This document shows, piece after piece, positions 1 to 64,000 of a stretch of DNA of 64,000 nt; position 1 is the first letter of the stretch; each line of letters starts with the position of its first letter. This DNA comes from a virus. The notes below the pieces were generated by a model. That model saw nothing but the letters and a program-made list of their open reading frames with translations, ran no database searches and was not told the origin of the DNA. Both the position numbers and the translations under genes were made by a program. The stretch covers positions 2,939-66,938 of IMG/VR virus record IMGVR_UViG_3300021960_000062. One strand, 5' to 3'.

Positions 1-3000
1 ATCCTGCGCCAACTGAGAATGTAGCACCTTGTACAATTACTCCGCCATAATCCATGCCTGTAACTAACTGTGAATAATCAGTAGTAATTTCGCCGCCGTT
101 GTCAGGAACGTCTTTATCAATACCTAACATTCCATCAGTTGGTTTATAATACTTGTCAATTCTGTTTAAGCTATCAAGTATTTCATCATTCTTTTCATAT
201 CTAATAGTAATATTAGATCCTTCTGATGCTGGCGTAAGTAGGGTTAATCTTCCTTTAAGTACAGTTAATCCATTCACTAACTTAGTAAACAGTGTAATTG
301 TATAATCACTAGCAAATTGTTGCTGATTATCTACAAAAACTGTGATAGAACTCTTGTCTAATGTACTTGGATACTTCAATTCAAAAGTTGTTAATCTTCC
401 TGTTCCAGCAAACGACTCAGTTTCAATAAATCTTTCGTTAGCACTATACGATTTAAATGTTGGTGTTTTGCTAAATCTATCAAATTTAATAGTATTGTGG
501 AAAAGTCTTGCTTTACTCTTACCAATTCTAGCAACAGCCTTAGCACTAAACTGTGTTTGTGTACCAACACCGCCTACTAATTCAATTGTAGGAACACTTG
601 TATAGCCTTGACCGCTATCAAGTAGAACAATTTTAGTAACTTTTCTATTTGAAATATATGCTTTGGCTTTTGCTCCACTACCGCCGCCGCCTGTAAATAT
701 TACCTGAGGAGCAGTTGAATACGTACTGCCTTGTTCTGTAAGTATAATATCTGTAACTTCAAACTTATAATTGTTAAACCAAGTATTCCAAGGTTGTAAA
801 TCAATCTCATCATCGCCTAGTTTTACAGGATTAATTGTATTTGTAGTTGTATTGTATACCGGAGGAAGATCAAAATCTGATATTGTTGTATTTGTATTTT
901 CTAGATTTTGATATCTGCTTGTATAGTTTCTAATTTTAGTTCTATAAGGCTTAACTTCTTCAATGTATGCTTGATAAGCCGCTAAATTATCACTACGGAA
1001 ATTTAATTTTTGTTGTAAGTATCCAACATTGTGTATAGCATTTAAGAAACTTGTCTTGAATGCCCAATCAATATATAACTGTTCACTAAACACATAGTGA
1101 ATATTTACAAAGAATAATTTGTTCCAGTACCCGGCTAATTCATCTACAAATATGTCATACTTCATAGCGTTTAGAATGTTTCTAAACTCTTTTGCCGCAC
1201 TTGTATCATAACGGTTACTGTCATATGTTTGTGTTTTATCATAACCGGTTGATTCAATCTCTGTATTATAAAACTTGTTAATAATACGAATAGTACCTTG
1301 TTGTCTACCAACTAACTTAAACTTACCTTTAATAGTTGCTCCTTGTGAAACACGTTGTAGCACAGCCCAACCACCAGAACCATAATCGTCTAATCTCAAT
1401 AACTGGTTGTCTTCTAGGTCAACTTCTTGCTCAGCATACAGTCCCGGAAGCGTTTGAATAATTCTAGATTCTTCAGAAAATCCAGGTGCCCACCAATCGA
1501 TATATTCCCAATATTTCGTAGTGTCATATTCTTGTGTAGCAACTCTATAAAATTCTTGCTCTCTAACACTCCATGAGTATATACTCCAGAATCCATTAAC
1601 TGTGCTATCTCTTTCAACAAGTATACTGAAAGATCTAACAATAGGATTAGCAGTTAGATATTTCTTACCTTGATTAGTTACAGTTACACTTGATATTCTA
1701 CCAAAACTATCAATAGTTGCTTCGGCCGTTGCTCCTTCACCTTCACCTCTAATAGTAATAAGAGGAGCAGACTTGTATCCAAAACCAGGATCAACAATAT
1801 CAATTGTATTAACATGTCCGTTAATAATATTTGCTGAGAGCACAGCATCTTTAATTGTAGGTTTTGCGTAGAACCTTAATTCTTGTTCTGTATCAATACT
1901 TAAATCATATAGTCTTTTAACTGTACTAGGTTTTTCATCAATCAAATTTAGATAACCGTAGTCAATTTCATCAGCTAATGGTAAAGTATACAAAGCATCA
2001 TTAATAAATGTAATAGTCTGTTCTACTGCTTTATTTCTGTTTACAAATATAGTTTGTCTTGGTCTACTTTCGATACCATATTTGTTTTTATCTGATAAAT
2101 TAGGATCAGGAATTTGGTTACCAAGAACATCGCTACCAACTAAACTATCAATCCATTTTCTTTCTAAATCTTCATTAGGATTCTTTGTACTTTCTTCAGT
2201 TGTAAGAACATATTCGTTGTGTATTAAATTAATATCAGTACCATTTTTATAAAACTGTACGTTAACACTAAATTCATCAGTATCTAACAAAGTTTTAAGA
2301 TTACTTAATGTAATTTTATCTTTGTCAATAACAAACGCAAACGGAACTCCAGCATTTTGTGGATTTACAATGTAATCAGCAACCTGACTAGACGCAAGTG
2401 TCTTAGAACTATTTGTTTCTGTTGTTTGCTTATTCTTAACCCAGTAATAATAAAGTGTTTTAGAAACATTTCCGGATATTGGATCAACTTTTCTTTTTAC
2501 ACTATAAACAGTATCGTCAGGATATAACGGATTACCTGTAATTGTTGGATCATCTCCGTTAGCAAGTTCTGCCCATTGACTTGGTTTTAATGTAGATTCA
2601 ATCCATTGATAAGCGTCTATTGAACTTCCTTGAGCAAAAGAATTCCAATTACCGTTTCTAAATACAACATCACCTTGTTCATAGACAAGATATTTGACTT
2701 TTGACGTATCCCACCAAATTCTACCAACTTGTTTTTCAGTCCAATGTTGAGACTCATCTTTTGTTGTTAATTCTTCATTGTTTGATTCTGTATATACAGC
2801 AGGATCAAAAGGTGTTTTAAAGTCAATGTTTTGTTCAACAATACCAAGTAACTTTCCTTTGAATGTATCTACAACATCTATATCGGCAATTTTTGTATAA
2901 GTGTCTTTTTGGTATGCCGCAAGTGTTCTAATCTTACTAATGTCAACTTGGTTAGTTTGATTTCTTATAACTGTCCACGGTTTTACACCATCTAGTTTCT

Positions 3001-6000
3001 CAAATTTTTGTATTCTACCAATCACTACTTCAGTAAATGCCGGATCATCTGACAAGTAGCTTGGTGAACCAACAATAATAGTATTATTACTTGTAGCTAA
3101 TGAACGACCAAAGTCTTCATTAAAACTTAAATTATCTTCAAATATTTCTCCAAGTACCCACTTTCCGCCGTATTCGTTGAAAACAAATACTTTACCAGTA
3201 GTACCTATTGGATCAGCAAAACTAGTAGTAAGTCTATCAAATCTAGTTTCATCTTTATCAAATGTAGTAATCTCAAATGTTTCTGCTCCTTCAGCAGATA
3301 CTGCTAAAGTTTTTCCATCTGGAGAAATACTTAAATTTGATCCAAATCTTTCTTCATAGTCATTTGTATTAGATTGTATTTTTTGTGTGAATACAAATTT
3401 ATTTGATTCCCATCCGAATATAAAAACAGATCCTTGATCTTTTTCATTTTTATCTGAATTAGGTGATCCTACAAATAGTGTAGTACCGTCTGATGAAACA
3501 GTAACTTTTTCACCAAAAGCATCTCCAGGATTCAGACCTGGTATATTGCTCTTGTTAATTTCTTGAATGAATTCAAAAACTCTGTTTTCGTTTTTCTTAT
3601 AGACAAACACAACACCTGTTCTCGGCGTTCCTGTATTTTGTACTTCAATCCATTTGTTGTCAATTTCAGGAGCATCATTGATACTAGTTAGACTTGAATC
3701 ACTATCAAGTTGGTAGTACTTGTTATTTCTTCTAACAACGTCACCCTGAATATAAGTTTCAGTAGTTCTCCATACGCCTCTATAATTTTCAAAGTTTGAT
3801 GTATCAGCATAAGGAGCACTTGAAACTAATACAGAACCATCATTAGTCATTGCTATACTTGTGCCGAACTTATCTCCAATGTCTATATTTTCAATTTGAT
3901 CATCTGTTGTGCCTTGCTCTAAAGAGGAACCGTCGTCAACATAAGCATATACATTTGGCACAATATCTCTGTTAACTGTATTTGTTGCCTCCCAAGAATC
4001 GCTTACATCTGGAGTAATTACTCCGTTTCCTGTGAAGAATTCTTTTGCTTTATAGTAAGAACTTCCATACCAAACAATACTACCTTGTACATAACTTCTA
4101 TTAATATCAAAAAGTCCTACAAAATTAGTATCTTGTAATAGCGTCCACTTGATTCCATTGTATTGGTATAGATATACTTTACCTCTATCATCCCTACTTC
4201 CTGGAGCAGAAATTGCTAGGTAATAACTTTCATCAACAGCACCGAGCGCCGTTCCGAGGATTCTAATTTGATCACCTACAACATATCCTAAACCTGCTAC
4301 ACTAATTGATGCTTCGTATGCTCCTGCTTTTCTTTCAATATTAAAAATAGCACCTGTTCCAGGATTTGATACGTCTTCGGGTGTAACATCTAAAAATGTT
4401 CCGCTACCAGGTCCCGGAATGCCTTTATAATCAATGCCAATTGCGGCAGTACCTGTATAACTGAAGAATTGAATTTCACCTTCTCGTTTTGTAGGAAATG
4501 GTCCTACATCGCCGTTGTCCGAAACTTGATTAATTCTAATTGTAATATCATTATCTGGTGAAACACCTCCTACGGTGTTACCAGGTATAACAATAGTAGT
4601 ACCTGAAGTGTATGTGATTAAGTTACCCTGATTATCTTTTTCATCCCATGGTACCCAGTTTCCTGTGCCAAATAATTGATTAGCAGGATCACTAATATAT
4701 TCTACACTAAATGGAAATCCTTGTACCTGTTCCCAATACTCTGGTGATCTATCAGGAAAAATTGTTTCGTATGAACTGTATGCGGTACTGTCAGTTCCGG
4801 GTTCGACGCCTGTAACTGTTTTTAATACATTCCAATACTGTGAACTATTAGCAGGATACTTAACTACATCGCCTGAGTCATAAGTAGCTGTTGCTGACCA
4901 AACACCTTTATCAATGTTTGTATCCTTTATACAGGCATAAAAGAAAGCCCCATATCTAACTATACTACGCTGTTTGTAACCATCACCGGGCTGTACTTTA
5001 ACAGCACCGTCCTGTCTTAATCTAACATTATAAACATCTTTGTTTTTTGTAATTGTAAATAGAGCTGTTTCACTAACTGGTGTACTTAAAATACCTGTTA
5101 TATTGTTAAATGTATCTGAACCTAAAATTGTTCCGTTCTCATCTACTGCTCTTACAGTAATTACAATGTCATTATTTGAAATTCCAGTTGCTGGTTGACC
5201 GCCTACTCTGGTACCTTGAATATAAAGTTGATCTCCAACAGTATATCCGGTTCCGCCGTTACGTACTTCAATGTCGTATATAGGTGTTCCTGTAGATCTA
5301 GTAACATCAAATGTAGCATTAACACCTTCACTACTTACATCAACTCCGCTAACGTTCTCAAATACTTGATCATTTAATCCGCTAGTTCCGTTTGCTTTAA
5401 CAGAAACAATCCCGCCAGCATTGTCAATTTCATTTACAGTTAAAGTTACGTCACCGCTTGTTCCTTCAATGCCTTCTAATTTTCCAATTGCTATTGAATT
5501 ACCAAAATATTCTCCGTTGCCTTGTCTTGGGCTTACCAAACTATTTCTTAGTGTCCATTGTCCGTTTGAATACTCGTAGATATCAACTCCACCCTGTCTA
5601 GCATAACCTTTGTTTGCTAAGAATAAATCTGCTCCAAGTGGATTGGCTTGAGGCAATTCTACTGGTTTCCAATCTTGTGACGAAAGATCAATAGTACTTC
5701 CGTCGCCAAATACTCTAGTAGTTGCTTCATATAACTTTCCGTTATAAAGCACAATGTCGCCTGGTTCGTAATTCGCACCAGGGTTGAATTTTTCTTGATA
5801 GTTACTTGGGATGTAACTTGCTTTAGGTGATCCAACAACTAACCAACGACCATCTTTACTTGCTGTAAGTACTTCAGCATACGCTCCAAGATATGAAGTT
5901 TGTAATCCGCTTTTAGGTGCTAAGATTTGTAAAGGTATAAGTCCTGTTTCTCCATCGGAGTAGACTATAACAGCTGAATCTCTAATAACATCGCCGCTGA

Positions 6001-9000
6001 AAACTGGAGCGCCTGGGTTACCAACAATAGTTTGATTTAATTCTGGTACAAAAGTAACAGCACTACCAGTCCCTGTTGGGAAAGCAACACCATATTCTGA
6101 AATCTGTGTTACTTGATATTGTTTGTTTCTTTGTACAACTTCCCAGTTATTGTTATCTTCATTTTGATCAATAAAGACTTTAGAACCTACTGGTAACTTA
6201 GAAAATCCTTTATTAACTAGTTCTTCGTATGATGCTACTCTCACACTTTCAAAATAACTTACAAACGCAAAAGAACTTTCGTCAACTTGCGGTGCTTCTC
6301 TAAATCCAGAAATAGCAATTACTATTGTAGTAGGAGTGATCTCTGCTACTTGATAGAATCCTGTTAACCCTAGAATTCCATTTAATCCAACTATCTGACC
6401 TATAGTAAAATTATGAACTCTATTTGTATTAAGAACAATTCTATCAACATCAGGTGCCTCTGCTGTAACAATTGATACATTACTAACAACATATCTATAA
6501 ACATTCCAACCGCTGGTTTCGAATGTAGTCCAAATGTTATCGCCCTGTTTAAACTGATCAATTGATGTTTCGTTTGTTAGTAGTTCTTGTAGGTTATTTC
6601 TTATAAACTGAACATCACTGCTGAATATATACCCTGCTGAATTTTTAGGAACTTCAAAACGTTTTGTTGGAAATGTAAAACTAGTATTAGCTAATTGATA
6701 ATCATTATCATTAAGTAAAATATAGTTTTGGAAATCGACTATATCAAATTGTTTTCCGTTAAGTAAAATAGGTTGCGGATTTAATTTAAAGTCACTTACT
6801 TTTAAATCAAACTCTGCTTCGTCAATTTGATCGGTTCCGCCCACAGATCCTAATCTAAATGCCCATTCTTCATCAAGAACAATTTTATCATCACTAACTG
6901 TGCTTACTTTATCAAACACTTTTTTGATTGCGTTGTTAGTGCCTTTTTCTCTACTAAAGCCTTGATATAATTTAAATTGAGAAACTGTATCTTCAGCAAT
7001 TTCTTGTAGGTATTCTCTTGCTTGGAAACCCACTGTATGTTTTGCTAATTCTTTTTGATTTGAATTTATGCCTTCGATACTTGTTTCATAATAATCTTCA
7101 ATTTGATTAATTCTAAAATCAAAGTTAGCTACCAAGCCCGACTCAGGAAGATTATCTAGTAAATCCCAAAAAGTTCTATCAAACTTTTCAGCTCCTCGCT
7201 GGAACTTTTTACTCACATAATAGAACTCTTTGTACTGTACAATGTCTCCTATTCTATAATCTGTAAACTGCTTCCATGGAAGAATATTGACTTTATCAAA
7301 AACAAATCCTGGACTTGTATAATTTCCGTCCCAGTCAACAGTTCTAAATCCTTTACTCTTAATTCTTTCTTGTCTGTATCCAGCACCTTTATCAAATAGT
7401 ACATCATTGAAAACTGTTTTATCTGAAAAGATTGTAACATGCTCTTTTTGAACATAATTTATTTCAGCAAAATAAATTCCTTCGTTGTCGTTTTCTGGAG
7501 CAATTAAAAGTTCATTAATTCCTCTATAAACATCAATGTTAGTTGCTTCGATTTTAGTTCCGTCTGCTTTAAGAATATTGTAATCATAAAAACTATCAAG
7601 AACACTATCTGCTACCGAACCAATATTTTCAAATTTCAGTAATGTTGCGCCTGGACTTACAGATAAAATACTTCCTTCGGCCCAATTATGTGTGGTCCAG
7701 AATAAAAATTCTTTTACTGATGTTTCCCAGTTCTGTACAACACCTAAATCTTGATTATACTGATCAAACACCATTCCTTGACTTTCTAAAAATGACCCGT
7801 AGCCTAAGAGAAAATCAACCACCGACTGTATATTATCAAATACAGTATCGTAGTTTAATGTAAGTCTATCAACTTGATTAAACCGAGTTCTTTTTATTGC
7901 TCTTGCTCCACCAACAACAGGTACTTCGTCTATCTGTTTCCAAAGTGCTGGATCAAAGAGATCGCCTGATTGGTGGGCTTGAATAGCTCTGAAAAATTGA
8001 TTTTGTCTTCTAATCAAAGAGCCTTTAATATAAAAAGATTCTGGTGCCCATTCTACGAAAGATTCGCTTACGCCGCCAATGTCTAATACAGGATCATTTT
8101 GTTGAGCAAAGAAACTATAATAGTTAAAGATAGCATTGAGCTGATCATATCCTGATACTTTATAACCGCCTGCTACTTTTTCAACAAGTACACCACTGTA
8201 TCGTGTAGTGAACAACGGCGAGCTGGTATTGAAGAAAATCTCATAGTTTTCAGACGGAATAAAAATTCCTGTTTGTTTACTTTGCGGATTTTTACTATCA
8301 AGTAGATATTGCTGTTGAGACTTATCAACAAATCCTTTCATTCTAGTGCTTAATTGTAAATCAAAATTACTGTATATTTCTAAAACATCTTGCTTTGTTC
8401 TAGCATTTGATTTCAGATAGTTTACAACATATGATAATAAGCCTTCTGGTCGAGAATTACTATTCAACGATTCTACAATATCAGTAACCGTTAAAAATGT
8501 GTTAGTAGTTTTACTAACAAATTGTCCTACTTTATTTTTTTGAAAAATATTTCTATCTAAATTTAAACTAATTGTTTCAAACGGTGTTAGTAAACATGCC
8601 GCTATTAATTGAGCATAAGAATAAACACTGCTTCTGCGCCATGCTGATTCAACCGGTGATATATCACCAAAAGTAAAATCATCTTGATAGTTTGTAGAGT
8701 AGTCAACTATGATGTTGGCTTCAAGCGGGGAAATTAAATTTCCATCAGCATCAACAGGTAAAAGTTGTAGCAAATATGGTCTAGTATATCTTTTATGCTT
8801 ACCTTGTCTTTCGCCTTGTCTAATAATACCATCTCTGAGATCTTCCCATAAAATTAAATTATTTGATGTATACGGAGCTGTTCCGTATTCACTATCCCAC
8901 CAAGTTGGCTTGATTGTAAACCCTAGCATTTCCCATGGAGTTCTGTGTGGTGTTTGTGTGTCAAACAAATATTGATACACACCTCTCCAATGTTTAGGTA

Positions 9001-12000
9001 ATTGTTCCTGTCTTAAAATATCTAAGTTTTTATTATATGTCCATGTAAACTGGTTATCTTGATCATAATATGAGTTTTCATAAATGTCAATATTTTTGAC
9101 CAACGGCCATCTTAAGAATTCTAATTCTAAGATATCGTCAACTTGTTTTTTAGTAAATGTACCAGTTTTATCCCAGCCACTAAACAAGTTATCAATATCT
9201 AAAATTTCAGGATTATATTTTTGTTTAATATTGTTATAAATTCTTTTTTCAAATTCTAATAATAGTAAATCTCTAAAATCATCATAAGCAACAGTGATAC
9301 TACCGTCATGCCCTCTAATTATTTTCTGAGGTGAAGCAAAGGTATCATCTACATACATCTCAGGAACATAAGTTTTTGTTAAACCAAGACTTGCCGGTGT
9401 TTCAGGAATGTAATTGTATGATGTAGAATAAAATTCTTTTATTTCTAGTAAGTCATTTTCATTGAGATCTCTAATAACTCTTACAAAACTAAACTCACTA
9501 TCAAACACATAATCAATTCCGTGTATCAATTGTACATTATTAAGATACAAATATACTGCTTTTGTTGACGGTGTAGTTAAATCAAACTTTTCTGACAATG
9601 AAAATGTTTTAATACCTGTATCTTCAACTGTATACTTTGAAACTTTGTTTGCTCCACTACCGATCATATCGCTATTAACAAACGGACTTGAATCAGGTTT
9701 CGCATTGCTTATTTTAGATACAATTTGATCAAGGAAACTAATTACATCTTCACCACCAAAAGGTAGTGTAGTAGACAGTTTTATTAAATTACTTTTATAA
9801 TTTTCATATTCTCTGGCCGCATATCTTATTGATTTAATAATGTTTACATTTTTATCGCATAATAGAGGTAAAGAACTTGATGCTACTGAGGTATATTTTA
9901 CAAATCTCTGTCCTTTATTTTGGTAGTTTGAAATATCTCTAAGATTACTTGTTCCGGGAAATATACCAACAAAATCATTTGAATAATTAACCATTGATCG
10001 CAAATGATCTGTTGCTTGTCCTAATGTAAATGTTTTTAATTCTTGGTTTAATGGATTTCTTTCTAAACTTTTAGGAAATTCATAAAATCCTAAATTAGGT
10101 TCATCATTTGAAAATACCTTAAGAGTTACTGTATCGCCTTCAGTAAATTTAGTATTATCAAATTTAAAAGTTCTTTTGCCTTCAACAGTAGAAACTATTG
10201 TATAAGAATCTCTAATAAAGTTTCCATTATTATAAAAGTACAAATTAGCATCTACTGAGCTAATCCAATCTATATTAGAAAAAATAACTTCAGAAGTTTC
10301 TTCAGATAAAGTATAAGTTTGAATTATTCCCTGATCAAATACCGGATCGCTTGGAATATACAAATTATGAAAACTTACGTTGTCTAGTGTTTCGGTTGTT
10401 TTAATATAACCTGAGTTAATTTTCTTTGATTTGTTTTCAGCACTAACTTGATAGGTAAAACTATCTACATCCCAGTCTGAATTAAATTCTATATCACCAC
10501 TGTTGTTTAAATTCTGATACGCAATAGAAAAACCTAATTCTTTATCAACAGGCCCTGAGCCAGGTTTATAAGATAATAAGTTACTTCCAGCAAAACTTGA
10601 AGTTTCATATTTTGTATTATCAGTAAAACTTACTTCGTCGTCATCAAATATATCAAATTTAGGAGACTGATTTACAGAATCTTTTGTTTGACTCCTAATC
10701 CAATTTTCACCATCGAAGTGATACATCAAACCGGCATTATTTTTACCAAATTTAATAATTACACATTCGCCCTTAGATGTATTAGAATCATCTGCTTCAA
10801 CTAAGGCAATTTGTTTATTGTCAGCAGTATTGTTTGCTTGAATAACAATTTTCTTTACAACAAAAATTTTATTTTTAACTAGCGGATCATTGTCTGCTGT
10901 AAAAATAATTCTTGCTCCGTCAAAAACGTCAACATTATCAATATTATAACCTGCTGTTCCTTCGATAGTACTGAAAACATCAGTAGTAAAGTCGTCAATA
11001 AAATCAACACTTTGTTTAGCTATCGATCCATGATTTATCAGTTGGATGTTAGAACTAAACTCAATAATAGGGCGTTTAGCTCTTGACTGTTCGTTAATTT
11101 TAGACGCTACATTATTAATACTAGCACTGTAATCTATAACATCTCTATGGAACCATTTATTATAACGACTCCATGGATTCCGATCTTTGCTTGATCTGTT
11201 AATTGTAATATAGTCTTTGTTAGAAGGAAAACTTACAGCATCATCAAAAGGAAGTTCGTCCCAACCTCCATCGTCAAATAAAACGTCTACATCGTCATTT
11301 TTTACAGGTGGTAAATCTAGTTCTTGAAAATTAATTAATCTAATCGATGTACTAACACCGTCAACTAACCAGTCGCCTTGAGCATACTTTTCTGGAGTAA
11401 CATTACCAGTAAAGTTTATCTTTAAACCGTTACTAAACTTTACATTATTAGCACTTGTATAGTTTAGTTTTCCAATGATCTCTGCTTCTACATCAATACT
11501 TGTATTTTCATCAACAGAAGCTATTCTAAACATGCCAACCCTATCAATATTATTTCCGCTCTGATAATATAATAAGTCAGGACTGTTATTTGGAACAGTA
11601 AATGAAACTGTGCCAACTTCTATTCCATTATTAGTAACACCGGTATTATAATTTGCTAGATCTCCTTCAGTGGGGTTTCTTCTAATATAAAAAGGATCAC
11701 CAGGAGTGTTTACATTGAAAATATATGTTTGACCTCTATATAAAAGTAAACTTGGATTAGGTGTAAGGCCATCTGGATAAAACAAAAACTCGTCATCACT
11801 TTGACTACGAACTCTATATTCAGATATAACATCTTGTGCCTGTCCAGAAATACTAATTGTATCTGGTCCTTGAGGAAGCCAATAATATTCTCTGTAATTA
11901 ATAAACTTGTCCCAGTCAATGGGAGGATTCCAACTATAACTTCTTATAGATGTTGTAAGATCGTCTCTTTCGTTGTTATTGTTAAAAAACTTTAATTGGC

Positions 12001-12313
12001 TTTTAACATCAATATAATCGTAAAAACTTTTAACAGATAAATTTTCACTATCTCTAACTACTACACCGGGTTCTAATTGATAAGCATGTCGCAATGACTC
12101 TTCTTTATCAACATAGATATCTTTACTATTATAAGTTCTTCCATAGTTACGTCCAATGTAACCCGAAATCCTATCAAGTGTTCCTGGTTGTACTAACGGA
12201 TCCAGTGTAGCACTTAAAAACTTTCTGTTAGTAGAAGATTTAAAAATCTCCGGTAATAGCTGATAAGTTTCTCTAACAGGTAATTCACTCTGTTTGAATA
12301 TTTTTTTATCCAT
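1..12313 (-). CDS. Giant baseplate wedge / host-attachment protein (T4 gp7-like position), >4100 aa, truncated at left edge
   Basis: The ATG at 12313 overlaps the gp6 stop (TAATG) and reads MDKKIFKQSELPVRETYQLLPEIFKSSTNRKFLSATLDPLVQPG. The same frame reads ...TGMDYGGVIVQGATFSVGAG at the left edge and was spot-checked open near 1860. Its absence from the ORF track fits having no stop inside the window. FG-GAP-like repeats lie at about 3060-6070. Confidence 0.85.
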   Translation of the reverse strand, partial: MDKKIFKQSELPVRETYQLLPEIFKSSTNRKFLSATLDPLVQPGTLDRISGYIGRNYGRTYNSKDIYVDKEESLRHAYQLEPGVVVRDSENLSVKSFYDYIDVKSQLKFFNNNNERDDLTTSIRSYSWNPPIDWDKFINYREYYWLPQGPDTISISGQAQDVISEYRVRSQSDDEFLFYPDGLTPNPSLLLYRGQTYIFNVNTPGDPFYIRRNPTEGDLANYNTGVTNNGIEVGTVSFTVPNNSPDLLYYQSGNNIDRVGMFRIASVDENTSIDVEAEIIGKLNYTSANNVKFSNGLKINFTGNVTPEKYAQGDWLVDGVSTSIRLINFQELDLPPVKNDDVDVLFDDGGWDELPFDDAVSFPSNKDYITINRSSKDRNPWSRYNKWFHRDVIDYSASINNVASKINEQSRAKRPIIEFSSNIQLINHGSIAKQSVDFIDDFTTDVFSTIEGTAGYNIDNVDVFDGARIIFTADNDPLVKNKIFVVKKIVIQANNTADNKQIALVEADDSNTSKGECVIIKFGKNNAGLMYHFDGENWIRSQTKDSVNQSPKFDIFDDDEVSFTDNTKYETSSFAGSNLLSYKPGSGPVDKELGFSIAYQNLNNSGDIEFNSDWDVDSFTYQVSAENKSKKINSGYIKTTETLDNVSFHNLYIPSDPVFDQGIIQTYTLSEETSEVIFSNIDWISSVDANLYFYNNGNFIRDSYTIVSTVEGKRTFKFDNTKFTEGDTVTLKVFSNDEPNLGFYEFPKSLERNPLNQELKTFTLGQATDHLRSMVNYSNDFVGIFPGTSNLRDISNYQNKGQRFVKYTSVASSSLPLLCDKNVNIIKSIRYAAREYENYKSNLIKLSTTLPFGGEDVISFLDQIVSKISNAKPDSSPFVNSDMIGSGANKVSKYTVEDTGIKTFSLSEKFDLTTPSTKAVYLYLNNVQLIHGIDYVFDSEFSFVRVIRDLNENDLLEIKEFYSTSYNYIPETPASLGLTKTYVPEMYVDDTFASPQKIIRGHDGSITVAYDDFRDLLLLEFEKRIYNNIKQKYNPEILDIDNLFSGWDKTGTFTKKQVDDILELEFLRWPLVKNIDIYENSYYDQDNQFTWTYNKNLDILRQEQLPKHWRGVYQYLFDTQTPHRTPWEMLGFTIKPTWWDSEYGTAPYTSNNLILWEDLRDGIIRQGERQGKHKRYTRPYLLQLLPVDADGNLISPLEANIIVDYSTNYQDDFTFGDISPVESAWRRSSVYSYAQLIAACLLTPFETISLNLDRNIFQKNKVGQFVSKTTNTFLTVTDIVESLNSNSRPEGLLSYVVNYLKSNARTKQDVLEIYSNFDLQLSTRMKGFVDKSQQQYLLDSKNPQSKQTGIFIPSENYEIFFNTSSPLFTTRYSGVLVEKVAGGYKVSGYDQLNAIFNYYSFFAQQNDPVLDIGGVSESFVEWAPESFYIKGSLIRRQNQFFRAIQAHQSGDLFDPALWKQIDEVPVVGGARAIKRTRFNQVDRLTLNYDTVFDNIQSVVDFLLGYGSFLESQGMVFDQYNQDLGVVQNWETSVKEFLFWTTHNWAEGSILSVSPGATLLKFENIGSVADSVLDSFYDYNILKADGTKIEATNIDVYRGINELLIAPENDNEGIYFAEINYVQKEHVTIFSDKTVFNDVLFDKGAGYRQERIKSKGFRTVDWDGNYTSPGFVFDKVNILPWKQFTDYRIGDIVQYKEFYYVSKKFQRGAEKFDRTFWDLLDNLPESGLVANFDFRINQIEDYYETSIEGINSNQKELAKHTVGFQAREYLQEIAEDTVSQFKLYQGFSREKGTNNAIKKVFDKVSTVSDDKIVLDEEWAFRLGSVGGTDQIDEAEFDLKVSDFKLNPQPILLNGKQFDIVDFQNYILLNDNDYQLANTSFTFPTKRFEVPKNSAGYIFSSDVQFIRNNLQELLTNETSIDQFKQGDNIWTTFETSGWNVYRYVVSNVSIVTAEAPDVDRIVLNTNRVHNFTIGQIVGLNGILGLTGFYQVAEITPTTIVIAISGFREAPQVDESSFAFVSYFESVRVASYEELVNKGFSKLPVGSKVFIDQNEDNNNWEVVQRNKQYQVTQISEYGVAFPTGTGSAVTFVPELNQTIVGNPGAPVFSGDVIRDSAVIVYSDGETGLIPLQILAPKSGLQTSYLGAYAEVLTASKDGRWLVVGSPKASYIPSNYQEKFNPGANYEPGDIVLYNGKLYEATTRVFGDGSTIDLSSQDWKPVELPQANPLGADLFLANKGYARQGGVDIYEYSNGQWTLRNSLVSPRQGNGEYFGNSIAIGKLEGIEGTSGDVTLTVNEIDNAGGIVSVKANGTSGLNDQVFENVSGVDVSSEGVNATFDVTRSTGTPIYDIEVRNGGTGYTVGDQLYIQGTRVGGQPATGISNNDIVITVRAVDENGTILGSDTFNNITGILSTPVSETALFTITKNKDVYNVRLRQDGAVKVQPGDGYKQRSIVRYGAFFYACIKDTNIDKGVWSATATYDSGDVVKYPANSSQYWNVLKTVTGVEPGTDSTAYSSYETIFPDRSPEYWEQVQGFPFSVEYISDPANQLFGTGNWVPWDEKDNQGNLITYTSGTTIVIPGNTVGGVSPDNDITIRINQVSDNGDVGPFPTKREGEIQFFSYTGTAAIGIDYKGIPGPGSGTFLDVTPEDVSNPGTGAIFNIERKAGAYEASISVAGLGYVVGDQIRILGTALGAVDESYYLAISAPGSRDDRGKVYLYQYNGIKWTLLQDTNFVGLFDINRSYVQGSIVWYGSSYYKAKEFFTGNGVITPDVSDSWEATNTVNRDIVPNVYAYVDDGSSLEQGTTDDQIENIDIGDKFGTSIAMTNDGSVLVSSAPYADTSNFENYRGVWRTTETYIQGDVVRRNNKYYQLDSDSSLTSINDAPEIDNKWIEVQNTGTPRTGVVFVYKKNENRVFEFIQEINKSNIPGLNPGDAFGEKVTVSSDGTTLFVGSPNSDKNEKDQGSVFIFGWESNKFVFTQKIQSNTNDYEERFGSNLSISPDGKTLAVSAEGAETFEITTFDKDETRFDRLTTSFADPIGTTGKVFVFNEYGGKWVLGEIFEDNLSFNEDFGRSLATSNNTIIVGSPSYLSDDPAFTEVVIGRIQKFEKLDGVKPWTVIRNQTNQVDISKIRTLAAYQKDTYTKIADIDVVDTFKGKLLGIVEQNIDFKTPFDPAVYTESNNEELTTKDESQHWTEKQVGRIWWDTSKVKYLVYEQGDVVFRNGNWNSFAQGSSIDAYQWIESTLKPSQWAELANGDDPTITGNPLYPDDTVYSVKRKVDPISGNVSKTLYYYWVKNKQTTETNSSKTLASSQVADYIVNPQNAGVPFAFVIDKDKITLSNLKTLLDTDEFSVNVQFYKNGTDINLIHNEYVLTTEESTKNPNEDLERKWIDSLVGSDVLGNQIPDPNLSDKNKYGIESRPRQTIFVNRNKAVEQTITFINDALYTLPLADEIDYGYLNLIDEKPSTVKRLYDLSIDTEQELRFYAKPTIKDAVLSANIINGHVNTIDIVDPGFGYKSAPLITIRGEGEGATAEATIDSFGRISSVTVTNQGKKYLTANPIVRSFSILVERDSTVNGFWSIYSWSVREQEFYRVATQEYDTTKYWEYIDWWAPGFSEESRIIQTLPGLYAEQEVDLEDNQLLRLDDYGSGGWAVLQRVSQGATIKGKFKLVGRQQGTIRIINKFYNTEIESTGYDKTQTYDSNRYDTSAAKEFRNILNAMKYDIFVDELAGYWNKLFFVNIHYVFSEQLYIDWAFKTSFLNAIHNVGYLQQKLNFRSDNLAAYQAYIEEVKPYRTKIRNYTSRYQNLENTNTTISDFDLPPVYNTTTNTINPVKLGDDEIDLQPWNTWFNNYKFEVTDIILTEQGSTYSTAPQVIFTGGGGSGAKAKAYISNRKVTKIVLLDSGQGYTSVPTIELVGGVGTQTQFSAKAVARIGKSKARLFHNTIKFDRFSKTPTFKSYSANERFIETESFAGTGRLTTFELKYPSTLDKSSITVFVDNQQQFASDYTITLFTKLVNGLTVLKGRLTLLTPASEGSNITIRYEKNDEILDSLNRIDKYYKPTDGMLGIDKDVPDNGGEITTDYSQLVTGMDYGGVIVQGATFSVGAG

Positions 12314-15300
12314 TAACTGTTACTCGTCTTGGTTATAACCTGTGAGTTGAGTAGATTTAATTCAGTTGCTGTAATAGTTTCAACAATCTGAACATCATCA
12401 ACTGTGGCCGCGCTCACTAGGATTTCATCTGGTCGTGATTGAATTTCACTTAAACTTCCGTATGCTTGATCGCTTTGTTTTGGTACCATAACAATATTAC
12501 TAATTTCAGGTGAATTTGCTTGAATAATATATGCTAATAATTCACTCGAATAAAACTTATCGCCAAAGTCCCAATTATCAATAGCAAAATAATTTGCTAT
12601 AGTTGCTACAACTTTAACTTTTAAATCGTTATCGTTTATAGTCATATTTTTATTTTTTACAACTTTAAATGTTGTTTGAAATTCTGTAGGTGCTTTACTT
12701 CCAAATAATGGAAAATATGTTACTGGATGATACACAACTTCGTCACTAATAGATTTTAAATCGGCTAACTCTTTACCAAATTGAACTCTTAAACTTTCAG
12801 GAGTTGGTTCTTCTGGTGCTGTAGCTGTTGCTCCTATTAGATAATTTCTGTAATTAATATCATAATTTCTAACTAACAAATAGATATCAATAATGTTACT
12901 AGCACTAGGGTCAATTCTTCTATCACTACTGGCATTATGAATGTACTGAAACTTTAATCCGCTTCTTCCAATATATGCTATATAACTAGGTTCTAAGATA
13001 AATGTTCTAGTAATTAAATCAACACGTTTAACAAAATTTTCTGCTTGATCATAAAAGTAAATTAATTGGTTATGATCGTAATCATTAACACTTGTATTAA
13101 CTTCTTTGTCTTTAATTAAAACAGTATTATTTTTATTGTCGATAAAATCTAATTTTGTAAATCCATAATTGTCTGTTGATTTTTTAAAGAACAAGTACTT
13201 GTCTGTTAGATCAGTTCCAACAATATCATCAAAACTATCTGGATTATCAATTACACCGTCATCGTCTGTATCATAAAAAGTTACTTTAACACTTTCAGTG
13301 CTTTGATATCCGTCTTCAAATCTAACACTATCTGATATTTCAAACAAAATATCATTCTTTAAAGTTTTGTCTTGATCAATAATTGTAGCAACATCAGCCG
13401 ATGTAAAATCTGGATTTGAATTTTTAAGTTCAATAATTTTATCAGCCAACTGTGAAGCCGATAATTCTTTACCCTCAGGAACACTATTAATATCTAATAC
13501 TTTGATTTGATCTTTAATGACTGTTCTTTTTTTACTGTCATAAATTTTTTCTGATCTATCAAAATAGAATCTATTTTGTTCAACACTAGAGAATACATAA
13601 CTTGTTCCACGGACTCTTACTCTAAATTCATCGCCGTCATATACAAATGCTAGAATCCAACTAGCATCAGCATTAGTATTTGTGTTGTCGCCTGCTTGAC
13701 CTAAACTAAAATCACTCGAAAGATCAATATTATTACTAGAAATCACTCTCCATGTTCGTGTTTCAATATCATATCTTAGACCAAATGTTTGACTAGAAAA
13801 ACTAAGATTTAAAATTTCTGTTTCAATGTCAGTTGGTAAGTTATTAACAAACTTAGGTACTACCTGTGTTGGAATTGATCCAGTTGGAATAGGATCAGAA
13901 AATGTTACAGGGCCTACGCCACTGGAAAGGTTTCCTTGACCAGCATTTGTACCATCTCCAACTACTCTTACTACCTTTGTCCATACATATTTCTTATGAG
14001 TTTTATCTGTTGGATCGTAAGTAACTAGTTCTCCATCTTTAAATGCTTGAGTATCTAAAGGTGGTAAAAATTTAATTAAACTTCCTGCTTCAATAAAACG
14101 TAAATTGCTTGTAGTGTAGATTCCAATCTTGATCGGAAATTCGTCAAAAATGTTTCCAAAATAACCTGTACTTCCATTTATATCAGTAGTACTTTGTAAC
14201 CACTTAACACTAACATCACTAGTAAAAATTTTATCAAAGTTTGTAATATAAAAATTATATGTTTCTGAATCTTCAATTACTGGTTCAATTGTACTTCTAA
14301 TGTAATTTAAAACAATATTTTTATTTGTATATGTATAACTAAAATTTCTTTCAGTGTTTGTTCTATAAATTAAACCGTCATCAGCAAAAACATTAACCAT
14401 AGAATATTTTCCACTAGCATCTACAATATCAAAATTTCTGCTAATGCCACTTGATGTTCTATTAATTGCTTTTACTTTTAAAATTTCTTGTGAGCTACCT
14501 AGAGGAGCAAGATTATAATCTTCTCCTGTTACCATTCTATTTTGTGTATAATACTGTGCCGGTGCTTTAGCTCTAATCGAATCAATGTCTTCAGATGGAG
14601 CACTGTTTTCAACAGTATATTGTAGATTCATTGTAAGTGTAATAGTCTGAGTTACACCTATTGCATTATTATACTGAATATCAATACTAATATTTCTCAT
14701 ATCTCTTGGAGAGATAGAAAAACTTGCTCCGATAGAAGTTCTAAAATAACATCTAAACACACCCAATGGTAAATTACCAAAGACACCATCTGAAAATAAT
14801 AAATCTACAGTATCATCTTCTTGTGTTATAACAGTATAAATATTTTTCTCGTTTGATGACAAACTATTATAGATAATATTGTTTCCTTCAATAGCATCTA
14901 CTTTAGTCCATTGATTTTGTGGATTTCCGTCTGCTCCTAATTTATAAAGCCAAACATCACTATTATTAATACCTGGTGTAGTGATTGAAACTTGTTCATT
15001 GACAGTCGGTTGTGTTATTTCAAACTCAGCACTTTCTAGTGTTCCTTGTTTAAACTGTAAAAAGAATCCTGTATTAGCACTTGCGTTTCCTTTTCCGTCT
15101 TGTCTATAAATGAATCCCATCTTATTACCAGGAACTGGACTTTCTTCATAGATAAAGTTTTCAGCTAGAATAGACGTGCTAGGAATTTCAAAACGCATAG
15201 ATCTACCAGAGGCATTTTTTGAAAAATTAAACAACGGTATACTTGTGTTTGTGCTATTAAATCTGTACTGATCTGTTTTGATGCCGTCAATTACTTTCGA

Positions 15301-15825
15301 ACCTTGATCTTTACCAAATTCAGTATTTGGTACCATTGAAGCATTTATAACAGAAATAAACTGTTCAAACCAATTAGGATTAGTAGGATCATTCCATTGA
15401 ATAGTTTGTCCAGACAGATTAATACCGTTACTGTCTGTTAAATTTTCTGTTGTTGAAACAGATGTAATTTTAAGTAACCCGCTTGCGCCAACATTACGTT
15501 TAGCATTATATGAAAGCATCCTAGCAATACGTAAAACACTTTCTTTTCTGTTTGCTAATTCAATGAAATTTTCTCTGCTGTTTAAGTCAAGTCTAAATGA
15601 AAGACTTTGACCTAAGAATGCAATTAGATCAATAAGGGCAACGTATTCTGAACTTTCAATAAAATCATTGAAATCTTCGGGGTAGTTTTCTCTCAAATAT
15701 TCTACCATTACTCTACGCAAATTTTCAAAGTCGTAAGACTTGAAATCAGCGTTACGGAACGTCTGATAGATGCGAGTCCAATCTTCCGCAAGTATTAAAT
15801 TATTTTGTCTAGTTGTAGTTGTCAT
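12313..15825 (-). CDS. gp6: Baseplate wedge subunit, T4 gp6-like
   Basis: Contains gp6-type motifs: YDFENLR, DFIESSEY..LIDLIA, E.FIELA.RKESVLRIARMLSY and EDIDSIRAKAPAQYYTQNRMVTGEDY. Lies directly downstream of gp25. Confidence 0.9.
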   Translation of the reverse strand: MTTTTRQNNLILAEDWTRIYQTFRNADFKSYDFENLRRVMVEYLRENYPEDFNDFIESSEYVALIDLIAFLGQSLSFRLDLNSRENFIELANRKESVLRIARMLSYNAKRNVGASGLLKITSVSTTENLTDSNGINLSGQTIQWNDPTNPNWFEQFISVINASMVPNTEFGKDQGSKVIDGIKTDQYRFNSTNTSIPLFNFSKNASGRSMRFEIPSTSILAENFIYEESPVPGNKMGFIYRQDGKGNASANTGFFLQFKQGTLESAEFEITQPTVNEQVSITTPGINNSDVWLYKLGADGNPQNQWTKVDAIEGNNIIYNSLSSNEKNIYTVITQEDDTVDLLFSDGVFGNLPLGVFRCYFRTSIGASFSISPRDMRNISIDIQYNNAIGVTQTITLTMNLQYTVENSAPSEDIDSIRAKAPAQYYTQNRMVTGEDYNLAPLGSSQEILKVKAINRTSSGISRNFDIVDASGKYSMVNVFADDGLIYRTNTERNFSYTYTNKNIVLNYIRSTIEPVIEDSETYNFYITNFDKIFTSDVSVKWLQSTTDINGSTGYFGNIFDEFPIKIGIYTTSNLRFIEAGSLIKFLPPLDTQAFKDGELVTYDPTDKTHKKYVWTKVVRVVGDGTNAGQGNLSSGVGPVTFSDPIPTGSIPTQVVPKFVNNLPTDIETEILNLSFSSQTFGLRYDIETRTWRVISSNNIDLSSDFSLGQAGDNTNTNADASWILAFVYDGDEFRVRVRGTSYVFSSVEQNRFYFDRSEKIYDSKKRTVIKDQIKVLDINSVPEGKELSASQLADKIIELKNSNPDFTSADVATIIDQDKTLKNDILFEISDSVRFEDGYQSTESVKVTFYDTDDDGVIDNPDSFDDIVGTDLTDKYLFFKKSTDNYGFTKLDFIDNKNNTVLIKDKEVNTSVNDYDHNQLIYFYDQAENFVKRVDLITRTFILEPSYIAYIGRSGLKFQYIHNASSDRRIDPSASNIIDIYLLVRNYDINYRNYLIGATATAPEEPTPESLRVQFGKELADLKSISDEVVYHPVTYFPLFGSKAPTEFQTTFKVVKNKNMTINDNDLKVKVVATIANYFAIDNWDFGDKFYSSELLAYIIQANSPEISNIVMVPKQSDQAYGSLSEIQSRPDEILVSAATVDDVQIVETITATELNLLNSQVITKTSNS

Positions 15826-15847
15826 ATCTGTTTCTTGCCCTATACAC

Positions 15848-15853
15848 TATTTA
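15848..15853 (-). promoter_or_regulatory. T4-type late promoter (TAAATA)
   Basis: ggTAAATAgt on the minus strand, 22 nt upstream of the gp6 start. Confidence 0.6.
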
Positions 15854-15887
15854 CCGGAGATAAAAAACTGCGCATTTTATTTTCCAG

Positions 15888-16328
15888 CTATTCTGTGTTT
15901 CTCCTGTCAAAGTTAATTCTTAACTGTTCTGTGGCATTTAGTTCTAAATATTCTAAATCCATCTCGACCAGTACACCTTTATCTGTAGCATCTACGCTTA
16001 CATTCCTAGCTTTTACTCTAGGATCTCTGTTTACAATTTCTTCTACGTCTTGTACAATTATATCAATATTTTCAGATGTCATTGGTTCAAACAGCATGTC
16101 CCAAATTACTGTGCCAAACTTTGGAAGTTGTAGCTTTTCACCTTTGCGAATATTGAAATGATTTAACAAGTCCTGCTTTACTAAATCTAAATCGTACTGC
16201 TTAAAGTTTTTAGTAGAATTTCTTGAATTAAACCCTCTATATCTAAAACTAGAACCTTCAGCAGATACTGTTCCTGAACTGGCTTCAATTGTTTGTACTT
16301 TTTGCTGATTGTATATTTTTCTAGCCAT
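15888..16328 (-). CDS. gp25: Baseplate wedge / sheath initiator, gp25 family
   Basis: DLVKQDLLNHFNIRKGEKLQLPKFGTVIWDMLFEP...DPRV matches the GPW_gp25 pattern. Confidence 0.9.
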   Translation of the reverse strand: MARKIYNQQKVQTIEASSGTVSAEGSSFRYRGFNSRNSTKNFKQYDLDLVKQDLLNHFNIRKGEKLQLPKFGTVIWDMLFEPMTSENIDIIVQDVEEIVNRDPRVKARNVSVDATDKGVLVEMDLEYLELNATEQLRINFDRRNTE

Positions 16329-16329
16329 A

Positions 16330-17985
16330 TTATTCCTCCTTAATATCCCTATCAGTCTTAGGTGGTGCTACTGATAAAGGATCATAGTTTTCATGGTTAA
16401 ACCATGGTTCGTGCTGTGGAATACGTTTCATAATACTTTCTAACGGCTCCTCACTTTGATATTCTTGATTAGCCCACGGTAATGTAATATCTACAACAGC
16501 ATTTTGATGTAAACTTAAAGGTTCTGCGACCGTTACACTAGCAACAGCACCTGTTTGTGCTATTTCAGCAGGATCACAATTCATCTCAATTTTATCAGCA
16601 GTTTCTCTATGGAACTGGCCGCTATTAATGTTTGTTGTGTTATCTGATCTAATTCTTGTATTGTTCAATGAATATGAGTTAATATTTGTTGCTTTAAGTT
16701 TAATATCATCGCCTACTGTTTCTTCTAAGTTCTTAGCAACTGTTTTTCTTTCAGCACCTTTGACCACTGTGCTAACATCTTTTTCTACATTTGTATTTTT
16801 AAATCCACCAACTATGGTTGTTAAATTGCCTGCGGCATCAACATGTATTCTACCAACAGCATCGGGTGTTGCTCCTTCTCCATCTGGACTTTCTGTGTTA
16901 CGTCCTGTTGCTTTTATATTGATATTACGTTCTGCTTCAATATTAATATCTCTACCAGCATGAAAATTAAAATCTTGTTGTGTATGAATACTAATACTGT
17001 CTTGAGCAAAAATATCAATCTTTCCGTCTGAACTTAGTTCGATCCAAGCAGTACCTCTGCTGTTTCCAATATAAATTAAATCTTCTGAATTGTGTAACAG
17101 TATTTGGTGGCCTGTTCTAGTTCTTAATCTAAAACTTTCACCGTAGGGTATTCTTACGTCTCCTGATTCACCTTTTGTAGTATCAGCATATTCTGGTGGT
17201 CCAGCATCAGCTGTTGTTTTTCTTACAAAACGTTCGTCGCCGTCGTCCATGACAAATTGATGTCCGCCTATTCGACTTACAAAAACAGGATCAGAAATAT
17301 CTTGATTAGTTCCCTTTTTTTGCTTTAAAGCATTTTGTCTTTTATCAATTGGTCCTGGTGTGCTTATACCGTAGACATTAGGTATAGCAGATCTACGAAC
17401 AGTACTACCGTGTGATCCTCTAATAGGATCTCCTACTAATCCACTATCTAGTAAAAATCCTGCCAAAGGGTGCAATGGGCGTTTAGCATTTTCAATATCA
17501 ACACCTTGTTCTTCTAGTGTTGCTACATTTATTTCGCCCACTGGTAATGATTTTGTATTTCCGTAAAGTTCTTGCTGTTCAGGAGATAGGTCTACATTTT
17601 CTGCGGCGGCAATTCCTGGTACCATATGATTAATACCTGGTTCAGGAACAACTCCTATCCAAAACCATTGTTTGGTATCATCAATTTGAATTACAATTAC
17701 TTTAGTTCCTACATCAGGAGGAACAAAAGCCATACCATAAGATTTTTGTGTATCTTGAAACGCCCTATCATTACCGGTATTTTTACCATTGTAAGCATGG
17801 TTGGTGTAACCAAAAAACGGAGGAGCATGATAAGCTGAAATAATTTGCGATTCTTCAGCATAAGTTCCTGCGTACCTTCCTAGTAAACTTACAAACAATG
17901 TGCCTACACCTGTTTTAGTGTCGTGGCCCACTACCCTAGCAGTTCTAGGACCTGATGGTCTTATATGTCCTTTGGTTGCCGTCAT
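16330..17985 (-). CDS. gp5: Baseplate central spike, gp5/VgrG-like (OB fold plus beta-helix, no lysozyme domain)
   Basis: YGMAFVPPDVGTKVIV OB-like motif, GHQFVMDDG and RLRTRTGHQILLHNSE motifs, and C-terminal beta-helix-like repeats. Located next to gp25. Confidence 0.8.
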   Translation of the reverse strand: MTATKGHIRPSGPRTARVVGHDTKTGVGTLFVSLLGRYAGTYAEESQIISAYHAPPFFGYTNHAYNGKNTGNDRAFQDTQKSYGMAFVPPDVGTKVIVIQIDDTKQWFWIGVVPEPGINHMVPGIAAAENVDLSPEQQELYGNTKSLPVGEINVATLEEQGVDIENAKRPLHPLAGFLLDSGLVGDPIRGSHGSTVRRSAIPNVYGISTPGPIDKRQNALKQKKGTNQDISDPVFVSRIGGHQFVMDDGDERFVRKTTADAGPPEYADTTKGESGDVRIPYGESFRLRTRTGHQILLHNSEDLIYIGNSRGTAWIELSSDGKIDIFAQDSISIHTQQDFNFHAGRDINIEAERNINIKATGRNTESPDGEGATPDAVGRIHVDAAGNLTTIVGGFKNTNVEKDVSTVVKGAERKTVAKNLEETVGDDIKLKATNINSYSLNNTRIRSDNTTNINSGQFHRETADKIEMNCDPAEIAQTGAVASVTVAEPLSLHQNAVVDITLPWANQEYQSEEPLESIMKRIPQHEPWFNHENYDPLSVAPPKTDRDIKEE

Positions 17986-20180
17986 TGATTTGGTCCTTCT
18001 TCTAGACTAGGTGATTTTGGTATAATAGCAACTCCATCAACCTCGCCTTGTTTAAAGTCAGCACCCAAAATTGGATTTAAATTTTGTGCTGTACCACTAG
18101 ATTGTTGATCAACTAAAGTAGCATCTGCTTTTATATCAGGGTCAATTGAAAAGTCTTTTCTTAGCTCTAGTTTCTGTTTAAACACTCCGCCAGTAAATTC
18201 ATTGGTTACGATCATTAATCTGTAAATTCCGCTAAAAGGATGATCTTTTAAACCATCGAAGTTTGTAATTGGTAAGCTAGAACCTGTGAACGGATAATCA
18301 TTAATAGTTCTAAATCTTACATAAATTCTTGTTTCTTCGCCTTTCCATCTCATTTCGTCTTTGGCTTCAGTAAGCTGATTACTCAAACCTGCCATCGGCA
18401 AATAATATGTGTCACCAAGTATTGCTAAATTTAATGTTAGCTGTACTTTTGCTTCATGTGTATTATCATTTGTATGTCCTGTAACATTAGAATGTACCCA
18501 TCGAGCAACTTCAATTTCTGTAGTTGTTGTTCCTAGTCCACCTGCTATCTTTGGTGTACCTGTCTTATCTAACCCAACGGTGATATTTCCAATTGCCATT
18601 TCTGACAACACCGAAAGATTCGCATCTTCTCCTGTATTTTGTGCTTCAGTTTTATTCTTTAGAATTTTTTTCAAAGACTCTTCAGCGGTTGTTGACCAAG
18701 CCTGTGGTTGTCCAGATATATAAAACATATTATTAAAAGACATATCAAAAGAAAGAATATCATCGTTTAAACCAGTGTATAGATAAGAATACACTTTTTT
18801 GATTTGTTTTTTAACTTTAGGTGTATCTTCTATTTTAACTGCTGGTTTTTTAAGTTGATCTAACCTTACCAAAAATGGTTGAAGAATGATGTTGTAAGTC
18901 ATCGGTATGCGACCATCTATCGGATCATATTTTGGGGTTTCGTTTTGTTGAACTCGATAGTCAGTAGGTCTTTCTGGGTCTCTGCTTGTTGTGGTAGTTC
19001 CCATCTGATGACTTAATTGTCCATTGATGGTCCACCACAATGTATATCCGTCTTTATCTGCTTTTTCTATACTTTCCTTGGCAAATTCTGTATGACACAT
19101 TATATCATTTAATACAGCATATAAATCTGTTTGAGAATCAGGTGATGAAGTGTATGTGAATACCGTTTGATTTGCTTCATTTGTTATAAGTCTAGCATTT
19201 GGAGCATTTGTATCTTCATCAACAGGATTAAAATATTTTTTATTTTTTTCGTACTCGTCTAGATTTGATAAAAACTTAATTTCTCCGTTCCATCTATTGA
19301 TAGATTCTTGTGAAGTGGGTTGCGTAGTGTTAGCATATCCTTGCGCTACAACAATTCTATACACGTCTGGATATTTTCTTAGTTTTTTAGAGACTCTGTC
19401 TGCTTCTCTGTCGTTTAACGTCTTTTGAAAGTTTGCTATTGTTTCTCTCAAATTTGAACCTGCAGCAAAAGTAGTAGTAACTACAAGATCTTTAACAGGA
19501 TCTGATGCAAAATGACTAGATCCAAATTCTAAAAAAGTTACAGTGTACTGACTTCCAGATTCGTTTGCTTTAAAAGTAACATTCTGAATTCTAATCGGTA
19601 TTACCCTTCCAGCATCTGGTATTTCTTTTTGTTCTCCGTCCTTGTAGCCAAAAAAATCTATTCTTAAAATAAAAGGACAATTATCATTAAAATGTTTAAA
19701 TCCGGCCGAAATAGAACTTGCCAACAAAGACTCAAAAAACAAACCTAAACTATAGGGCTCAACAACCTCAAATGATCCACCTGCTAATCCAGAATATCCA
19801 AAGTCGTTGCCTGGCATCATAATTTTAAAATTAAGATTGTCAATAAAATATTCAGGAACGCCTTTAGCAGTTATTACACGTTTTCCGATACTGTTAGAAC
19901 TGCCTTTAGTTTCTTTATTGTTCGATGTTCCTGTAAAACCAGATTCACCAAAAACAATAAAACGAGAATCCTTACCATTGGCTGTATCGTCTAGATACGA
20001 AGCATTCTTAAACGAATCTCCTGAAACAGCACCCAAGCTGATACGATAAGTTACACTTTCGTAATCTTTTAAAATATTTGGTGTAGTGTTGCCAAATCTT
20101 TTTTCGAAAAAAGCTGTGTTTTGTGATGTAGCGGCATCTTCTGTAGCAGTTACGTTATTAGAATGAGGGGTTACTGCCAT
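17982..20180 (-). CDS. Putative baseplate hub protein (gp27-like)
   Basis: Lies between the gp53-like and gp5-like genes. The C-terminus has L.ILGD.Y and FSGIYRLMIVTNEFTGGVFKQKLEL, typical of hub proteins. Confidence 0.6.
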   Translation of the reverse strand: MAVTPHSNNVTATEDAATSQNTAFFEKRFGNTTPNILKDYESVTYRISLGAVSGDSFKNASYLDDTANGKDSRFIVFGESGFTGTSNNKETKGSSNSIGKRVITAKGVPEYFIDNLNFKIMMPGNDFGYSGLAGGSFEVVEPYSLGLFFESLLASSISAGFKHFNDNCPFILRIDFFGYKDGEQKEIPDAGRVIPIRIQNVTFKANESGSQYTVTFLEFGSSHFASDPVKDLVVTTTFAAGSNLRETIANFQKTLNDREADRVSKKLRKYPDVYRIVVAQGYANTTQPTSQESINRWNGEIKFLSNLDEYEKNKKYFNPVDEDTNAPNARLITNEANQTVFTYTSSPDSQTDLYAVLNDIMCHTEFAKESIEKADKDGYTLWWTINGQLSHQMGTTTTSRDPERPTDYRVQQNETPKYDPIDGRIPMTYNIILQPFLVRLDQLKKPAVKIEDTPKVKKQIKKVYSYLYTGLNDDILSFDMSFNNMFYISGQPQAWSTTAEESLKKILKNKTEAQNTGEDANLSVLSEMAIGNITVGLDKTGTPKIAGGLGTTTTEIEVARWVHSNVTGHTNDNTHEAKVQLTLNLAILGDTYYLPMAGLSNQLTEAKDEMRWKGEETRIYVRFRTINDYPFTGSSLPITNFDGLKDHPFSGIYRLMIVTNEFTGGVFKQKLELRKDFSIDPDIKADATLVDQQSSGTAQNLNPILGADFKQGEVDGVAIIPKSPSLEEGPNQ

Positions 20181-20183
20181 ATA

Positions 20184-20483
20184 CTATACTCCCAGGGTAT
20201 TTTGAAGTGTGGATGCTGTAGGTATGTATATGATTAAGCCAGGTTCAAAGTCGAATACTGGATCTTTTAACAATGAAGGATTTCGTTGAGCAAAAATCCA
20301 CCACAGTTCAGAATTTCCATAAAGAGCATGTGCTAGTAAGTCTGGTCTATGTCTAAATTTATTTTCAATCTCATAAGGATAATCTTTATCAGTTTCAGGT
20401 ATAACTCTATACTCTAATACATCCAAGTAATTAAAATTTTGTTTTGTTTTAAACCACGGACTTGATTTTTTATATGTTGCCAT
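20184..20483 (-). CDS. gp53: Baseplate wedge protein, gp53-like (LysM-like)
   Basis: HRPDLLAHALYGNSELWWIFAQRNP...IYIP motif. Confidence 0.8.
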   Translation of the reverse strand: MATYKKSSPWFKTKQNFNYLDVLEYRVIPETDKDYPYEIENKFRHRPDLLAHALYGNSELWWIFAQRNPSLLKDPVFDFEPGLIIYIPTASTLQNTLGV

Positions 20484-21586
20484 TATAATATTCCTCTCTG
20501 ACCGCCATTAGCATAGTCATTAAGATTAAATCTTCTCAGTGTACTTCTATTGTAGACTGGGCTTACTGTTACTGCTATACTGCTTTCTAATGGTACCCAA
20601 TTGTTTGTTCCATTATAATTAATTCTTTTGTATTGAACGTTTCGTTGTAATTCTATATTGACAGTTTTAACTACAACATTTATGCCCCTCGAATCTTGAT
20701 TTCCAAACATGTAATTTCCATAACCGTGTAACTGTGCGACTACAGGAGGAAAACCATTAGGAACACTTTGTCCATAAAAACTTTTTGTGAGAGCTTGAAA
20801 AAACCTAACAGCCGCTAGCCAATAAATTCCTTCATTGTATGTTTGAACTGTAAACGTTCCGTTAATTTGTATATCATCAACGCCGCTGTTTTTATATGCT
20901 TGAAAAGGGAAGTTATTATGAACTAGGTCTAGTCTAGAATAATCTGCTTTATGTTGTACTGAAATTTGTGGAGTGTATGGAAAAACCACACCTTTATTTG
21001 TTTCTTTAAGAGGTGCTAGATATCCTGACGAAGCATTTCTAAAAACACTGTCTAGACTTCCTACACAAATTTTTACACGCCAATCATTTTTTGAACCGCC
21101 TGTTACTGCGCTTTGTTCTTCTGATCCTCCACCCTCTTTATTACCAGGGTCATTTGGATCATCAGAACCCAGTGCTTCAAAAATATTTCCTGCTACAGTT
21201 TTCGCAGAATCGCCAATTCTTTTCATCTGCTCAATAATTCCAGGCACAGACTGAATGACTCCTGCTCCTGCGTTTATTAAATTTTTTCCTACTTGAACCA
21301 GTGCTATCGCAGAACCAATTGCTCCTAGAGCTTTTTCTATACCGTTGGCTTGTGGCTTACCACTGATACCAAATCTATAACTTCCACTACCACTAGATGG
21401 ACCAGCATTGTTACTAGGACCAGCATTACCAGGAAATCCACCTGGAGATTGTCCTGTTCCAGCATAGTTGTAAATCTTCCAGGAAGTATTGGTTGGAGCT
21501 GAACCACTTATTGTAATTTTATTTCTTACTCCGGTTCCGCTCGAAGCAATTCCTGCTTTACTTTGTGTATTTGTTGGTAATGCCAT
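20483..21586 (-). CDS. Putative tail-tube initiator / baseplate tube-cap protein
   Basis: First gene of the baseplate operon. A VVFPYTPQI tube-fold-like region follows a Gly/Ser-rich N-terminus. Confidence 0.5.
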   Translation of the reverse strand: MALPTNTQSKAGIASSGTGVRNKITISGSAPTNTSWKIYNYAGTGQSPGGFPGNAGPSNNAGPSSGSGSYRFGISGKPQANGIEKALGAIGSAIALVQVGKNLINAGAGVIQSVPGIIEQMKRIGDSAKTVAGNIFEALGSDDPNDPGNKEGGGSEEQSAVTGGSKNDWRVKICVGSLDSVFRNASSGYLAPLKETNKGVVFPYTPQISVQHKADYSRLDLVHNNFPFQAYKNSGVDDIQINGTFTVQTYNEGIYWLAAVRFFQALTKSFYGQSVPNGFPPVVAQLHGYGNYMFGNQDSRGINVVVKTVNIELQRNVQYKRINYNGTNNWVPLESSIAVTVSPVYNRSTLRRFNLNDYANGGQRGIL

Positions 21587-21613
21587 TTTGGTAAAATTCC
21601 TTTAACTTTACTC

Positions 21614-21619
21614 TATTTA
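21614..21619 (-). promoter_or_regulatory. T4-type late promoter (TAAATA) for the baseplate operon
   Basis: aTAAATAg on the minus strand, followed by SD AAGGA and the ATG at 21586. Confidence 0.65.
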
Positions 21620-21667
21620 TTTCTCGAGAAATGTGCTATTATATAAGTATTACAGGAGTCCCAATAT

Positions 21668-22495
21668 ATGACACAAAGAAGAGTAAAATACCTTAACAAT
21701 AGAGATCTTTTGAAAGAAATACACAAAAGTAAGAACACATACTGCTCCTATGTTGCTAAAGAATACAGTCAATACGATATTATTCTACCAAGTTTAGAAA
21801 AAATTAACCGTTTAACCATCGCCGAAGCTAAAAGAAACCAAGCAAAGCGACTAGGAACAGCAAATTTTGAACAAGCCAAAGAAAACAACAAAAAAGTAGT
21901 AGCAAAAGAATTTGAAATCGATTATAGAAAAATTGAAAAAACAGATTTAATTTTTAGAATTATGACCTTTGAGCATGTTCCACTTGCTCCTGGTCGTAAG
22001 AAAACAGTAAAAACAGTAGCAGACGCACACGAAAGAGTTAATTTTCCTCCTTTCCAGCATTGGAAGTTTGATGAAAACGACAATCTTATCTGCGTAGGTA
22101 AAAGTCACTGGGTTGGAGGAATGCAAAACGGTTATTTCTCTAAAACTAACGGACAAGCAACTAACGAATTAGCTCGCATGTGGATGAAACTATGCGAACG
22201 CTATGCTACACGTGGTAACGTAAGAGGTTACACGTATAATGATGAGATGCGTGGGCAAGCGATACTTCAATTAGCACAAATTGGTTTACAGTTTGACGAA
22301 TCAAAATCAAATAATCCGTTTGCTTATTATACTGCCGCTGTTACTAATTCATTTGTTAGAATCATCAATATCGAAAAGCGTAATCAAAACATTCGAGATG
22401 ATATCTTAGAAATGAACGGAATGAACCCTAGTTGGTCTAGACAAAACTCTAACGAAAACTTAGGTGTCGATCCGGGCGATAATGGCAAAAAGTAA
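21668..22495 (+). CDS. gp55: Late-transcription sigma factor, T4 gp55-like
   Basis: YLNNRDLL N-terminus, GYTYNDEM and FDESKSNNPFAYYT...F.RII..EK. Upstream of gp47/gp46 as in T4-like phages. Confidence 0.85.
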   Translation: MTQRRVKYLNNRDLLKEIHKSKNTYCSYVAKEYSQYDIILPSLEKINRLTIAEAKRNQAKRLGTANFEQAKENNKKVVAKEFEIDYRKIEKTDLIFRIMTFEHVPLAPGRKKTVKTVADAHERVNFPPFQHWKFDENDNLICVGKSHWVGGMQNGYFSKTNGQATNELARMWMKLCERYATRGNVRGYTYNDEMRGQAILQLAQIGLQFDESKSNNPFAYYTAAVTNSFVRIINIEKRNQNIRDDILEMNGMNPSWSRQNSNENLGVDPGDNGKK

Positions 22496-22498
22496 CTC

Positions 22499-22527
22499 TT
22501 GACTTCTTCACTAAAAGACCTTATACT
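22499..22527 (+). promoter_or_regulatory. Host sigma70-type promoter for gp47/gp46
   Basis: TTGACT, 17-bp spacer, TATACT, then SD AGGAG before the ATG at 22547. Confidence 0.75.
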
Positions 22528-22546
22528 AGTATAGGAGAATGAAATA

Positions 22547-23560
22547 ATGGCGCTATTTAAGAAAGCGGCTTGCTTTACTGATATTCATTTCGGAATGAAA
22601 TCTGGCAGTAGGATACATAACAAAGACTGCGAAGATTTTATCGAATGGTTCATTAAAGAAGCCAAAAAAGAGAATTGTGAAACTTGTATATTTTTAGGTG
22701 ACTGGCACCATAATCGTGCGACTACTGATGTTAGCACTATGAACTACAGTGTTAGTAACTTAGAAAAACTTAACAACGCATTTGATAAAACATATCTTAT
22801 GCTTGGTAATCATGACGAGTTTTACAAAGATAAAAGAGAAATTCACAGTTTAGAATTTGCTAGACTATTTCCAAATATTGTATCTGTTAATCATCCAATA
22901 ACCGACGGAGATGTTACACTACTTCCTTGGTTAGTCGGTGAAGAATGGAAAAAAGTTAAAGATATCAAATCAAGATATATTTTTGGACACTTTGAGTTAC
23001 CATTGTTCTATATGAATGCTATGGTACAAATGCCTGATCACGGTCAACTACAAGCCAATGATTTTGTTAATCAAGAATATGTTTTCTCTGGACATTTTCA
23101 CAAGCGCCAAACCAAAGGAAATATTACATACATTGGCAATGCTTTTCCACACAACTATGCTGACGCATGGGATGATGAACGGGGCATGATGATACTCGAA
23201 TGGGGTAGTACTCCAGAGTATCGTAGTTGGTCGGATCAGCCGTTGTATAGAACATACAAACTTTCAAAACTTTTAGAAGCGCCAGACAATCTACTTAAAG
23301 AAAAGATGCACTGTCGTGTTACTATTGACGTTCCTATCAGTTTTGAAGAAGCAAACTTTATCAAAGAAACGTTCATGCCACAATATAACTTGCGTGAACT
23401 TATGCTTATTCCAGAAAAAACGGAAATTGACTCTCAAGATATTCAACCAATTGATTTAAAATTTGAAAGTGTTGATACTATTGTTGTAAATCAGATCACA
23501 AATATTGATTCCGAACAGTATGATCAAAAACTGCTATTGGAGATTTATAACGACCTATGA
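22547..23560 (+). CDS. gp47: Recombination nuclease, Mre11/SbcD-like
   Basis: Metallophosphoesterase motifs DIH, GDWHH, GNHD, GHF and GHFH. Confidence 0.93.
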   Translation: MALFKKAACFTDIHFGMKSGSRIHNKDCEDFIEWFIKEAKKENCETCIFLGDWHHNRATTDVSTMNYSVSNLEKLNNAFDKTYLMLGNHDEFYKDKREIHSLEFARLFPNIVSVNHPITDGDVTLLPWLVGEEWKKVKDIKSRYIFGHFELPLFYMNAMVQMPDHGQLQANDFVNQEYVFSGHFHKRQTKGNITYIGNAFPHNYADAWDDERGMMILEWGSTPEYRSWSDQPLYRTYKLSKLLEAPDNLLKEKMHCRVTIDVPISFEEANFIKETFMPQYNLRELMLIPEKTEIDSQDIQPIDLKFESVDTIVVNQITNIDSEQYDQKLLLEIYNDL

Positions 23561-25335
23561 TCAAAATTAAGAATCTTACAGTCCGAAACTTTATGAGTGT
23601 TGGTAATCAAACACAGGCCATTGACTTTGACAAAGGCATGTTAACACTTGTGTTAGGAGAAAACTTAGACTTAGGGGGTGACGATAGCGGTGCTAGAAAT
23701 GGTACTGGTAAGACTACGATTATTAACAGTTTAAGTTATGCTATCTACGGTGTTGCCCTTACAAATATTAAAAGAGACAATTTAATTAACAAAATTAACA
23801 GTAAAGGTATGTTAGTTACTGTTAGTTTTGAAAAGAACGGTGTTGATTATCATATTGAGCGCGGTCGTAAACCTAATATTCTTAAACTTAATGTAAACGG
23901 AGAAGAATATTCAGCAGATGATGTTGACGAAAGTCAAGGCGATAGTAGACAAACACAAAAAGAAATTGAAAAACTGTTTGGTATGAGCCATGAAATGTTT
24001 AAACATCTAGTGGCCTTAAACACATACACTGAACCTTTCTTAAGTTTGAAGTCAAACGATCAACGTGCTATCATTGAACAGTTGCTTGGTATTACAATTT
24101 TATCAGAAAAAGCAGACGCACTAAAAGAACAAATTAGAATTAGCAAAGATCTTATTCAACAAGAGAATACAAAGATCGAAACTATTAAAGTAAGCAATCA
24201 AAAAATTGAAGAATCTATTCAAAGTTTAGAAAGAAAGCAGAAGTTATGGCAGGATAATCATACTAGTGCTGTAAATGAGCTAGATCAAAGTATTACTCTA
24301 CTAGAAAAGATCGATATTGAAGCAGAAATTGACGCACACAAATGTTTAGAAAACTTCAATGAAAAGAAAAAGCGTTTAGAAGAAGCACAGCGTTGGATTG
24401 CTAATATCGAAGCAGACAATAACAAGCAAGAAAAAACTATTGCTAAACTAGACAAAGAAATTTTACTTTTAAAAGAACATAAGTGTCATGCTTGTGGACA
24501 AGAAATTCACGACACTACACAAGAAGAAATTCTAAACAGCAAACAAGAACAAAAACAAGAAGCCGCTTTACAAATTTTAACAAATAATACACAGTTTGAC
24601 GAGCATACAGCAGTTATTAACGAAATTGGAGAGCTTGAAATTTGTCCTCCTACACAATATGACAACCTAGAAGAAGCAGTTAATCATAAAAGTACACTAG
24701 CAAGTTTACATAAAGAGTTAGAAAAGAAAAAACAAGATACTAATCCTTATGAAGAACAGATTGTTGAACTTAAAGAAACAGCCCTACAAGAAATAAACTG
24801 GGATGCTGTAAACGAACTTACGAAAGTAAAAGAACATCAAGAATTCTTGTATAAACTGCTTACGAACAAAGATAGTTTTGTAAGAAAACGTATCATTGAT
24901 CAAAATTTAAGTTACCTAAATATGAGGTTAACATACTATCTAAGTAAAATTGGATTACCACACACTGTAGAATTTCAGAACGATTTAAGTGTCATTATTA
25001 CACAACTAGGACAGGACTTAGACTTTGACAATCTCAGTAGAGGTGAACGAAATAGACTCATTTTATCCATGAGTTGGGCATTCCGTGATGTTTGGGAAAG
25101 TCTATATCATAGTATTAATTTGATGTTTATCGACGAACTAGTAGACAGTGGTATGGATTCAAGTGGTGTTGAATCTAGTATTGCTGTATTAAAGAAAATG
25201 ACTAGAGAACGTGATAAAAACGTATTCCTAATTTCTCATAGAGATGATTTAGCAACTCGTGTTAATCAAGTTCTCAAAGTAATAAAGGAAAACGGATTTA
25301 CATCATATTCAAATGATGTTGAACTGGTGGAATGA
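23557..25335 (+). CDS. gp46: Recombination ATPase, Rad50/SbcC-like
   Basis: Walker A GARNGTGKT, coiled coil with CHAC zinc hook, LSRGE signature, Walker B MFIDE and ISHR H-loop. Confidence 0.95.
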   Translation: MIKIKNLTVRNFMSVGNQTQAIDFDKGMLTLVLGENLDLGGDDSGARNGTGKTTIINSLSYAIYGVALTNIKRDNLINKINSKGMLVTVSFEKNGVDYHIERGRKPNILKLNVNGEEYSADDVDESQGDSRQTQKEIEKLFGMSHEMFKHLVALNTYTEPFLSLKSNDQRAIIEQLLGITILSEKADALKEQIRISKDLIQQENTKIETIKVSNQKIEESIQSLERKQKLWQDNHTSAVNELDQSITLLEKIDIEAEIDAHKCLENFNEKKKRLEEAQRWIANIEADNNKQEKTIAKLDKEILLLKEHKCHACGQEIHDTTQEEILNSKQEQKQEAALQILTNNTQFDEHTAVINEIGELEICPPTQYDNLEEAVNHKSTLASLHKELEKKKQDTNPYEEQIVELKETALQEINWDAVNELTKVKEHQEFLYKLLTNKDSFVRKRIIDQNLSYLNMRLTYYLSKIGLPHTVEFQNDLSVIITQLGQDLDFDNLSRGERNRLILSMSWAFRDVWESLYHSINLMFIDELVDSGMDSSGVESSIAVLKKMTRERDKNVFLISHRDDLATRVNQVLKVIKENGFTSYSNDVELVE

Positions 25336-25598
25336 GTACAGAATCGCATGACAAACTTATAAGAGCATTTCAGGAATACTTTAAATGGCAAGATAAGTTT
25401 GAGTATAGTGGATCAGATGCCGCAGGCATCAAAGCACGTTATTGGCTAAGTGAAATTAGAAACTTTGCTAGCCTTAGACGAAACGAAGTACAGGCAAAAA
25501 GGCAAGATCGTAAGGCAGCCAGAAAAGGCGTAATAGGTAGACCCAAGAAAGTAAGTAATGCTGATGACGACGAATCCGGCATGGACTTACCAGAATAA
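25332..25598 (+). CDS. Small basic protein, histone H1-like (Hc1-type) putative DNA-binding protein
   Basis: FEYSGSDAAGIKARYWLSEI...RRNEVQ resembles the G.KAAG.RAR..L.EI pattern, with a basic tail. It overlaps the gp46 stop (ATGA). Confidence 0.5.
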   Translation: MSTESHDKLIRAFQEYFKWQDKFEYSGSDAAGIKARYWLSEIRNFASLRRNEVQAKRQDRKAARKGVIGRPKKVSNADDDESGMDLPE

Positions 25599-26019
25599 AC
25601 CACTAGATAGTATTCCTGAGGAATACGAAGGGTTTGTCTACCTCATCACAAACACACAGACTGGGCAAAAATACATAGGCAAAAAACTAGCCAAATTCAA
25701 AACTACCAAACCGCCACTCAAAGGCAGAAAAAACAAACGCAGAGGCACCAAAGAAAGCGATTGGAAGGACTATTGGGGTTCATCAGATCGTTTACAAGCA
25801 GATGTCGAAGCACTAGGCCCAGCAAACTTCACCCGAGAAATATTATATCTTTGTACTAACAGGGCAGAGATGTCCTACATAGAGGCAAGAGAGCAATTTG
25901 ACCGCCGTGTATTGGAAAGAGACGACTATTATAACGGAATTATTAATGTGAGAGTAGGCGGATCAGATAAATTGCGCAAGGCACTATTAGAACAACAGGC
26001 AAAGAACACTACCAAATAA
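25558..26019 (+). CDS. Free-standing compact GIY-YIG family endonuclease (Seg-like)
   Basis: GFVYLITN...KYIGKK, YWGSS, F.REIL, E..EQ and YYN motifs. No C-terminal DNA-binding repeats. An alternative start is possible at 25564. Confidence 0.8.
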   Translation: MLMTTNPAWTYQNKPLDSIPEEYEGFVYLITNTQTGQKYIGKKLAKFKTTKPPLKGRKNKRRGTKESDWKDYWGSSDRLQADVEALGPANFTREILYLCTNRAEMSYIEAREQFDRRVLERDDYYNGIINVRVGGSDKLRKALLEQQAKNTTK

Positions 26020-26023
26020 GCCC

Positions 26024-26440
26024 GCACCGGCGTAGTTATGGTGCCCGAAATCCGTTCTGATGTGTGACGGTAAGGAATGTTGATTGGTAGCAACGATTTC
26101 AGCAACTATCCTTTACAGGACGATGATCGGATATGCCTTCATAAAACCGGTTTTGCTGTCAGAACAAGATTAAAAAAGGCTAAAAGAGCGGGTAACTCCC
26201 GCAGGTTTATAGTATAAGTTAGCGTTTGTATTATAAACTGCCGTTGTACATGAGATACTAAGACGGATTGAGTAGGTATAGGATAACCGCCTACGCTATG
26301 CATTATAAAGTAAGCATTGTAGATCTAACGCTATTGTGACTGTGCGAACTCAGATGATGTTCAAAATTCATACTTTGGCCCGGCAACGGGCTAATTGTGA
26401 CCATACAATCTAGATGATGCTAAAATTGCTTCGCAATTAA
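26024..26440 (+). ncRNA. Putative large structured non-coding RNA (unassigned family)
   Basis: ORF-free stretch with many stems: GTTCTGATG 26054-62 / TGTCAGAAC 26157-65, GCGGG-taact-CCCGC, a 15-bp stem at 26205-26238 with four G-U pairs, GTAGG/CCTAC and GCCCG-GCAA-CGGGC. Confidence 0.6.
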
Positions 26441-26516
26441 TAATAAACATAAATATCAATAATAAGAAAATGTCTTTGAGCGATAGCGATAAAGACAAGT
26501 GAGCGTTAGCTCACTT
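26424..26516. other. Cluster of hairpins with GCG(N)NAGC mini-loops flanking an AT-rich tract (possible origin or primase signal, or RNA 3' end)
   Basis: AATTGCTTCGCAATT (GCGAAGC on the minus strand), TGTCTTT..GCGATAGC..AAAGACA and AAGTGAGC-GTTA-GCTCACTT. Confidence 0.45.
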
Positions 26517-26524
26517 AATAGCGT

Positions 26525-26532
26525 TATAAATA
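26525..26532 (+). promoter_or_regulatory. T4-type late promoter TATAAATA
   Basis: Exact consensus 21 nt upstream of the ATG at 26554. Confidence 0.75.
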
Positions 26533-26553
26533 TAGGAACTTAGAGATAGTAAT

Positions 26554-27780
26554 ATGAAACTGAATCAATTAGAAAACATCGATAACCTAGATGAAGCACC
26601 ACAAGGGTTTTTAAAAAGAACAGCACTTAGAGCTAGATCAGCTTTTGGTGGAGATGGAGGTGCTTCTGCTAAAGGACAACTTCAAACAGGTGAAATTGCT
26701 AATATACTTAAAAAAGAATACATGCAGTTTGTAGGTCGTACTGCTGCAGAATATGGTAATAAACCTACTACACAAACACTACTCGCTTTCCTAAACAAAA
26801 AAGGCATCGATACTAGAGAAATTGCTGGTATGATTGACAAAGAGCTACAGGCTCTTGCGCCACAAAAACAAAACCAACCACAAGCAGAACCCGAAAAAGT
26901 TGAACCAGAAGTAGGTTCAGATTCTGAACTAGACAAACTTAAACCACAAAGCCCTACAGACGATAACAATCCATTAGCTATGAATAAAAAAGACGATGTG
27001 AATATCGATGTTCCTGTAACTATGAAAAGACAAAAGACAGGTGGTAGACAAAAAGGTGGTTTAGTTAATACACCAAGTGCTATCTATCAGCGTAATCGTA
27101 GAAAAAAAACCGGCGATCAATTAGAATTATTATCAATGTACAGTGAAGAGTCACAGCGTTATAGAAAAAACTTTGAACGCATTGATTGGACACTAAAAGA
27201 AGACGCAGAATATTTTGGCGCACTTAAATTTATGGGCGTGTTTGAAGCAGTTATTCCAACAAACGTACTAGACAAAGTATTAAGCCGAATATCAGTAAAC
27301 ATTGACAAGGATGATTTAGGCGGTTTAAAACCATCACCTGAACCAATAGCACAAAAACAAGATGAGCCCGACAGTGATGACAACACTGCTCAAACTGGGA
27401 CGGATGGATCACAAGAGAAAAAAAGCGGAGGCTTTTTAAAAGGCATTGGTACAGCAATTGGCGGTATTGCTAGTAAAGCCAAAGACGGTGTTCAATCAGG
27501 AATGGGTGATAACCCAGAAGATGCAAAAGCATCAAAGATTTTTGATCCTGATGAAAAAGAAAAAACAGTTGGTAGCTTAAACTATCAGAATATTGCTAAA
27601 GAATTTCCTGGTATCGATTCTACAGCACTTAGAAGAAGCATGTCTAAAAGTTTACAAGGAAAGCAGTTGACTAGAGTAGAACATGAAACTATGTCTGCGG
27701 CAATGACCCAACTTCTTAAGAAAGATCCCCAGCAAACAGTAAAAGTAATGAATTTGTTTAAGCAAACAAAAGCGGCTTAG
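26554..27780 (+). CDS. Hypothetical late protein, possibly an internal head protein
   Basis: 408-aa ORF with its own late promoter. N-terminal NLDE/A resembles a gp21 cleavage site, and it has low-complexity charged segments. Confidence 0.6.
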   Translation: MKLNQLENIDNLDEAPQGFLKRTALRARSAFGGDGGASAKGQLQTGEIANILKKEYMQFVGRTAAEYGNKPTTQTLLAFLNKKGIDTREIAGMIDKELQALAPQKQNQPQAEPEKVEPEVGSDSELDKLKPQSPTDDNNPLAMNKKDDVNIDVPVTMKRQKTGGRQKGGLVNTPSAIYQRNRRKKTGDQLELLSMYSEESQRYRKNFERIDWTLKEDAEYFGALKFMGVFEAVIPTNVLDKVLSRISVNIDKDDLGGLKPSPEPIAQKQDEPDSDDNTAQTGTDGSQEKKSGGFLKGIGTAIGGIASKAKDGVQSGMGDNPEDAKASKIFDPDEKEKTVGSLNYQNIAKEFPGIDSTALRRSMSKSLQGKQLTRVEHETMSAAMTQLLKKDPQQTVKVMNLFKQTKAA

Positions 27781-28013
27781 AAAAAAGGTAGACCACTTTC
27801 TTTTGTGGTTTCCATATTTTGTTTAACAATACTTACAATTATTTCACGTTCTTCGAAGCTAAGATTCATAGCTTCAGCATATGATAGCCCACCACGCATA
27901 TACCACACAGAGCGCATTGCTTCTGATTTAATATCTTTTGCCTGGTCGTCCATGGCTTTCGTTTCGGCAAGAATGTCGTTAATAGTTAACTTCGAAAGCC
28001 TTGTCCGAAAAAA
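27777..28013 (-). CDS. -1 frameshift extension of the upstream chaperone (gpT-like, 76 aa)
   Basis: The frame reading FFRTRLSKL...WYMRGGLSYAEAMNLS.EERE...GLPFF overlaps the 3' end of 27986..28972 exactly at the slippery heptamer. Confidence 0.7.
   Translation of the reverse strand, partial: FFRTRLSKLTINDILAETKAMDDQAKDIKSEAMRSVWYMRGGLSYAEAMNLSFEEREIIVSIVKQNMETTKESGLPFF
27954..28013 (-). promoter_or_regulatory. Programmed -1 ribosomal frameshift signal
   Basis: In-frame U_UUU_UUC (28013-28007), a 6-nt spacer, then a perfect 8-bp stem GGCTTTCG (28000-27993) / CGAAAGCC (27961-27954). Confidence 0.75.
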
Positions 28014-28972
28014 TCCGCTTGATCCAAGGTAAGTTTTACATCCCATTCATGATCACAATTTTCACCATCGCATGTAGTTTTGAAACTTGCCATACGACCG
28101 CTTTCTTGTGATTTATTAACAGAGTCATTAATTGCATTAAACACAGACTTGTCTGCTTTTTCTAAAAATTCTTTAATGTACTCTGGATTGTCAGTAGTAC
28201 CGGCAGAACTTTCAATTTTTACAACACACTGTACTGCTGTAGCAAGTGTAAGATCTGTAAGTTTAATAAAACTTTCATTGAACAATTTCATTTTTTGCTG
28301 ATCATCAATTTCATCATTATTGATGATTGAAAAAATTCTTTGATGTTCAAATGTTTTTAGTGCGGTGCCTGTAATTTCTTTGTAGGTCATCGGACGTAAA
28401 TGAACAAGCATATTATCGCCAACTTCAACTGTAGTTGCAAAAGAAGTAGAGTTTAATCCGTCAAGTATTCCTCTTAGATCAACACTCTTATCACTTTGAT
28501 GATTACACTTTGGACATGTTGCTGTGACATCCATGTCTACACCATAAGTTGCCATTCTAATTGCTGTAAGTACAGCGTCAACATCTAGACTTGGCATATC
28601 CCAAGCATTTTTGATAGATGGGATACAACTTTGAATTACTTCAATGATAGCAGATCCGTTCATTAACGCATCTGGTGTTTTGAATAACAGCTCGTCACGT
28701 GCTGTCATTGCGTAAACAGGATGTTCACCTGTTTGTGGTGTTTCTAAACTTCCTTGAGGCCAAAACTTGCCTTTGCTTGGAAGTGAAATGTGAATCTTTG
28801 GCTGTCTAAAGAAAGATGCCAAAGGGTTTCCTTGTGCTTGTGGTGCTTTTTCCACAACCGGAGCAGAAGCCAATGGCGCTTGTGGCACAGTATTCTGGCC
28901 TGCCTTGGCGGCTTGCTCTGCTTGTGCTTGCACGAATGCAGTCGGATCAAATTGATTGTTATTTTCAGCCAT
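27986..28972 (-). CDS. Baseplate hub / tail assembly chaperone, T4 gp26-like
   Basis: LPSKG, MTARDELLFK, LDVDAVLTAIR.ATYG, CPKC zinc ribbon and a second C-terminal Cys pair. Adjacent to the tape-measure-like genes. Confidence 0.7.
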   Translation of the reverse strand: MAENNNQFDPTAFVQAQAEQAAKAGQNTVPQAPLASAPVVEKAPQAQGNPLASFFRQPKIHISLPSKGKFWPQGSLETPQTGEHPVYAMTARDELLFKTPDALMNGSAIIEVIQSCIPSIKNAWDMPSLDVDAVLTAIRMATYGVDMDVTATCPKCNHQSDKSVDLRGILDGLNSTSFATTVEVGDNMLVHLRPMTYKEITGTALKTFEHQRIFSIINNDEIDDQQKMKLFNESFIKLTDLTLATAVQCVVKIESSAGTTDNPEYIKEFLEKADKSVFNAINDSVNKSQESGRMASFKTTCDGENCDHEWDVKLTLDQADFFGQGFRS

Positions 28973-28982
28973 TTTTTATTCC

Positions 28983-28990
28983 TATAAATA
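28983..28990 (+). promoter_or_regulatory. Late promoter TATAAATA for the tape-measure/portal unit
   Basis: Exact consensus in the intergenic region. Confidence 0.75.
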
Positions 28991-29004
28991 GTATTGTATA
29001 GAGA

Positions 29005-29012
29005 TATTTATA
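29005..29012 (-). promoter_or_regulatory. Late promoter TATAAATA for the chaperone gene
   Basis: Exact consensus on the minus strand, with SD AGGA before the ATG at 28972. Confidence 0.75.
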
Positions 29013-29049
29013 TGCGCAGATAACTGCTAGTTTTATTCTTGGATTCAAA

Positions 29050-31647
29050 ATGGCAAAAAATGTAGAATTTTATGGTGGACAATTAGACGGAGCAGTACTT
29101 CAAAACGCCGCTTCTGAAGAAACACTTAAACAATTGGTAAAAGCCATCGGTGGTGGCACCGGCGGTGGCGGAGGTTCTGGTATATTAGGCAGAACACCAA
29201 TGGGTATGGTTGCTGGAGGCGTTGTTGGTCTTTTAACTGGTGCTGTTAAAGGTACGGTTAACCAAATTGGTAATGTAACAGGTGCCGCTGGTACATTTGC
29301 TGGAATGTTGATCAAAGGTGAAGGCCGTATAAGTTCTTATACCAAAGTTCTTAACAATCAAGTTATATCACAGCTACCTATTTTTGGTAAAGTACTAGGC
29401 ACAGTAGGCGGAGCAGTATCCGGTTCTATTGAAGCATTTGAACAATGGAACAAATCTTTAATGTCCTTGACTTCTGTTGGGGCAACTTTTAATAACAGTA
29501 TACTTGAAATGATGAGTGCTTCTACTTTGACATACATGTCACTAGATGACTTTTCAAAAATGGTTGCTCAAAATAGTACAAAATTAAGAGCTTTTGGAGA
29601 AACTATAACACTTGGTACTCATGCTTTTGCTAAAGTATCAGATGCCGCACTTAATGGAAGTGGCCAAGCAAGAAGCAGTTTAATAAGTTTAGGTTATACT
29701 ATTCCTCAGATTAATCAGTCGTTGATTAACTTTATGGATCTAAACTATAGAGGATCAAGGATTAACGACTTTACAGCAAAAGGTGTTGCTGATTCGTTTG
29801 TTGGTTATCAATCACAATTACATACTCTTACTACATTAACTGGAAAAAGAGTAGATCAAATAGAAGCCGAACTTGCTAGTGCTAGTACCGATGCCGCTTA
29901 TCAGTTACAGATAGCAAAATATAGTAACGACAGTAGAACAGAAATGAGTCTACAATTAGCTAACTTTACACAAATTCACGGCGAGGCAGGAGCAAAATTA
30001 TTTAGAGCAAGAACATTAGGGCTAATGGCTCAGGGAGAAGATATTGCTACACTGCTGATGATGTATCCTAATCTAGTAAGTCAAATGGACAATGCTATTT
30101 ACATGGCAAAAAATAATGCTCAAAAAGGAGCGTTATTAGATGAAAGAATGATTGATACTAGAACAGAGCTAATTTACAATGCTTCAAAAGGTTTGAAAGA
30201 GTTTGATATACTATTAAAGGCAGCCGCTTCAGGCGATAAAGATCTACAAAGTCTTCTAGGACTAAATGCTGAAACTGCAGCTTTGGTTGCTAAACTAGGT
30301 GTAGGTACAACTATAAAAAATAAAGAACAACTTAGATCTGCGATAAAAAGAAATTATCTAGAAATGAAAGAAAAAGAAACGTTTACAGAAAGCATGAGAG
30401 CATTTCAACAGGCTATCATAGAGTTTAAACGTGGATTTTTTATGGCTTTGATAGGTACAAGAGAATCACCAGGTCCACTGTGGGAATTTTCCATAGCTAT
30501 GGAAGGCGAAGAACTGCCTAAAAAAATTAGAGAACTAGGTGTTTCAATGGGTCAGTTCGCTTATGACGCAGTTCCAAAAATGATAATGTTCTTTGCTAGA
30601 TTTGGAACAAAAGAAGGGCGAGATTTATATTGGTTAGAACTGAAAAAAGTTTTTGATAAAGCAAAAGCTATTTTAGCTTTTACATTTACTAATGCGATGT
30701 CTAAGGAAAAATTAGACCCAGGGATATTAGATAAAATGTTGACTCATGTCGATCAGAAATATGATCCTCAAATTAAAAAGGCACGAGATCTAGCTGATTA
30801 TGCTACTGTAAACATGATGGGAGGTGATAACGTACCAAAGTCCAACCAATTGTTTAAAAACTTCTCAGGCGGAGACAGTCAAAAAGAAAGAGCCTTGATG
30901 GTCTATACTGCGTTTATTAATCAAGGTGCGCCACCTAGTCTAGCCAAAGTTCTTACTGCTGAAGTGTTTAGAGAAAATAGTCTTAGATCTAATTTAATGC
31001 TAGGTCAGCATACAGATCCTAAAAACCAAGAAACTAACATCGGGATGTTCAGCTATCAAAAAGATAGAGCAAAAGCATTTAAAGAGTTTATGGGAGATGA
31101 TCTAAACTCCCCTCTATCTCAGGCACACATTAACAAACAAGCACAATTTGCCATGATGGAAATGCTTCAAATGCTTGGTCCGGACTTCTTGAAAACAGCA
31201 AGTGAAATGTCACAGGCTGAACTTCATCAAGTAATTGGCAACGAGTATATAAAATGGGCTATAAACAATCCTAAATACCGTGACAAAGGAATGCTAAATC
31301 TAGCAACAGGTCATAGAATCATTGATGAAGCGATTAAAGAGTATTCTCTAATACCAGAAGGACGCAGAAGCGGTAATCTAGGAACAATGAACACACTGCT
31401 TAATAACTTTGGTGGTGGAACTGAAATTGAAACACACGGAAATGAAGTTATTCAAACTGCTAGTGAATTTGTAAATGACATGACAATGTCTGCTAGTGAA
31501 TCTGGAGCGGCTGTGTCTGAATTAAATCAAAATTTAATGACATTGATTAGTTTATCAAAAGAACGAATTGAAGTAGCAAACAGACTTTTAGATAAATCTG
31601 CTAGAAAATCAAATAACTTGTTTGCTATAGCAGGAGCAGGAGCATAA
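29050..31647 (+). CDS. Tape-measure-like protein 1 with C-terminal phage tail lysozyme-like domain
   Basis: Ala/Gly-rich helical protein. The segment at about 30890-31330 (VFRENSL...IGMFSYQKDR...QAQFAMME) resembles Phage_lysozyme2. Confidence 0.65.
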   Translation: MAKNVEFYGGQLDGAVLQNAASEETLKQLVKAIGGGTGGGGGSGILGRTPMGMVAGGVVGLLTGAVKGTVNQIGNVTGAAGTFAGMLIKGEGRISSYTKVLNNQVISQLPIFGKVLGTVGGAVSGSIEAFEQWNKSLMSLTSVGATFNNSILEMMSASTLTYMSLDDFSKMVAQNSTKLRAFGETITLGTHAFAKVSDAALNGSGQARSSLISLGYTIPQINQSLINFMDLNYRGSRINDFTAKGVADSFVGYQSQLHTLTTLTGKRVDQIEAELASASTDAAYQLQIAKYSNDSRTEMSLQLANFTQIHGEAGAKLFRARTLGLMAQGEDIATLLMMYPNLVSQMDNAIYMAKNNAQKGALLDERMIDTRTELIYNASKGLKEFDILLKAAASGDKDLQSLLGLNAETAALVAKLGVGTTIKNKEQLRSAIKRNYLEMKEKETFTESMRAFQQAIIEFKRGFFMALIGTRESPGPLWEFSIAMEGEELPKKIRELGVSMGQFAYDAVPKMIMFFARFGTKEGRDLYWLELKKVFDKAKAILAFTFTNAMSKEKLDPGILDKMLTHVDQKYDPQIKKARDLADYATVNMMGGDNVPKSNQLFKNFSGGDSQKERALMVYTAFINQGAPPSLAKVLTAEVFRENSLRSNLMLGQHTDPKNQETNIGMFSYQKDRAKAFKEFMGDDLNSPLSQAHINKQAQFAMMEMLQMLGPDFLKTASEMSQAELHQVIGNEYIKWAINNPKYRDKGMLNLATGHRIIDEAIKEYSLIPEGRRSGNLGTMNTLLNNFGGGTEIETHGNEVIQTASEFVNDMTMSASESGAAVSELNQNLMTLISLSKERIEVANRLLDKSARKSNNLFAIAGAGA

Positions 31648-31648
31648 C

Positions 31649-34426
31649 ATGGCTGACTCAGTAAAGTTTATACATGATGCTCTAGGACAAAGCGAAATTC
31701 GCAACATGGCCACTGAAGCAACTTTAAAAGAGTTGCTAGAAGTAATTGGTGGTCCACAAGGTTCAAACAGATCAAGATCAAACAGTTTATATTCTTTAAA
31801 AAATGTTTTTACTGGATTTAAAAATAAAGCTCAACAACTAGAACGCGGAATGAAAAATGTTGTAAGACCATTTAGTGGTTTTATTTCATTACTTGCTAAA
31901 AATGAAACGGCAATGAGTGCTTTTGGTACTCATTTAAATGAATCAGTAATTAAAAAATTACCTTGGGTTGGAGGAATCATAGGTAGTTTAGGCGATGTTG
32001 TTATTTCAGGTGTGGGTGTTTTAGAAGGATGGGAAAGACAATCTAAAAAATTAGTTCCAGCAGGAGCTACATTTAATCAAAGTATTATTGAAATGGTTCA
32101 AGTAGCAAGTCAAGCAAGAATGGGTTTAGATGAGCTACAAAATGTAATTGGTGCTAATATTACTGAACTAAATGCGCTTGGAGCTACAACAAATTCAGGT
32201 ATTCGAAAGTTTGGAGAGTTTGCTGATTTTATTTCTACTGGTACTGAATCAGCAAGAACATCATTGCTTAAGATGGGCTATAATACAGAAGAAATTAATT
32301 CTGCAGCCATTAATTTTCTATACCTAACCCAAAGAGGTGCTAATAGAACACTTGAAATTAATAAAACTACTCAAAATGATTTTCTAGTATACACAAAAAC
32401 TGTAGATACATTCCAACGATTAATGGGAGACAGTTTACAAAGCAAAAACACTGGCGCTCAAAAAATTCTAAGAAATGCTATTGTAATGTTAGAAATGAAC
32501 AAATTAAGCCCACAACAAGCTGCAAAAATGGCCATGGCGGCACAGATGGCGGCACTAACATTTGATGAAGGAATCGCAGACGCTTTTAACGCAACACTAT
32601 TTGGCCTTGCTGTTACTAACGATGCTGGTTTTGCTTTTGAAAAAATGTTACCGGGTGTTAGAGATGCTCTTGATGCTTTGATGGCGGGTGCTAGAGATCC
32701 AGATGTGGGCATAGATGAATATAGAAATATGACCTTTGATTTATTTGGTAATATTATAGCAGGTGCTGACAATCAATTAAAAACACTGGATGGTTTAATT
32801 AGAGGTATGTCAGTTATGCCGGGAATGCATGCTAACGAATACGAAGCACTGCGAAGAGTATCTGAAATAGTTATTCAAAAAAATCTATCAGGCAAAACAC
32901 CTAAAGAACTATCAGATATGCTAAAAGACGCATATAAAAATTTAGAAAACACTGAAACTATCACAGAAGCAATACGTGCGATGTTAGAAGCAGTAACAAA
33001 TTTTAAAATGGGTTTTGTAAAAGGATTTACAGATCCTAACAGTGGATTAATATCAGTTTCAAAACAATTAGATGCTCAAGAACTTGGAAAGAAGTTTGCA
33101 AAACTAAGCACGATGTTAATTGAATTTTCAAAAACAGCATGGCAAGATCTTCAAGACTTTTGGAGTTATTTAGGTACTGGCGAAGGAAGAGCGCATATGA
33201 TTGAGTACTTCACATCTTGGGGGAAATTTGTTGCTGGACGAGCATATCTTTACGCAAAATCAGCCGCTTCAACAATACTTGGATTTGCCGTTAGGAGTTT
33301 ACCGGGCGGCGACACGACTATAGATTTCATAAAACAACTCGACGCTGGTATGAAAAGAACAATGGGGTTCGGCCTAGGGTTTTTATACTATTCTGATACT
33401 GAAGAAGATATGGAGTATGCTCAAAATATGTTTAATTTTGAAACTGGTACAGCAAAGCCTACACCAACAGTAGATCCATCAACTGCTTCTAACTATGGTG
33501 GCGGCAGCGCAGATATTAATAAAGCTCCTTTTTCTTCGACAATGCTTACAATGAACAAAACACAAGCTGAACAAATTGGTATGAAAGCTGGTACTTATTA
33601 TTATGATAAAAATTTAAAAGTATGGAGATCAAGGGCCAACTACGGACTGGCTAACGCCGAACCCGATCCTTTTGGCGGTATTCACCCCAGTTCGATTGCC
33701 ACCGCTAAAAATAATCCGGATGTTAGTTTGGCAAATTCAGCTCAGTTAACAAATCTATGGCAAAAAACTGCTACAGCGTCAGGAGACAATAGAAGAGGCC
33801 TAGTTACCGCTATAAGCGGTAAGTCAGCATTTATAAATCAAAAACACGTTGGTTTTTATGGAGAGATATTAAGATGGATGAACAAAAATGGGCTTACTGT
33901 TTCGGAGCTAATAGGCCAAAATGATTCACCTGGATACAAAGGCGGCCATGTTTTAAGAATTGCTACAAAAGACCAAGGTTCGGAATGGTTTGCCTCTCTG
34001 CATGAGGACCAGCGGAAACAATTGATACTTGTTTTGGCAAATAATGGTTACATTGATCCATCTGATTTATACACGGAAGACAAGCCTCAAACAAATGCTA
34101 TGCTAGATGCTTTAATGAGAGGAGAACTTAGTGCTGTAAACAATGTTAAAAATTTGGATTCAGTAAGTGGTTATAGAGCAGGAACATTAAATTCAACCCT
34201 AGAAGCATATGGCAGAAGTGTAGTGGACTTTGGAGCAAAATCTAGAATAAAAGTATCTGGTGATAGAGCAATTATGACAGAAGAACAGTATAACACTATC
34301 AAAGACAGGGCTCGCCAGATTCCTGCTGAAGATATGATTAAATCAGTAAATAGTACTGTTCAGGAAATGATAAGTTTAACAAGATACGAAATAGGTATTG
34401 AAAAGAAAATGTTAAGCGTTGCTTAA
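31649..34426 (+). CDS. Tape-measure-like protein 2 (paralog of 29050..31647)
   Basis: Shares NMATEATLKELL..IGG, GATFNQSIIEM, R.SL..MGY...IN and a C-terminal G.....FG block with the upstream gene. Confidence 0.6.
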   Translation: MADSVKFIHDALGQSEIRNMATEATLKELLEVIGGPQGSNRSRSNSLYSLKNVFTGFKNKAQQLERGMKNVVRPFSGFISLLAKNETAMSAFGTHLNESVIKKLPWVGGIIGSLGDVVISGVGVLEGWERQSKKLVPAGATFNQSIIEMVQVASQARMGLDELQNVIGANITELNALGATTNSGIRKFGEFADFISTGTESARTSLLKMGYNTEEINSAAINFLYLTQRGANRTLEINKTTQNDFLVYTKTVDTFQRLMGDSLQSKNTGAQKILRNAIVMLEMNKLSPQQAAKMAMAAQMAALTFDEGIADAFNATLFGLAVTNDAGFAFEKMLPGVRDALDALMAGARDPDVGIDEYRNMTFDLFGNIIAGADNQLKTLDGLIRGMSVMPGMHANEYEALRRVSEIVIQKNLSGKTPKELSDMLKDAYKNLENTETITEAIRAMLEAVTNFKMGFVKGFTDPNSGLISVSKQLDAQELGKKFAKLSTMLIEFSKTAWQDLQDFWSYLGTGEGRAHMIEYFTSWGKFVAGRAYLYAKSAASTILGFAVRSLPGGDTTIDFIKQLDAGMKRTMGFGLGFLYYSDTEEDMEYAQNMFNFETGTAKPTPTVDPSTASNYGGGSADINKAPFSSTMLTMNKTQAEQIGMKAGTYYYDKNLKVWRSRANYGLANAEPDPFGGIHPSSIATAKNNPDVSLANSAQLTNLWQKTATASGDNRRGLVTAISGKSAFINQKHVGFYGEILRWMNKNGLTVSELIGQNDSPGYKGGHVLRIATKDQGSEWFASLHEDQRKQLILVLANNGYIDPSDLYTEDKPQTNAMLDALMRGELSAVNNVKNLDSVSGYRAGTLNSTLEAYGRSVVDFGAKSRIKVSGDRAIMTEEQYNTIKDRARQIPAEDMIKSVNSTVQEMISLTRYEIGIEKKMLSVA

Positions 34427-34438
34427 TTGGAGAAGATT

Positions 34439-36151
34439 TTGAGTTGGAAAAAATATTTTACACCTGTACCAACAGGTAATTCGTCAGGAAGTTACAGCCC
34501 GATAGGAAATGGCAGTCAGCCAGGCCCGGCACGTAGCAATTATTCATCATTCTTACCAGATGTTTATGCTGGTACACCAAATCGTGTTGAACGATACATG
34601 CAGTATAACACGATGGATATGGACAGTGAGGTAAATGCCGCACTAGACATTTTAGCAGAATTTTGTACACAACAGAACAAAGAAAACAATACTACTTTCC
34701 AAATTTACTTCAAAAACGATCCAACTCAAACTGAAGTAAAACTATTAAAAGAAGGTCTTCAAAAGTGGTACAGATCAAATAAATTTGAAACACGTATGTT
34801 TAGAGTAGTAAGAAACTGCTTTAAATATGGCGACGAGTTTTTCCTAAGAGATCCCGAGACTGGAAAACTATTCCATATCGATCCATCAAAAGTTACAAAG
34901 ATTATTGTAAATGAATCTGAAGGTAAAAAGCCTGAACAGTATATTATCAAAGATTTAAATTTCAATTTTAGAAATCTTGTAGCAACTTCTATTCATCCTG
35001 ATAATCACAACTCACCTGCCGGTACTGGCAGTTATGTCAGTGGTGGTGCGCTTGGAAGAGGCATGGTTGGTTCTTCTCCACAGTCTACGGGATCTCGCTT
35101 TTCTACAGAACAAAATGAAACAGCAGTTGATGCTGAACACGTTGTTCATTTAAGTTTATCAGAAGGATTAGACAATAACTATCCTTTTGGTAATTCCTTA
35201 TTAGAGTCAGTTTTTAAAGTTTACAAACAAAAAGAATTGCTTGAAGATGCTATTATTATCTATCGTGTACAAAGAGCACCTGAGCGTAGAGTGTTTTATG
35301 TTGACGTTGGTAATATGCCAGCACACATGGCTATGAGCTTTGTTGAACGTGTTAAAAACGAAATTAATCAAAGACGTATTCCAAGTAATACAGGCGGTGG
35401 AGCAAATGTAATTGACGCTAGTTATAATCCACTTAGTATTTCAGAGGACTATTTCTTTCCACAAACTGCTGAAGGTAGAGGATCTAAAGTCGACACATTA
35501 CCGGGTGGTACTAACCTAGGTGAAATTGATGACCTACGTTACTTTACTAATAAACTTTTCCGTGCTTTGAGAATTCCAAGTTCTTATTTGCCAACTATGC
35601 CAGACGACAGTCCAGCACAGTTTAATGACGGTAAAGTTGGTACAGCGTACATACAAGAGTTACGTTTTAATGAGTATTGTAAAAGACTACAAAAACTTAT
35701 TATCACAGAACTTGACCACGAATTTAAACGTTATCTTATCAAACAAGGTGTTAACATTGACAATAGTTTGTTTGAAATTACGTTTAATGCTCCTCAAAAC
35801 TTTGCTTCTTATAGACAAGCAGAGCTAGATAATAACAGAGTACAAACATTTGCCGCACTACAAGAAGTTCCATACATGAGCAAACGCTTTGCTCTAAAAC
35901 GTTTCTTAGGTCTTTCACAAGAAGAAGTTACTGAAAACGAATTGATGTGGAAAGAAGAAAACGGTACTAAGATTGCTCAAGAAGCTGAAGCATCAGCACA
36001 GATGAGAAGTGTTGGTGTAAGTCCAAACGATATATCAGCAGAAGCAGGCGCACAAGAAACCGAAGCACCTGATGATATGGCGGCCGCGGCCGCAGGTGAT
36101 ACACCTGATGTATCAGCAACCGATACACCTGATACAGGCGCAGGAGTATAA
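34439..36151 (+). CDS. gp20: Portal vertex protein (probable TTG start at 34439, MSWKKYF)
   Basis: LLEDAIIIYRVQRAPERRVFYVDVGNMP, EDYFFP..AEGRGSKVDTLPGGTNLGEIDDLRYF and ELRF motifs. SD GGAG precedes the TTG. Confidence 0.95.
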   Translation: MSWKKYFTPVPTGNSSGSYSPIGNGSQPGPARSNYSSFLPDVYAGTPNRVERYMQYNTMDMDSEVNAALDILAEFCTQQNKENNTTFQIYFKNDPTQTEVKLLKEGLQKWYRSNKFETRMFRVVRNCFKYGDEFFLRDPETGKLFHIDPSKVTKIIVNESEGKKPEQYIIKDLNFNFRNLVATSIHPDNHNSPAGTGSYVSGGALGRGMVGSSPQSTGSRFSTEQNETAVDAEHVVHLSLSEGLDNNYPFGNSLLESVFKVYKQKELLEDAIIIYRVQRAPERRVFYVDVGNMPAHMAMSFVERVKNEINQRRIPSNTGGGANVIDASYNPLSISEDYFFPQTAEGRGSKVDTLPGGTNLGEIDDLRYFTNKLFRALRIPSSYLPTMPDDSPAQFNDGKVGTAYIQELRFNEYCKRLQKLIITELDHEFKRYLIKQGVNIDNSLFEITFNAPQNFASYRQAELDNNRVQTFAALQEVPYMSKRFALKRFLGLSQEEVTENELMWKEENGTKIAQEAEASAQMRSVGVSPNDISAEAGAQETEAPDDMAAAAAGDTPDVSATDTPDTGAGV

Positions 36152-36154
36152 ATA
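36147..36154 (+). promoter_or_regulatory. Late promoter TATAAATA (probably gives a leaderless mRNA)
   Basis: Exact consensus overlapping the portal stop, 5 nt before the ATG at 36160. Confidence 0.7.
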
Positions 36155-36159
36155 GTACT

Positions 36160-36411
36160 ATGAACTTGATGGAATTCTTTTATTTTGACGATAAGAAAAT
36201 GGATTACGCTAATGATGAGCGTTATTCAAATGAGCGCGACATTAACGTTGTTGAAAAAAACGACTCAAGAAAAGTGCGCCTAACACTTCGTCAAATCAAT
36301 CAACTTCGCAAAAACAGCGAAGCACACGAGTTTGAAAAAGCGGCCGAACTAGAATTTATACAGGGTATGTATGGACAACCAACCGCAGAAGAACTCGCCG
36401 CACAACAATAA
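36160..36411 (+). CDS. Small hypothetical head-module protein
   Basis: 83-aa ORF directly after a late promoter, with an RKVRLTLRQINQLRK motif. Confidence 0.7.
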   Translation: MNLMEFFYFDDKKMDYANDERYSNERDINVVEKNDSRKVRLTLRQINQLRKNSEAHEFEKAAELEFIQGMYGQPTAEELAAQQ

Positions 36412-37006
36412 TCTCAACGTAGCATTTGTTTTAGGTAACGGTACTAGTCGTAAATCGATAGATATGCGACAACTACAACGCTATGGAAAAATTTATGCTT
36501 GTAACGCAGTCTATAGAGAATTTACACCAGATTATCTAATAGCAGTTGATGCTAAAATGGTAAAAGAAATTGTACAAAAAGGGTGGCATTTACGCAATCA
36601 AGTATGGACAAACCCTAATAAAGATGTACGTACAATACAAGGTTTACACTTCTTTAATCCACATAAAGGATGGTCAAGCGGACCTACGGCACTATGGCTA
36701 GCAAGTCAGCATGGGTATGACGCCATTTATATAATTGGTTTTGATTATCAGGGGTTAAACGGAAAGGTAAATAACATTTACGCAGATACGCCTAATTATA
36801 AGCGTAGCACTGATCAGGCAACATACTTCGGTAATTGGGCTAACCAAACCGAAAAAATACTAAGGGAATTTACAGGCCAACGATACTACAGAGTGTGTCA
36901 TAAAGAAGTTTTTACACCAGATAACGTACAACGTGTAACAAATAACTTTAGCCACTTATATTTTGAAGAATTTGAAGAGAAATTCCCTGGTACGGTATTT
37001 AAATAG
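36371..37006 (+). CDS. DUF115/MAF_flag10-like (sialyltransferase-like Rossmann fold) enzyme
   Basis: AFVLGNGTSR, YACNAVYREFTPDYLIAVD, SSGPTALWLA and IYIIGFD. Confidence 0.65.
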   Translation: MDNQPQKNSPHNNNLNVAFVLGNGTSRKSIDMRQLQRYGKIYACNAVYREFTPDYLIAVDAKMVKEIVQKGWHLRNQVWTNPNKDVRTIQGLHFFNPHKGWSSGPTALWLASQHGYDAIYIIGFDYQGLNGKVNNIYADTPNYKRSTDQATYFGNWANQTEKILREFTGQRYYRVCHKEVFTPDNVQRVTNNFSHLYFEEFEEKFPGTVFK

Positions 37007-37057
37007 GCAGAATTCTTCAAAAAAACACCATTTAATGGGTAATGTACAACTATTATG

Positions 37058-37063
37058 TAAATA
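37058..37063 (+). promoter_or_regulatory. Late promoter TAAATA for the core/protease/scaffold/capsid unit
   Basis: tgTAAATAc upstream of SD AGGAGG and the ATG at 37099. Confidence 0.6.
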
Positions 37064-37098
37064 CTAGTTGACAGCTTACCAATTTCAGGAGGATTACT

Positions 37099-37995
37099 AT
37101 GTCAGAACAAAATTCAAAAATCGCTGAAATGCTTGATCATTTAGTAAATGATGACACAGCAAAAGCGGAAGAACTATTCCACGAGTACGTGGTAGAAAAA
37201 TCAAGAGATATTTACGAAGGTCTTATTGAAGACGAAGTCGATGAAGCCACTAAGGACGAAGACGAGTCTGTAGAAGAAGCTTCAGAAGAAGATACAGATG
37301 ACGAAGCAGTAGACGAAGCATCAGACAACGATGACGAAGATGCTGTTGAAGAGTCAGCAGACGCAGACGACGAAGAAGTTGAAGAAGGCTTTGACGAAGT
37401 TGAAATGGAAGCAGACGACGAGGACGAAGGCGACGCTACAGACGATATGATGGGCGACGTTGAAGAGCCAGAAGGCGAAGAATCTGAAGACGACGGTGAG
37501 CCAGCAGATAAAGGCGACATCATGGATCTTAAAGATGCTATCGCAGATCTAGAAGCTGCATTTAAAGAGTACGCTGACGGAGAAGAAGGTGCTGAAGAGC
37601 CAGAAATGGATGACATGGAAGCTATTCAACCAGAATTTGAATCAGAAGAAGGTGCTGAAGACTTAGAAACAGTACGTGAATACGTTGAAAAAGTAGACGG
37701 TCACGGTGCTGAGAAAAAAGGCAAAGCAGAAACAGCTGATAACAAAGCATCACCAGTAGCAAAACCAAACAATATGGGCGGAACTACTGCTAACATCGCA
37801 AAAGGCGGCGAAGGCGGCGGATCTGAAACAGGTTTAACTGGCAAAGCAAAAGATATGAATATCGGACACATCAACAAAGTTGGTGGATCTAAAGAGTCAG
37901 AGCGCATGAGCAAAGACGGATCAGGTCACGGTGCTGAAAAGAAAGGCGCTGGTGAAGGATCTGCTGATGCTACTAGCGTAATTGGCAGTAAGTAA
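37099..37995 (+). CDS. Highly acidic prohead core / internal protein
   Basis: Asp/Glu-rich with many V-x-E sites (VDEA, VEEA, VEES, VEEG). Located between portal and protease. Confidence 0.7.
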   Translation: MSEQNSKIAEMLDHLVNDDTAKAEELFHEYVVEKSRDIYEGLIEDEVDEATKDEDESVEEASEEDTDDEAVDEASDNDDEDAVEESADADDEEVEEGFDEVEMEADDEDEGDATDDMMGDVEEPEGEESEDDGEPADKGDIMDLKDAIADLEAAFKEYADGEEGAEEPEMDDMEAIQPEFESEEGAEDLETVREYVEKVDGHGAEKKGKAETADNKASPVAKPNNMGGTTANIAKGGEGGGSETGLTGKAKDMNIGHINKVGGSKESERMSKDGSGHGAEKKGAGEGSADATSVIGSK

Positions 37996-38014
37996 ACTAA
38001 TCGGAGCCCAGTAG

Positions 38015-38647
38015 GTGAAAAATACTTTAACAGAACATTTAAGTTTTGACCAAGCTCAGTTACAACTCGAAAGGGCCGGTGAGGGAGATGATAAATCTTT
38101 GTATCTAAATGGCATTTGTATCCAAGGTGATATTCGTAATGCTAATCAAAGATTTTATCCTACTTCTGAAATTGCTCGGGCTGTCAAAACCCTTAACGAA
38201 CAAATTGAGGGCGGTTATTCAGTGTTAGGTGAAGTTGATCATCCTGCTGATTTACGAATTAATTTGGACAGAGTTAGCCACATGATTACAAAGATGTGGA
38301 TGGATGGTCCAAACGGCTACGGAAAAATGAAGGTTCTACCAACGCCCATGGGACAATTAGTACAAACCATGTTGCAAAGTGGAGTCAAACTAGGCGTTTC
38401 CAGCAGGGGCTCCGGTAACGTTTCCGAAGACGGAAGTGGTAAAGTATCAGATTTTGAAATTATTACAGTAGATGTTGTGGCGCAACCAAGCGCACCAGGA
38501 GCATATCCAACACCCGTATATGAGCATCTAATGAATACATTAGGCGGTGAAAAGGCATTTAAAATAGCAAAAGAAGTTCAAGGCGACCCAAAGGCACAGA
38601 AGTATATCGCAGAAAGCCTGGTGAGTATCATCAGGAAACTGAAATGA
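38015..38647 (+). CDS. gp21: Prohead protease (GTG start)
   Basis: N.NQRFYP, LGEVDHP (catalytic His), LGVSSRGSG (catalytic Ser) and DVVAQPSAPGA. Confidence 0.95.
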   Translation: MKNTLTEHLSFDQAQLQLERAGEGDDKSLYLNGICIQGDIRNANQRFYPTSEIARAVKTLNEQIEGGYSVLGEVDHPADLRINLDRVSHMITKMWMDGPNGYGKMKVLPTPMGQLVQTMLQSGVKLGVSSRGSGNVSEDGSGKVSDFEIITVDVVAQPSAPGAYPTPVYEHLMNTLGGEKAFKIAKEVQGDPKAQKYIAESLVSIIRKLK

Positions 38648-38663
38648 TCGTTAGGAGAATCAC

Positions 38664-39764
38664 ATGATTGATATTGTTAAACAACTATTCGAAAACGATG
38701 TGATTTCCGAGGAAATGAAATCGGAAATTGAATCTGCTTGGACAAGCAAGATTCAAGAAAACCGTGATCAAGTCACCGCAGAACTTCGTGAAGAGTTTGC
38801 TCAAAAATATGAGCATGACAAGTCTACAATGGTAGAAGCTGTTGATAAAATGGTAAGTGAAAGACTAGCATCTGAGTTATCAGAACTAGCCGAAGATCGA
38901 AATCAGCTTATCGAAGCTAAAGCCAAGTATGCGAAAAAGATGAAAGATGACGCTAAGAAAATGGAGGGCTTTGTCCTACAAAAATTAGCATCTGAATTAT
39001 CTGAGCTACACGAAGATCGTAAAAACGTAGCGGCAAATTTTGCTAAATTGGAAAGCTTCATTGTTGATGCTCTTTCAAAAGAAATTGCAGAATTCCACAC
39101 AGACAAGAAAGACCTAGCAGAGACAAAAGTCAAACTTGTACGTGAAAGCAAAGCAAAATTTGAGCAAGTCAAGTCAGATTTTATTGCTAAGTCAGCTAAG
39201 TTAGTTGAAGGCGTAGTTAAGTCTAAACTAAACAGTGAAATTAGTCAATTAAAAGAAGACATTGAATCCGCTCGCAGAAACGACTTTGGTCGCAGGATTT
39301 TTGAATCCTTCGCAAGCGAATATGCTTCAAGTCATTTAAATGAAAAATCTGAAACTGCTAAACTTCTAAAAGTTGTTGAGCAGGCTAAAGATGAGTTGGC
39401 TGAAGCACAAAAAGAAATTGCTCAGAAGCAAGAAATTGTAGAAAGCAAAGAGCGTGAAATCCGTGTTGCAAAAGACATGGCGTCACGTAAGGACATTATG
39501 AGCGAACTATTAAATCCGCTTACTGGAGAGAAAAAATCAGTAATGAACGAGTTACTTGAAAGCGTAAAAACAGACAAGTTACACGCGGCATTTGAAAAGT
39601 ACTTGCCAGCTGTTATGGCAGGCGATGCTCCAAAATCAAAGGCAACACTGGTAGAAGGCAAAGAAGTCACAGGCGATAAAGAAACACAGGCACAAACAAA
39701 CAGCAGTGAGGACAAAACTGCTGCAATTTATGACATCCGCAAGCTCGCGGGACTTAAAGTTTAA
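38664..39764 (+). CDS. gp22: Prohead scaffolding protein
   Basis: Long Glu/Lys/Ala-rich coiled coil between the protease and the major capsid gene. Confidence 0.8.
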   Translation: MIDIVKQLFENDVISEEMKSEIESAWTSKIQENRDQVTAELREEFAQKYEHDKSTMVEAVDKMVSERLASELSELAEDRNQLIEAKAKYAKKMKDDAKKMEGFVLQKLASELSELHEDRKNVAANFAKLESFIVDALSKEIAEFHTDKKDLAETKVKLVRESKAKFEQVKSDFIAKSAKLVEGVVKSKLNSEISQLKEDIESARRNDFGRRIFESFASEYASSHLNEKSETAKLLKVVEQAKDELAEAQKEIAQKQEIVESKEREIRVAKDMASRKDIMSELLNPLTGEKKSVMNELLESVKTDKLHAAFEKYLPAVMAGDAPKSKATLVEGKEVTGDKETQAQTNSSEDKTAAIYDIRKLAGLKV

Positions 39765-39776
39765 GGAGATAAAATT

Positions 39777-40949
39777 ATGTCAGAACTACTCGAGTCACGC
39801 TGGCAGGAAACCAAAGGCGCTCTATTAGAAGGCCTTGATGGAACTCGCAAATCGGTTATGGCTACTACTCTTGAAAATACTAGAAAGTATTTGTCAGAGA
39901 GTGCTACAGCTGGTGCTACTTCTGCCGGTAACGTTGCTACCCTAAATCGTGTGATCCTACCTGTGATCAGACGTGTAATGCCAACAGTCATTGCTAATGA
40001 ACTTGTTGGTGTACAACCAATGACAGGTCCAGTTGGACAAATCCACACCCTACGTGTACGCTATGCGTCCACAGATACTGGTGCTGGTGTAACAGCTGGT
40101 GAAGAGGCTCTAAGCCCATTCAAGATTGCTGCAGCCTATTCAGGTAACTCAGCTGATCCAGCAAAAGGTGGATCAACTGCTACACTTGAAGGTGAGCCAG
40201 GCAACAAAATGTCAATCCAAATCTTGAAGCAAACTGTAGAAGCAAAAACCAGAAAGCTATCAGCTCGCTGGACTTTTGAAGCTGCACAAGATGCTCAAGC
40301 ACAACAAGGCATTGACATTGAAGCTGAAATCATGGCTGCACTAGCGCAAGAAATTACTGCTGAAATTGATCAGGAAGTAATTAACTCGCTACGTGATCTT
40401 GCTGGTACAGGTTCAGAGACTTATGACCAGTCAGCGGTATCAGGTACTGCTACATTTGTTGGTGATGAACATGCTGCATTAGCTGTTTTAATCAACAGAC
40501 AAGCAAACCTAATCGCTCAGCGTACAAGAAGAGGCGCTGGTAACTACGCTGTAGTTTCACCATTCGCTTTAACAATTCTTCAAAGTGCTACAACTTCTGC
40601 GTTCGCAAGAACAACAGAAGGTACATTCGAAGCTCCAACTAACACTAAGATGGTTGGTACTTTGAACAACGCTATGAAGGTATATGTTGATTCATACGCT
40701 GCAAATAACGCACCTGTTCTTATTGGTTACAAAGGATCAAGTGAGTCAGACGCACCTGCGTTCTACTGCCCATACATTCCATTAATGAGCAGTGGCGTTG
40801 TGCTAGATCCAGGCACATTTGAGCCTGTAGTAAGCTTCATGACTAGATACGGATATGTTGAGTTAACAAACACAGCATCGTCTCTAGGTAATGCTGCAGA
40901 CTACTTGGCACGTGTTGAGATCACAGACTCAAGCGTTTCATTCAAGTAA
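39777..40949 (+). CDS. gp23: Major capsid protein
   Basis: RRVMPTVIANELVGVQPMTGPVGQI, VEAKTRKLSARWTFEAAQD and FYCPYIPL...FEP...FMTRYG. Confidence 0.97.
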   Translation: MSELLESRWQETKGALLEGLDGTRKSVMATTLENTRKYLSESATAGATSAGNVATLNRVILPVIRRVMPTVIANELVGVQPMTGPVGQIHTLRVRYASTDTGAGVTAGEEALSPFKIAAAYSGNSADPAKGGSTATLEGEPGNKMSIQILKQTVEAKTRKLSARWTFEAAQDAQAQQGIDIEAEIMAALAQEITAEIDQEVINSLRDLAGTGSETYDQSAVSGTATFVGDEHAALAVLINRQANLIAQRTRRGAGNYAVVSPFALTILQSATTSAFARTTEGTFEAPTNTKMVGTLNNAMKVYVDSYAANNAPVLIGYKGSSESDAPAFYCPYIPLMSSGVVLDPGTFEPVVSFMTRYGYVELTNTASSLGNAADYLARVEITDSSVSFK

Positions 40950-40962
40950 TACTTGGAACTCT

Positions 40963-40994
40963 AAAAAGGGCGGCTTTATGTCGCCCTTTTTTTA
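40963..40994 (+). terminator. Rho-independent terminator after the capsid gene (potentially bidirectional)
   Basis: AAAAAGGGCGGC-tttat-GTCGCCC-TTTTTTTT. Confidence 0.9.
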
Positions 40995-40998
40995 TGAC

Positions 40999-41027
40999 TT
41001 GACAATCTTATCAAACTAGTATAATAT
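40999..41027 (+). promoter_or_regulatory. Host sigma70-type promoter
   Basis: TTGACA followed by TATAAT at 15 bp or TAATAT at 17 bp, just upstream of the ATG at 41036. Confidence 0.55.
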
Positions 41028-41035
41028 ATACAATT

Positions 41036-41308
41036 ATGCTAGAAATTAAAACATGGGAAGATTTTCAAAAACTAAGAGAGCAGTTTTCCACTTGGCGTAA
41101 ACGGCATCCAATGTTTTCCCATGATGTTAGAGCTATAGAAAAAACTATAGAAGTACATATGAAATCTCATATGGACTATATCATTAAATATAAACAATCA
41201 AGAAAAGAACAAAATCTAGTAAACGCTCAACAAGAACTAGATGAAATTAACAGAATACTCAATACTGTAAGTAAAGCAGAATTAATGGCAATTCTTTCGC
41301 AAGGATAA
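41036..41308 (+). CDS. Small helical hypothetical protein
   Basis: 90-aa ORF filling the space between the terminator and the next late promoter. Confidence 0.65.
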   Translation: MLEIKTWEDFQKLREQFSTWRKRHPMFSHDVRAIEKTIEVHMKSHMDYIIKYKQSRKEQNLVNAQQELDEINRILNTVSKAELMAILSQG

Positions 41309-41403
41309 ATACTTGTGTCAGATAGTGTGCTACTTGTAGTAGACTTATGGGGAATACCAACCTCGTAGCGGCTAGAACCCGCATCGGACTTCTAACTTAG
41401 GAG
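41306..41403 (+). promoter_or_regulatory. Late promoter TAAATA plus structured 5' leader (four-way junction with pseudoknot)
   Basis: Closing stem GTCaGAT/ATCgGAC with three internal hairpins. Loop TAGAA is complementary to TTCTA just before SD AGGAG. Confidence 0.6.
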
Positions 41404-41410
41404 AAAAAAA

Positions 41411-41863
41411 ATGGGAAGACCACTCAATAAAAAACTTTTTGGACCACCAACAGCAGGTGGAAACGAACTCAAGTGTGATTTTTATGACGGCGTTTCAGCT
41501 GTTCTAGAAGGTTACATTGTAAAACAGCTAGGATCAAAAAAATTCCGCGTTGCTGCAATTGGCACACCAGCTACTACATACGATCGTTTCTTGACAACAG
41601 GTAAATTAGCATCAGCACTAACAGGTACTGAAATGGCAATTACTATGTTAATGGATGATTCAGAAACTTATCAAGTTTCAAAAATTACTGGACGTAGAGC
41701 TACTCTAGTTGCTCCAGATGGTACTGGAACAAATGCGTATGACGGAAAATCAGTTCCATGGAACTTTACAGTATCGACATCAGACGGTGCGGCACAAGCT
41801 GAAGAAGCTGGTGACGACGATGTACTAATTGGTACTGACGATGACGATTTCGTTAATGCGTAA
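41411..41863 (+). CDS. Putative virion structural protein
   Basis: 150-aa ORF with a strong SD and a late promoter, in the structural cluster. Confidence 0.7.
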   Translation: MGRPLNKKLFGPPTAGGNELKCDFYDGVSAVLEGYIVKQLGSKKFRVAAIGTPATTYDRFLTTGKLASALTGTEMAITMLMDDSETYQVSKITGRRATLVAPDGTGTNAYDGKSVPWNFTVSTSDGAAQAEEAGDDDVLIGTDDDDFVNA

Positions 41864-41887
41864 TCAATAAACTAACAGGAACTAAGC

Positions 41888-43426
41888 ATGGCTGAAGTAC
41901 TACAAACCAGTAACGATTTAATTCTAAAATCACGATCCGGCGGAGAGATAAAACTTGATGTCGGACCGTCTTCAGGTACTGGTGTTGTACGTGTTACAGC
42001 CAGCTTAGTTGTTGAAGGGCAAACGACTACTGTTAATTCTCAACAGTTAGCAGTACAAGATAATATGATAACACTAAATGCCGGCGAAACCGGCAATGGT
42101 GTTACTTTAAGTGTTAGCGGTCTTGAAGTTGACCGAGGCTTTTCAGCACCTAGTGTAAGAAACCCTTATGCTGTTTTTAGATTCAATGAAACAGATAATT
42201 CTTGGGAAATAGTAGAAAGAGACACTACTTCAAGATTTTCAAATAGTGCTTTAAGAGTAAAAAGTATACTAACAGATAGTTTTACAGATGGCGGCGACCT
42301 AACACTTATTGGTTCAGGTTCAGGCGTTATAAAAGTTGACGGAACTGTAAATTATCATCTTAATGTCAGCGGCGACGACGACATACCAAATAAAAAATAT
42401 GTTGATGTTGCTATTAATAATAGACAACCTAATAACAGAATTCAAAGAGATGATACTTATGTGATTGCTCAAGATGTTGATGGTGGCGCCGAAGGTGTTG
42501 CTATAATGAATCTTGGTACATCAGTTATTAATTCAAGAGGACTTGGTTATGTTCCGGGCGATGAACTTGTAATTAACGAAGGAACAAGAATTAGAGATGC
42601 CAAGTTTGAAGTTGATACTGTAGATCCTCAAGGAAGAATTTTAACAGTAACAATGACAGACCATGGTAGATTTTCTATTTTACCTGCGTCAAGAATTAAT
42701 GTTCAAACAATTACAAATAGTGTTCAAGGCGTTGGCGCTACTTTTGATTTACTGTATAATGTTGCTGAAATTTCATTAACAAACAGAGGTAATGATTATG
42801 ATAGCGTAACTATAGGATTTACCAATAATGGTGGTGAACTTAGAGTTGCTACAGCTACAGCAACTATTGACACAAATCCATTTTCAGTAACTTATAGACA
42901 AATTGATACAATTACAGTTACTGATGGCGGTAACTACGAAGACATTCCAGGAGTAACATTCTCAGCAGGACTTAATGCTACATTACCAGAAAGTCAAGTT
43001 CAAGTCGTTGTTGAAAATCAACCAGTTGCTACTTTCTATTCAAATAGATCACTTTTTGGTGAATTAGAAATTCTTGGAAACACTATTACTAATAATAACA
43101 CTAATAGTAATATTGTGCTAAGAACACAAGGTACTGCTTCGGTAGAGATACCAAGAGCATTACAATACAATTTTACAGGTGAAGTAGTTCCTTATATTAC
43201 AGGTGCTACATTAATGTATGGTGATACAGACGAATCTGTATCAGCACAAAGAACACCCGGTGGAACAGGGTTGTATTTTAATAATTCTAAGCAAACACTG
43301 TCTTGGCAACAATGGGTAACTAATAATCCCGATTCAAACATCAATACAGGGAACCTTGTTCAGTATCCTGCTAAGAATGAATTAATAAGTAAACAACGAG
43401 CATTGGCATATAGTATGCTGTTTTAG
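41888..43426 (+). CDS. Putative virion structural / fibre-associated protein
   Basis: Beta-rich, with G.GY..GD repeats and a V.DN.ITLNAGE...SGLEVDRG motif. Confidence 0.7.
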   Translation: MAEVLQTSNDLILKSRSGGEIKLDVGPSSGTGVVRVTASLVVEGQTTTVNSQQLAVQDNMITLNAGETGNGVTLSVSGLEVDRGFSAPSVRNPYAVFRFNETDNSWEIVERDTTSRFSNSALRVKSILTDSFTDGGDLTLIGSGSGVIKVDGTVNYHLNVSGDDDIPNKKYVDVAINNRQPNNRIQRDDTYVIAQDVDGGAEGVAIMNLGTSVINSRGLGYVPGDELVINEGTRIRDAKFEVDTVDPQGRILTVTMTDHGRFSILPASRINVQTITNSVQGVGATFDLLYNVAEISLTNRGNDYDSVTIGFTNNGGELRVATATATIDTNPFSVTYRQIDTITVTDGGNYEDIPGVTFSAGLNATLPESQVQVVVENQPVATFYSNRSLFGELEILGNTITNNNTNSNIVLRTQGTASVEIPRALQYNFTGEVVPYITGATLMYGDTDESVSAQRTPGGTGLYFNNSKQTLSWQQWVTNNPDSNINTGNLVQYPAKNELISKQRALAYSMLF

Positions 43427-43435
43427 GATAATGAA

Positions 43436-43807
43436 ATGATTGAAAATAAACAACTTACAGTAGACATTGAACCAATTTACACTTCGCCTGGAACGCCCGG
43501 TGATGTAAATGTTCAAAGTGCTATTACAACTTTAATATTTTGTAATACCACAGACCCAGACGATTCTACACTAGCACCTACTACAGGAGCATATGGTGGA
43601 GATACAAACATTGATGTATATCTTGTAAAAGCTGGAGCAACAGCTGATCCGGCGGTTAACGCAATTATTAAAAATTTAAAAGTACCAGCCGGCGAAACAG
43701 TATTTTTTGATACTGAAAGAATTGTACTCGGAGCAGGCGAAAGCATTCAAGCAAGATCAACAGAAAATAATAAAGTGATCGCAACAGTTAGTATTTTACC
43801 GGTGTAA
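43436..43807 (+). CDS. Small virion protein (paralog of 56090..56419)
   Basis: ITTLIFCN...IIKNLKVPAGET...ERIVL pattern, shared with the 109-aa protein. Confidence 0.7.
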   Translation: MIENKQLTVDIEPIYTSPGTPGDVNVQSAITTLIFCNTTDPDDSTLAPTTGAYGGDTNIDVYLVKAGATADPAVNAIIKNLKVPAGETVFFDTERIVLGAGESIQARSTENNKVIATVSILPV

Positions 43808-43810
43808 AGA

Positions 43811-44668
43811 ATGAAATATTTAAAAACGCAAAACTTGTCAAAATTTAATATTCAAGATGATACTTTTAAAGTACAACATCCTAGCGGACAAGTTACTATT
43901 AATTCAAAAGATAGTATTCAACTACCTAAAGGTGAGATAGTTGATAGAACTTATTATCCATTTGAAGGAATGGTGCGTTACACTACAAACAACACTTCAC
44001 AACACGAAATAGCAGATATTGCTCAACATTATCCTAATGTCGCTATTGGTTTAGAAATATATCACGAAGGTCGCTGGCTTCCTATACGTTCAGCAGAACC
44101 AGCAAAAATTATTAAACAAAATATGGGAGTAGGTAACTACGATGTAGTTACACAACCAGTTGAAGAACTAAGTCAATATTTTCCAACATACGATGCTAAT
44201 AGAAACCACACAGGAATGACATACGTTCCTGGATTAGCACACGGAAAAAATCCACAAGATTACATTGATAATATGATTGTTGTAGTTGAAAACGTTATTC
44301 AAATTAGCGGAACAAACTACGAATTATATCAGTCACAGGGCGAGATTGTAGGCTTTGCTATAACAAGCGCAGGCTCAAGCGATCACACAACAATGACTAT
44401 TAGTGTAAGCACTTCAGATTCAACAGGTGCTGGCGGCTCATTTACAGCTAACCTTGACGGTAATCCGGGAGCATTAGACAGTGTAACTGTCGTCGATGGC
44501 GGCACTGGATTTAATGACGCTTCTTTGATTTCAGTTACAGCAACAGGTGACGGAACTACAGACCCTACACTAGAAGCCTACGTACTACAACCAGGCTGGC
44601 ATTTAAAACTATTAAGTGCTGTTCCTGATACAAAACCAGTAAACGTATTTTTCGGCTACGATCAATAA
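43811..44668 (+). CDS. Putative virion structural protein
   Basis: LPKG...R....EGMVRY fibre-type motif and VENVIQ. Lies in a late operon. Confidence 0.65.
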   Translation: MKYLKTQNLSKFNIQDDTFKVQHPSGQVTINSKDSIQLPKGEIVDRTYYPFEGMVRYTTNNTSQHEIADIAQHYPNVAIGLEIYHEGRWLPIRSAEPAKIIKQNMGVGNYDVVTQPVEELSQYFPTYDANRNHTGMTYVPGLAHGKNPQDYIDNMIVVVENVIQISGTNYELYQSQGEIVGFAITSAGSSDHTTMTISVSTSDSTGAGGSFTANLDGNPGALDSVTVVDGGTGFNDASLISVTATGDGTTDPTLEAYVLQPGWHLKLLSAVPDTKPVNVFFGYDQ

Positions 44669-44685
44669 TCCTACCATCCTTACAA

Positions 44686-44691
44686 TAAATA
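44686..44691 (+). promoter_or_regulatory. Late promoter TAAATA
   Basis: aaTAAATAc followed by SD AAGGAG and the ATG at 44710. Confidence 0.65.
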
Positions 44692-44709
44692 CACTGTAAG
44701 GAGCATTTC

Positions 44710-47700
44710 ATGTCTACATTAGGACGAATTTCAGGACCAATGTTAAAGGCGAACCTCGAACGCCATGGGGTCGATTTAGCATTTGAAAATGATTTATTAT
44801 ATCTAGATGTTGTTAACGGCAAGGTCGGCGTTTCTACATCTATTGCTCCTAGAGAAATTACCATAGATGGAACAACAGTTACAACTAATCTTATTGTTGA
44901 TACTGGTTTCTTACAAATCACTGATACACTTATTAATGGTAACACTGGTGATATTTCTAGTGTTGGTAATGCTACAATCACAGTTAATGCGCACTCCGGA
45001 AAAGTAAATTTTTCAGAATTAAACGTAAGCAGTTTAAATTTTAACAACAGTACAATACAATCAACTGAAACAAATGCTAACATTGAATTACGTGCTAGTG
45101 GAACTGGTCGTGTTGAATTCGGCACAGATGATAGTTCTTTTACAGATGTACTAGTTCACGGCAATTCACATACAATCGGCGATGTAACTTTTGACGGAAA
45201 TATTTCTTTTGGTGATAGCAGTGCTGAAGATCAAGTACAAATATACGGAAAAATACATTCCGATCTTATGCCATCAGTTACTGATTTATATAATATTGGT
45301 AACCCTACAAAGAAATGGAAAGAAATACACAGCAGAACAATTAATGGTGAATTTCTTGTAACAACTGATTTTGGTGTTCCTGGAATTACAACAATTAGCG
45401 CAAGGCCAGGCAATACATGGTATGTAAGTGCTGTAGAAGGAGATGACACAAATGTTGGTGATCATCAAATGGGTCCTTTTAGAACAATTAAACATGCTCT
45501 AAGTCAAGCATCTAATGGTGATCAAGTTTATATCTATGCTGGCGATTATGAAGAATACTTTCCTTTAACAGTACCTAAAGGAGTTTCTGTAAATGGTGAA
45601 GGTATTAGAAGTGTAAAAATTTATCCACACACAAGTAATAATGATAAAGATGCTTTTTTATTAAATGGCGAAACTACTGTTGAAAATTTGACGGTATCAG
45701 ATTTCTACTATAATTCAACTAACGATACAGGATATGCTTTTAGATTTGTTAATAATTTTCAAGTAGACTCACGCAGTCCTTACATTAGAAATGTTTCAGT
45801 TATTACTAAATCTGATAGTAGTTTAGAAAGTGCTGGCCGAGGTGCTTTGGTAGATGGAAGTGTAGCAACTCAATACAGCAAAGAAGCAAGTATGCTTTTC
45901 CACAGTTGTACTTTTATTATACCTGGAAATATTGCTTTGTATATGAAGAACGGAGTACGTGTTGAATGGCTAAACTCATTTACGTATTTTGCCAGCCGCG
46001 GATTGTATGCGCAAAATGGAGCGTTTGGTAGATTAACACCTGATGGAAGCACAATCAAATACGGAGCAGAATTACGCTCTATAGGATCAGCAAACATATA
46101 CGGAACTGTTGGCGCTGAAGCCGACGGTAATCAATGTATAATGTATCTAATCCAACATAACTTTGCTTATGTAGGAGCAGGTACTGATGTTGAAAATGAT
46201 CCTACACTTGTTACTCAGAACACAGAAACAATCGAAGTAAACAGCGGTAAAATTTATTATCAAAGTATTGATCAAAACGGAGACTTTAGAGTTGGAGAAG
46301 CGTTTGTTGTTGATCAGAGCTCTGGATTTATCACTGCTAACGGACTAGGTGGAAACATAGGCGGTGTAACAAATGTTAGTTTCAGTGATGGTATAAACAA
46401 CACAGAAATAGATGGTTCACAAGTAAGCACAGGAAATATTCAACTTACTCAAAACAATATTAATACTATTGGCGGAGATTTAAACATTACTCCTTCAAGT
46501 GGTGACACAACGTTAGACAGTGATGTAACAATACAAAATGGTTTAACAGTGGACGGCGACATGATTGTAAACGGTGCTGTATCGTTTGGTGATAGTAGTC
46601 AACAAGGTGGTGGCTCACAAATTAGTTTTGATGCTCCGATTAGTATTGACTTAGAACCTACTTTTGATGTTACATATAATTTAGGTAACGATGTTGAAAG
46701 TTGGAAAACTGTTTTTACAAAAAGATATTTGGGTGAAGATATACAGGTATTTCAAAATAGAATAACTACCACAAGATCTAGCAGTAACTTAGATTTAGAA
46801 GCCGCAGGAACAGGTATCATTCAATTTGTCAGTCCTGTTGAAATAGCAAACAATCTTTCAACTGGCGACGCTGATTTACAAAATGTTAATATAACCGGCA
46901 ATCTTACACAAACCGGAAACACAACGCAAACAGGAAATAAAACTGTAAGTGGAAATTATACACTTAGTGGTTTTTTAAACCTAAATGATGATCTTGTACC
47001 ATTTGATGATATTAAGATTGCTGGTAACAAAATTACAACAACAGAAAGCAACAGCAATCTACAACTAGATGCTAGTGGAACTGGTAATATTCTATTTAAA
47101 ACTAATGTTGATATTAATCAATCTCTAACAGTTAATGGAACACTAACAACTAACGGAATTATAAACAATCAGTACGTAAAATCTTATGAATTTTTTACAG
47201 ACGGATTACACATCTTTCAAAATAATATTGTAGGTACTAGTAATGACAGTATTGAATTGCGTTCAACTGGAACTGGAGTAACCTATGTAAGATTACAAGA
47301 CGATGTTGAAGTAACACAAGATTTAGAAGTTTTTGGAATCACAGATTTATCAAACACAACTGTAAATGGTACACTTGATATTACAGGAGCAACCACGCTT
47401 TTAGGCGATGCCGATATACAAGGTACACTCATTGTAAACGGTGGCAATTTAACAACCAGTGGATTACATTTAGGCAACATTAAAATTGATACAAATGTAA
47501 TAACCACAACAGAATCAAACAGCGATTTAGAACTACGTGCTAGTGGTACTGGTCGTGTTATTACAAATGAACGTGTACTAGTTGAAAATACTATTGATGT
47601 TCGAGGCGCACTAAACTTTCAAAGTTTAACAGCAGTCAACAGTGTTACAGGAAGCGAATTTTATACAGATCAAATATTAATCAAAGATAACTTTATTACT

Positions 47701-49914
47701 ACAACAAACAGTAATAGCGATTTAGAATTACGTGCTAATGGAACAGGTAGAATTGTTGTAAGTGAAACAGATGTTCAAGTTGACACAAATCTAACAGTTA
47801 GTTTAGCAACAGATTTAAGTGACACAAGTATCACAGGAATATTAACACACGCTGGAACAAGAACTGAAACTGGAACATACACAAATAATGGGAATTTAGT
47901 AGTTTCAAATGACGTAACTATTGACGGTTACCTACAAGGCGACAATGTTCGATTTGAAACAAACTATGTTAGTTCAACTGAATCTAATAGTGATTTAGAT
48001 TTAAGAGCAAACGGTACAGGTAAAGTTTTAGTAAACGATACAGATGTTGATGTAACAAATAATGTAGTAGTTGTGGGAGATATTTTTACAACTAATGCTA
48101 ATATTACAAACACATTAACATTTGATAGACTAGAACAAAACGAAATTGTATTAGATAATAATTTTATCACAACTACAACGTCAAACACAGATCTAGAACT
48201 ACGTGCTAGTGGTACAGGCAGTGTTGTTGTAGATGGAGACTTGTCTATAACCAATGAAGTTATTACACAAAATGTAATAGTTCCGACTACTGGTATTTTA
48301 AACTCGTTAACTGTAAATGGTACCATACAGCATAGCGGAAACACAACAAGATTAGGTACAACAACATTTACCACTCCTTTAACAGTTAATAACAATGTAC
48401 AATTTGAAAATATTAAAATTGACGACAATGTTATTACTACAACTGAATCAAACAGTGATTTAGAACTTAGAGCTGCAGGCACCGGAGAAGTGTTGATTGA
48501 TAGAGATGTAACTGTTGGAAAGAATCTTACTGTTCTAGGCAATACAACACTAGCAGGCGATTTTACTGTATCATCTATTGTGTTTAACAGTATCAGCAAT
48601 GGCAATATACTTGTTGATGATAACTTTATTACAACTACGCTTTCGAACAGTAATTTAGATCTAAGAGCCAATGGTTCCGGAATAATTTACATTGACAGCA
48701 ATGACATTTTAGCAAATCAAGATCTTTCAATATTAGGAATATCTAGTTTTAAAGATACAAATATTGTAGGTACTATAAGTCATACAGGCAATGCTACACA
48801 TACCGGACAATATACAAATAACGGGGCTTTTAGAACAACACAAAATTTAGTAACTAGTGGCAATCCTAGTTTTTCTAATATTAGATTTACAAATAATGTT
48901 ATAGAAACATCTGAATCAAATAGTGATCTTGAGCTAAGAGCTGATGGTAACGGTAAAGTTGTTTTTGACAACAACACCGAATTTCTTTTTAATGCTGATA
49001 TTACCGGTGACCTTACAGCGACAGATGTAACAATTTTTAACACAGCAGAAGCATCCATCTTTCAAACAACAGACGATATTCAAATAAGTGCTAATATCAT
49101 AACTACGACAGTTAGTGACAGTAATTTAGAATTCCGTTCTTCAAATTTAATAGAAGTTGATAAAATAATGTTTGATGAAAATGTTATTAAGTCAAAACAA
49201 ACTAATCAAGACATTAGACTTGCTACTTCTCAAAATGTAGTAGCAACAACTAACAATTTTATTCTTCCTATAGGAACTACAGCACAAGCAACAAGTAGTA
49301 TCGATGGACTAATTAGATTTGATACTGATTTAAACAAATTTACAGGACATGTATCTGGTATAAAGCCGTTTGGGGGTGTATATTCAGAAGACAGACGTAC
49401 TAGTGTTACAGTATCAGATAGTAGATTTTTCAAAGATAATCAAACAATTAATTTTCAAAATAACAACATACAAACAGGACACATTGATTCAAGAGGAATC
49501 AACGTAATTGGGCTTACTGTTGATAATTTAAAATTTGACGGACATACAATTTCAAGTATTAACAATAACGACATTAATCTAATACCAAACGGCACTGGCG
49601 ATGTTATACTAGACGACACTATTGTTAGAGACAACGATTTTGAGAATCAAAACGCAACAGATCCTATGACACTTAGAACCACCCAGGATGGATATGTTAA
49701 GTTTGGCGGAACTGTTGGAGTTGTAATGCCTGCGGGTAACGACTCTCAAAGATCTGTTACACCTAAAGTTGGTGAAATTAGATACAATACTAACTCAGGA
49801 AGTCCTGAAGTTTACAATGGTACTGGTTGGGCTACATGGGCTGGATCTAGTGTTACAGCATCACAAGCAGAAATTGATGAAATATCAAACATTTTTGCTA
49901 TCCTACTTGGATAA
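44710..49914 (+). CDS. Long fibre/spike protein A with DUF1565/pectin-lyase-like domain and SNSDLELRA.GTG repeats
   Basis: YVSAVEGDD...PFRTIKHAL motif and more than 10 repeats of ITTTESNSDLELRASGTG. Confidence 0.8.
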   Translation: MSTLGRISGPMLKANLERHGVDLAFENDLLYLDVVNGKVGVSTSIAPREITIDGTTVTTNLIVDTGFLQITDTLINGNTGDISSVGNATITVNAHSGKVNFSELNVSSLNFNNSTIQSTETNANIELRASGTGRVEFGTDDSSFTDVLVHGNSHTIGDVTFDGNISFGDSSAEDQVQIYGKIHSDLMPSVTDLYNIGNPTKKWKEIHSRTINGEFLVTTDFGVPGITTISARPGNTWYVSAVEGDDTNVGDHQMGPFRTIKHALSQASNGDQVYIYAGDYEEYFPLTVPKGVSVNGEGIRSVKIYPHTSNNDKDAFLLNGETTVENLTVSDFYYNSTNDTGYAFRFVNNFQVDSRSPYIRNVSVITKSDSSLESAGRGALVDGSVATQYSKEASMLFHSCTFIIPGNIALYMKNGVRVEWLNSFTYFASRGLYAQNGAFGRLTPDGSTIKYGAELRSIGSANIYGTVGAEADGNQCIMYLIQHNFAYVGAGTDVENDPTLVTQNTETIEVNSGKIYYQSIDQNGDFRVGEAFVVDQSSGFITANGLGGNIGGVTNVSFSDGINNTEIDGSQVSTGNIQLTQNNINTIGGDLNITPSSGDTTLDSDVTIQNGLTVDGDMIVNGAVSFGDSSQQGGGSQISFDAPISIDLEPTFDVTYNLGNDVESWKTVFTKRYLGEDIQVFQNRITTTRSSSNLDLEAAGTGIIQFVSPVEIANNLSTGDADLQNVNITGNLTQTGNTTQTGNKTVSGNYTLSGFLNLNDDLVPFDDIKIAGNKITTTESNSNLQLDASGTGNILFKTNVDINQSLTVNGTLTTNGIINNQYVKSYEFFTDGLHIFQNNIVGTSNDSIELRSTGTGVTYVRLQDDVEVTQDLEVFGITDLSNTTVNGTLDITGATTLLGDADIQGTLIVNGGNLTTSGLHLGNIKIDTNVITTTESNSDLELRASGTGRVITNERVLVENTIDVRGALNFQSLTAVNSVTGSEFYTDQILIKDNFITTTNSNSDLELRANGTGRIVVSETDVQVDTNLTVSLATDLSDTSITGILTHAGTRTETGTYTNNGNLVVSNDVTIDGYLQGDNVRFETNYVSSTESNSDLDLRANGTGKVLVNDTDVDVTNNVVVVGDIFTTNANITNTLTFDRLEQNEIVLDNNFITTTTSNTDLELRASGTGSVVVDGDLSITNEVITQNVIVPTTGILNSLTVNGTIQHSGNTTRLGTTTFTTPLTVNNNVQFENIKIDDNVITTTESNSDLELRAAGTGEVLIDRDVTVGKNLTVLGNTTLAGDFTVSSIVFNSISNGNILVDDNFITTTLSNSNLDLRANGSGIIYIDSNDILANQDLSILGISSFKDTNIVGTISHTGNATHTGQYTNNGAFRTTQNLVTSGNPSFSNIRFTNNVIETSESNSDLELRADGNGKVVFDNNTEFLFNADITGDLTATDVTIFNTAEASIFQTTDDIQISANIITTTVSDSNLEFRSSNLIEVDKIMFDENVIKSKQTNQDIRLATSQNVVATTNNFILPIGTTAQATSSIDGLIRFDTDLNKFTGHVSGIKPFGGVYSEDRRTSVTVSDSRFFKDNQTINFQNNNIQTGHIDSRGINVIGLTVDNLKFDGHTISSINNNDINLIPNGTGDVILDDTIVRDNDFENQNATDPMTLRTTQDGYVKFGGTVGVVMPAGNDSQRSVTPKVGEIRYNTNSGSPEVYNGTGWATWAGSSVTASQAEIDEISNIFAILLG
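47500..48960 (+). repeat. Coding tandem repeats alternating 65-66 aa and 89-91 aa
   Basis: D/N-L-E/D-LRA anchors at 47524, 47719, 47992, 48190, 48457, 48652 and 48925. Confidence 0.85.
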
Positions 49915-49928
49915 ATTCCAAAAATAAC

Positions 49929-49998
49929 TAAATACTATTACAAACTGTGGTAAACCCGCAATGTAAGGTGGTTATCCGTGAAACTCGGACGTTAGGAG
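49929..49998 (+). promoter_or_regulatory. Late promoter TAAATA plus structured 5' leader
   Basis: TTACA/TGTAA encloses TGTGG-taaac-CCGCA, followed by TCCG-tgaaact-CGGA, SD AGGAG and a TTG start. Confidence 0.55.
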
Positions 49999-50005
49999 AG
50001 CGAAG

Positions 50006-53000
50006 TTGAGCCAATTAGGTCGTATTTCAGGTCCGCTCTTGAAGGCAAATCTATTGCGTAATGGCATAGATCTGGCTTTTGAGAATGACCTTCTATATTT
50101 AGATGTAACCAATGGTAGAGTTGGAATAAAAACCAGCACACCGAGTCACGAACTACAAGTCAACGGCACAACACGTACTACTAACTTAGAGGTTACTAAT
50201 TCAGTAAGCCTTTCAAACTTTTCAATTTCAAACAACACAATTTCAAACGATGCTGGTGATATTACATTTACATCACCTGTAATCATTAATAATGATCTAA
50301 TATTTGATAGTATGCGTATTTTCGATAATGTTATCGAAACTACTGCTTCAAATGCTGATTTAGAATTCCGCACAAGCGGTACTGGTAAAGTTGATATTCA
50401 ATCAGATTTATTAGTTGGTGGTAACTTACATGTAAACGGAAATATCACAGCAGATGGTACTATTGGTTTAGGTGATAGTACTAGCGATATTATTAATTTT
50501 AACGCTACAATAGGTAGCGATTTAATTCCATCAGAAAACGATAGATGGACAATAGGTAAAGATCCTAGTGATTCAACTAACACACGTTGGAACGATCTTT
50601 GGGCTGTAAATTTATATGCTGATGCTGTATTTTCAGCAAACATTATTATTGATGGTATTAATTTAGCAACACGCCCAGGAAATACTTATTATGTTAGTGT
50701 AAACGGATCAGACTTAAACAATACAGGAACACACCAAAACGATCCTGTAGAAAGTGTTAAATTTGCTCTAAGTCAAGCAACAGCAGGCGATACTGTTTGG
50801 ATTTATCCTGGTACATACACAGAAGTATTTCCATTAACAGTTCCAACAGGTGTAACTGTAAAAGGAACTGGAATAAGATCAGTAACTATTCAGCCAACAT
50901 CCGCAACTAGAAATAATAATGCCTTTGAATTAAACGGAGAAACTACTGTTGAAGATTTAACTGTAGCGAACTTTGAGTATGATTCTATTAATGACAAAGG
51001 TTATGGTTTTGTTTTTGCTAACGGCATCACAGTAACAAGTCGTTCTCCATATATTAGAAACACAACAGTCACAACAAAAGGTAGCACAGTAAGATTAGGA
51101 ACTAATCCGCCAGAAGATCCTTTGGGCTTTAACGCAGGCGATGCCGGCCGAGGCGCTAAAGTTGATGGAAGTTTAGCAAATTCTTCTAGTAATGAAGCAA
51201 GTATGCTATTTCATTCAGCAACATTTATTACACCTGGTGTTGACACAATCACTGCTATTAACGGAACAAGAGTTGAGTGGTTAAACTCATTTACCTACTA
51301 CGCAAATAAAGGCATGAATCTACTAAGTGGCACAAGTGGATTTGCTGGTGATGGTAAAACTAGAATTAAAATTTCAAACACAACAGGAACTTTTGCGTTA
51401 AATGACACATTAACTTACTATGATGTTGATGGCACAACGGTACTAGCACAAGGTACTATTGAAAGTATTAATGGTAATTTTTATAACATTGACGGAAAAG
51501 TATCAGGATTTGAAACCCTCGAAAATAGAGCAGGAAAATCAGGTACAGCATTTGCTGATGCTCAACTAGATACAGCCCAAGCAAAATTTGGAACATCAAG
51601 TTTATTATTAGATGGCACAGGCGATTATGTTGGTTATTCAACACAGCCTGACTTTGGTTTTGGTACTGCTGATTTTACAGTTGAAGGTTGGATTAGGCTA
51701 GGAGCTCTTTCAATTGATCAAACAGTGTTTGATTTTAGAAATGGGGCAGACGCTGATACAGCACCAGTATTAAGAATTAACACATCTAATCAACTAGAAT
51801 TTGCTCCAGCAGATACAGCACAAATTACTGGAACTGCTTTAACTAGCAGTACATGGTACCATGTTGCTGTTTCAAGATCCTCTGGATCGACTAAGTTATT
51901 TGTTAATGGAACACAACAAGGTTCTACTTATGCTGACGTAACTGATTACGGATCTACTAAACCATTAACAATAGGATCTAAGCACACAGGAACTAACTTC
52001 CTAAACGGACATTTTGACGACATTCGTGTAAGCAATATTGCTAGATATACTTCAAACTTTGCGGCACCGGGTGCGGCATTTACAAGTGATACAAATACTG
52101 TACTGCTTTTACACTTTAATGGATTAGATGGTACAACAGTTATAGTTGATGACGGTGTTACTACCCAAGATATTAGAACAACCAGCGGTGGTACAGCAAG
52201 TAAAATTGATTTTGCTAACTATTCAGACTTTGGTGTTGAAGTTAGAGCAATCGGATCAGCAAACGTTTATGGTAATTATGGCGTTTATGGTGACGGCGAC
52301 GGAGTTATTGCTTACTTAATAGGACACAATCTTGCTTATATTGGTACAGGTAAGTCTAGTGAAAACGATGATACACAAATAATACAAGCAAATGAAATTA
52401 CAGAATTAAACAGAGCGAAAATTCTTTACTCAACTGTTGACCAAAGCGGTGACTTTAGAGTTGGCGATCAGTTTTATGTTAATCAAAGAACTGGTGAAGT
52501 AAGTTTTTCAAACAGTGAACTTGATGTTACAGGTAGTTTAACATTTACATCGGGCGGTAATACAACATTTATTGATGCTACTAGAATTGATACTGGTAAC
52601 TTAAGACTAAGTGGAAACACAGTTTCAAGCACAACAGGCGACATCAATGTTAATCCTTATACAAATCAACTAAACCTAAATAGTGATGTTACAGTTACTG
52701 GTAGTTTGAATATTACACAGGACGCAAACATTGGCGGTAACTTGGTACTTGTTGGCGATATTATTCTAAGTGCTAAGGTTGATTCGGATATTATTCCAAG
52801 TCTCGATGATACTTACAATTTAGGCAGTCCAACTAATCAGTGGAATACAGTTTATGCTTCGAGATTAATTACTGAAAACATTGAAATAGACAATAACAAA
52901 ATTAGAACACTTGATTCTAACAGTAATTTAGATTTAGAAGCTTCAGGTAACGGTGTTATTAATATTGGACTTAATGATGTTGTTGCTAATCAAGATGTTA

Positions 53001-56000
53001 CAGTACAAGGCAACACAACTTTAACAAACACAACAATAAACGGCACACTAACACAGACTGGCGACCAAACAATTACAGGCGATGTTGTACAAACTGGTGG
53101 ATTAACTGTAGACGGGGAGTTTACAGCAGGCGATTTAAAACTAGATGCTATTGAAATTATTGGCAACGTTATACGTTCGACAGAAAGTAATGCTAATTTA
53201 GAACTTGATGCCGCAGGAACAGGCATTGTTGATATTGCTAATAATAATGTTGTAATCGAAAATAATCTAACTGTTAGCGGTACTACTGACACATATAAAT
53301 TAAACAATACTACAAGCATTACTTCTGATAGTTTTCAAACAGACGAATTAAACATTCAAGGTAATGTAATTGAAAATAATGTTTCTAACAGTGAAATTAT
53401 ACTAAGAACTAGTGGTACTGGTAATATTATACTTGATGCTGTAAGAACTCAAGTTACTCAAAACCTATCAGTGTCAGGAGATACAACACTTTCTAATACA
53501 GGTATATCAGGAACTGTTAACATAATCGGAAATACAACACTAGTCGGAGATGTTACTCAAACAGGATCATTAAATGTATCAGAAAACGTAAGTGTTGATG
53601 GATTCTTACAACTAGATAACATTAGAATTGATACAAACTATATTAGCACAACTGAATCAAATAGTGATTTAGAATTACGTGCTAGTGGAACCGGCCAAGT
53701 TGTTTTTCCAACTAGTAATGTTTTAATTAATAACAACTTAGATGTTAATGGAAGTATTGTTACAAGTAATTTAAGTGTTACTGGTAGCATTATTGCTCCT
53801 GCCTTCGACAGTGGAGATATACTGATTGAAAATAATGTTGTAACTACAACATTGTCAAACAGCGATCTAGAATTAAGAGCTTCAGGAACAGGCCAAATAC
53901 TTGTACCAAGCAACGATGTACAAATTGATAACAATTTAAATGTAGATGGAATAACCAGTTTAAATGATACAACAATCAACGGCGCATTAACACATGTTGG
54001 TAACACTACACAAACAGGAAACTTTAATTTAACTGGTGCGTTTAATCAAACCGGAGACTTTACTACAAGTGGTTATATTGATCTACCAGATTTATTAATT
54101 GAAACAAACTATATCACAACAAAAACCAGTAATAGTAATTTAGAATTACGTGCTAATGGCACTGGAAAAGTTATTGTACCAAACAATGATGTAGAGTTTG
54201 GTCAAAATCTAACAGTAGTTGGAGACATAACAGCAAGTGATATAAACATTACTGGAGTATTAAGTGCTCCTGTTATTAGTAATGGTAATATAGAACTTGA
54301 TAATAACGTAATCAGAACAACTGACTCTAATAGTGATTTAGAATTAAGAGCAAACGGCATTGGTGAAGTATTAATTCCTGACAATAATTTAAATGTAACC
54401 AACGATGTTATAATAGATAACAAACTAACAACTAATATTTTAAACACAAACTATGTTGGACTAAATGGTAATCTAAATCATATAGGAAATTATGTTCAAA
54501 CTAACGGCGACACTACACTTAATGGTCAATTAATTGTAAATGATAAAGCACAGTTTGAAGAAATACAAATCAATACCAACTTTATTACCACAACAACTAC
54601 TAATGCCGATCTAGAGTTACGTGCCGCAGGTACAGGCCAAGTAATTATTCCTGGAAATGATGTTACAATTACGCAAAATTTAACTATCGGTGGGAACATT
54701 ACTGCTACAGGAATAACAGTTGAAGATGATCTACAAGCAGATATCATCAACAACGGTGATATCGAGATAGCAGGAAACTTGATTACTACAACTTTAAGTA
54801 ACAGTAACCTCGAACTAAGAGCAAACGGCGCTGGTGTAATTGAAATACCATCTAACGATGTTGTAATTGACAATGATATTCAAGTTAATGGTATTACAAA
54901 TTTAAGTGATACAACGATCACAGGTGTATTATCACATACTGGTAATACAACACAGAATGGAACTACCACAGTTAATGGCGACTTTATAGTAAATGGTGAT
55001 GCTAATATTGATGGATTTGCTCAGTTCTCTAATATTAGAGTTGAAACAAATTATATTTCAACTACAGTAACTAATCAAGACTTGAATTTCTTTGCTATTG
55101 GTACTGGAAAGGTTTTAATACCTTCAAACGATTTACAAGTAACACAAAATTTAGATGTACAAGGACTTACGTCATTAGCAAACTTAACTGCTTCCGGAAC
55201 AGTAACTTCGAGTATATTCGAAACTGCTAATCTAACAATAAGTGGCAACTTGATTGAAAATACATCAGGTGATATTATATTAAGTGCGAGCGGTGCTGGC
55301 TCAGTACAACTAGAACAAATAGCAATAGATGAAAATGTTATTTCCACAGTAGATTCGAATGATGATTTGGTATTACAACCAAACGGAACAGGAAATGTAG
55401 TCATTGATTCTACTACTAGTTTAGTATTACCGAGCGGAACAACGCTCCAACAACCAGTTGGTCAGCAAGGAATGATAAGATTCAATACTGATTTTAATGG
55501 TTACGAAGGATATGATGGGTCAAATTGGCGTAGATTAGACGGTGTTTATGATTTAGATCAGAATACATACATTACTGCTGAACTAAATCCTGGAACAAAC
55601 GACAATATTATACGTTTTTACGTTAACGGAGCACTGGCCGCAACACTAGATCAACAACAACTAACTGCTAATCTGTTAAATGTTGATGATATCGAAGTAG
55701 ATGGCAACACAATTAGTACAATTACTACAAATCAAAATATTGTATTTGCTCCAAACGGAACTGGAAGCACCAAAATAGGAAATTTTGCTTTCAAAGATAA
55801 TACGATAACTAATACTGTAACTGATAGTGTTACAACGTTTAATCAAACAGGTGCTAACGGTTACTTCAAAATCGACGGAACAAACGGATTTGTTATTCCA
55901 GTAGGACAAGATTTCCAGCGTGGAGCTTTAGCTGAACTAGGAATGATCAGATTTAATACAACAGATAACCGTGTTGAAATTTATAATGGCACACAATGGA

Positions 56001-56083
56001 TATCTGTTGCTGGAGCAGGCGGCGGAGTTACAGTTACAGAAGCAGAAGATCTGTCAATTAGAAACGCATTAATTTTTGGATAG
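50006..56083 (+). CDS. Long fibre/spike protein B (paralog of A) with inserted ConA/LamG-like lectin domain; TTG start
   Basis: The N-terminus LGRISGP.LKANL.R.G.DLAFENDLLYLDV is shared with A. It also has FGTADFTVEGW...WYHVAVSR...LFVNG...GHFDDIRVS and the same repeats as A. Confidence 0.85.
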   Translation: MSQLGRISGPLLKANLLRNGIDLAFENDLLYLDVTNGRVGIKTSTPSHELQVNGTTRTTNLEVTNSVSLSNFSISNNTISNDAGDITFTSPVIINNDLIFDSMRIFDNVIETTASNADLEFRTSGTGKVDIQSDLLVGGNLHVNGNITADGTIGLGDSTSDIINFNATIGSDLIPSENDRWTIGKDPSDSTNTRWNDLWAVNLYADAVFSANIIIDGINLATRPGNTYYVSVNGSDLNNTGTHQNDPVESVKFALSQATAGDTVWIYPGTYTEVFPLTVPTGVTVKGTGIRSVTIQPTSATRNNNAFELNGETTVEDLTVANFEYDSINDKGYGFVFANGITVTSRSPYIRNTTVTTKGSTVRLGTNPPEDPLGFNAGDAGRGAKVDGSLANSSSNEASMLFHSATFITPGVDTITAINGTRVEWLNSFTYYANKGMNLLSGTSGFAGDGKTRIKISNTTGTFALNDTLTYYDVDGTTVLAQGTIESINGNFYNIDGKVSGFETLENRAGKSGTAFADAQLDTAQAKFGTSSLLLDGTGDYVGYSTQPDFGFGTADFTVEGWIRLGALSIDQTVFDFRNGADADTAPVLRINTSNQLEFAPADTAQITGTALTSSTWYHVAVSRSSGSTKLFVNGTQQGSTYADVTDYGSTKPLTIGSKHTGTNFLNGHFDDIRVSNIARYTSNFAAPGAAFTSDTNTVLLLHFNGLDGTTVIVDDGVTTQDIRTTSGGTASKIDFANYSDFGVEVRAIGSANVYGNYGVYGDGDGVIAYLIGHNLAYIGTGKSSENDDTQIIQANEITELNRAKILYSTVDQSGDFRVGDQFYVNQRTGEVSFSNSELDVTGSLTFTSGGNTTFIDATRIDTGNLRLSGNTVSSTTGDINVNPYTNQLNLNSDVTVTGSLNITQDANIGGNLVLVGDIILSAKVDSDIIPSLDDTYNLGSPTNQWNTVYASRLITENIEIDNNKIRTLDSNSNLDLEASGNGVINIGLNDVVANQDVTVQGNTTLTNTTINGTLTQTGDQTITGDVVQTGGLTVDGEFTAGDLKLDAIEIIGNVIRSTESNANLELDAAGTGIVDIANNNVVIENNLTVSGTTDTYKLNNTTSITSDSFQTDELNIQGNVIENNVSNSEIILRTSGTGNIILDAVRTQVTQNLSVSGDTTLSNTGISGTVNIIGNTTLVGDVTQTGSLNVSENVSVDGFLQLDNIRIDTNYISTTESNSDLELRASGTGQVVFPTSNVLINNNLDVNGSIVTSNLSVTGSIIAPAFDSGDILIENNVVTTTLSNSDLELRASGTGQILVPSNDVQIDNNLNVDGITSLNDTTINGALTHVGNTTQTGNFNLTGAFNQTGDFTTSGYIDLPDLLIETNYITTKTSNSNLELRANGTGKVIVPNNDVEFGQNLTVVGDITASDINITGVLSAPVISNGNIELDNNVIRTTDSNSDLELRANGIGEVLIPDNNLNVTNDVIIDNKLTTNILNTNYVGLNGNLNHIGNYVQTNGDTTLNGQLIVNDKAQFEEIQINTNFITTTTTNADLELRAAGTGQVIIPGNDVTITQNLTIGGNITATGITVEDDLQADIINNGDIEIAGNLITTTLSNSNLELRANGAGVIEIPSNDVVIDNDIQVNGITNLSDTTITGVLSHTGNTTQNGTTTVNGDFIVNGDANIDGFAQFSNIRVETNYISTTVTNQDLNFFAIGTGKVLIPSNDLQVTQNLDVQGLTSLANLTASGTVTSSIFETANLTISGNLIENTSGDIILSASGAGSVQLEQIAIDENVISTVDSNDDLVLQPNGTGNVVIDSTTSLVLPSGTTLQQPVGQQGMIRFNTDFNGYEGYDGSNWRRLDGVYDLDQNTYITAELNPGTNDNIIRFYVNGALAATLDQQQLTANLLNVDDIEVDGNTISTITTNQNIVFAPNGTGSTKIGNFAFKDNTITNTVTDSVTTFNQTGANGYFKIDGTNGFVIPVGQDFQRGALAELGMIRFNTTDNRVEIYNGTQWISVAGAGGGVTVTEAEDLSIRNALIFG
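53640..55115 (+). repeat. Coding tandem repeats with exact 198/273-nt alternation (471-nt period)
   Basis: Anchors at 53666, 53864, 54137, 54335, 54608, 54806 and 55079. Confidence 0.85.
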
Positions 56084-56089
56084 AGAGAT

Positions 56090-56419
56090 ATGGCAACATT
56101 TTTTAGAAATAAAGTAATAAACGGTTTAGGAACCACCCCGACTACTATCGCAGATAGTACTCAAACAAGTAGAATTACTATTATTGGTTTGAGTATTTGT
56201 AATGTAACTGATCATGTTGTAAAAGCAAGTGTACAACTAGCAGACTCATCAAGTTCGCAGGGATACTATATTAAAGATGTAGTTGTTCCGGTTGGACAGA
56301 GTCTACGAGTAGTTAATGGTGGTGAAAAACTAGTGTTGGCAGAAAGTAATATTTTAACAGCATCGTGTGATACAGAAGGCGGTGTAGATGTCATATCTAG
56401 TTATGTTGAAATTGTATAG
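56090..56419 (+). CDS. Small virion protein (paralog of 43436..43807)
   Basis: TIIGLSICN...IKDVVVPVGQSL...EKLVL. Confidence 0.75.
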   Translation: MATFFRNKVINGLGTTPTTIADSTQTSRITIIGLSICNVTDHVVKASVQLADSSSSQGYYIKDVVVPVGQSLRVVNGGEKLVLAESNILTASCDTEGGVDVISSYVEIV

Positions 56420-56429
56420 GAGATAAAAG

Positions 56430-56795
56430 ATGGCTGGTAATTCATATGTTGGTGCTTTTAGTCCTGGAGATATTTTAGGAGACGGCGTCCCTAGATACTT
56501 TTATGGAATTAGAAGAGACGAAGATGGTGATTTATTTTTTGTAAGAATCGACCAAATGTTGCCAAATCAAACGGTAACAATTAATGAGTCAGGACTACCT
56601 GAGGACAACTATGAAGGGTTTGATGCCGGTGTTGATTTTTTTGAAGGTAGAGATGTTAATCACGAGTTAACTTACAAAAATTTAAAGTATGAACAATATA
56701 GATGGGACGCAAGACCTGTATATTATTATATTGATGATGAAGGTAATTTAACAGTAAGAGTCAACGAGGGTTATGACTATCCTCAGGGGCTATAA
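56430..56795 (+). CDS. Small acidic hypothetical structural protein
   Basis: SD AGGAG, with FYGIRRDEDGDLF and YYIDDEGNLTVR internal repeat-like motifs. Confidence 0.7.
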   Translation: MAGNSYVGAFSPGDILGDGVPRYFYGIRRDEDGDLFFVRIDQMLPNQTVTINESGLPEDNYEGFDAGVDFFEGRDVNHELTYKNLKYEQYRWDARPVYYYIDDEGNLTVRVNEGYDYPQGL

Positions 56796-56798
56796 ATA
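56791..56798 (+). promoter_or_regulatory. Late promoter TATAAATA
   Basis: Exact consensus upstream of the ATG at 56826. Confidence 0.7.
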
Positions 56799-56825
56799 TA
56801 CATATAAAATGAAATAGGGATTGAG

Positions 56826-59800
56826 ATGGGTGAATTTACTTTAAGTCGAATTAGGTTTAGATGGGTCGGAGAGTGGACTACTGATACCGATTACGCTAAA
56901 GACGATGTCGTTGAGTATAGTGGTAAGGTATATACGTGTCTTGTTAAACACACGTCTAGAACAGATTTCTATAGCGACTTACTTAACAACGATAATACAA
57001 CAGTTCCGCCCACTCCAACACCCTATTGGAAATTAACTATTGACGGAAGAGAATGGCGCGGATCATGGCGACCAACTGAAGATTATAATCTTGGTAATAT
57101 TGTAAAATACAACGGTATAGTTTATATTTGTATTTTACAGCACACTTCGGGAAATAGGTTAGAATCAAATATTACTAATTGGAGAATACACTCATTCCAA
57201 GACATGTGGAAGAGTGAATGGACTGAAGATACGTATTACAGTATCGGTGATGTTGTTATCTATGGTGGTATTTTATATAGATGTACAGTTGCTCACTCTA
57301 GTGCTGATACCGATAACGGGTTAGAAGCCAATAGACTTTCTTGGGAAATTGTAGCTGAGAATGACCGATGGAAAAATCAATGGATACCCGACAACAAATA
57401 TATTGAAAATGATATTGTAAGATATGGAGGTATTACCTACAGATGTAATACTGCTCATATATCAGCTGAAGATTATGATGACGGATTAGAAATTGACGAA
57501 TCTAAATGGGATATCTTACTTGATAATGTAAATTATACAGGAACTTGGTTTCAAGCTGATCCTATTGCTATTCCGCCAGTTCCAGGAAGAAGATATAAAA
57601 AACGAGATCTTGTAAAATACGGAGCAAGTTTATGGATAGCCCTAAGAGGCCATACATCCACAGATGAATTTGATGATGTAGATGATTGGGCTATATGGAT
57701 TCCAGGATTAGAATTTGAAGAAGATGAATGGAACGCCGCAACTCAATATCAAAAAGGAGATATAGTTAGATACGGTGGATACATTTATTCAGCAAACCGA
57801 AACACACTAAATGCTGTTCCAAGTTTACAAAGTACTGATAGTACTATCGGCGATTGGAAACTTCTTAACTACGGTTATAGGGTAGTCGAAGGCGGCGAGT
57901 GGGCTGACAGTCAATCTTACCTTGTAGGTGATGTAGTTCGTAGACAAGGTCAAGTTTATGTTGCTATATCAGACAACGCTGTAGATCCTAATAATAATCC
58001 AAGTGATTGGGAACTAGTTATACCTGGAGAAAAATATCAGAAAGAATGGGTTATTGGAAATGATTATGCTATAGGAGATGTTATTGTACTAGATGGAATA
58101 ACATATAGATGTATAGCTCAACATAATTCTTTACTAAACAATAGACCAGATAATGACTATGACGAAAATTACTGGACAACACTGATTGTAGGTGATAGTG
58201 GCAACAGATTAAGATACAAAGGTGATTTAAAATCCTTTGGACTAACCGAAGACGGTTCTACTATAGGAACAAAAAGAATCGGCATTGGTTCACCAGGTCA
58301 AGTTTTACAAGTTAAAGCAGGCGATGAACTAGGTTGGGAATCACTAGGTGATGCTTTAAAAGTATATTATGTAGGCACAGACGGAACTGACGGCCTTACT
58401 GAAGGAACTACTTTAGAAAGACCTTTTAGAACAGTAAAATATGCTTGTGATTTTATTCAAGCAGACCTAGCAAACAGAGCTCCAGCAACAGTGTTTATCA
58501 AAGCTGGTGTTTATAGAGAAGTATTACCAATTAAAGTTCCAAGAGATGTAGCAGTTGTAGGAGAAGAATTAAGAACTACTGTTATTGAACCTTATATTGA
58601 TCTTGATAACAGAAGACCAAATCCTACTTATGATCCATTACAACCTGAAGATCCAATAGTTAATCCAAAAGATTTTGCTGATCCATTAGATTATAGAAAA
58701 ACAGACATGTTCTGGGTTAATAATGGAACAGGTATTCGAAACATGACACTAAGAGGAAAGACAGGAGAGCTTGGCGATATTAATGAATATCTAACAAGAA
58801 GACCAAATGGTGGTTCATATGTTTCACTTGATCCAGGTTCTGGTCCGTCAGATCAAAGTGTATGGATTATTAATAAATCATGTTATGTACAAAACGTTAC
58901 AACATTCGGCGACGGTTGTGTAGGATTGAAGATAGACGGAAGTTTACACGACGGCGGAAACAGATCTATTGTTGCTAACGATTTTACACAAGTTTGTTCA
59001 GACGGTATCGGTGTATGGTGTACAAATAAAGGACTAACAGAACTTGTTTCTGTGTTCTCTTATTACGCACATATAGGATATCTATCAGAGAACGGCGGAA
59101 AAATTCGTGCTACAAATGGTAACTCATCATACGGTGATTATGGCTGTGTGGCTGAAGGTGTTGATGTTGACGAAACTCCAATTAGTGCTTTATTGAATAA
59201 TAGAAATCAAGAAGCAATAGTGTTTAGTGCTTTTGTTGGAGAACAAGGAAACGAAATACTTAGAATGGAATACGAACACGCTGGCGAAAACTATACTTCA
59301 GCAACTTATAATATTTTAGGTTCAGGTAGCGGAGCAAGTGTTGTTGGTAATGAAATTAGAGACGGCGGATTATTTAATTTAAGATTAAGAGATCCTGAGG
59401 ATTCAACAGGCACACTAGGCGGCCAAGGCTTGATTAATGTTGGTAACAATGCTCAAGGTGGAGACCAGTTTAGTATTCAAATTGCTTCCAACGACGATAA
59501 CAACATTGGTGTATACGAAGGTTGTAGAATTATTATTACATCTGGTACTGGTGTTGGTCAATATGGTTACATTACAGGCTACACACTCGCAAGTAAAACA
59601 ATAACAGTAGCAAATGAAACAACTGGAGAGCCAGGATGGGGTCACATTAACGAAGGAACACCTATCGAAGCTGTGCTTACTCCAAGTACAGTTTATAGAA
59701 TTGAACCTAGAGTAACATTTGAACCGCCTCCAACTACTCCAGATTCTTCTTTTTCAATTTTATCTCAATATGACTGGGTAGATGCCGCATCAGGAAATGA

Positions 59801-62537
59801 CAGATTGGTAGCTATTGAAAGCGGTAGAAATGTTACATTTTACGACGGATCAACATGGGACGTTACACAACTTTCTGGATCTTGGGCTGTTAACAGAAAG
59901 GAATTTGGTGGAGGATTATTTGTTGCTATTGGTAACGGTGACGAAGTACACTATAGTACCGACGGTCAAGGGTGGACTCAAGAGTATAAACCGTCTCCTG
60001 CCAATCATATAGGTTTAGCATGGGGTAATGGAAAATGGTTAGCTATTGAAAATTCCGGAACTGGAGCAATATATAGTACAGACGGAACAGTTACTTGGAC
60101 ACCGTCTACGTTACCAATTAGTGCTTCATGGGTAGGATTAGCACACGGAAGCGGAAAGTTTGTTGCTATAGCAAGTGATACAAATACAGTAGCAGTAGCA
60201 GACGATAGCACATTAACTTGGACAACGGCTACTATCCCGGGCTTCCAAGACTCAACACAACCTATGTGGAGTGATATTACCTACGGAAACGGAAGATTTG
60301 TTGCTGTTTCAAATGATAGAGAAGCACTTGCTTACAGTTTAGATGGAACAAATTGGTATCTAACAGAACTGCCTTTTGATGCTGACTATCACAGAGTATC
60401 ATACGGACAAGGTGTGTTTATGGCATTTAGTACTACTGGTGGATCTGATTCACGTGTTGCTATTAGTGACGGCGGATTTCGTTGGACAGAATTGTCAACA
60501 GGATTTTCAAATCCACAAAAATGTGGTGCTTTATATAAAGGAACTTGGTATATATTTGATGATGCTACAACACAAACTGTTCTTAAAATTGATACAGGAG
60601 CAAGAGCTAAAGGTAGAGTAGTTATTCAAGGAAGCCAATTAAACAATTTTAAAATATGGGAACCAGGCAGTGGATACCAAAGTGCTCCAACATTAACATT
60701 GACTGATCCAAACATTACTGAATTACCTAATTATGATTTGAGAATGGGAGATGGTGTATTATCTAATCCAACTTTTGTTTCAAGGGGAACTGGATATAAA
60801 TCTTCAACAACACGAGTAACAGTTTCAGGAGATGGTTTTGCTGACATTTATCCTTTAGGTAAATCAATATATTTAGAACAATTAACTAGAGTTCCAAGAA
60901 CAGGTGCTAACCTAGTCCTTGATAGAATTTTATGGGAAAACGGTATACAAGGAACTTCAGCAACTTGGAAAGACCTAGCATATGGAAACAATAGATATGT
61001 TGCTGTTGGCGCTACTGATTCTACTATTTTTTCAACAAATGGACTAGACTGGACTCCTGGAGGAAACACACCAACAAGCGGAGTATGGAATGCTATTTCC
61101 TATGGAACAAATAATTTTGTTGCGTTCCCCGATGGTGGATCAAATGCGGCATATTCTACAGATAGCGGCGACACATGGAATGATGTAGTAGTACCATATG
61201 CTTTTTATAAAGACATTGCGTTTGGGTCAGGAACTTTTATTGCTGTAGGATACAATGCTGGTGCGGCCGCGGTTAGCAGAGATGACGGATTAACTTGGAC
61301 AGCTAACAGTATAGGATCAACAGCAGATTGGTCTTCAATTGCGTTTGGAAATCAAAAATTTATTGCTATTCAGAATGGATCTGATGTATTCATTGAGTCT
61401 ACTAGCAACGGAATAACATGGCAAGCAGGACAACTACCAGCAACTGGAGATTGGTCAAGAATTAGATTTGGCGGAAACAAATTTGTTGTAACAGGAGAAA
61501 ATACTAATAAATGTTATGTAACATCTGATAGTGGAGTAACATGGATAGAAGGAACTTTGCCTTCTACAGCAACATGGGACAAATTAACATTTAGTAATAA
61601 TAGATTTTTAGCGGCAAGTAGTTTAAGTGGTGTTATTGCTACTTCAGCAGATGGAATAACTTGGAAAACAAGAACTGGTTATCCATTATCTACAACACAA
61701 GCACTTGATTCAGGAGGACAGTTCTTCGCAGGGCTGTCAGGAACAATTACTGCTAGAGCCAATGACGGAACTGATGAAGAAATTTACAAAGTACTTACAG
61801 TTACAAATGTAACTTCAAGTGGTAATCCAATTAGATATGCGGCGAATCTTACAGTAAGTCCTGAATTTACTAGAATTACTGGTCCAATACATGGATTAGA
61901 TATTGAAATCAGAGAAAAGTATTCTCAGGTACGTTTAACAGGACATGACTTCCTAGAAATTGGTACAGGAAACTTTACTGAAACAAACTATCCTAACACC
62001 AATTTAACTAATTTATCACCATTTAATGAAGTTAGTTTCTTAGGTGGTGGTAGAGTCTTTTATGCTTCAACCGACCAAGACGGTAACTTTAGGGTTGGTG
62101 AATTATTTGCTGTTGAACAAGCAACAGGTATTGTTACAATTAGTGCTGATTATTTTGATTTACAAGGGTTATCAGAGCTTCAACTAGGTGGAATTCAAGT
62201 AGGCGGAACTGGAGTTGTAATTAGAGAATTTAGTACAGATGCTACATTTGCCGCTGATTCTAACAACGTTGTTCCAACACAAAAAGCAATTAAAGCATAT
62301 ATCGAAAGACGTATTTCAGGGGGAGGATCAAATGCTAGTACAGGTACTATTGTAGCTGGTGTAGTAGCATTAGGTGGCCCAAATAAAATTTATAGTGTAT
62401 TAAATGAAGATGTTGTTATAGAAACAGCACCAAATATCACAGGCGGAATTGATGGCTGGCTACTAGCACACACATTCTTCTGTGATAGCTTTGATAGCGG
62501 ATTAGATCAACAAGAAGTTGGAAGGGATTTAGCATAA
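56826..62537 (+). CDS. Large adhesin/fibre with CBM5/12-like repeats, DUF1565-like domain and BNR-like beta-propellers
   Basis: About 8 W....Y..GD.V.YGG..Y.C repeats, YYVGTDG.D...PFRTVKYA, and many YG.G.FVAV...S.DG.TW blades. Confidence 0.8.
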   Translation: MGEFTLSRIRFRWVGEWTTDTDYAKDDVVEYSGKVYTCLVKHTSRTDFYSDLLNNDNTTVPPTPTPYWKLTIDGREWRGSWRPTEDYNLGNIVKYNGIVYICILQHTSGNRLESNITNWRIHSFQDMWKSEWTEDTYYSIGDVVIYGGILYRCTVAHSSADTDNGLEANRLSWEIVAENDRWKNQWIPDNKYIENDIVRYGGITYRCNTAHISAEDYDDGLEIDESKWDILLDNVNYTGTWFQADPIAIPPVPGRRYKKRDLVKYGASLWIALRGHTSTDEFDDVDDWAIWIPGLEFEEDEWNAATQYQKGDIVRYGGYIYSANRNTLNAVPSLQSTDSTIGDWKLLNYGYRVVEGGEWADSQSYLVGDVVRRQGQVYVAISDNAVDPNNNPSDWELVIPGEKYQKEWVIGNDYAIGDVIVLDGITYRCIAQHNSLLNNRPDNDYDENYWTTLIVGDSGNRLRYKGDLKSFGLTEDGSTIGTKRIGIGSPGQVLQVKAGDELGWESLGDALKVYYVGTDGTDGLTEGTTLERPFRTVKYACDFIQADLANRAPATVFIKAGVYREVLPIKVPRDVAVVGEELRTTVIEPYIDLDNRRPNPTYDPLQPEDPIVNPKDFADPLDYRKTDMFWVNNGTGIRNMTLRGKTGELGDINEYLTRRPNGGSYVSLDPGSGPSDQSVWIINKSCYVQNVTTFGDGCVGLKIDGSLHDGGNRSIVANDFTQVCSDGIGVWCTNKGLTELVSVFSYYAHIGYLSENGGKIRATNGNSSYGDYGCVAEGVDVDETPISALLNNRNQEAIVFSAFVGEQGNEILRMEYEHAGENYTSATYNILGSGSGASVVGNEIRDGGLFNLRLRDPEDSTGTLGGQGLINVGNNAQGGDQFSIQIASNDDNNIGVYEGCRIIITSGTGVGQYGYITGYTLASKTITVANETTGEPGWGHINEGTPIEAVLTPSTVYRIEPRVTFEPPPTTPDSSFSILSQYDWVDAASGNDRLVAIESGRNVTFYDGSTWDVTQLSGSWAVNRKEFGGGLFVAIGNGDEVHYSTDGQGWTQEYKPSPANHIGLAWGNGKWLAIENSGTGAIYSTDGTVTWTPSTLPISASWVGLAHGSGKFVAIASDTNTVAVADDSTLTWTTATIPGFQDSTQPMWSDITYGNGRFVAVSNDREALAYSLDGTNWYLTELPFDADYHRVSYGQGVFMAFSTTGGSDSRVAISDGGFRWTELSTGFSNPQKCGALYKGTWYIFDDATTQTVLKIDTGARAKGRVVIQGSQLNNFKIWEPGSGYQSAPTLTLTDPNITELPNYDLRMGDGVLSNPTFVSRGTGYKSSTTRVTVSGDGFADIYPLGKSIYLEQLTRVPRTGANLVLDRILWENGIQGTSATWKDLAYGNNRYVAVGATDSTIFSTNGLDWTPGGNTPTSGVWNAISYGTNNFVAFPDGGSNAAYSTDSGDTWNDVVVPYAFYKDIAFGSGTFIAVGYNAGAAAVSRDDGLTWTANSIGSTADWSSIAFGNQKFIAIQNGSDVFIESTSNGITWQAGQLPATGDWSRIRFGGNKFVVTGENTNKCYVTSDSGVTWIEGTLPSTATWDKLTFSNNRFLAASSLSGVIATSADGITWKTRTGYPLSTTQALDSGGQFFAGLSGTITARANDGTDEEIYKVLTVTNVTSSGNPIRYAANLTVSPEFTRITGPIHGLDIEIREKYSQVRLTGHDFLEIGTGNFTETNYPNTNLTNLSPFNEVSFLGGGRVFYASTDQDGNFRVGELFAVEQATGIVTISADYFDLQGLSELQLGGIQVGGTGVVIREFSTDATFAADSNNVVPTQKAIKAYIERRISGGGSNASTGTIVAGVVALGGPNKIYSVLNEDVVIETAPNITGGIDGWLLAHTFFCDSFDSGLDQQEVGRDLA

Positions 62538-62560
62538 AGTGTTCATATTAATATTACGCA

Positions 62561-62566
62561 TAAATA
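62561..62566 (+). promoter_or_regulatory. Late promoter TAAATA
   Basis: gcaTAAATAc upstream of SD GGAG and the ATG at 62597. Confidence 0.6.
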
Positions 62567-62596
62567 CAGTAGCTTCAAAGATAATCGGAGTATTAA

Positions 62597-64000
62597 ATGG
62601 CTGAGTTTAGATTAGGTAGAATTAAATTTATTTGGAAAGGCGACTGGGCCGCAGGTATCCAGTACGTCAAAGACGATGTTGTACGAGTGAATGGTAAAAC
62701 CTTTGTTTGTACAATTTCACACATATCTGACCCTGATTTTAATGTAGACGCAGACTTTGTTCCACCTAAATGGAACTTAATGGGCGACGGCCAAGAATGG
62801 CGCGGCGATTGGGATAACAATGTTGTCTATTATAAAAACGATTTAGTAAAATACGGCGGGAATGTTTATCTTTGTTTGCTTGGCCATACTTCAGCGGCAA
62901 CCGATACTGATGGTCTTGAAATTGATTATGTTATTCCAGGACAAGATAGTACACTTTCTAAATGGGATCTTTTTGCTGAGTCATTTGATTGGCAAGGCAA
63001 CTGGACACCTAGTTTTAGATACAAGTTAAATGATATTGTCAAGTATGGCGGCAATGTTTATCTCTGTAATACAGGTCATACATCATCAGCAAATATTACT
63101 TTTGGTCTTGAAGGACTTGGAGTTGTAACACCCGGCGTTACAGAAACTTTTCAATACTGGACTTTATATACAGAAGGATTTGATTGGAAGTCAGACTGGG
63201 CACCAACTACAAGATATAAAATTAATGATGTAGTAAAATTTGGTGGAACACTTTATATTTGTAATGAAGGACACACTGCTGGAGCAGACTTTGTTGCTGG
63301 ACTTGAAGCGGATCAATCTAAGTGGGATTATTTCAACCAAGGTATTGAATATAAAGAAGACTGGGATAATTCAGCAGGACTTAATTATAAAGTTAACGAT
63401 GTTGTAAAATACGGTGGCGGACTTTGGATCTGTTTAGCAAAACACCAAACAAGTGGTTCTAGAACTTTTGAACAAGACGAAGATTCAGGTTATTGGGCGC
63501 AGTTTGTAGAAGGTCTTGAATTTGATAACAGCTGGACCAATGTAACTGTTTACCAACCAGGTGATGTTGTAACCTATGGCGGTTATGCTTATGTTGCTAC
63601 AACAAATCATTCAGGAATTAAACCTACAGATCCAACAAACGGAAACGCAAATTGGGATCTTTATCAAACAGGATTTAAATTACAAAACGATTGGTCGATT
63701 GGAACTGATTATAAAGTAGGCGATGTTGTTAGAGTAAATGGATACACTTATCTAGCAATAGCAGATAGTCCATCACTACCAGCAACAGTTACATCTTCAG
63801 CTTCAGGCAATGACGCCTTTACTTGTACAACAACAGCAGATATGACTGTTGGAATGGCTGTAAACTTTACAGGCTCAGTATTTGGCGGAGTACAAACTGG
63901 TGTAACTTACTACGTTGAGTCAGTTTTATCAGGAACAGAATTTACAATTAGTGCTGAACAAAACGGAGCACTATTCCAAATACCAACTGCTACAGGATCA
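62597..64000 (+). CDS. Adhesin/fibre with CBM5/12-like repeats (paralog of 56826..62537), truncated at right edge
   Basis: MAEFRLGRIKFIWKGDWAAGIQYVKDDVVRVNGKTFVC parallels MGEFTLSRIRFRWVGEW, with repeated YKLND.VKYGG..Y.C. Absent from the ORF track, consistent with no stop in the window. Confidence 0.85.
   Translation, partial: MAEFRLGRIKFIWKGDWAAGIQYVKDDVVRVNGKTFVCTISHISDPDFNVDADFVPPKWNLMGDGQEWRGDWDNNVVYYKNDLVKYGGNVYLCLLGHTSAATDTDGLEIDYVIPGQDSTLSKWDLFAESFDWQGNWTPSFRYKLNDIVKYGGNVYLCNTGHTSSANITFGLEGLGVVTPGVTETFQYWTLYTEGFDWKSDWAPTTRYKINDVVKFGGTLYICNEGHTAGADFVAGLEADQSKWDYFNQGIEYKEDWDNSAGLNYKVNDVVKYGGGLWICLAKHQTSGSRTFEQDEDSGYWAQFVEGLEFDNSWTNVTVYQPGDVVTYGGYAYVATTNHSGIKPTDPTNGNANWDLYQTGFKLQNDWSIGTDYKVGDVVRVNGYTYLAIADSPSLPATVTSSASGNDAFTCTTTADMTVGMAVNFTGSVFGGVQTGVTYYVESVLSGTEFTISAEQNGALFQIPTATGS

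Follow-up and report, generated by a model that had tools for sequence, protein, structure and literature searches.

The 64-kb window analysed here, by which we mean the whole stretch of viral DNA, encodes on its plus strand a structured RNA of ~500 nt (about 25997-26515), of which only the 5' domain corresponds to a catalogued motif, the Polynucleobacter-1 RNA (RF01718). Its carriers are a group of uncultured aquatic T4-like phages, in which the RNA lies at the end of a gp47-gp46-orf88-GIY gene row. While the 5' third was known, the remaining 3' part is uncatalogued and includes two pseudoknots (PK1 and PK2), a GNRA hairpin flanked by two identical boxes, and two more hairpins, one rich in GA and one terminal. 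The explanation that we prefer, and to which we give an even chance, is that this is a large, doubly pseudoknotted noncoding RNA, likely formed as the 3' end of a transcript, that serves in trans as a scaffold showing the twin words. The original prediction, which was made from the letters alone and paired a small nuclease with a structured RNA, was partly confirmed as an observation and is partly supported as an interpretation.

Extent, family and distribution of the RNA

A search of Rfam assigned bases 26019-26161 to RF01718 (cmscan 73.5 bits, gathering cut-off 37, E about 1e-13), with the match spanning positions 1-141 of 141, that is, the whole model; this known family had been overlooked in the original prediction. 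The motif was named by Weinberg et al. (2010, Genome Biol 11:R31, PMC2864571), whose Table 1 gives it as a likely cis-regulatory RNA with the habitat "fresh water/estuary"; in agreement with this, the RNA runs in which relatives occur are labelled salt marsh and estuary. The literature searched held no mention of "Polynucleobacter-1" beyond this naming paper. The helices of the motif covary in the phage loci too; however, what was catalogued as 141 nt is in the window the first third of a ~500-nt RNA with two pseudoknots and twin boxes. Conserved blocks span the whole 0.5 kb in 68 loci. The predicted structured element is real, but its length of ~420 nt was an underestimate, as the 3' part runs to about 26515. 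We consider the terminal hairpin P15 (Table 1) the likely 3' end. At the other end, the RNA starts at or before the stop codon of the last ORF or up to 77 nt behind that ORF (0-77 nt), and in 48 of 77 loci an AGGC motif precedes the start of RF01718 by 19-22 nt, also behind genes other than GIY (L097, L139, L102, L188 and L163), making the lead-in at 25997-26018 a likely extension of the RNA at its 5' end. In marine relatives of the GIY loci, the 3' architecture is the same, with boxes reading ACATGAA, but the 5' domain is a different one.

The region from 26020 to 26553 (534 nt) is the sole stretch of at least 150 nt in the 64-kb window without ORFs of at least 80 aa, as had been predicted. 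Within 25900-26650, the Rfam search at E up to 10 otherwise yielded only snoZ159 (E 2.3) and CLRN1-AS1 (E 9.6), both rejected as chance matches. A group I or II intron was likewise rejected, since no intron covariance model matched and the ORFs flanking the RNA region are complete genes in the ORF list; ARAGORN found no tRNA or tmRNA in the window. A scan of 25300-26700 for promoters and terminators gave four promoter-like sites where 3.2 were expected and two terminator-like ones where 1.3 were expected, the latter two on the minus strand.

The 5' domain was found in 80 of the 119 viral contigs carrying a 15-base pattern, while the bacterial and archaeal genome contigs carrying this narrow pattern held no credible instance among the 120 matches listed. 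Model R1 pointed to just two candidates among them, both taken as false: L222 (12.8 bits, E 0.38) and L219 (23 bits), the latter situated within a coding ORF. Neither the window RNA nor a marine-type RNA (L012) had a blastn match in 50,697 GenBank phage records. Of the words sampled from 25000-27000, 5-21% occur in each of 18 metatranscriptome runs, and contigs of four runs join the 3' part of the GIY gene to the RNA (for example, one of 586 nt covering 25862-26448 and another of 482 nt covering 25863-26345). As DNA may be present in the RNA libraries, these contigs are a hint of expression rather than proof of transcription; they show no transcript ends, and the gap over 26474-27000 in the four runs carries no evidence.

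Table 1. Features of the RNA and its gene neighbourhood, in window coordinates; percentages are cells paired in the alignment of phage loci.
Feature	Position	Strand	Basis or remark
gp47-like (SbcD-type) nuclease subunit gene	22547..23560	+	Pfam Metallophos, phrog_100; syntenic in related loci
gp46-like (SbcC/Rad50-type) ATPase gene	23557..25335	+	PF13476; phrog_77 E 3e-104
orf88, small basic protein	25332..25598	+	ORF list; overlaps start of GIY gene
GIY-YIG nuclease gene, SegE_GIY-YIG family, catalytic domain alone	25558..26019	+	153 aa; Pfam, PHROG, model
Lead-in with AGGC(A) motif, within last GIY codons	25997..26018	+	Conservation across loci
5' domain (RF01718)	26019..26161	+	cmscan; helices P1-P6
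P1	26024-28/26040-44	+	GCACC/GGTGC; 98% paired, 5/5 pairs compensatory
P2	26052-57/26064-70	+	Local Rfam hairpin; ~63-64% paired on MAFFT alignment
P3	26079-82/26091-94	+	~63-64% paired on MAFFT alignment
P4	26100-04/26154-58	+	86% paired, 5/5 pairs compensatory
P5	26109-12/26117-20	+	TCCT/AGGA; invariant
P6	26125-30/26147-52	+	GATCGG/CCGGTT; 92% paired
Conserved linker AAGGCTAAAAGAG, then variable hairpin P7	26176..26202	+	Conservation profile, 68 loci
P7	26188-92/26198-202	+	GCGGG/CCCGC; 50-66% of cells paired, MAFFT alignment
P8, long hairpin	26205-09/26234-38 and 26212-17/26226-31	+	92-94% paired, 11/11 pairs changed on both sides
PK1, P8 loop TAGCGT (26220-25) with ACGCTA (26328-33)	26220..26333	+	95.7% paired, 5/5 counted pairs compensatory
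PK2, GTTGT (26243-47) with ATAAC (26283-87, P11 loop)	26243..26287	+	99.0% paired
P10, long-range helix enclosing P11 and insertion hairpin	26265-69/26322-26	+	93% paired, 5/5 compensatory
P11	26272-76/26290-94	+	GTAGG/CCTAC; 97% paired
Variable insertion hairpin	26295-26319	+	Insertion length varies among loci
Twin box A, AGATGAT	26352..26358	+	Preceded by GTGAC-N9-TC
P12, GCAA-loop hairpin between boxes	26375..26394	+	87% paired, 5/8 pairs compensatory
Twin box B, AGATGAT	26412..26418	+	Preceded by GTGAC-N7-TCT
P13, small hairpin AATTG/CAATT	26424..26438	+	Weak: 57-92% paired, gappy MAFFT alignment
AT-rich variable linker	26440-26470	+	After P13
P14	26471-77/26491-97	+	Encloses conserved GA-GC-GATA-GC-GA at 26478-89
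P15, terminal hairpin AGTGAGC-GTTA-GCTCACT	26498..26515	+	99.2% paired, 7/7 compensatory, e.g. GC24/AU23/UA6
TATAAATA	26525..26532	+	21 nt before orf408 ATG; part of next gene, not of RNA
orf408	26554-27780		Next gene downstream of RNA

Consensus fold

Using a MAFFT alignment of 61 non-redundant phage loci, we obtained a consensus fold of 94 pairs in 22 helices with two pseudoknots. Paired cells amount to 85.2% versus 70.6% in shuffled alignments, a value reached by none of 500 shuffles, although this control overstates the significance because most instances sit in one syntenic slot and the rows are hence related. Covariation was 0.411, compared to 0.166 for shuffled alignments and 0.076-0.102 for slid partners, a comparison that favours the structure over the slid controls, since the alignment used for counting had also served in part to derive it. 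Changes on both sides were seen in 81 of the 94 pairs. Weaker parts are P3, P7, P13, the inner P2 and the outer P14, with 50-75% of cells paired in the MAFFT alignment. Folding of the plus strand gave a minimum free energy of -145.2 kcal/mol with a z score of -3.55, compared to -1.55 for the minus strand, and G-U pairs are frequent on the plus strand (in all 61 rows at columns 140/172, for example, and in 37 at 403/570). The argument that G-U pairs point to an RNA read from the plus strand was thereby borne out.

Compensatory changes within the RF01718 domain are clear among the window, L002 and L018. In PK1, 54-61 of the 61 rows pair at each position, with pair types such as CG49/TA11, GC45/AT12 and GC52/AT7, while PK2, found by an all-against-all stack scan, shows UA34/CG27 and GC33/AU22/GU6. 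Helix P10 alternates between GC30/CG15/UA9/AU5, and in P14 the inner GC/GC pairs are 98% paired, with an outer stem that is 55% paired and changed on both sides in 7/7 pairs. A pairing of the P6 loop UGCCUU with either the upstream AGGCA or the linker AAGGC was discarded: both fit, and neither beats swapped controls, since the motifs are conserved.

Most stems proposed earlier belong to this fold. Covariation or the Rfam model backs GCACC/GGTGC (P1), TCCT/AGGA (P5), GATCGG/CCGGTT (P6), the long G-U-rich stem at 26205-38 (P8), GTAGG/CCTAC (P11) and the GCAA hairpin (P12). The stem GCGGG/CCCGC (P7) is present but, as its pairing frequency shows (Table 1), only in part of the alignment. Three others were not confirmed, and two of the proposed long-range stems are wrong. 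The long-range stem GTTCTGATG/TGTCAGAAC changes on one side only in L002, whereas the local P2 shows compensatory changes; for TGTTGA/TCAGCA, covariation is seen instead in GTTG/CAAC and CAGCA/TGCTG; and the stem CCGT/ACGG gives way to PK2. Both pseudoknots, the twin boxes and the 3' part to about 26515 are features beyond those foreseen.

Neighbouring genes and the GIY-YIG protein

The gp47-like gene is the first gene seen in the plus-strand row, and nearly all instances of the RNA occupy the same slot at the end of gp47-gp46-orf88-GIY. The product of orf88 has no match in Pfam, PHROG or NCBIfam; the gene is syntenic in most related loci. Downstream of the RNA, the word TATAAATA, which matches the T4 late-promoter consensus, recurs in only 7 of the 79 other instances scanned.

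The 153-aa GIY-YIG protein matches PF19835 (SegE_GIY-YIG) with 121.1 bits (E 4.3e-35, Pfam cut-off 25 bits), residues 9-129 aligning with profile positions 1-123 of 123, and phrog_447 with E 1.2e-39. It had been described as a catalytic domain plus a very basic insertion, lacking a C-terminal module. The catalytic-only nature stands: the Pfam match is to the catalytic model only, and neither this match nor the AlphaFold2 model (pLDDT 83.4) contains a joined DNA-binding domain, the C-terminus being modelled as a single helix (residues 137-151). The insertion does not stand, as the PF19835 profile covers the basic stretch, which is thus part of the family. The closest fold to the model is the catalytic domain of I-TevI (1ln0_A), a weak match (prob 0.97, E 0.077, TM 0.61 by target length), while a sequence search of the PDB with the protein returned no match and a search with its profile a best E of 0.36. 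Residues Y28, Y39-G41, E109, E112 and N126 are unchanged in 25 of 25 aligned relatives, suggesting Y28, Y39, E109/E112 and N126 as candidate catalytic residues, each with a putative role; the Arg that canonically follows the YIG motif could not be placed.

Like T4 SegE, the window protein is matched by the SegE domain model over its full length. Unlike Seg-type homing endonucleases, it has no C-terminal DNA-binding domain, and its gene, in contrast to theirs, keeps a fixed slot and shows higher conservation than most neighbouring genes (identity among loci 77-98%, compared to mostly 50-94% for gp46 and gp47). Sporadic presence was not seen: although the 80 loci were all picked through this gene, nearly every one has it following gp47-gp46 in an unchanged order. 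Nor is the gene intron-borne; no intron model matched.

Twin boxes and competing explanations

Box A and box B are identical in 59 of the 61 rows, although 12 different words occur, and the mutual information between the boxes equals their full entropy, compared to at most 0.51 bits for any third RNA column. The words are 7 nt long, constrained to RSAURAW and not self-complementary, and no complementary covarying partner was found among the columns of the RNA. Neither were box targets enriched: across the loci, there were 59 forward copies against ~68 expected and 47 reverse-complement copies against ~34, while the window holds 12 of the former (7.6 expected) and 9 of the latter (6.1 expected), with no consistent placement of the word or its complement in either. 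Comparison of GIY, gp46, gp47, orf89 and a baseplate protein with the box letters produced no outlier covariation in a test of low power, and for orf88 the 20 full-length copies were too few. Pairing of the spacers of the two box units into a helix was not convincing (mean of 4.08 bp for own and 3.75 for swapped pairs), and the box units were rejected as sigma-70 promoters because their GTGAC-to-box spacing of 11-13 nt is too short.

According to the original prediction, the GIY-YIG nuclease is scaffolded or guided by the RNA, or processes it as an R-loop primer; no test supports this, the linkage being positional, the nuclease swappable and covariation no greater than in controls, and we regard as unlikely the broader reading in which the RNA binds the upstream nuclease, whether GIY-YIG or PD-(D/E)XK, and scaffolds, targets or regulates it. 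Such a partnership would agree with the position of the RNA directly (<200 nt) behind a GIY homolog in 68 of 80 loci, with the high conservation of the GIY protein relative to gp46 and gp47, and with L097 and L139, in which an unrelated PD-(D/E)XK endonuclease (PF24608) replaces GIY 9 and 19 nt before the RNA as if in a conserved nuclease slot, a replacement that leaves room for a weaker functional tie. However, shared descent can account for much of the linkage, since with few exceptions the instances occupy a single syntenic slot. Moreover, another ORF stands between the GIY gene and the RNA in 7 of the 80 loci, two (L125 and L188) have no recognised nuclease upstream, and a single RNA is too near its contig start for the upstream gene to be judged. 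Phage Melnitz keeps a GIY protein that is 66% identical, yet the 5'-domain model found no RF01718-type RNA in its whole 141.5-kb genome, nor was there a twin or tail HMM match behind its gp46 (26% identical), the one region in which the 3' domain was searched. The protein family is present in 763 phage records, whereas the RNA is without a blastn match among the 50,697. The columns of the GIY protein do not track the box letters beyond controls (normalised mutual information 0.29-0.54; controls mean 0.40-0.42, maximum 0.68-0.75). As to a variable guide segment, no variable words were seen apart from the two 7-nt boxes, and these lack the length and the freedom of sequence that a guide would need. 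OMEGA and HEARO systems (IscB and TnpB with omega RNA), with which the original prediction drew its analogy, likewise place a nuclease gene beside a long structured RNA, but theirs is a RuvC/HNH nuclease rather than GIY-YIG and their guide is long and variable; no HEARO- or OMEGA-type Rfam match was found at E up to 10 in 25900-26650, and the window-type RNA is retained where the nuclease has been exchanged or no longer adjoins it. The small nuclease would thus seem a frequent neighbour of the RNA and not its obligatory partner.

Somewhat less unlikely, though still a minority view, is a cis-acting 3' element, that is, a terminator, exonuclease block or processing site of the gp47-gp46-GIY transcript, or a control of flanking genes. 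The RNA always follows directly on the last plus-strand ORF, whichever ORF that is, overlaps the stop codon and ends in a stable covarying hairpin (P15), RNA-library contigs connect ORF and RNA, and Table 1 of the naming paper (PMC2864571) has the 5' motif as likely cis-regulatory. Nevertheless, 22 helices, two pseudoknots and two co-changing boxes exceed what a terminator or stabiliser needs, no T run follows P15 in the window, and the downstream genes vary in identity, strand and distance, which argues against a role as a 5' leader. We think it highly improbable that the element acts as DNA, for instance as a replication origin or recombination site beside gp46/47 with the boxes as iterons or an R-loop primer: direct repeats ~60 bp apart that change in step do resemble iterons, and recombination genes adjoin, but the compensatory changes keep G-U pairs, which would be A-C mismatches on the other strand, the pseudoknots covary, the plus strand folds with the better z score, and the 5' domain matches a structure-based RNA model. 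GOLLD (RF01998) and ROOL (RF03087) are ornate RNAs of phages and prophages, discovered by comparative genomics, whose function is unknown. Being likewise large, intricately folded and phage-borne, they resemble the window RNA in size, fold and origin, and as they are reported to form RNA-only complexes (bioRxiv 10.1101/2024.12.08.627333), the window RNA could be a candidate for a similar symmetric multimer, using its twin boxes for intermolecular or cargo contacts. This we hold to be quite improbable, as no RNA column is complementary to and covaries with the boxes, the boxes are not self-complementary, and neither the GOLLD nor the ROOL covariance model in Rfam matches; the window RNA also differs in being smaller, in its fixed syntenic slot behind a nuclease gene and in its twin identical boxes.

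We therefore return to the trans-acting scaffold as our preferred explanation. Because the RNA begins within the final codons of the gene before it, the gap offers no space for a promoter, and the RNA is thus most likely made as the 3' end of the gp47-gp46-orf88-GIY transcript, from which it may afterwards be trimmed. It would then act in trans as a rigid scaffold that shows one short single-stranded word twice. That the boxes are identical and yet change between lineages is unusual evidence for a reader outside the RNA, which could be a dimer or a partner present in two copies, and either protein or nucleic acid. More specifically, we speculate, as a long shot, that the twin boxes form a programmable two-site reader, in which the scaffold would grip two copies of a matching outside nucleic acid, or a co-evolving dimeric protein. 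As part of the same long shot, the target might be host or phage RNA, or single-stranded DNA arising from the neighbouring recombination and nuclease genes, and lineages would retune both words together. If true, this mode is, to our knowledge, undescribed for any large bacterial or phage RNA.

Large, intricately folded noncoding RNAs are rare, and RNase P, group I and II introns, OLE, GOLLD, ROOL and HEARO have each opened new biochemistry. Our results show that an orphan motif catalogued in 2010 is the leading part of a ~500-nt, doubly knotted RNA, common in uncultured aquatic T4-like phages and holding a fixed place beside recombination and nuclease genes, with twin boxes that offer a direct experimental handle on it. 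This RNA explains the sole long gene-free gap of such phage genomes, and could also be the reason that many contigs end directly after the GIY gene.

Extent and fold of the RNA

The window is part of an uncultured T4-like phage; its source record is an IMG/VR entry of 66.9 kb with a CheckV completeness of 19. The original prediction held that the only long non-coding stretch lies behind the GIY gene (the 153-aa GIY-YIG ORF), and an ORF scan of the whole 64-kb window agrees, finding there the sole stretch of at least 150 nt without an ORF of at least 80 aa (see table). The order gp47-gp46-(orf88)-GIY-RNA, followed by minus-strand baseplate genes, is common to nearly all instances of the RNA; in the window these baseplate genes lie further downstream of orf408. 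The latter has no match in Pfam, PHROG or NCBIfam, is conserved in most related loci only over its first ~82-87 residues (34-45% identity), and is preceded by TATAAATA, which we take to be the T4 late-promoter consensus. We read it as a probable late gene that evolves fast, in the variable stretch separating the RNA from the baseplate genes.

Features of the locus, and metatranscriptome contigs of relatives that reach into the RNA
Feature	Position in window	Strand	Basis or remark
gp47-like gene	22547-23560	+	Pfam/PHROG profile matches
gp46-like gene	23557-25335	+	Pfam/PHROG profile matches
orf88, small basic ORF	25332-25598	+	No known family; ORF list
GIY ORF, 153 aa	25558-26019	+	PF19835 SegE_GIY-YIG, whole profile, E 4.3e-35; phrog_447
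RF01718 (Polynucleobacter-1 RNA)	26019-26161	+	cmscan, full model, 73.5 bits, cut-off 37
ORF-free stretch	26020-26553		ORF scan
Pseudoknot PK1	26220-25 with 26328-33	+	All-against-all stack scan and direct counts
Pseudoknot PK2	26243-47 with 26283-87	+	All-against-all stack scan and direct counts
Box words AGATGAT	26352-58 and 26412-18	+	7 letters each
Hairpin P15	26498-26515	+	Covarying; end of conserved block
TATAAATA	26525-32		Precedes orf408
orf408, 408 aa	26554-27780		No known family; directly 3' of ORF-free stretch; ORF list
Contig, run X1	25862-26448
Contigs, run X2	up to 26438		Two pieces
Contig, run X3	25863-26345
Contig, run X4	25958-26349

The first third of the RNA is already known as a catalogued orphan motif. 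It was overlooked in the original prediction and emerged from the Infernal search of Rfam proposed there, as a match to RF01718. Table 1 of Weinberg et al. 2010 (PMC2864571) lists Polynucleobacter-1 as an RNA ("y"), cis-regulatory ("y") and a switch ("?"), from Burkholderiales and from fresh water/estuary; in the literature searched, the name occurs in no other paper. Relatives fit the Rfam structure of this domain and not the stems drawn originally: compensatory changes occur in the local hairpins P2, P3 and P6 (window, L002 and L018), one side alone of the long-range stem GTTCTGATG/TGTCAGAAC varies, and in place of the TGTTGA/TCAGCA hairpin relatives support GTTG/CAAC and CAGCA/TGCTG. R1, an RNA model built from three instances, found the domain in 80 of the 119 viral contigs that carry the conserved-core pattern, and gave nothing credible on the 120 bacterial/archaeal contigs listed for the same pattern.

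Elsewhere in the window, a second Rfam match (RF02980 freshwater-2 RNA, 41326-41413, + strand, 69.3 bits, cut-off 49.9) lies in a gap of 102 nt flanked by ORFs of 90 aa (41036-41308) and 150 aa (41411-41863), neither with a Pfam match. The gene for the gp23 major capsid protein (39777-40949, PF07068) is found shortly upstream of these.

Behind the RF01718 motif, 380 nt are conserved in blocks (68 loci). The alignment and covariation analysis suggested for this region revealed a covarying fold: on A4, in which 61 non-redundant loci were aligned with MAFFT, RNAalifold gave 58 pairs, of which 43 show compensatory changes, and the full structure comprises 94 pairs in 22 helices. Counted on this alignment, from which the structure was partly taken and whose rows are related, 85.2% of cells are paired versus 70.6% in shuffles (0 of 500 as high), the covariation score is 0.411 versus 0.166 shuffled and 0.076-0.102 with slid partners, and both sides change in 81/94 pairs versus 62.5 in shuffles. 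Five helices (inner P2, P3, P7, P13 and outer P14) are paired in only 50-75% of cells. G-U pairs are frequent on the plus strand and the single-sequence fold is better there (z of -3.55 versus -1.55 on the minus strand); therefore the plus strand is the functional one, as had been proposed.

The conserved block starts ~22 nt upstream of the Rfam start, with AGGC at -19 to -22 in 48/77 loci, likewise behind non-GIY genes, and stops with P15. The RNA thus spans ~500 nt (~25997-26515) and overlaps the last GIY codons. The element is real, and it is larger and more intricate than the ~420 nt first described; its helix and pseudoknot coordinates in the window and its AGGC lead-in are new.

Parts of 25000-27000 occur in 18 metatranscriptome runs, and in four of them contigs of relatives (90-99% alike) extend from the 3' part of the GIY gene into the RNA. 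This fits co-transcription of the two, although the evidence is weak because the contigs come without strand or transcript ends and DNA is possible in the libraries. Among 80 related viral contigs (L002-L081), 26 stop inside the RNA, no more than 500 nt past the GIY gene, and only 3 within 500 nt upstream of it. Assemblies thus seem to break at this point, probably because of variable insertions and linkers in the RNA together with the variable genes behind it.

The nuclease and its tie to the RNA

The AlphaFold2 model of the GIY protein (pLDDT 83.4) is closest, with weak resemblance, to the I-TevI catalytic domain; next come a restriction enzyme of the GIY-YIG type and the N-terminal domain of UvrC. 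The protein indeed lacks a DNA-binding domain, as originally described; its supposed basic insertion belongs to the PF19835 profile, with residues 52-60 modelled as the tip of a beta-hairpin (strands 46-51 and 61-66). Across 80 loci (L002-L081) it is 77-98% identical, whereas most values for gp46 and gp47 fall at 50-76%, which points to strong constraint on the gene or its horizontal transfer. Its gene stays at one place and shows good conservation, which is a poor fit to a roaming homing endonuclease.

Among 80 instances of the RNA (79 loci and the window), a GIY homolog ends <200 nt upstream in 68 and lies further upstream, with another ORF between, in seven. In two the GIY slot holds a PD-(D/E)XK endonuclease, two have no recognised nuclease upstream (L125, L188), and in one (L121) the RNA is too close to the contig start to tell. 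The swap is new: L097:3963-4484 and L139:8819-9385 encode PF24608 "phage putative PDDEXK endonuclease" proteins (173-188 aa, phrog_244; E-values 2.5e-29 and 5.6e-30) that stand in for GIY, with orf88 on one side and the RNA on the other. Conversely, only 3 of the 80 closest GIY loci have an RF01718-type 5' domain, and ~30 of 80 carry the twin-box or tail blocks where their offset predicts; nine "no-hit" marine loci read by eye all share the 3' architecture but differ in the 5' domain, and their boxes read ACATGAA. Phage Melnitz, the sole cultured relative of the GIY protein (66% identity), has no R1 match genome-wide and no gap behind its gp46 (only 26% identical). The protein family is present in 763 phage records, and the RNA has no blastn match among 50,697. 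Taken together, these observations mean that RNA and nuclease are closely tied by position, yet neither requires the other to be present.

The ORFs between GIY gene and RNA include two kinds of 257-283 aa (L148:1262-2113, L095, L151 and L163; L102:6141-6959 and L184) without a significant Pfam match or, for L148 and L102, a PHROG match; the kind starting with MKLVFAGCSFTAGHGW presumably resembles an SGNH hydrolase. In L187 the intervening ORF is a 72-aa PF12843 protein. The Melnitz GIY gene sits behind nrdB.

Twin boxes and proposed modes of action

Two GTGAC-N7-9-TC(T)-word units flank the GNRA hairpin P12. Their words, the twin boxes, are identical to each other in 59/61 rows despite 12 different words, and their mutual information is as large as their entropy. 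Other columns of the RNA do not track them (<=0.51 bits), and therefore the boxes have no complementary partner within the RNA. A search for an outside partner gave none: the word and its complement were neither enriched nor consistently placed in the loci or the window. Columns of the GIY, gp46, gp47, orf89 and baseplate proteins showed no covariation with the box letters beyond that of 89-125 control RNA columns, and these negative tests against five neighbouring proteins are new. Two or three letters before TC(T) (window 26346-26351 and 26405-26411) also agree between units in many rows (GAC/GAT, CAC/CAT, GAGC/GAGT; the window shares only AA), so the twin word may be longer than 7 nt.

That the nuclease is the partner of the RNA, as in the nuclease-RNA system first proposed, appears quite improbable to us, and the best remaining argument for such a functional tie is the unrelated PD-(D/E)XK enzyme swapped into the GIY slot. 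A cis-acting 3' element is also unlikely. We put about even confidence in a third reading, in which the RNA would act in trans as a scaffold and would offer two copies of a single word to a reader outside the RNA.
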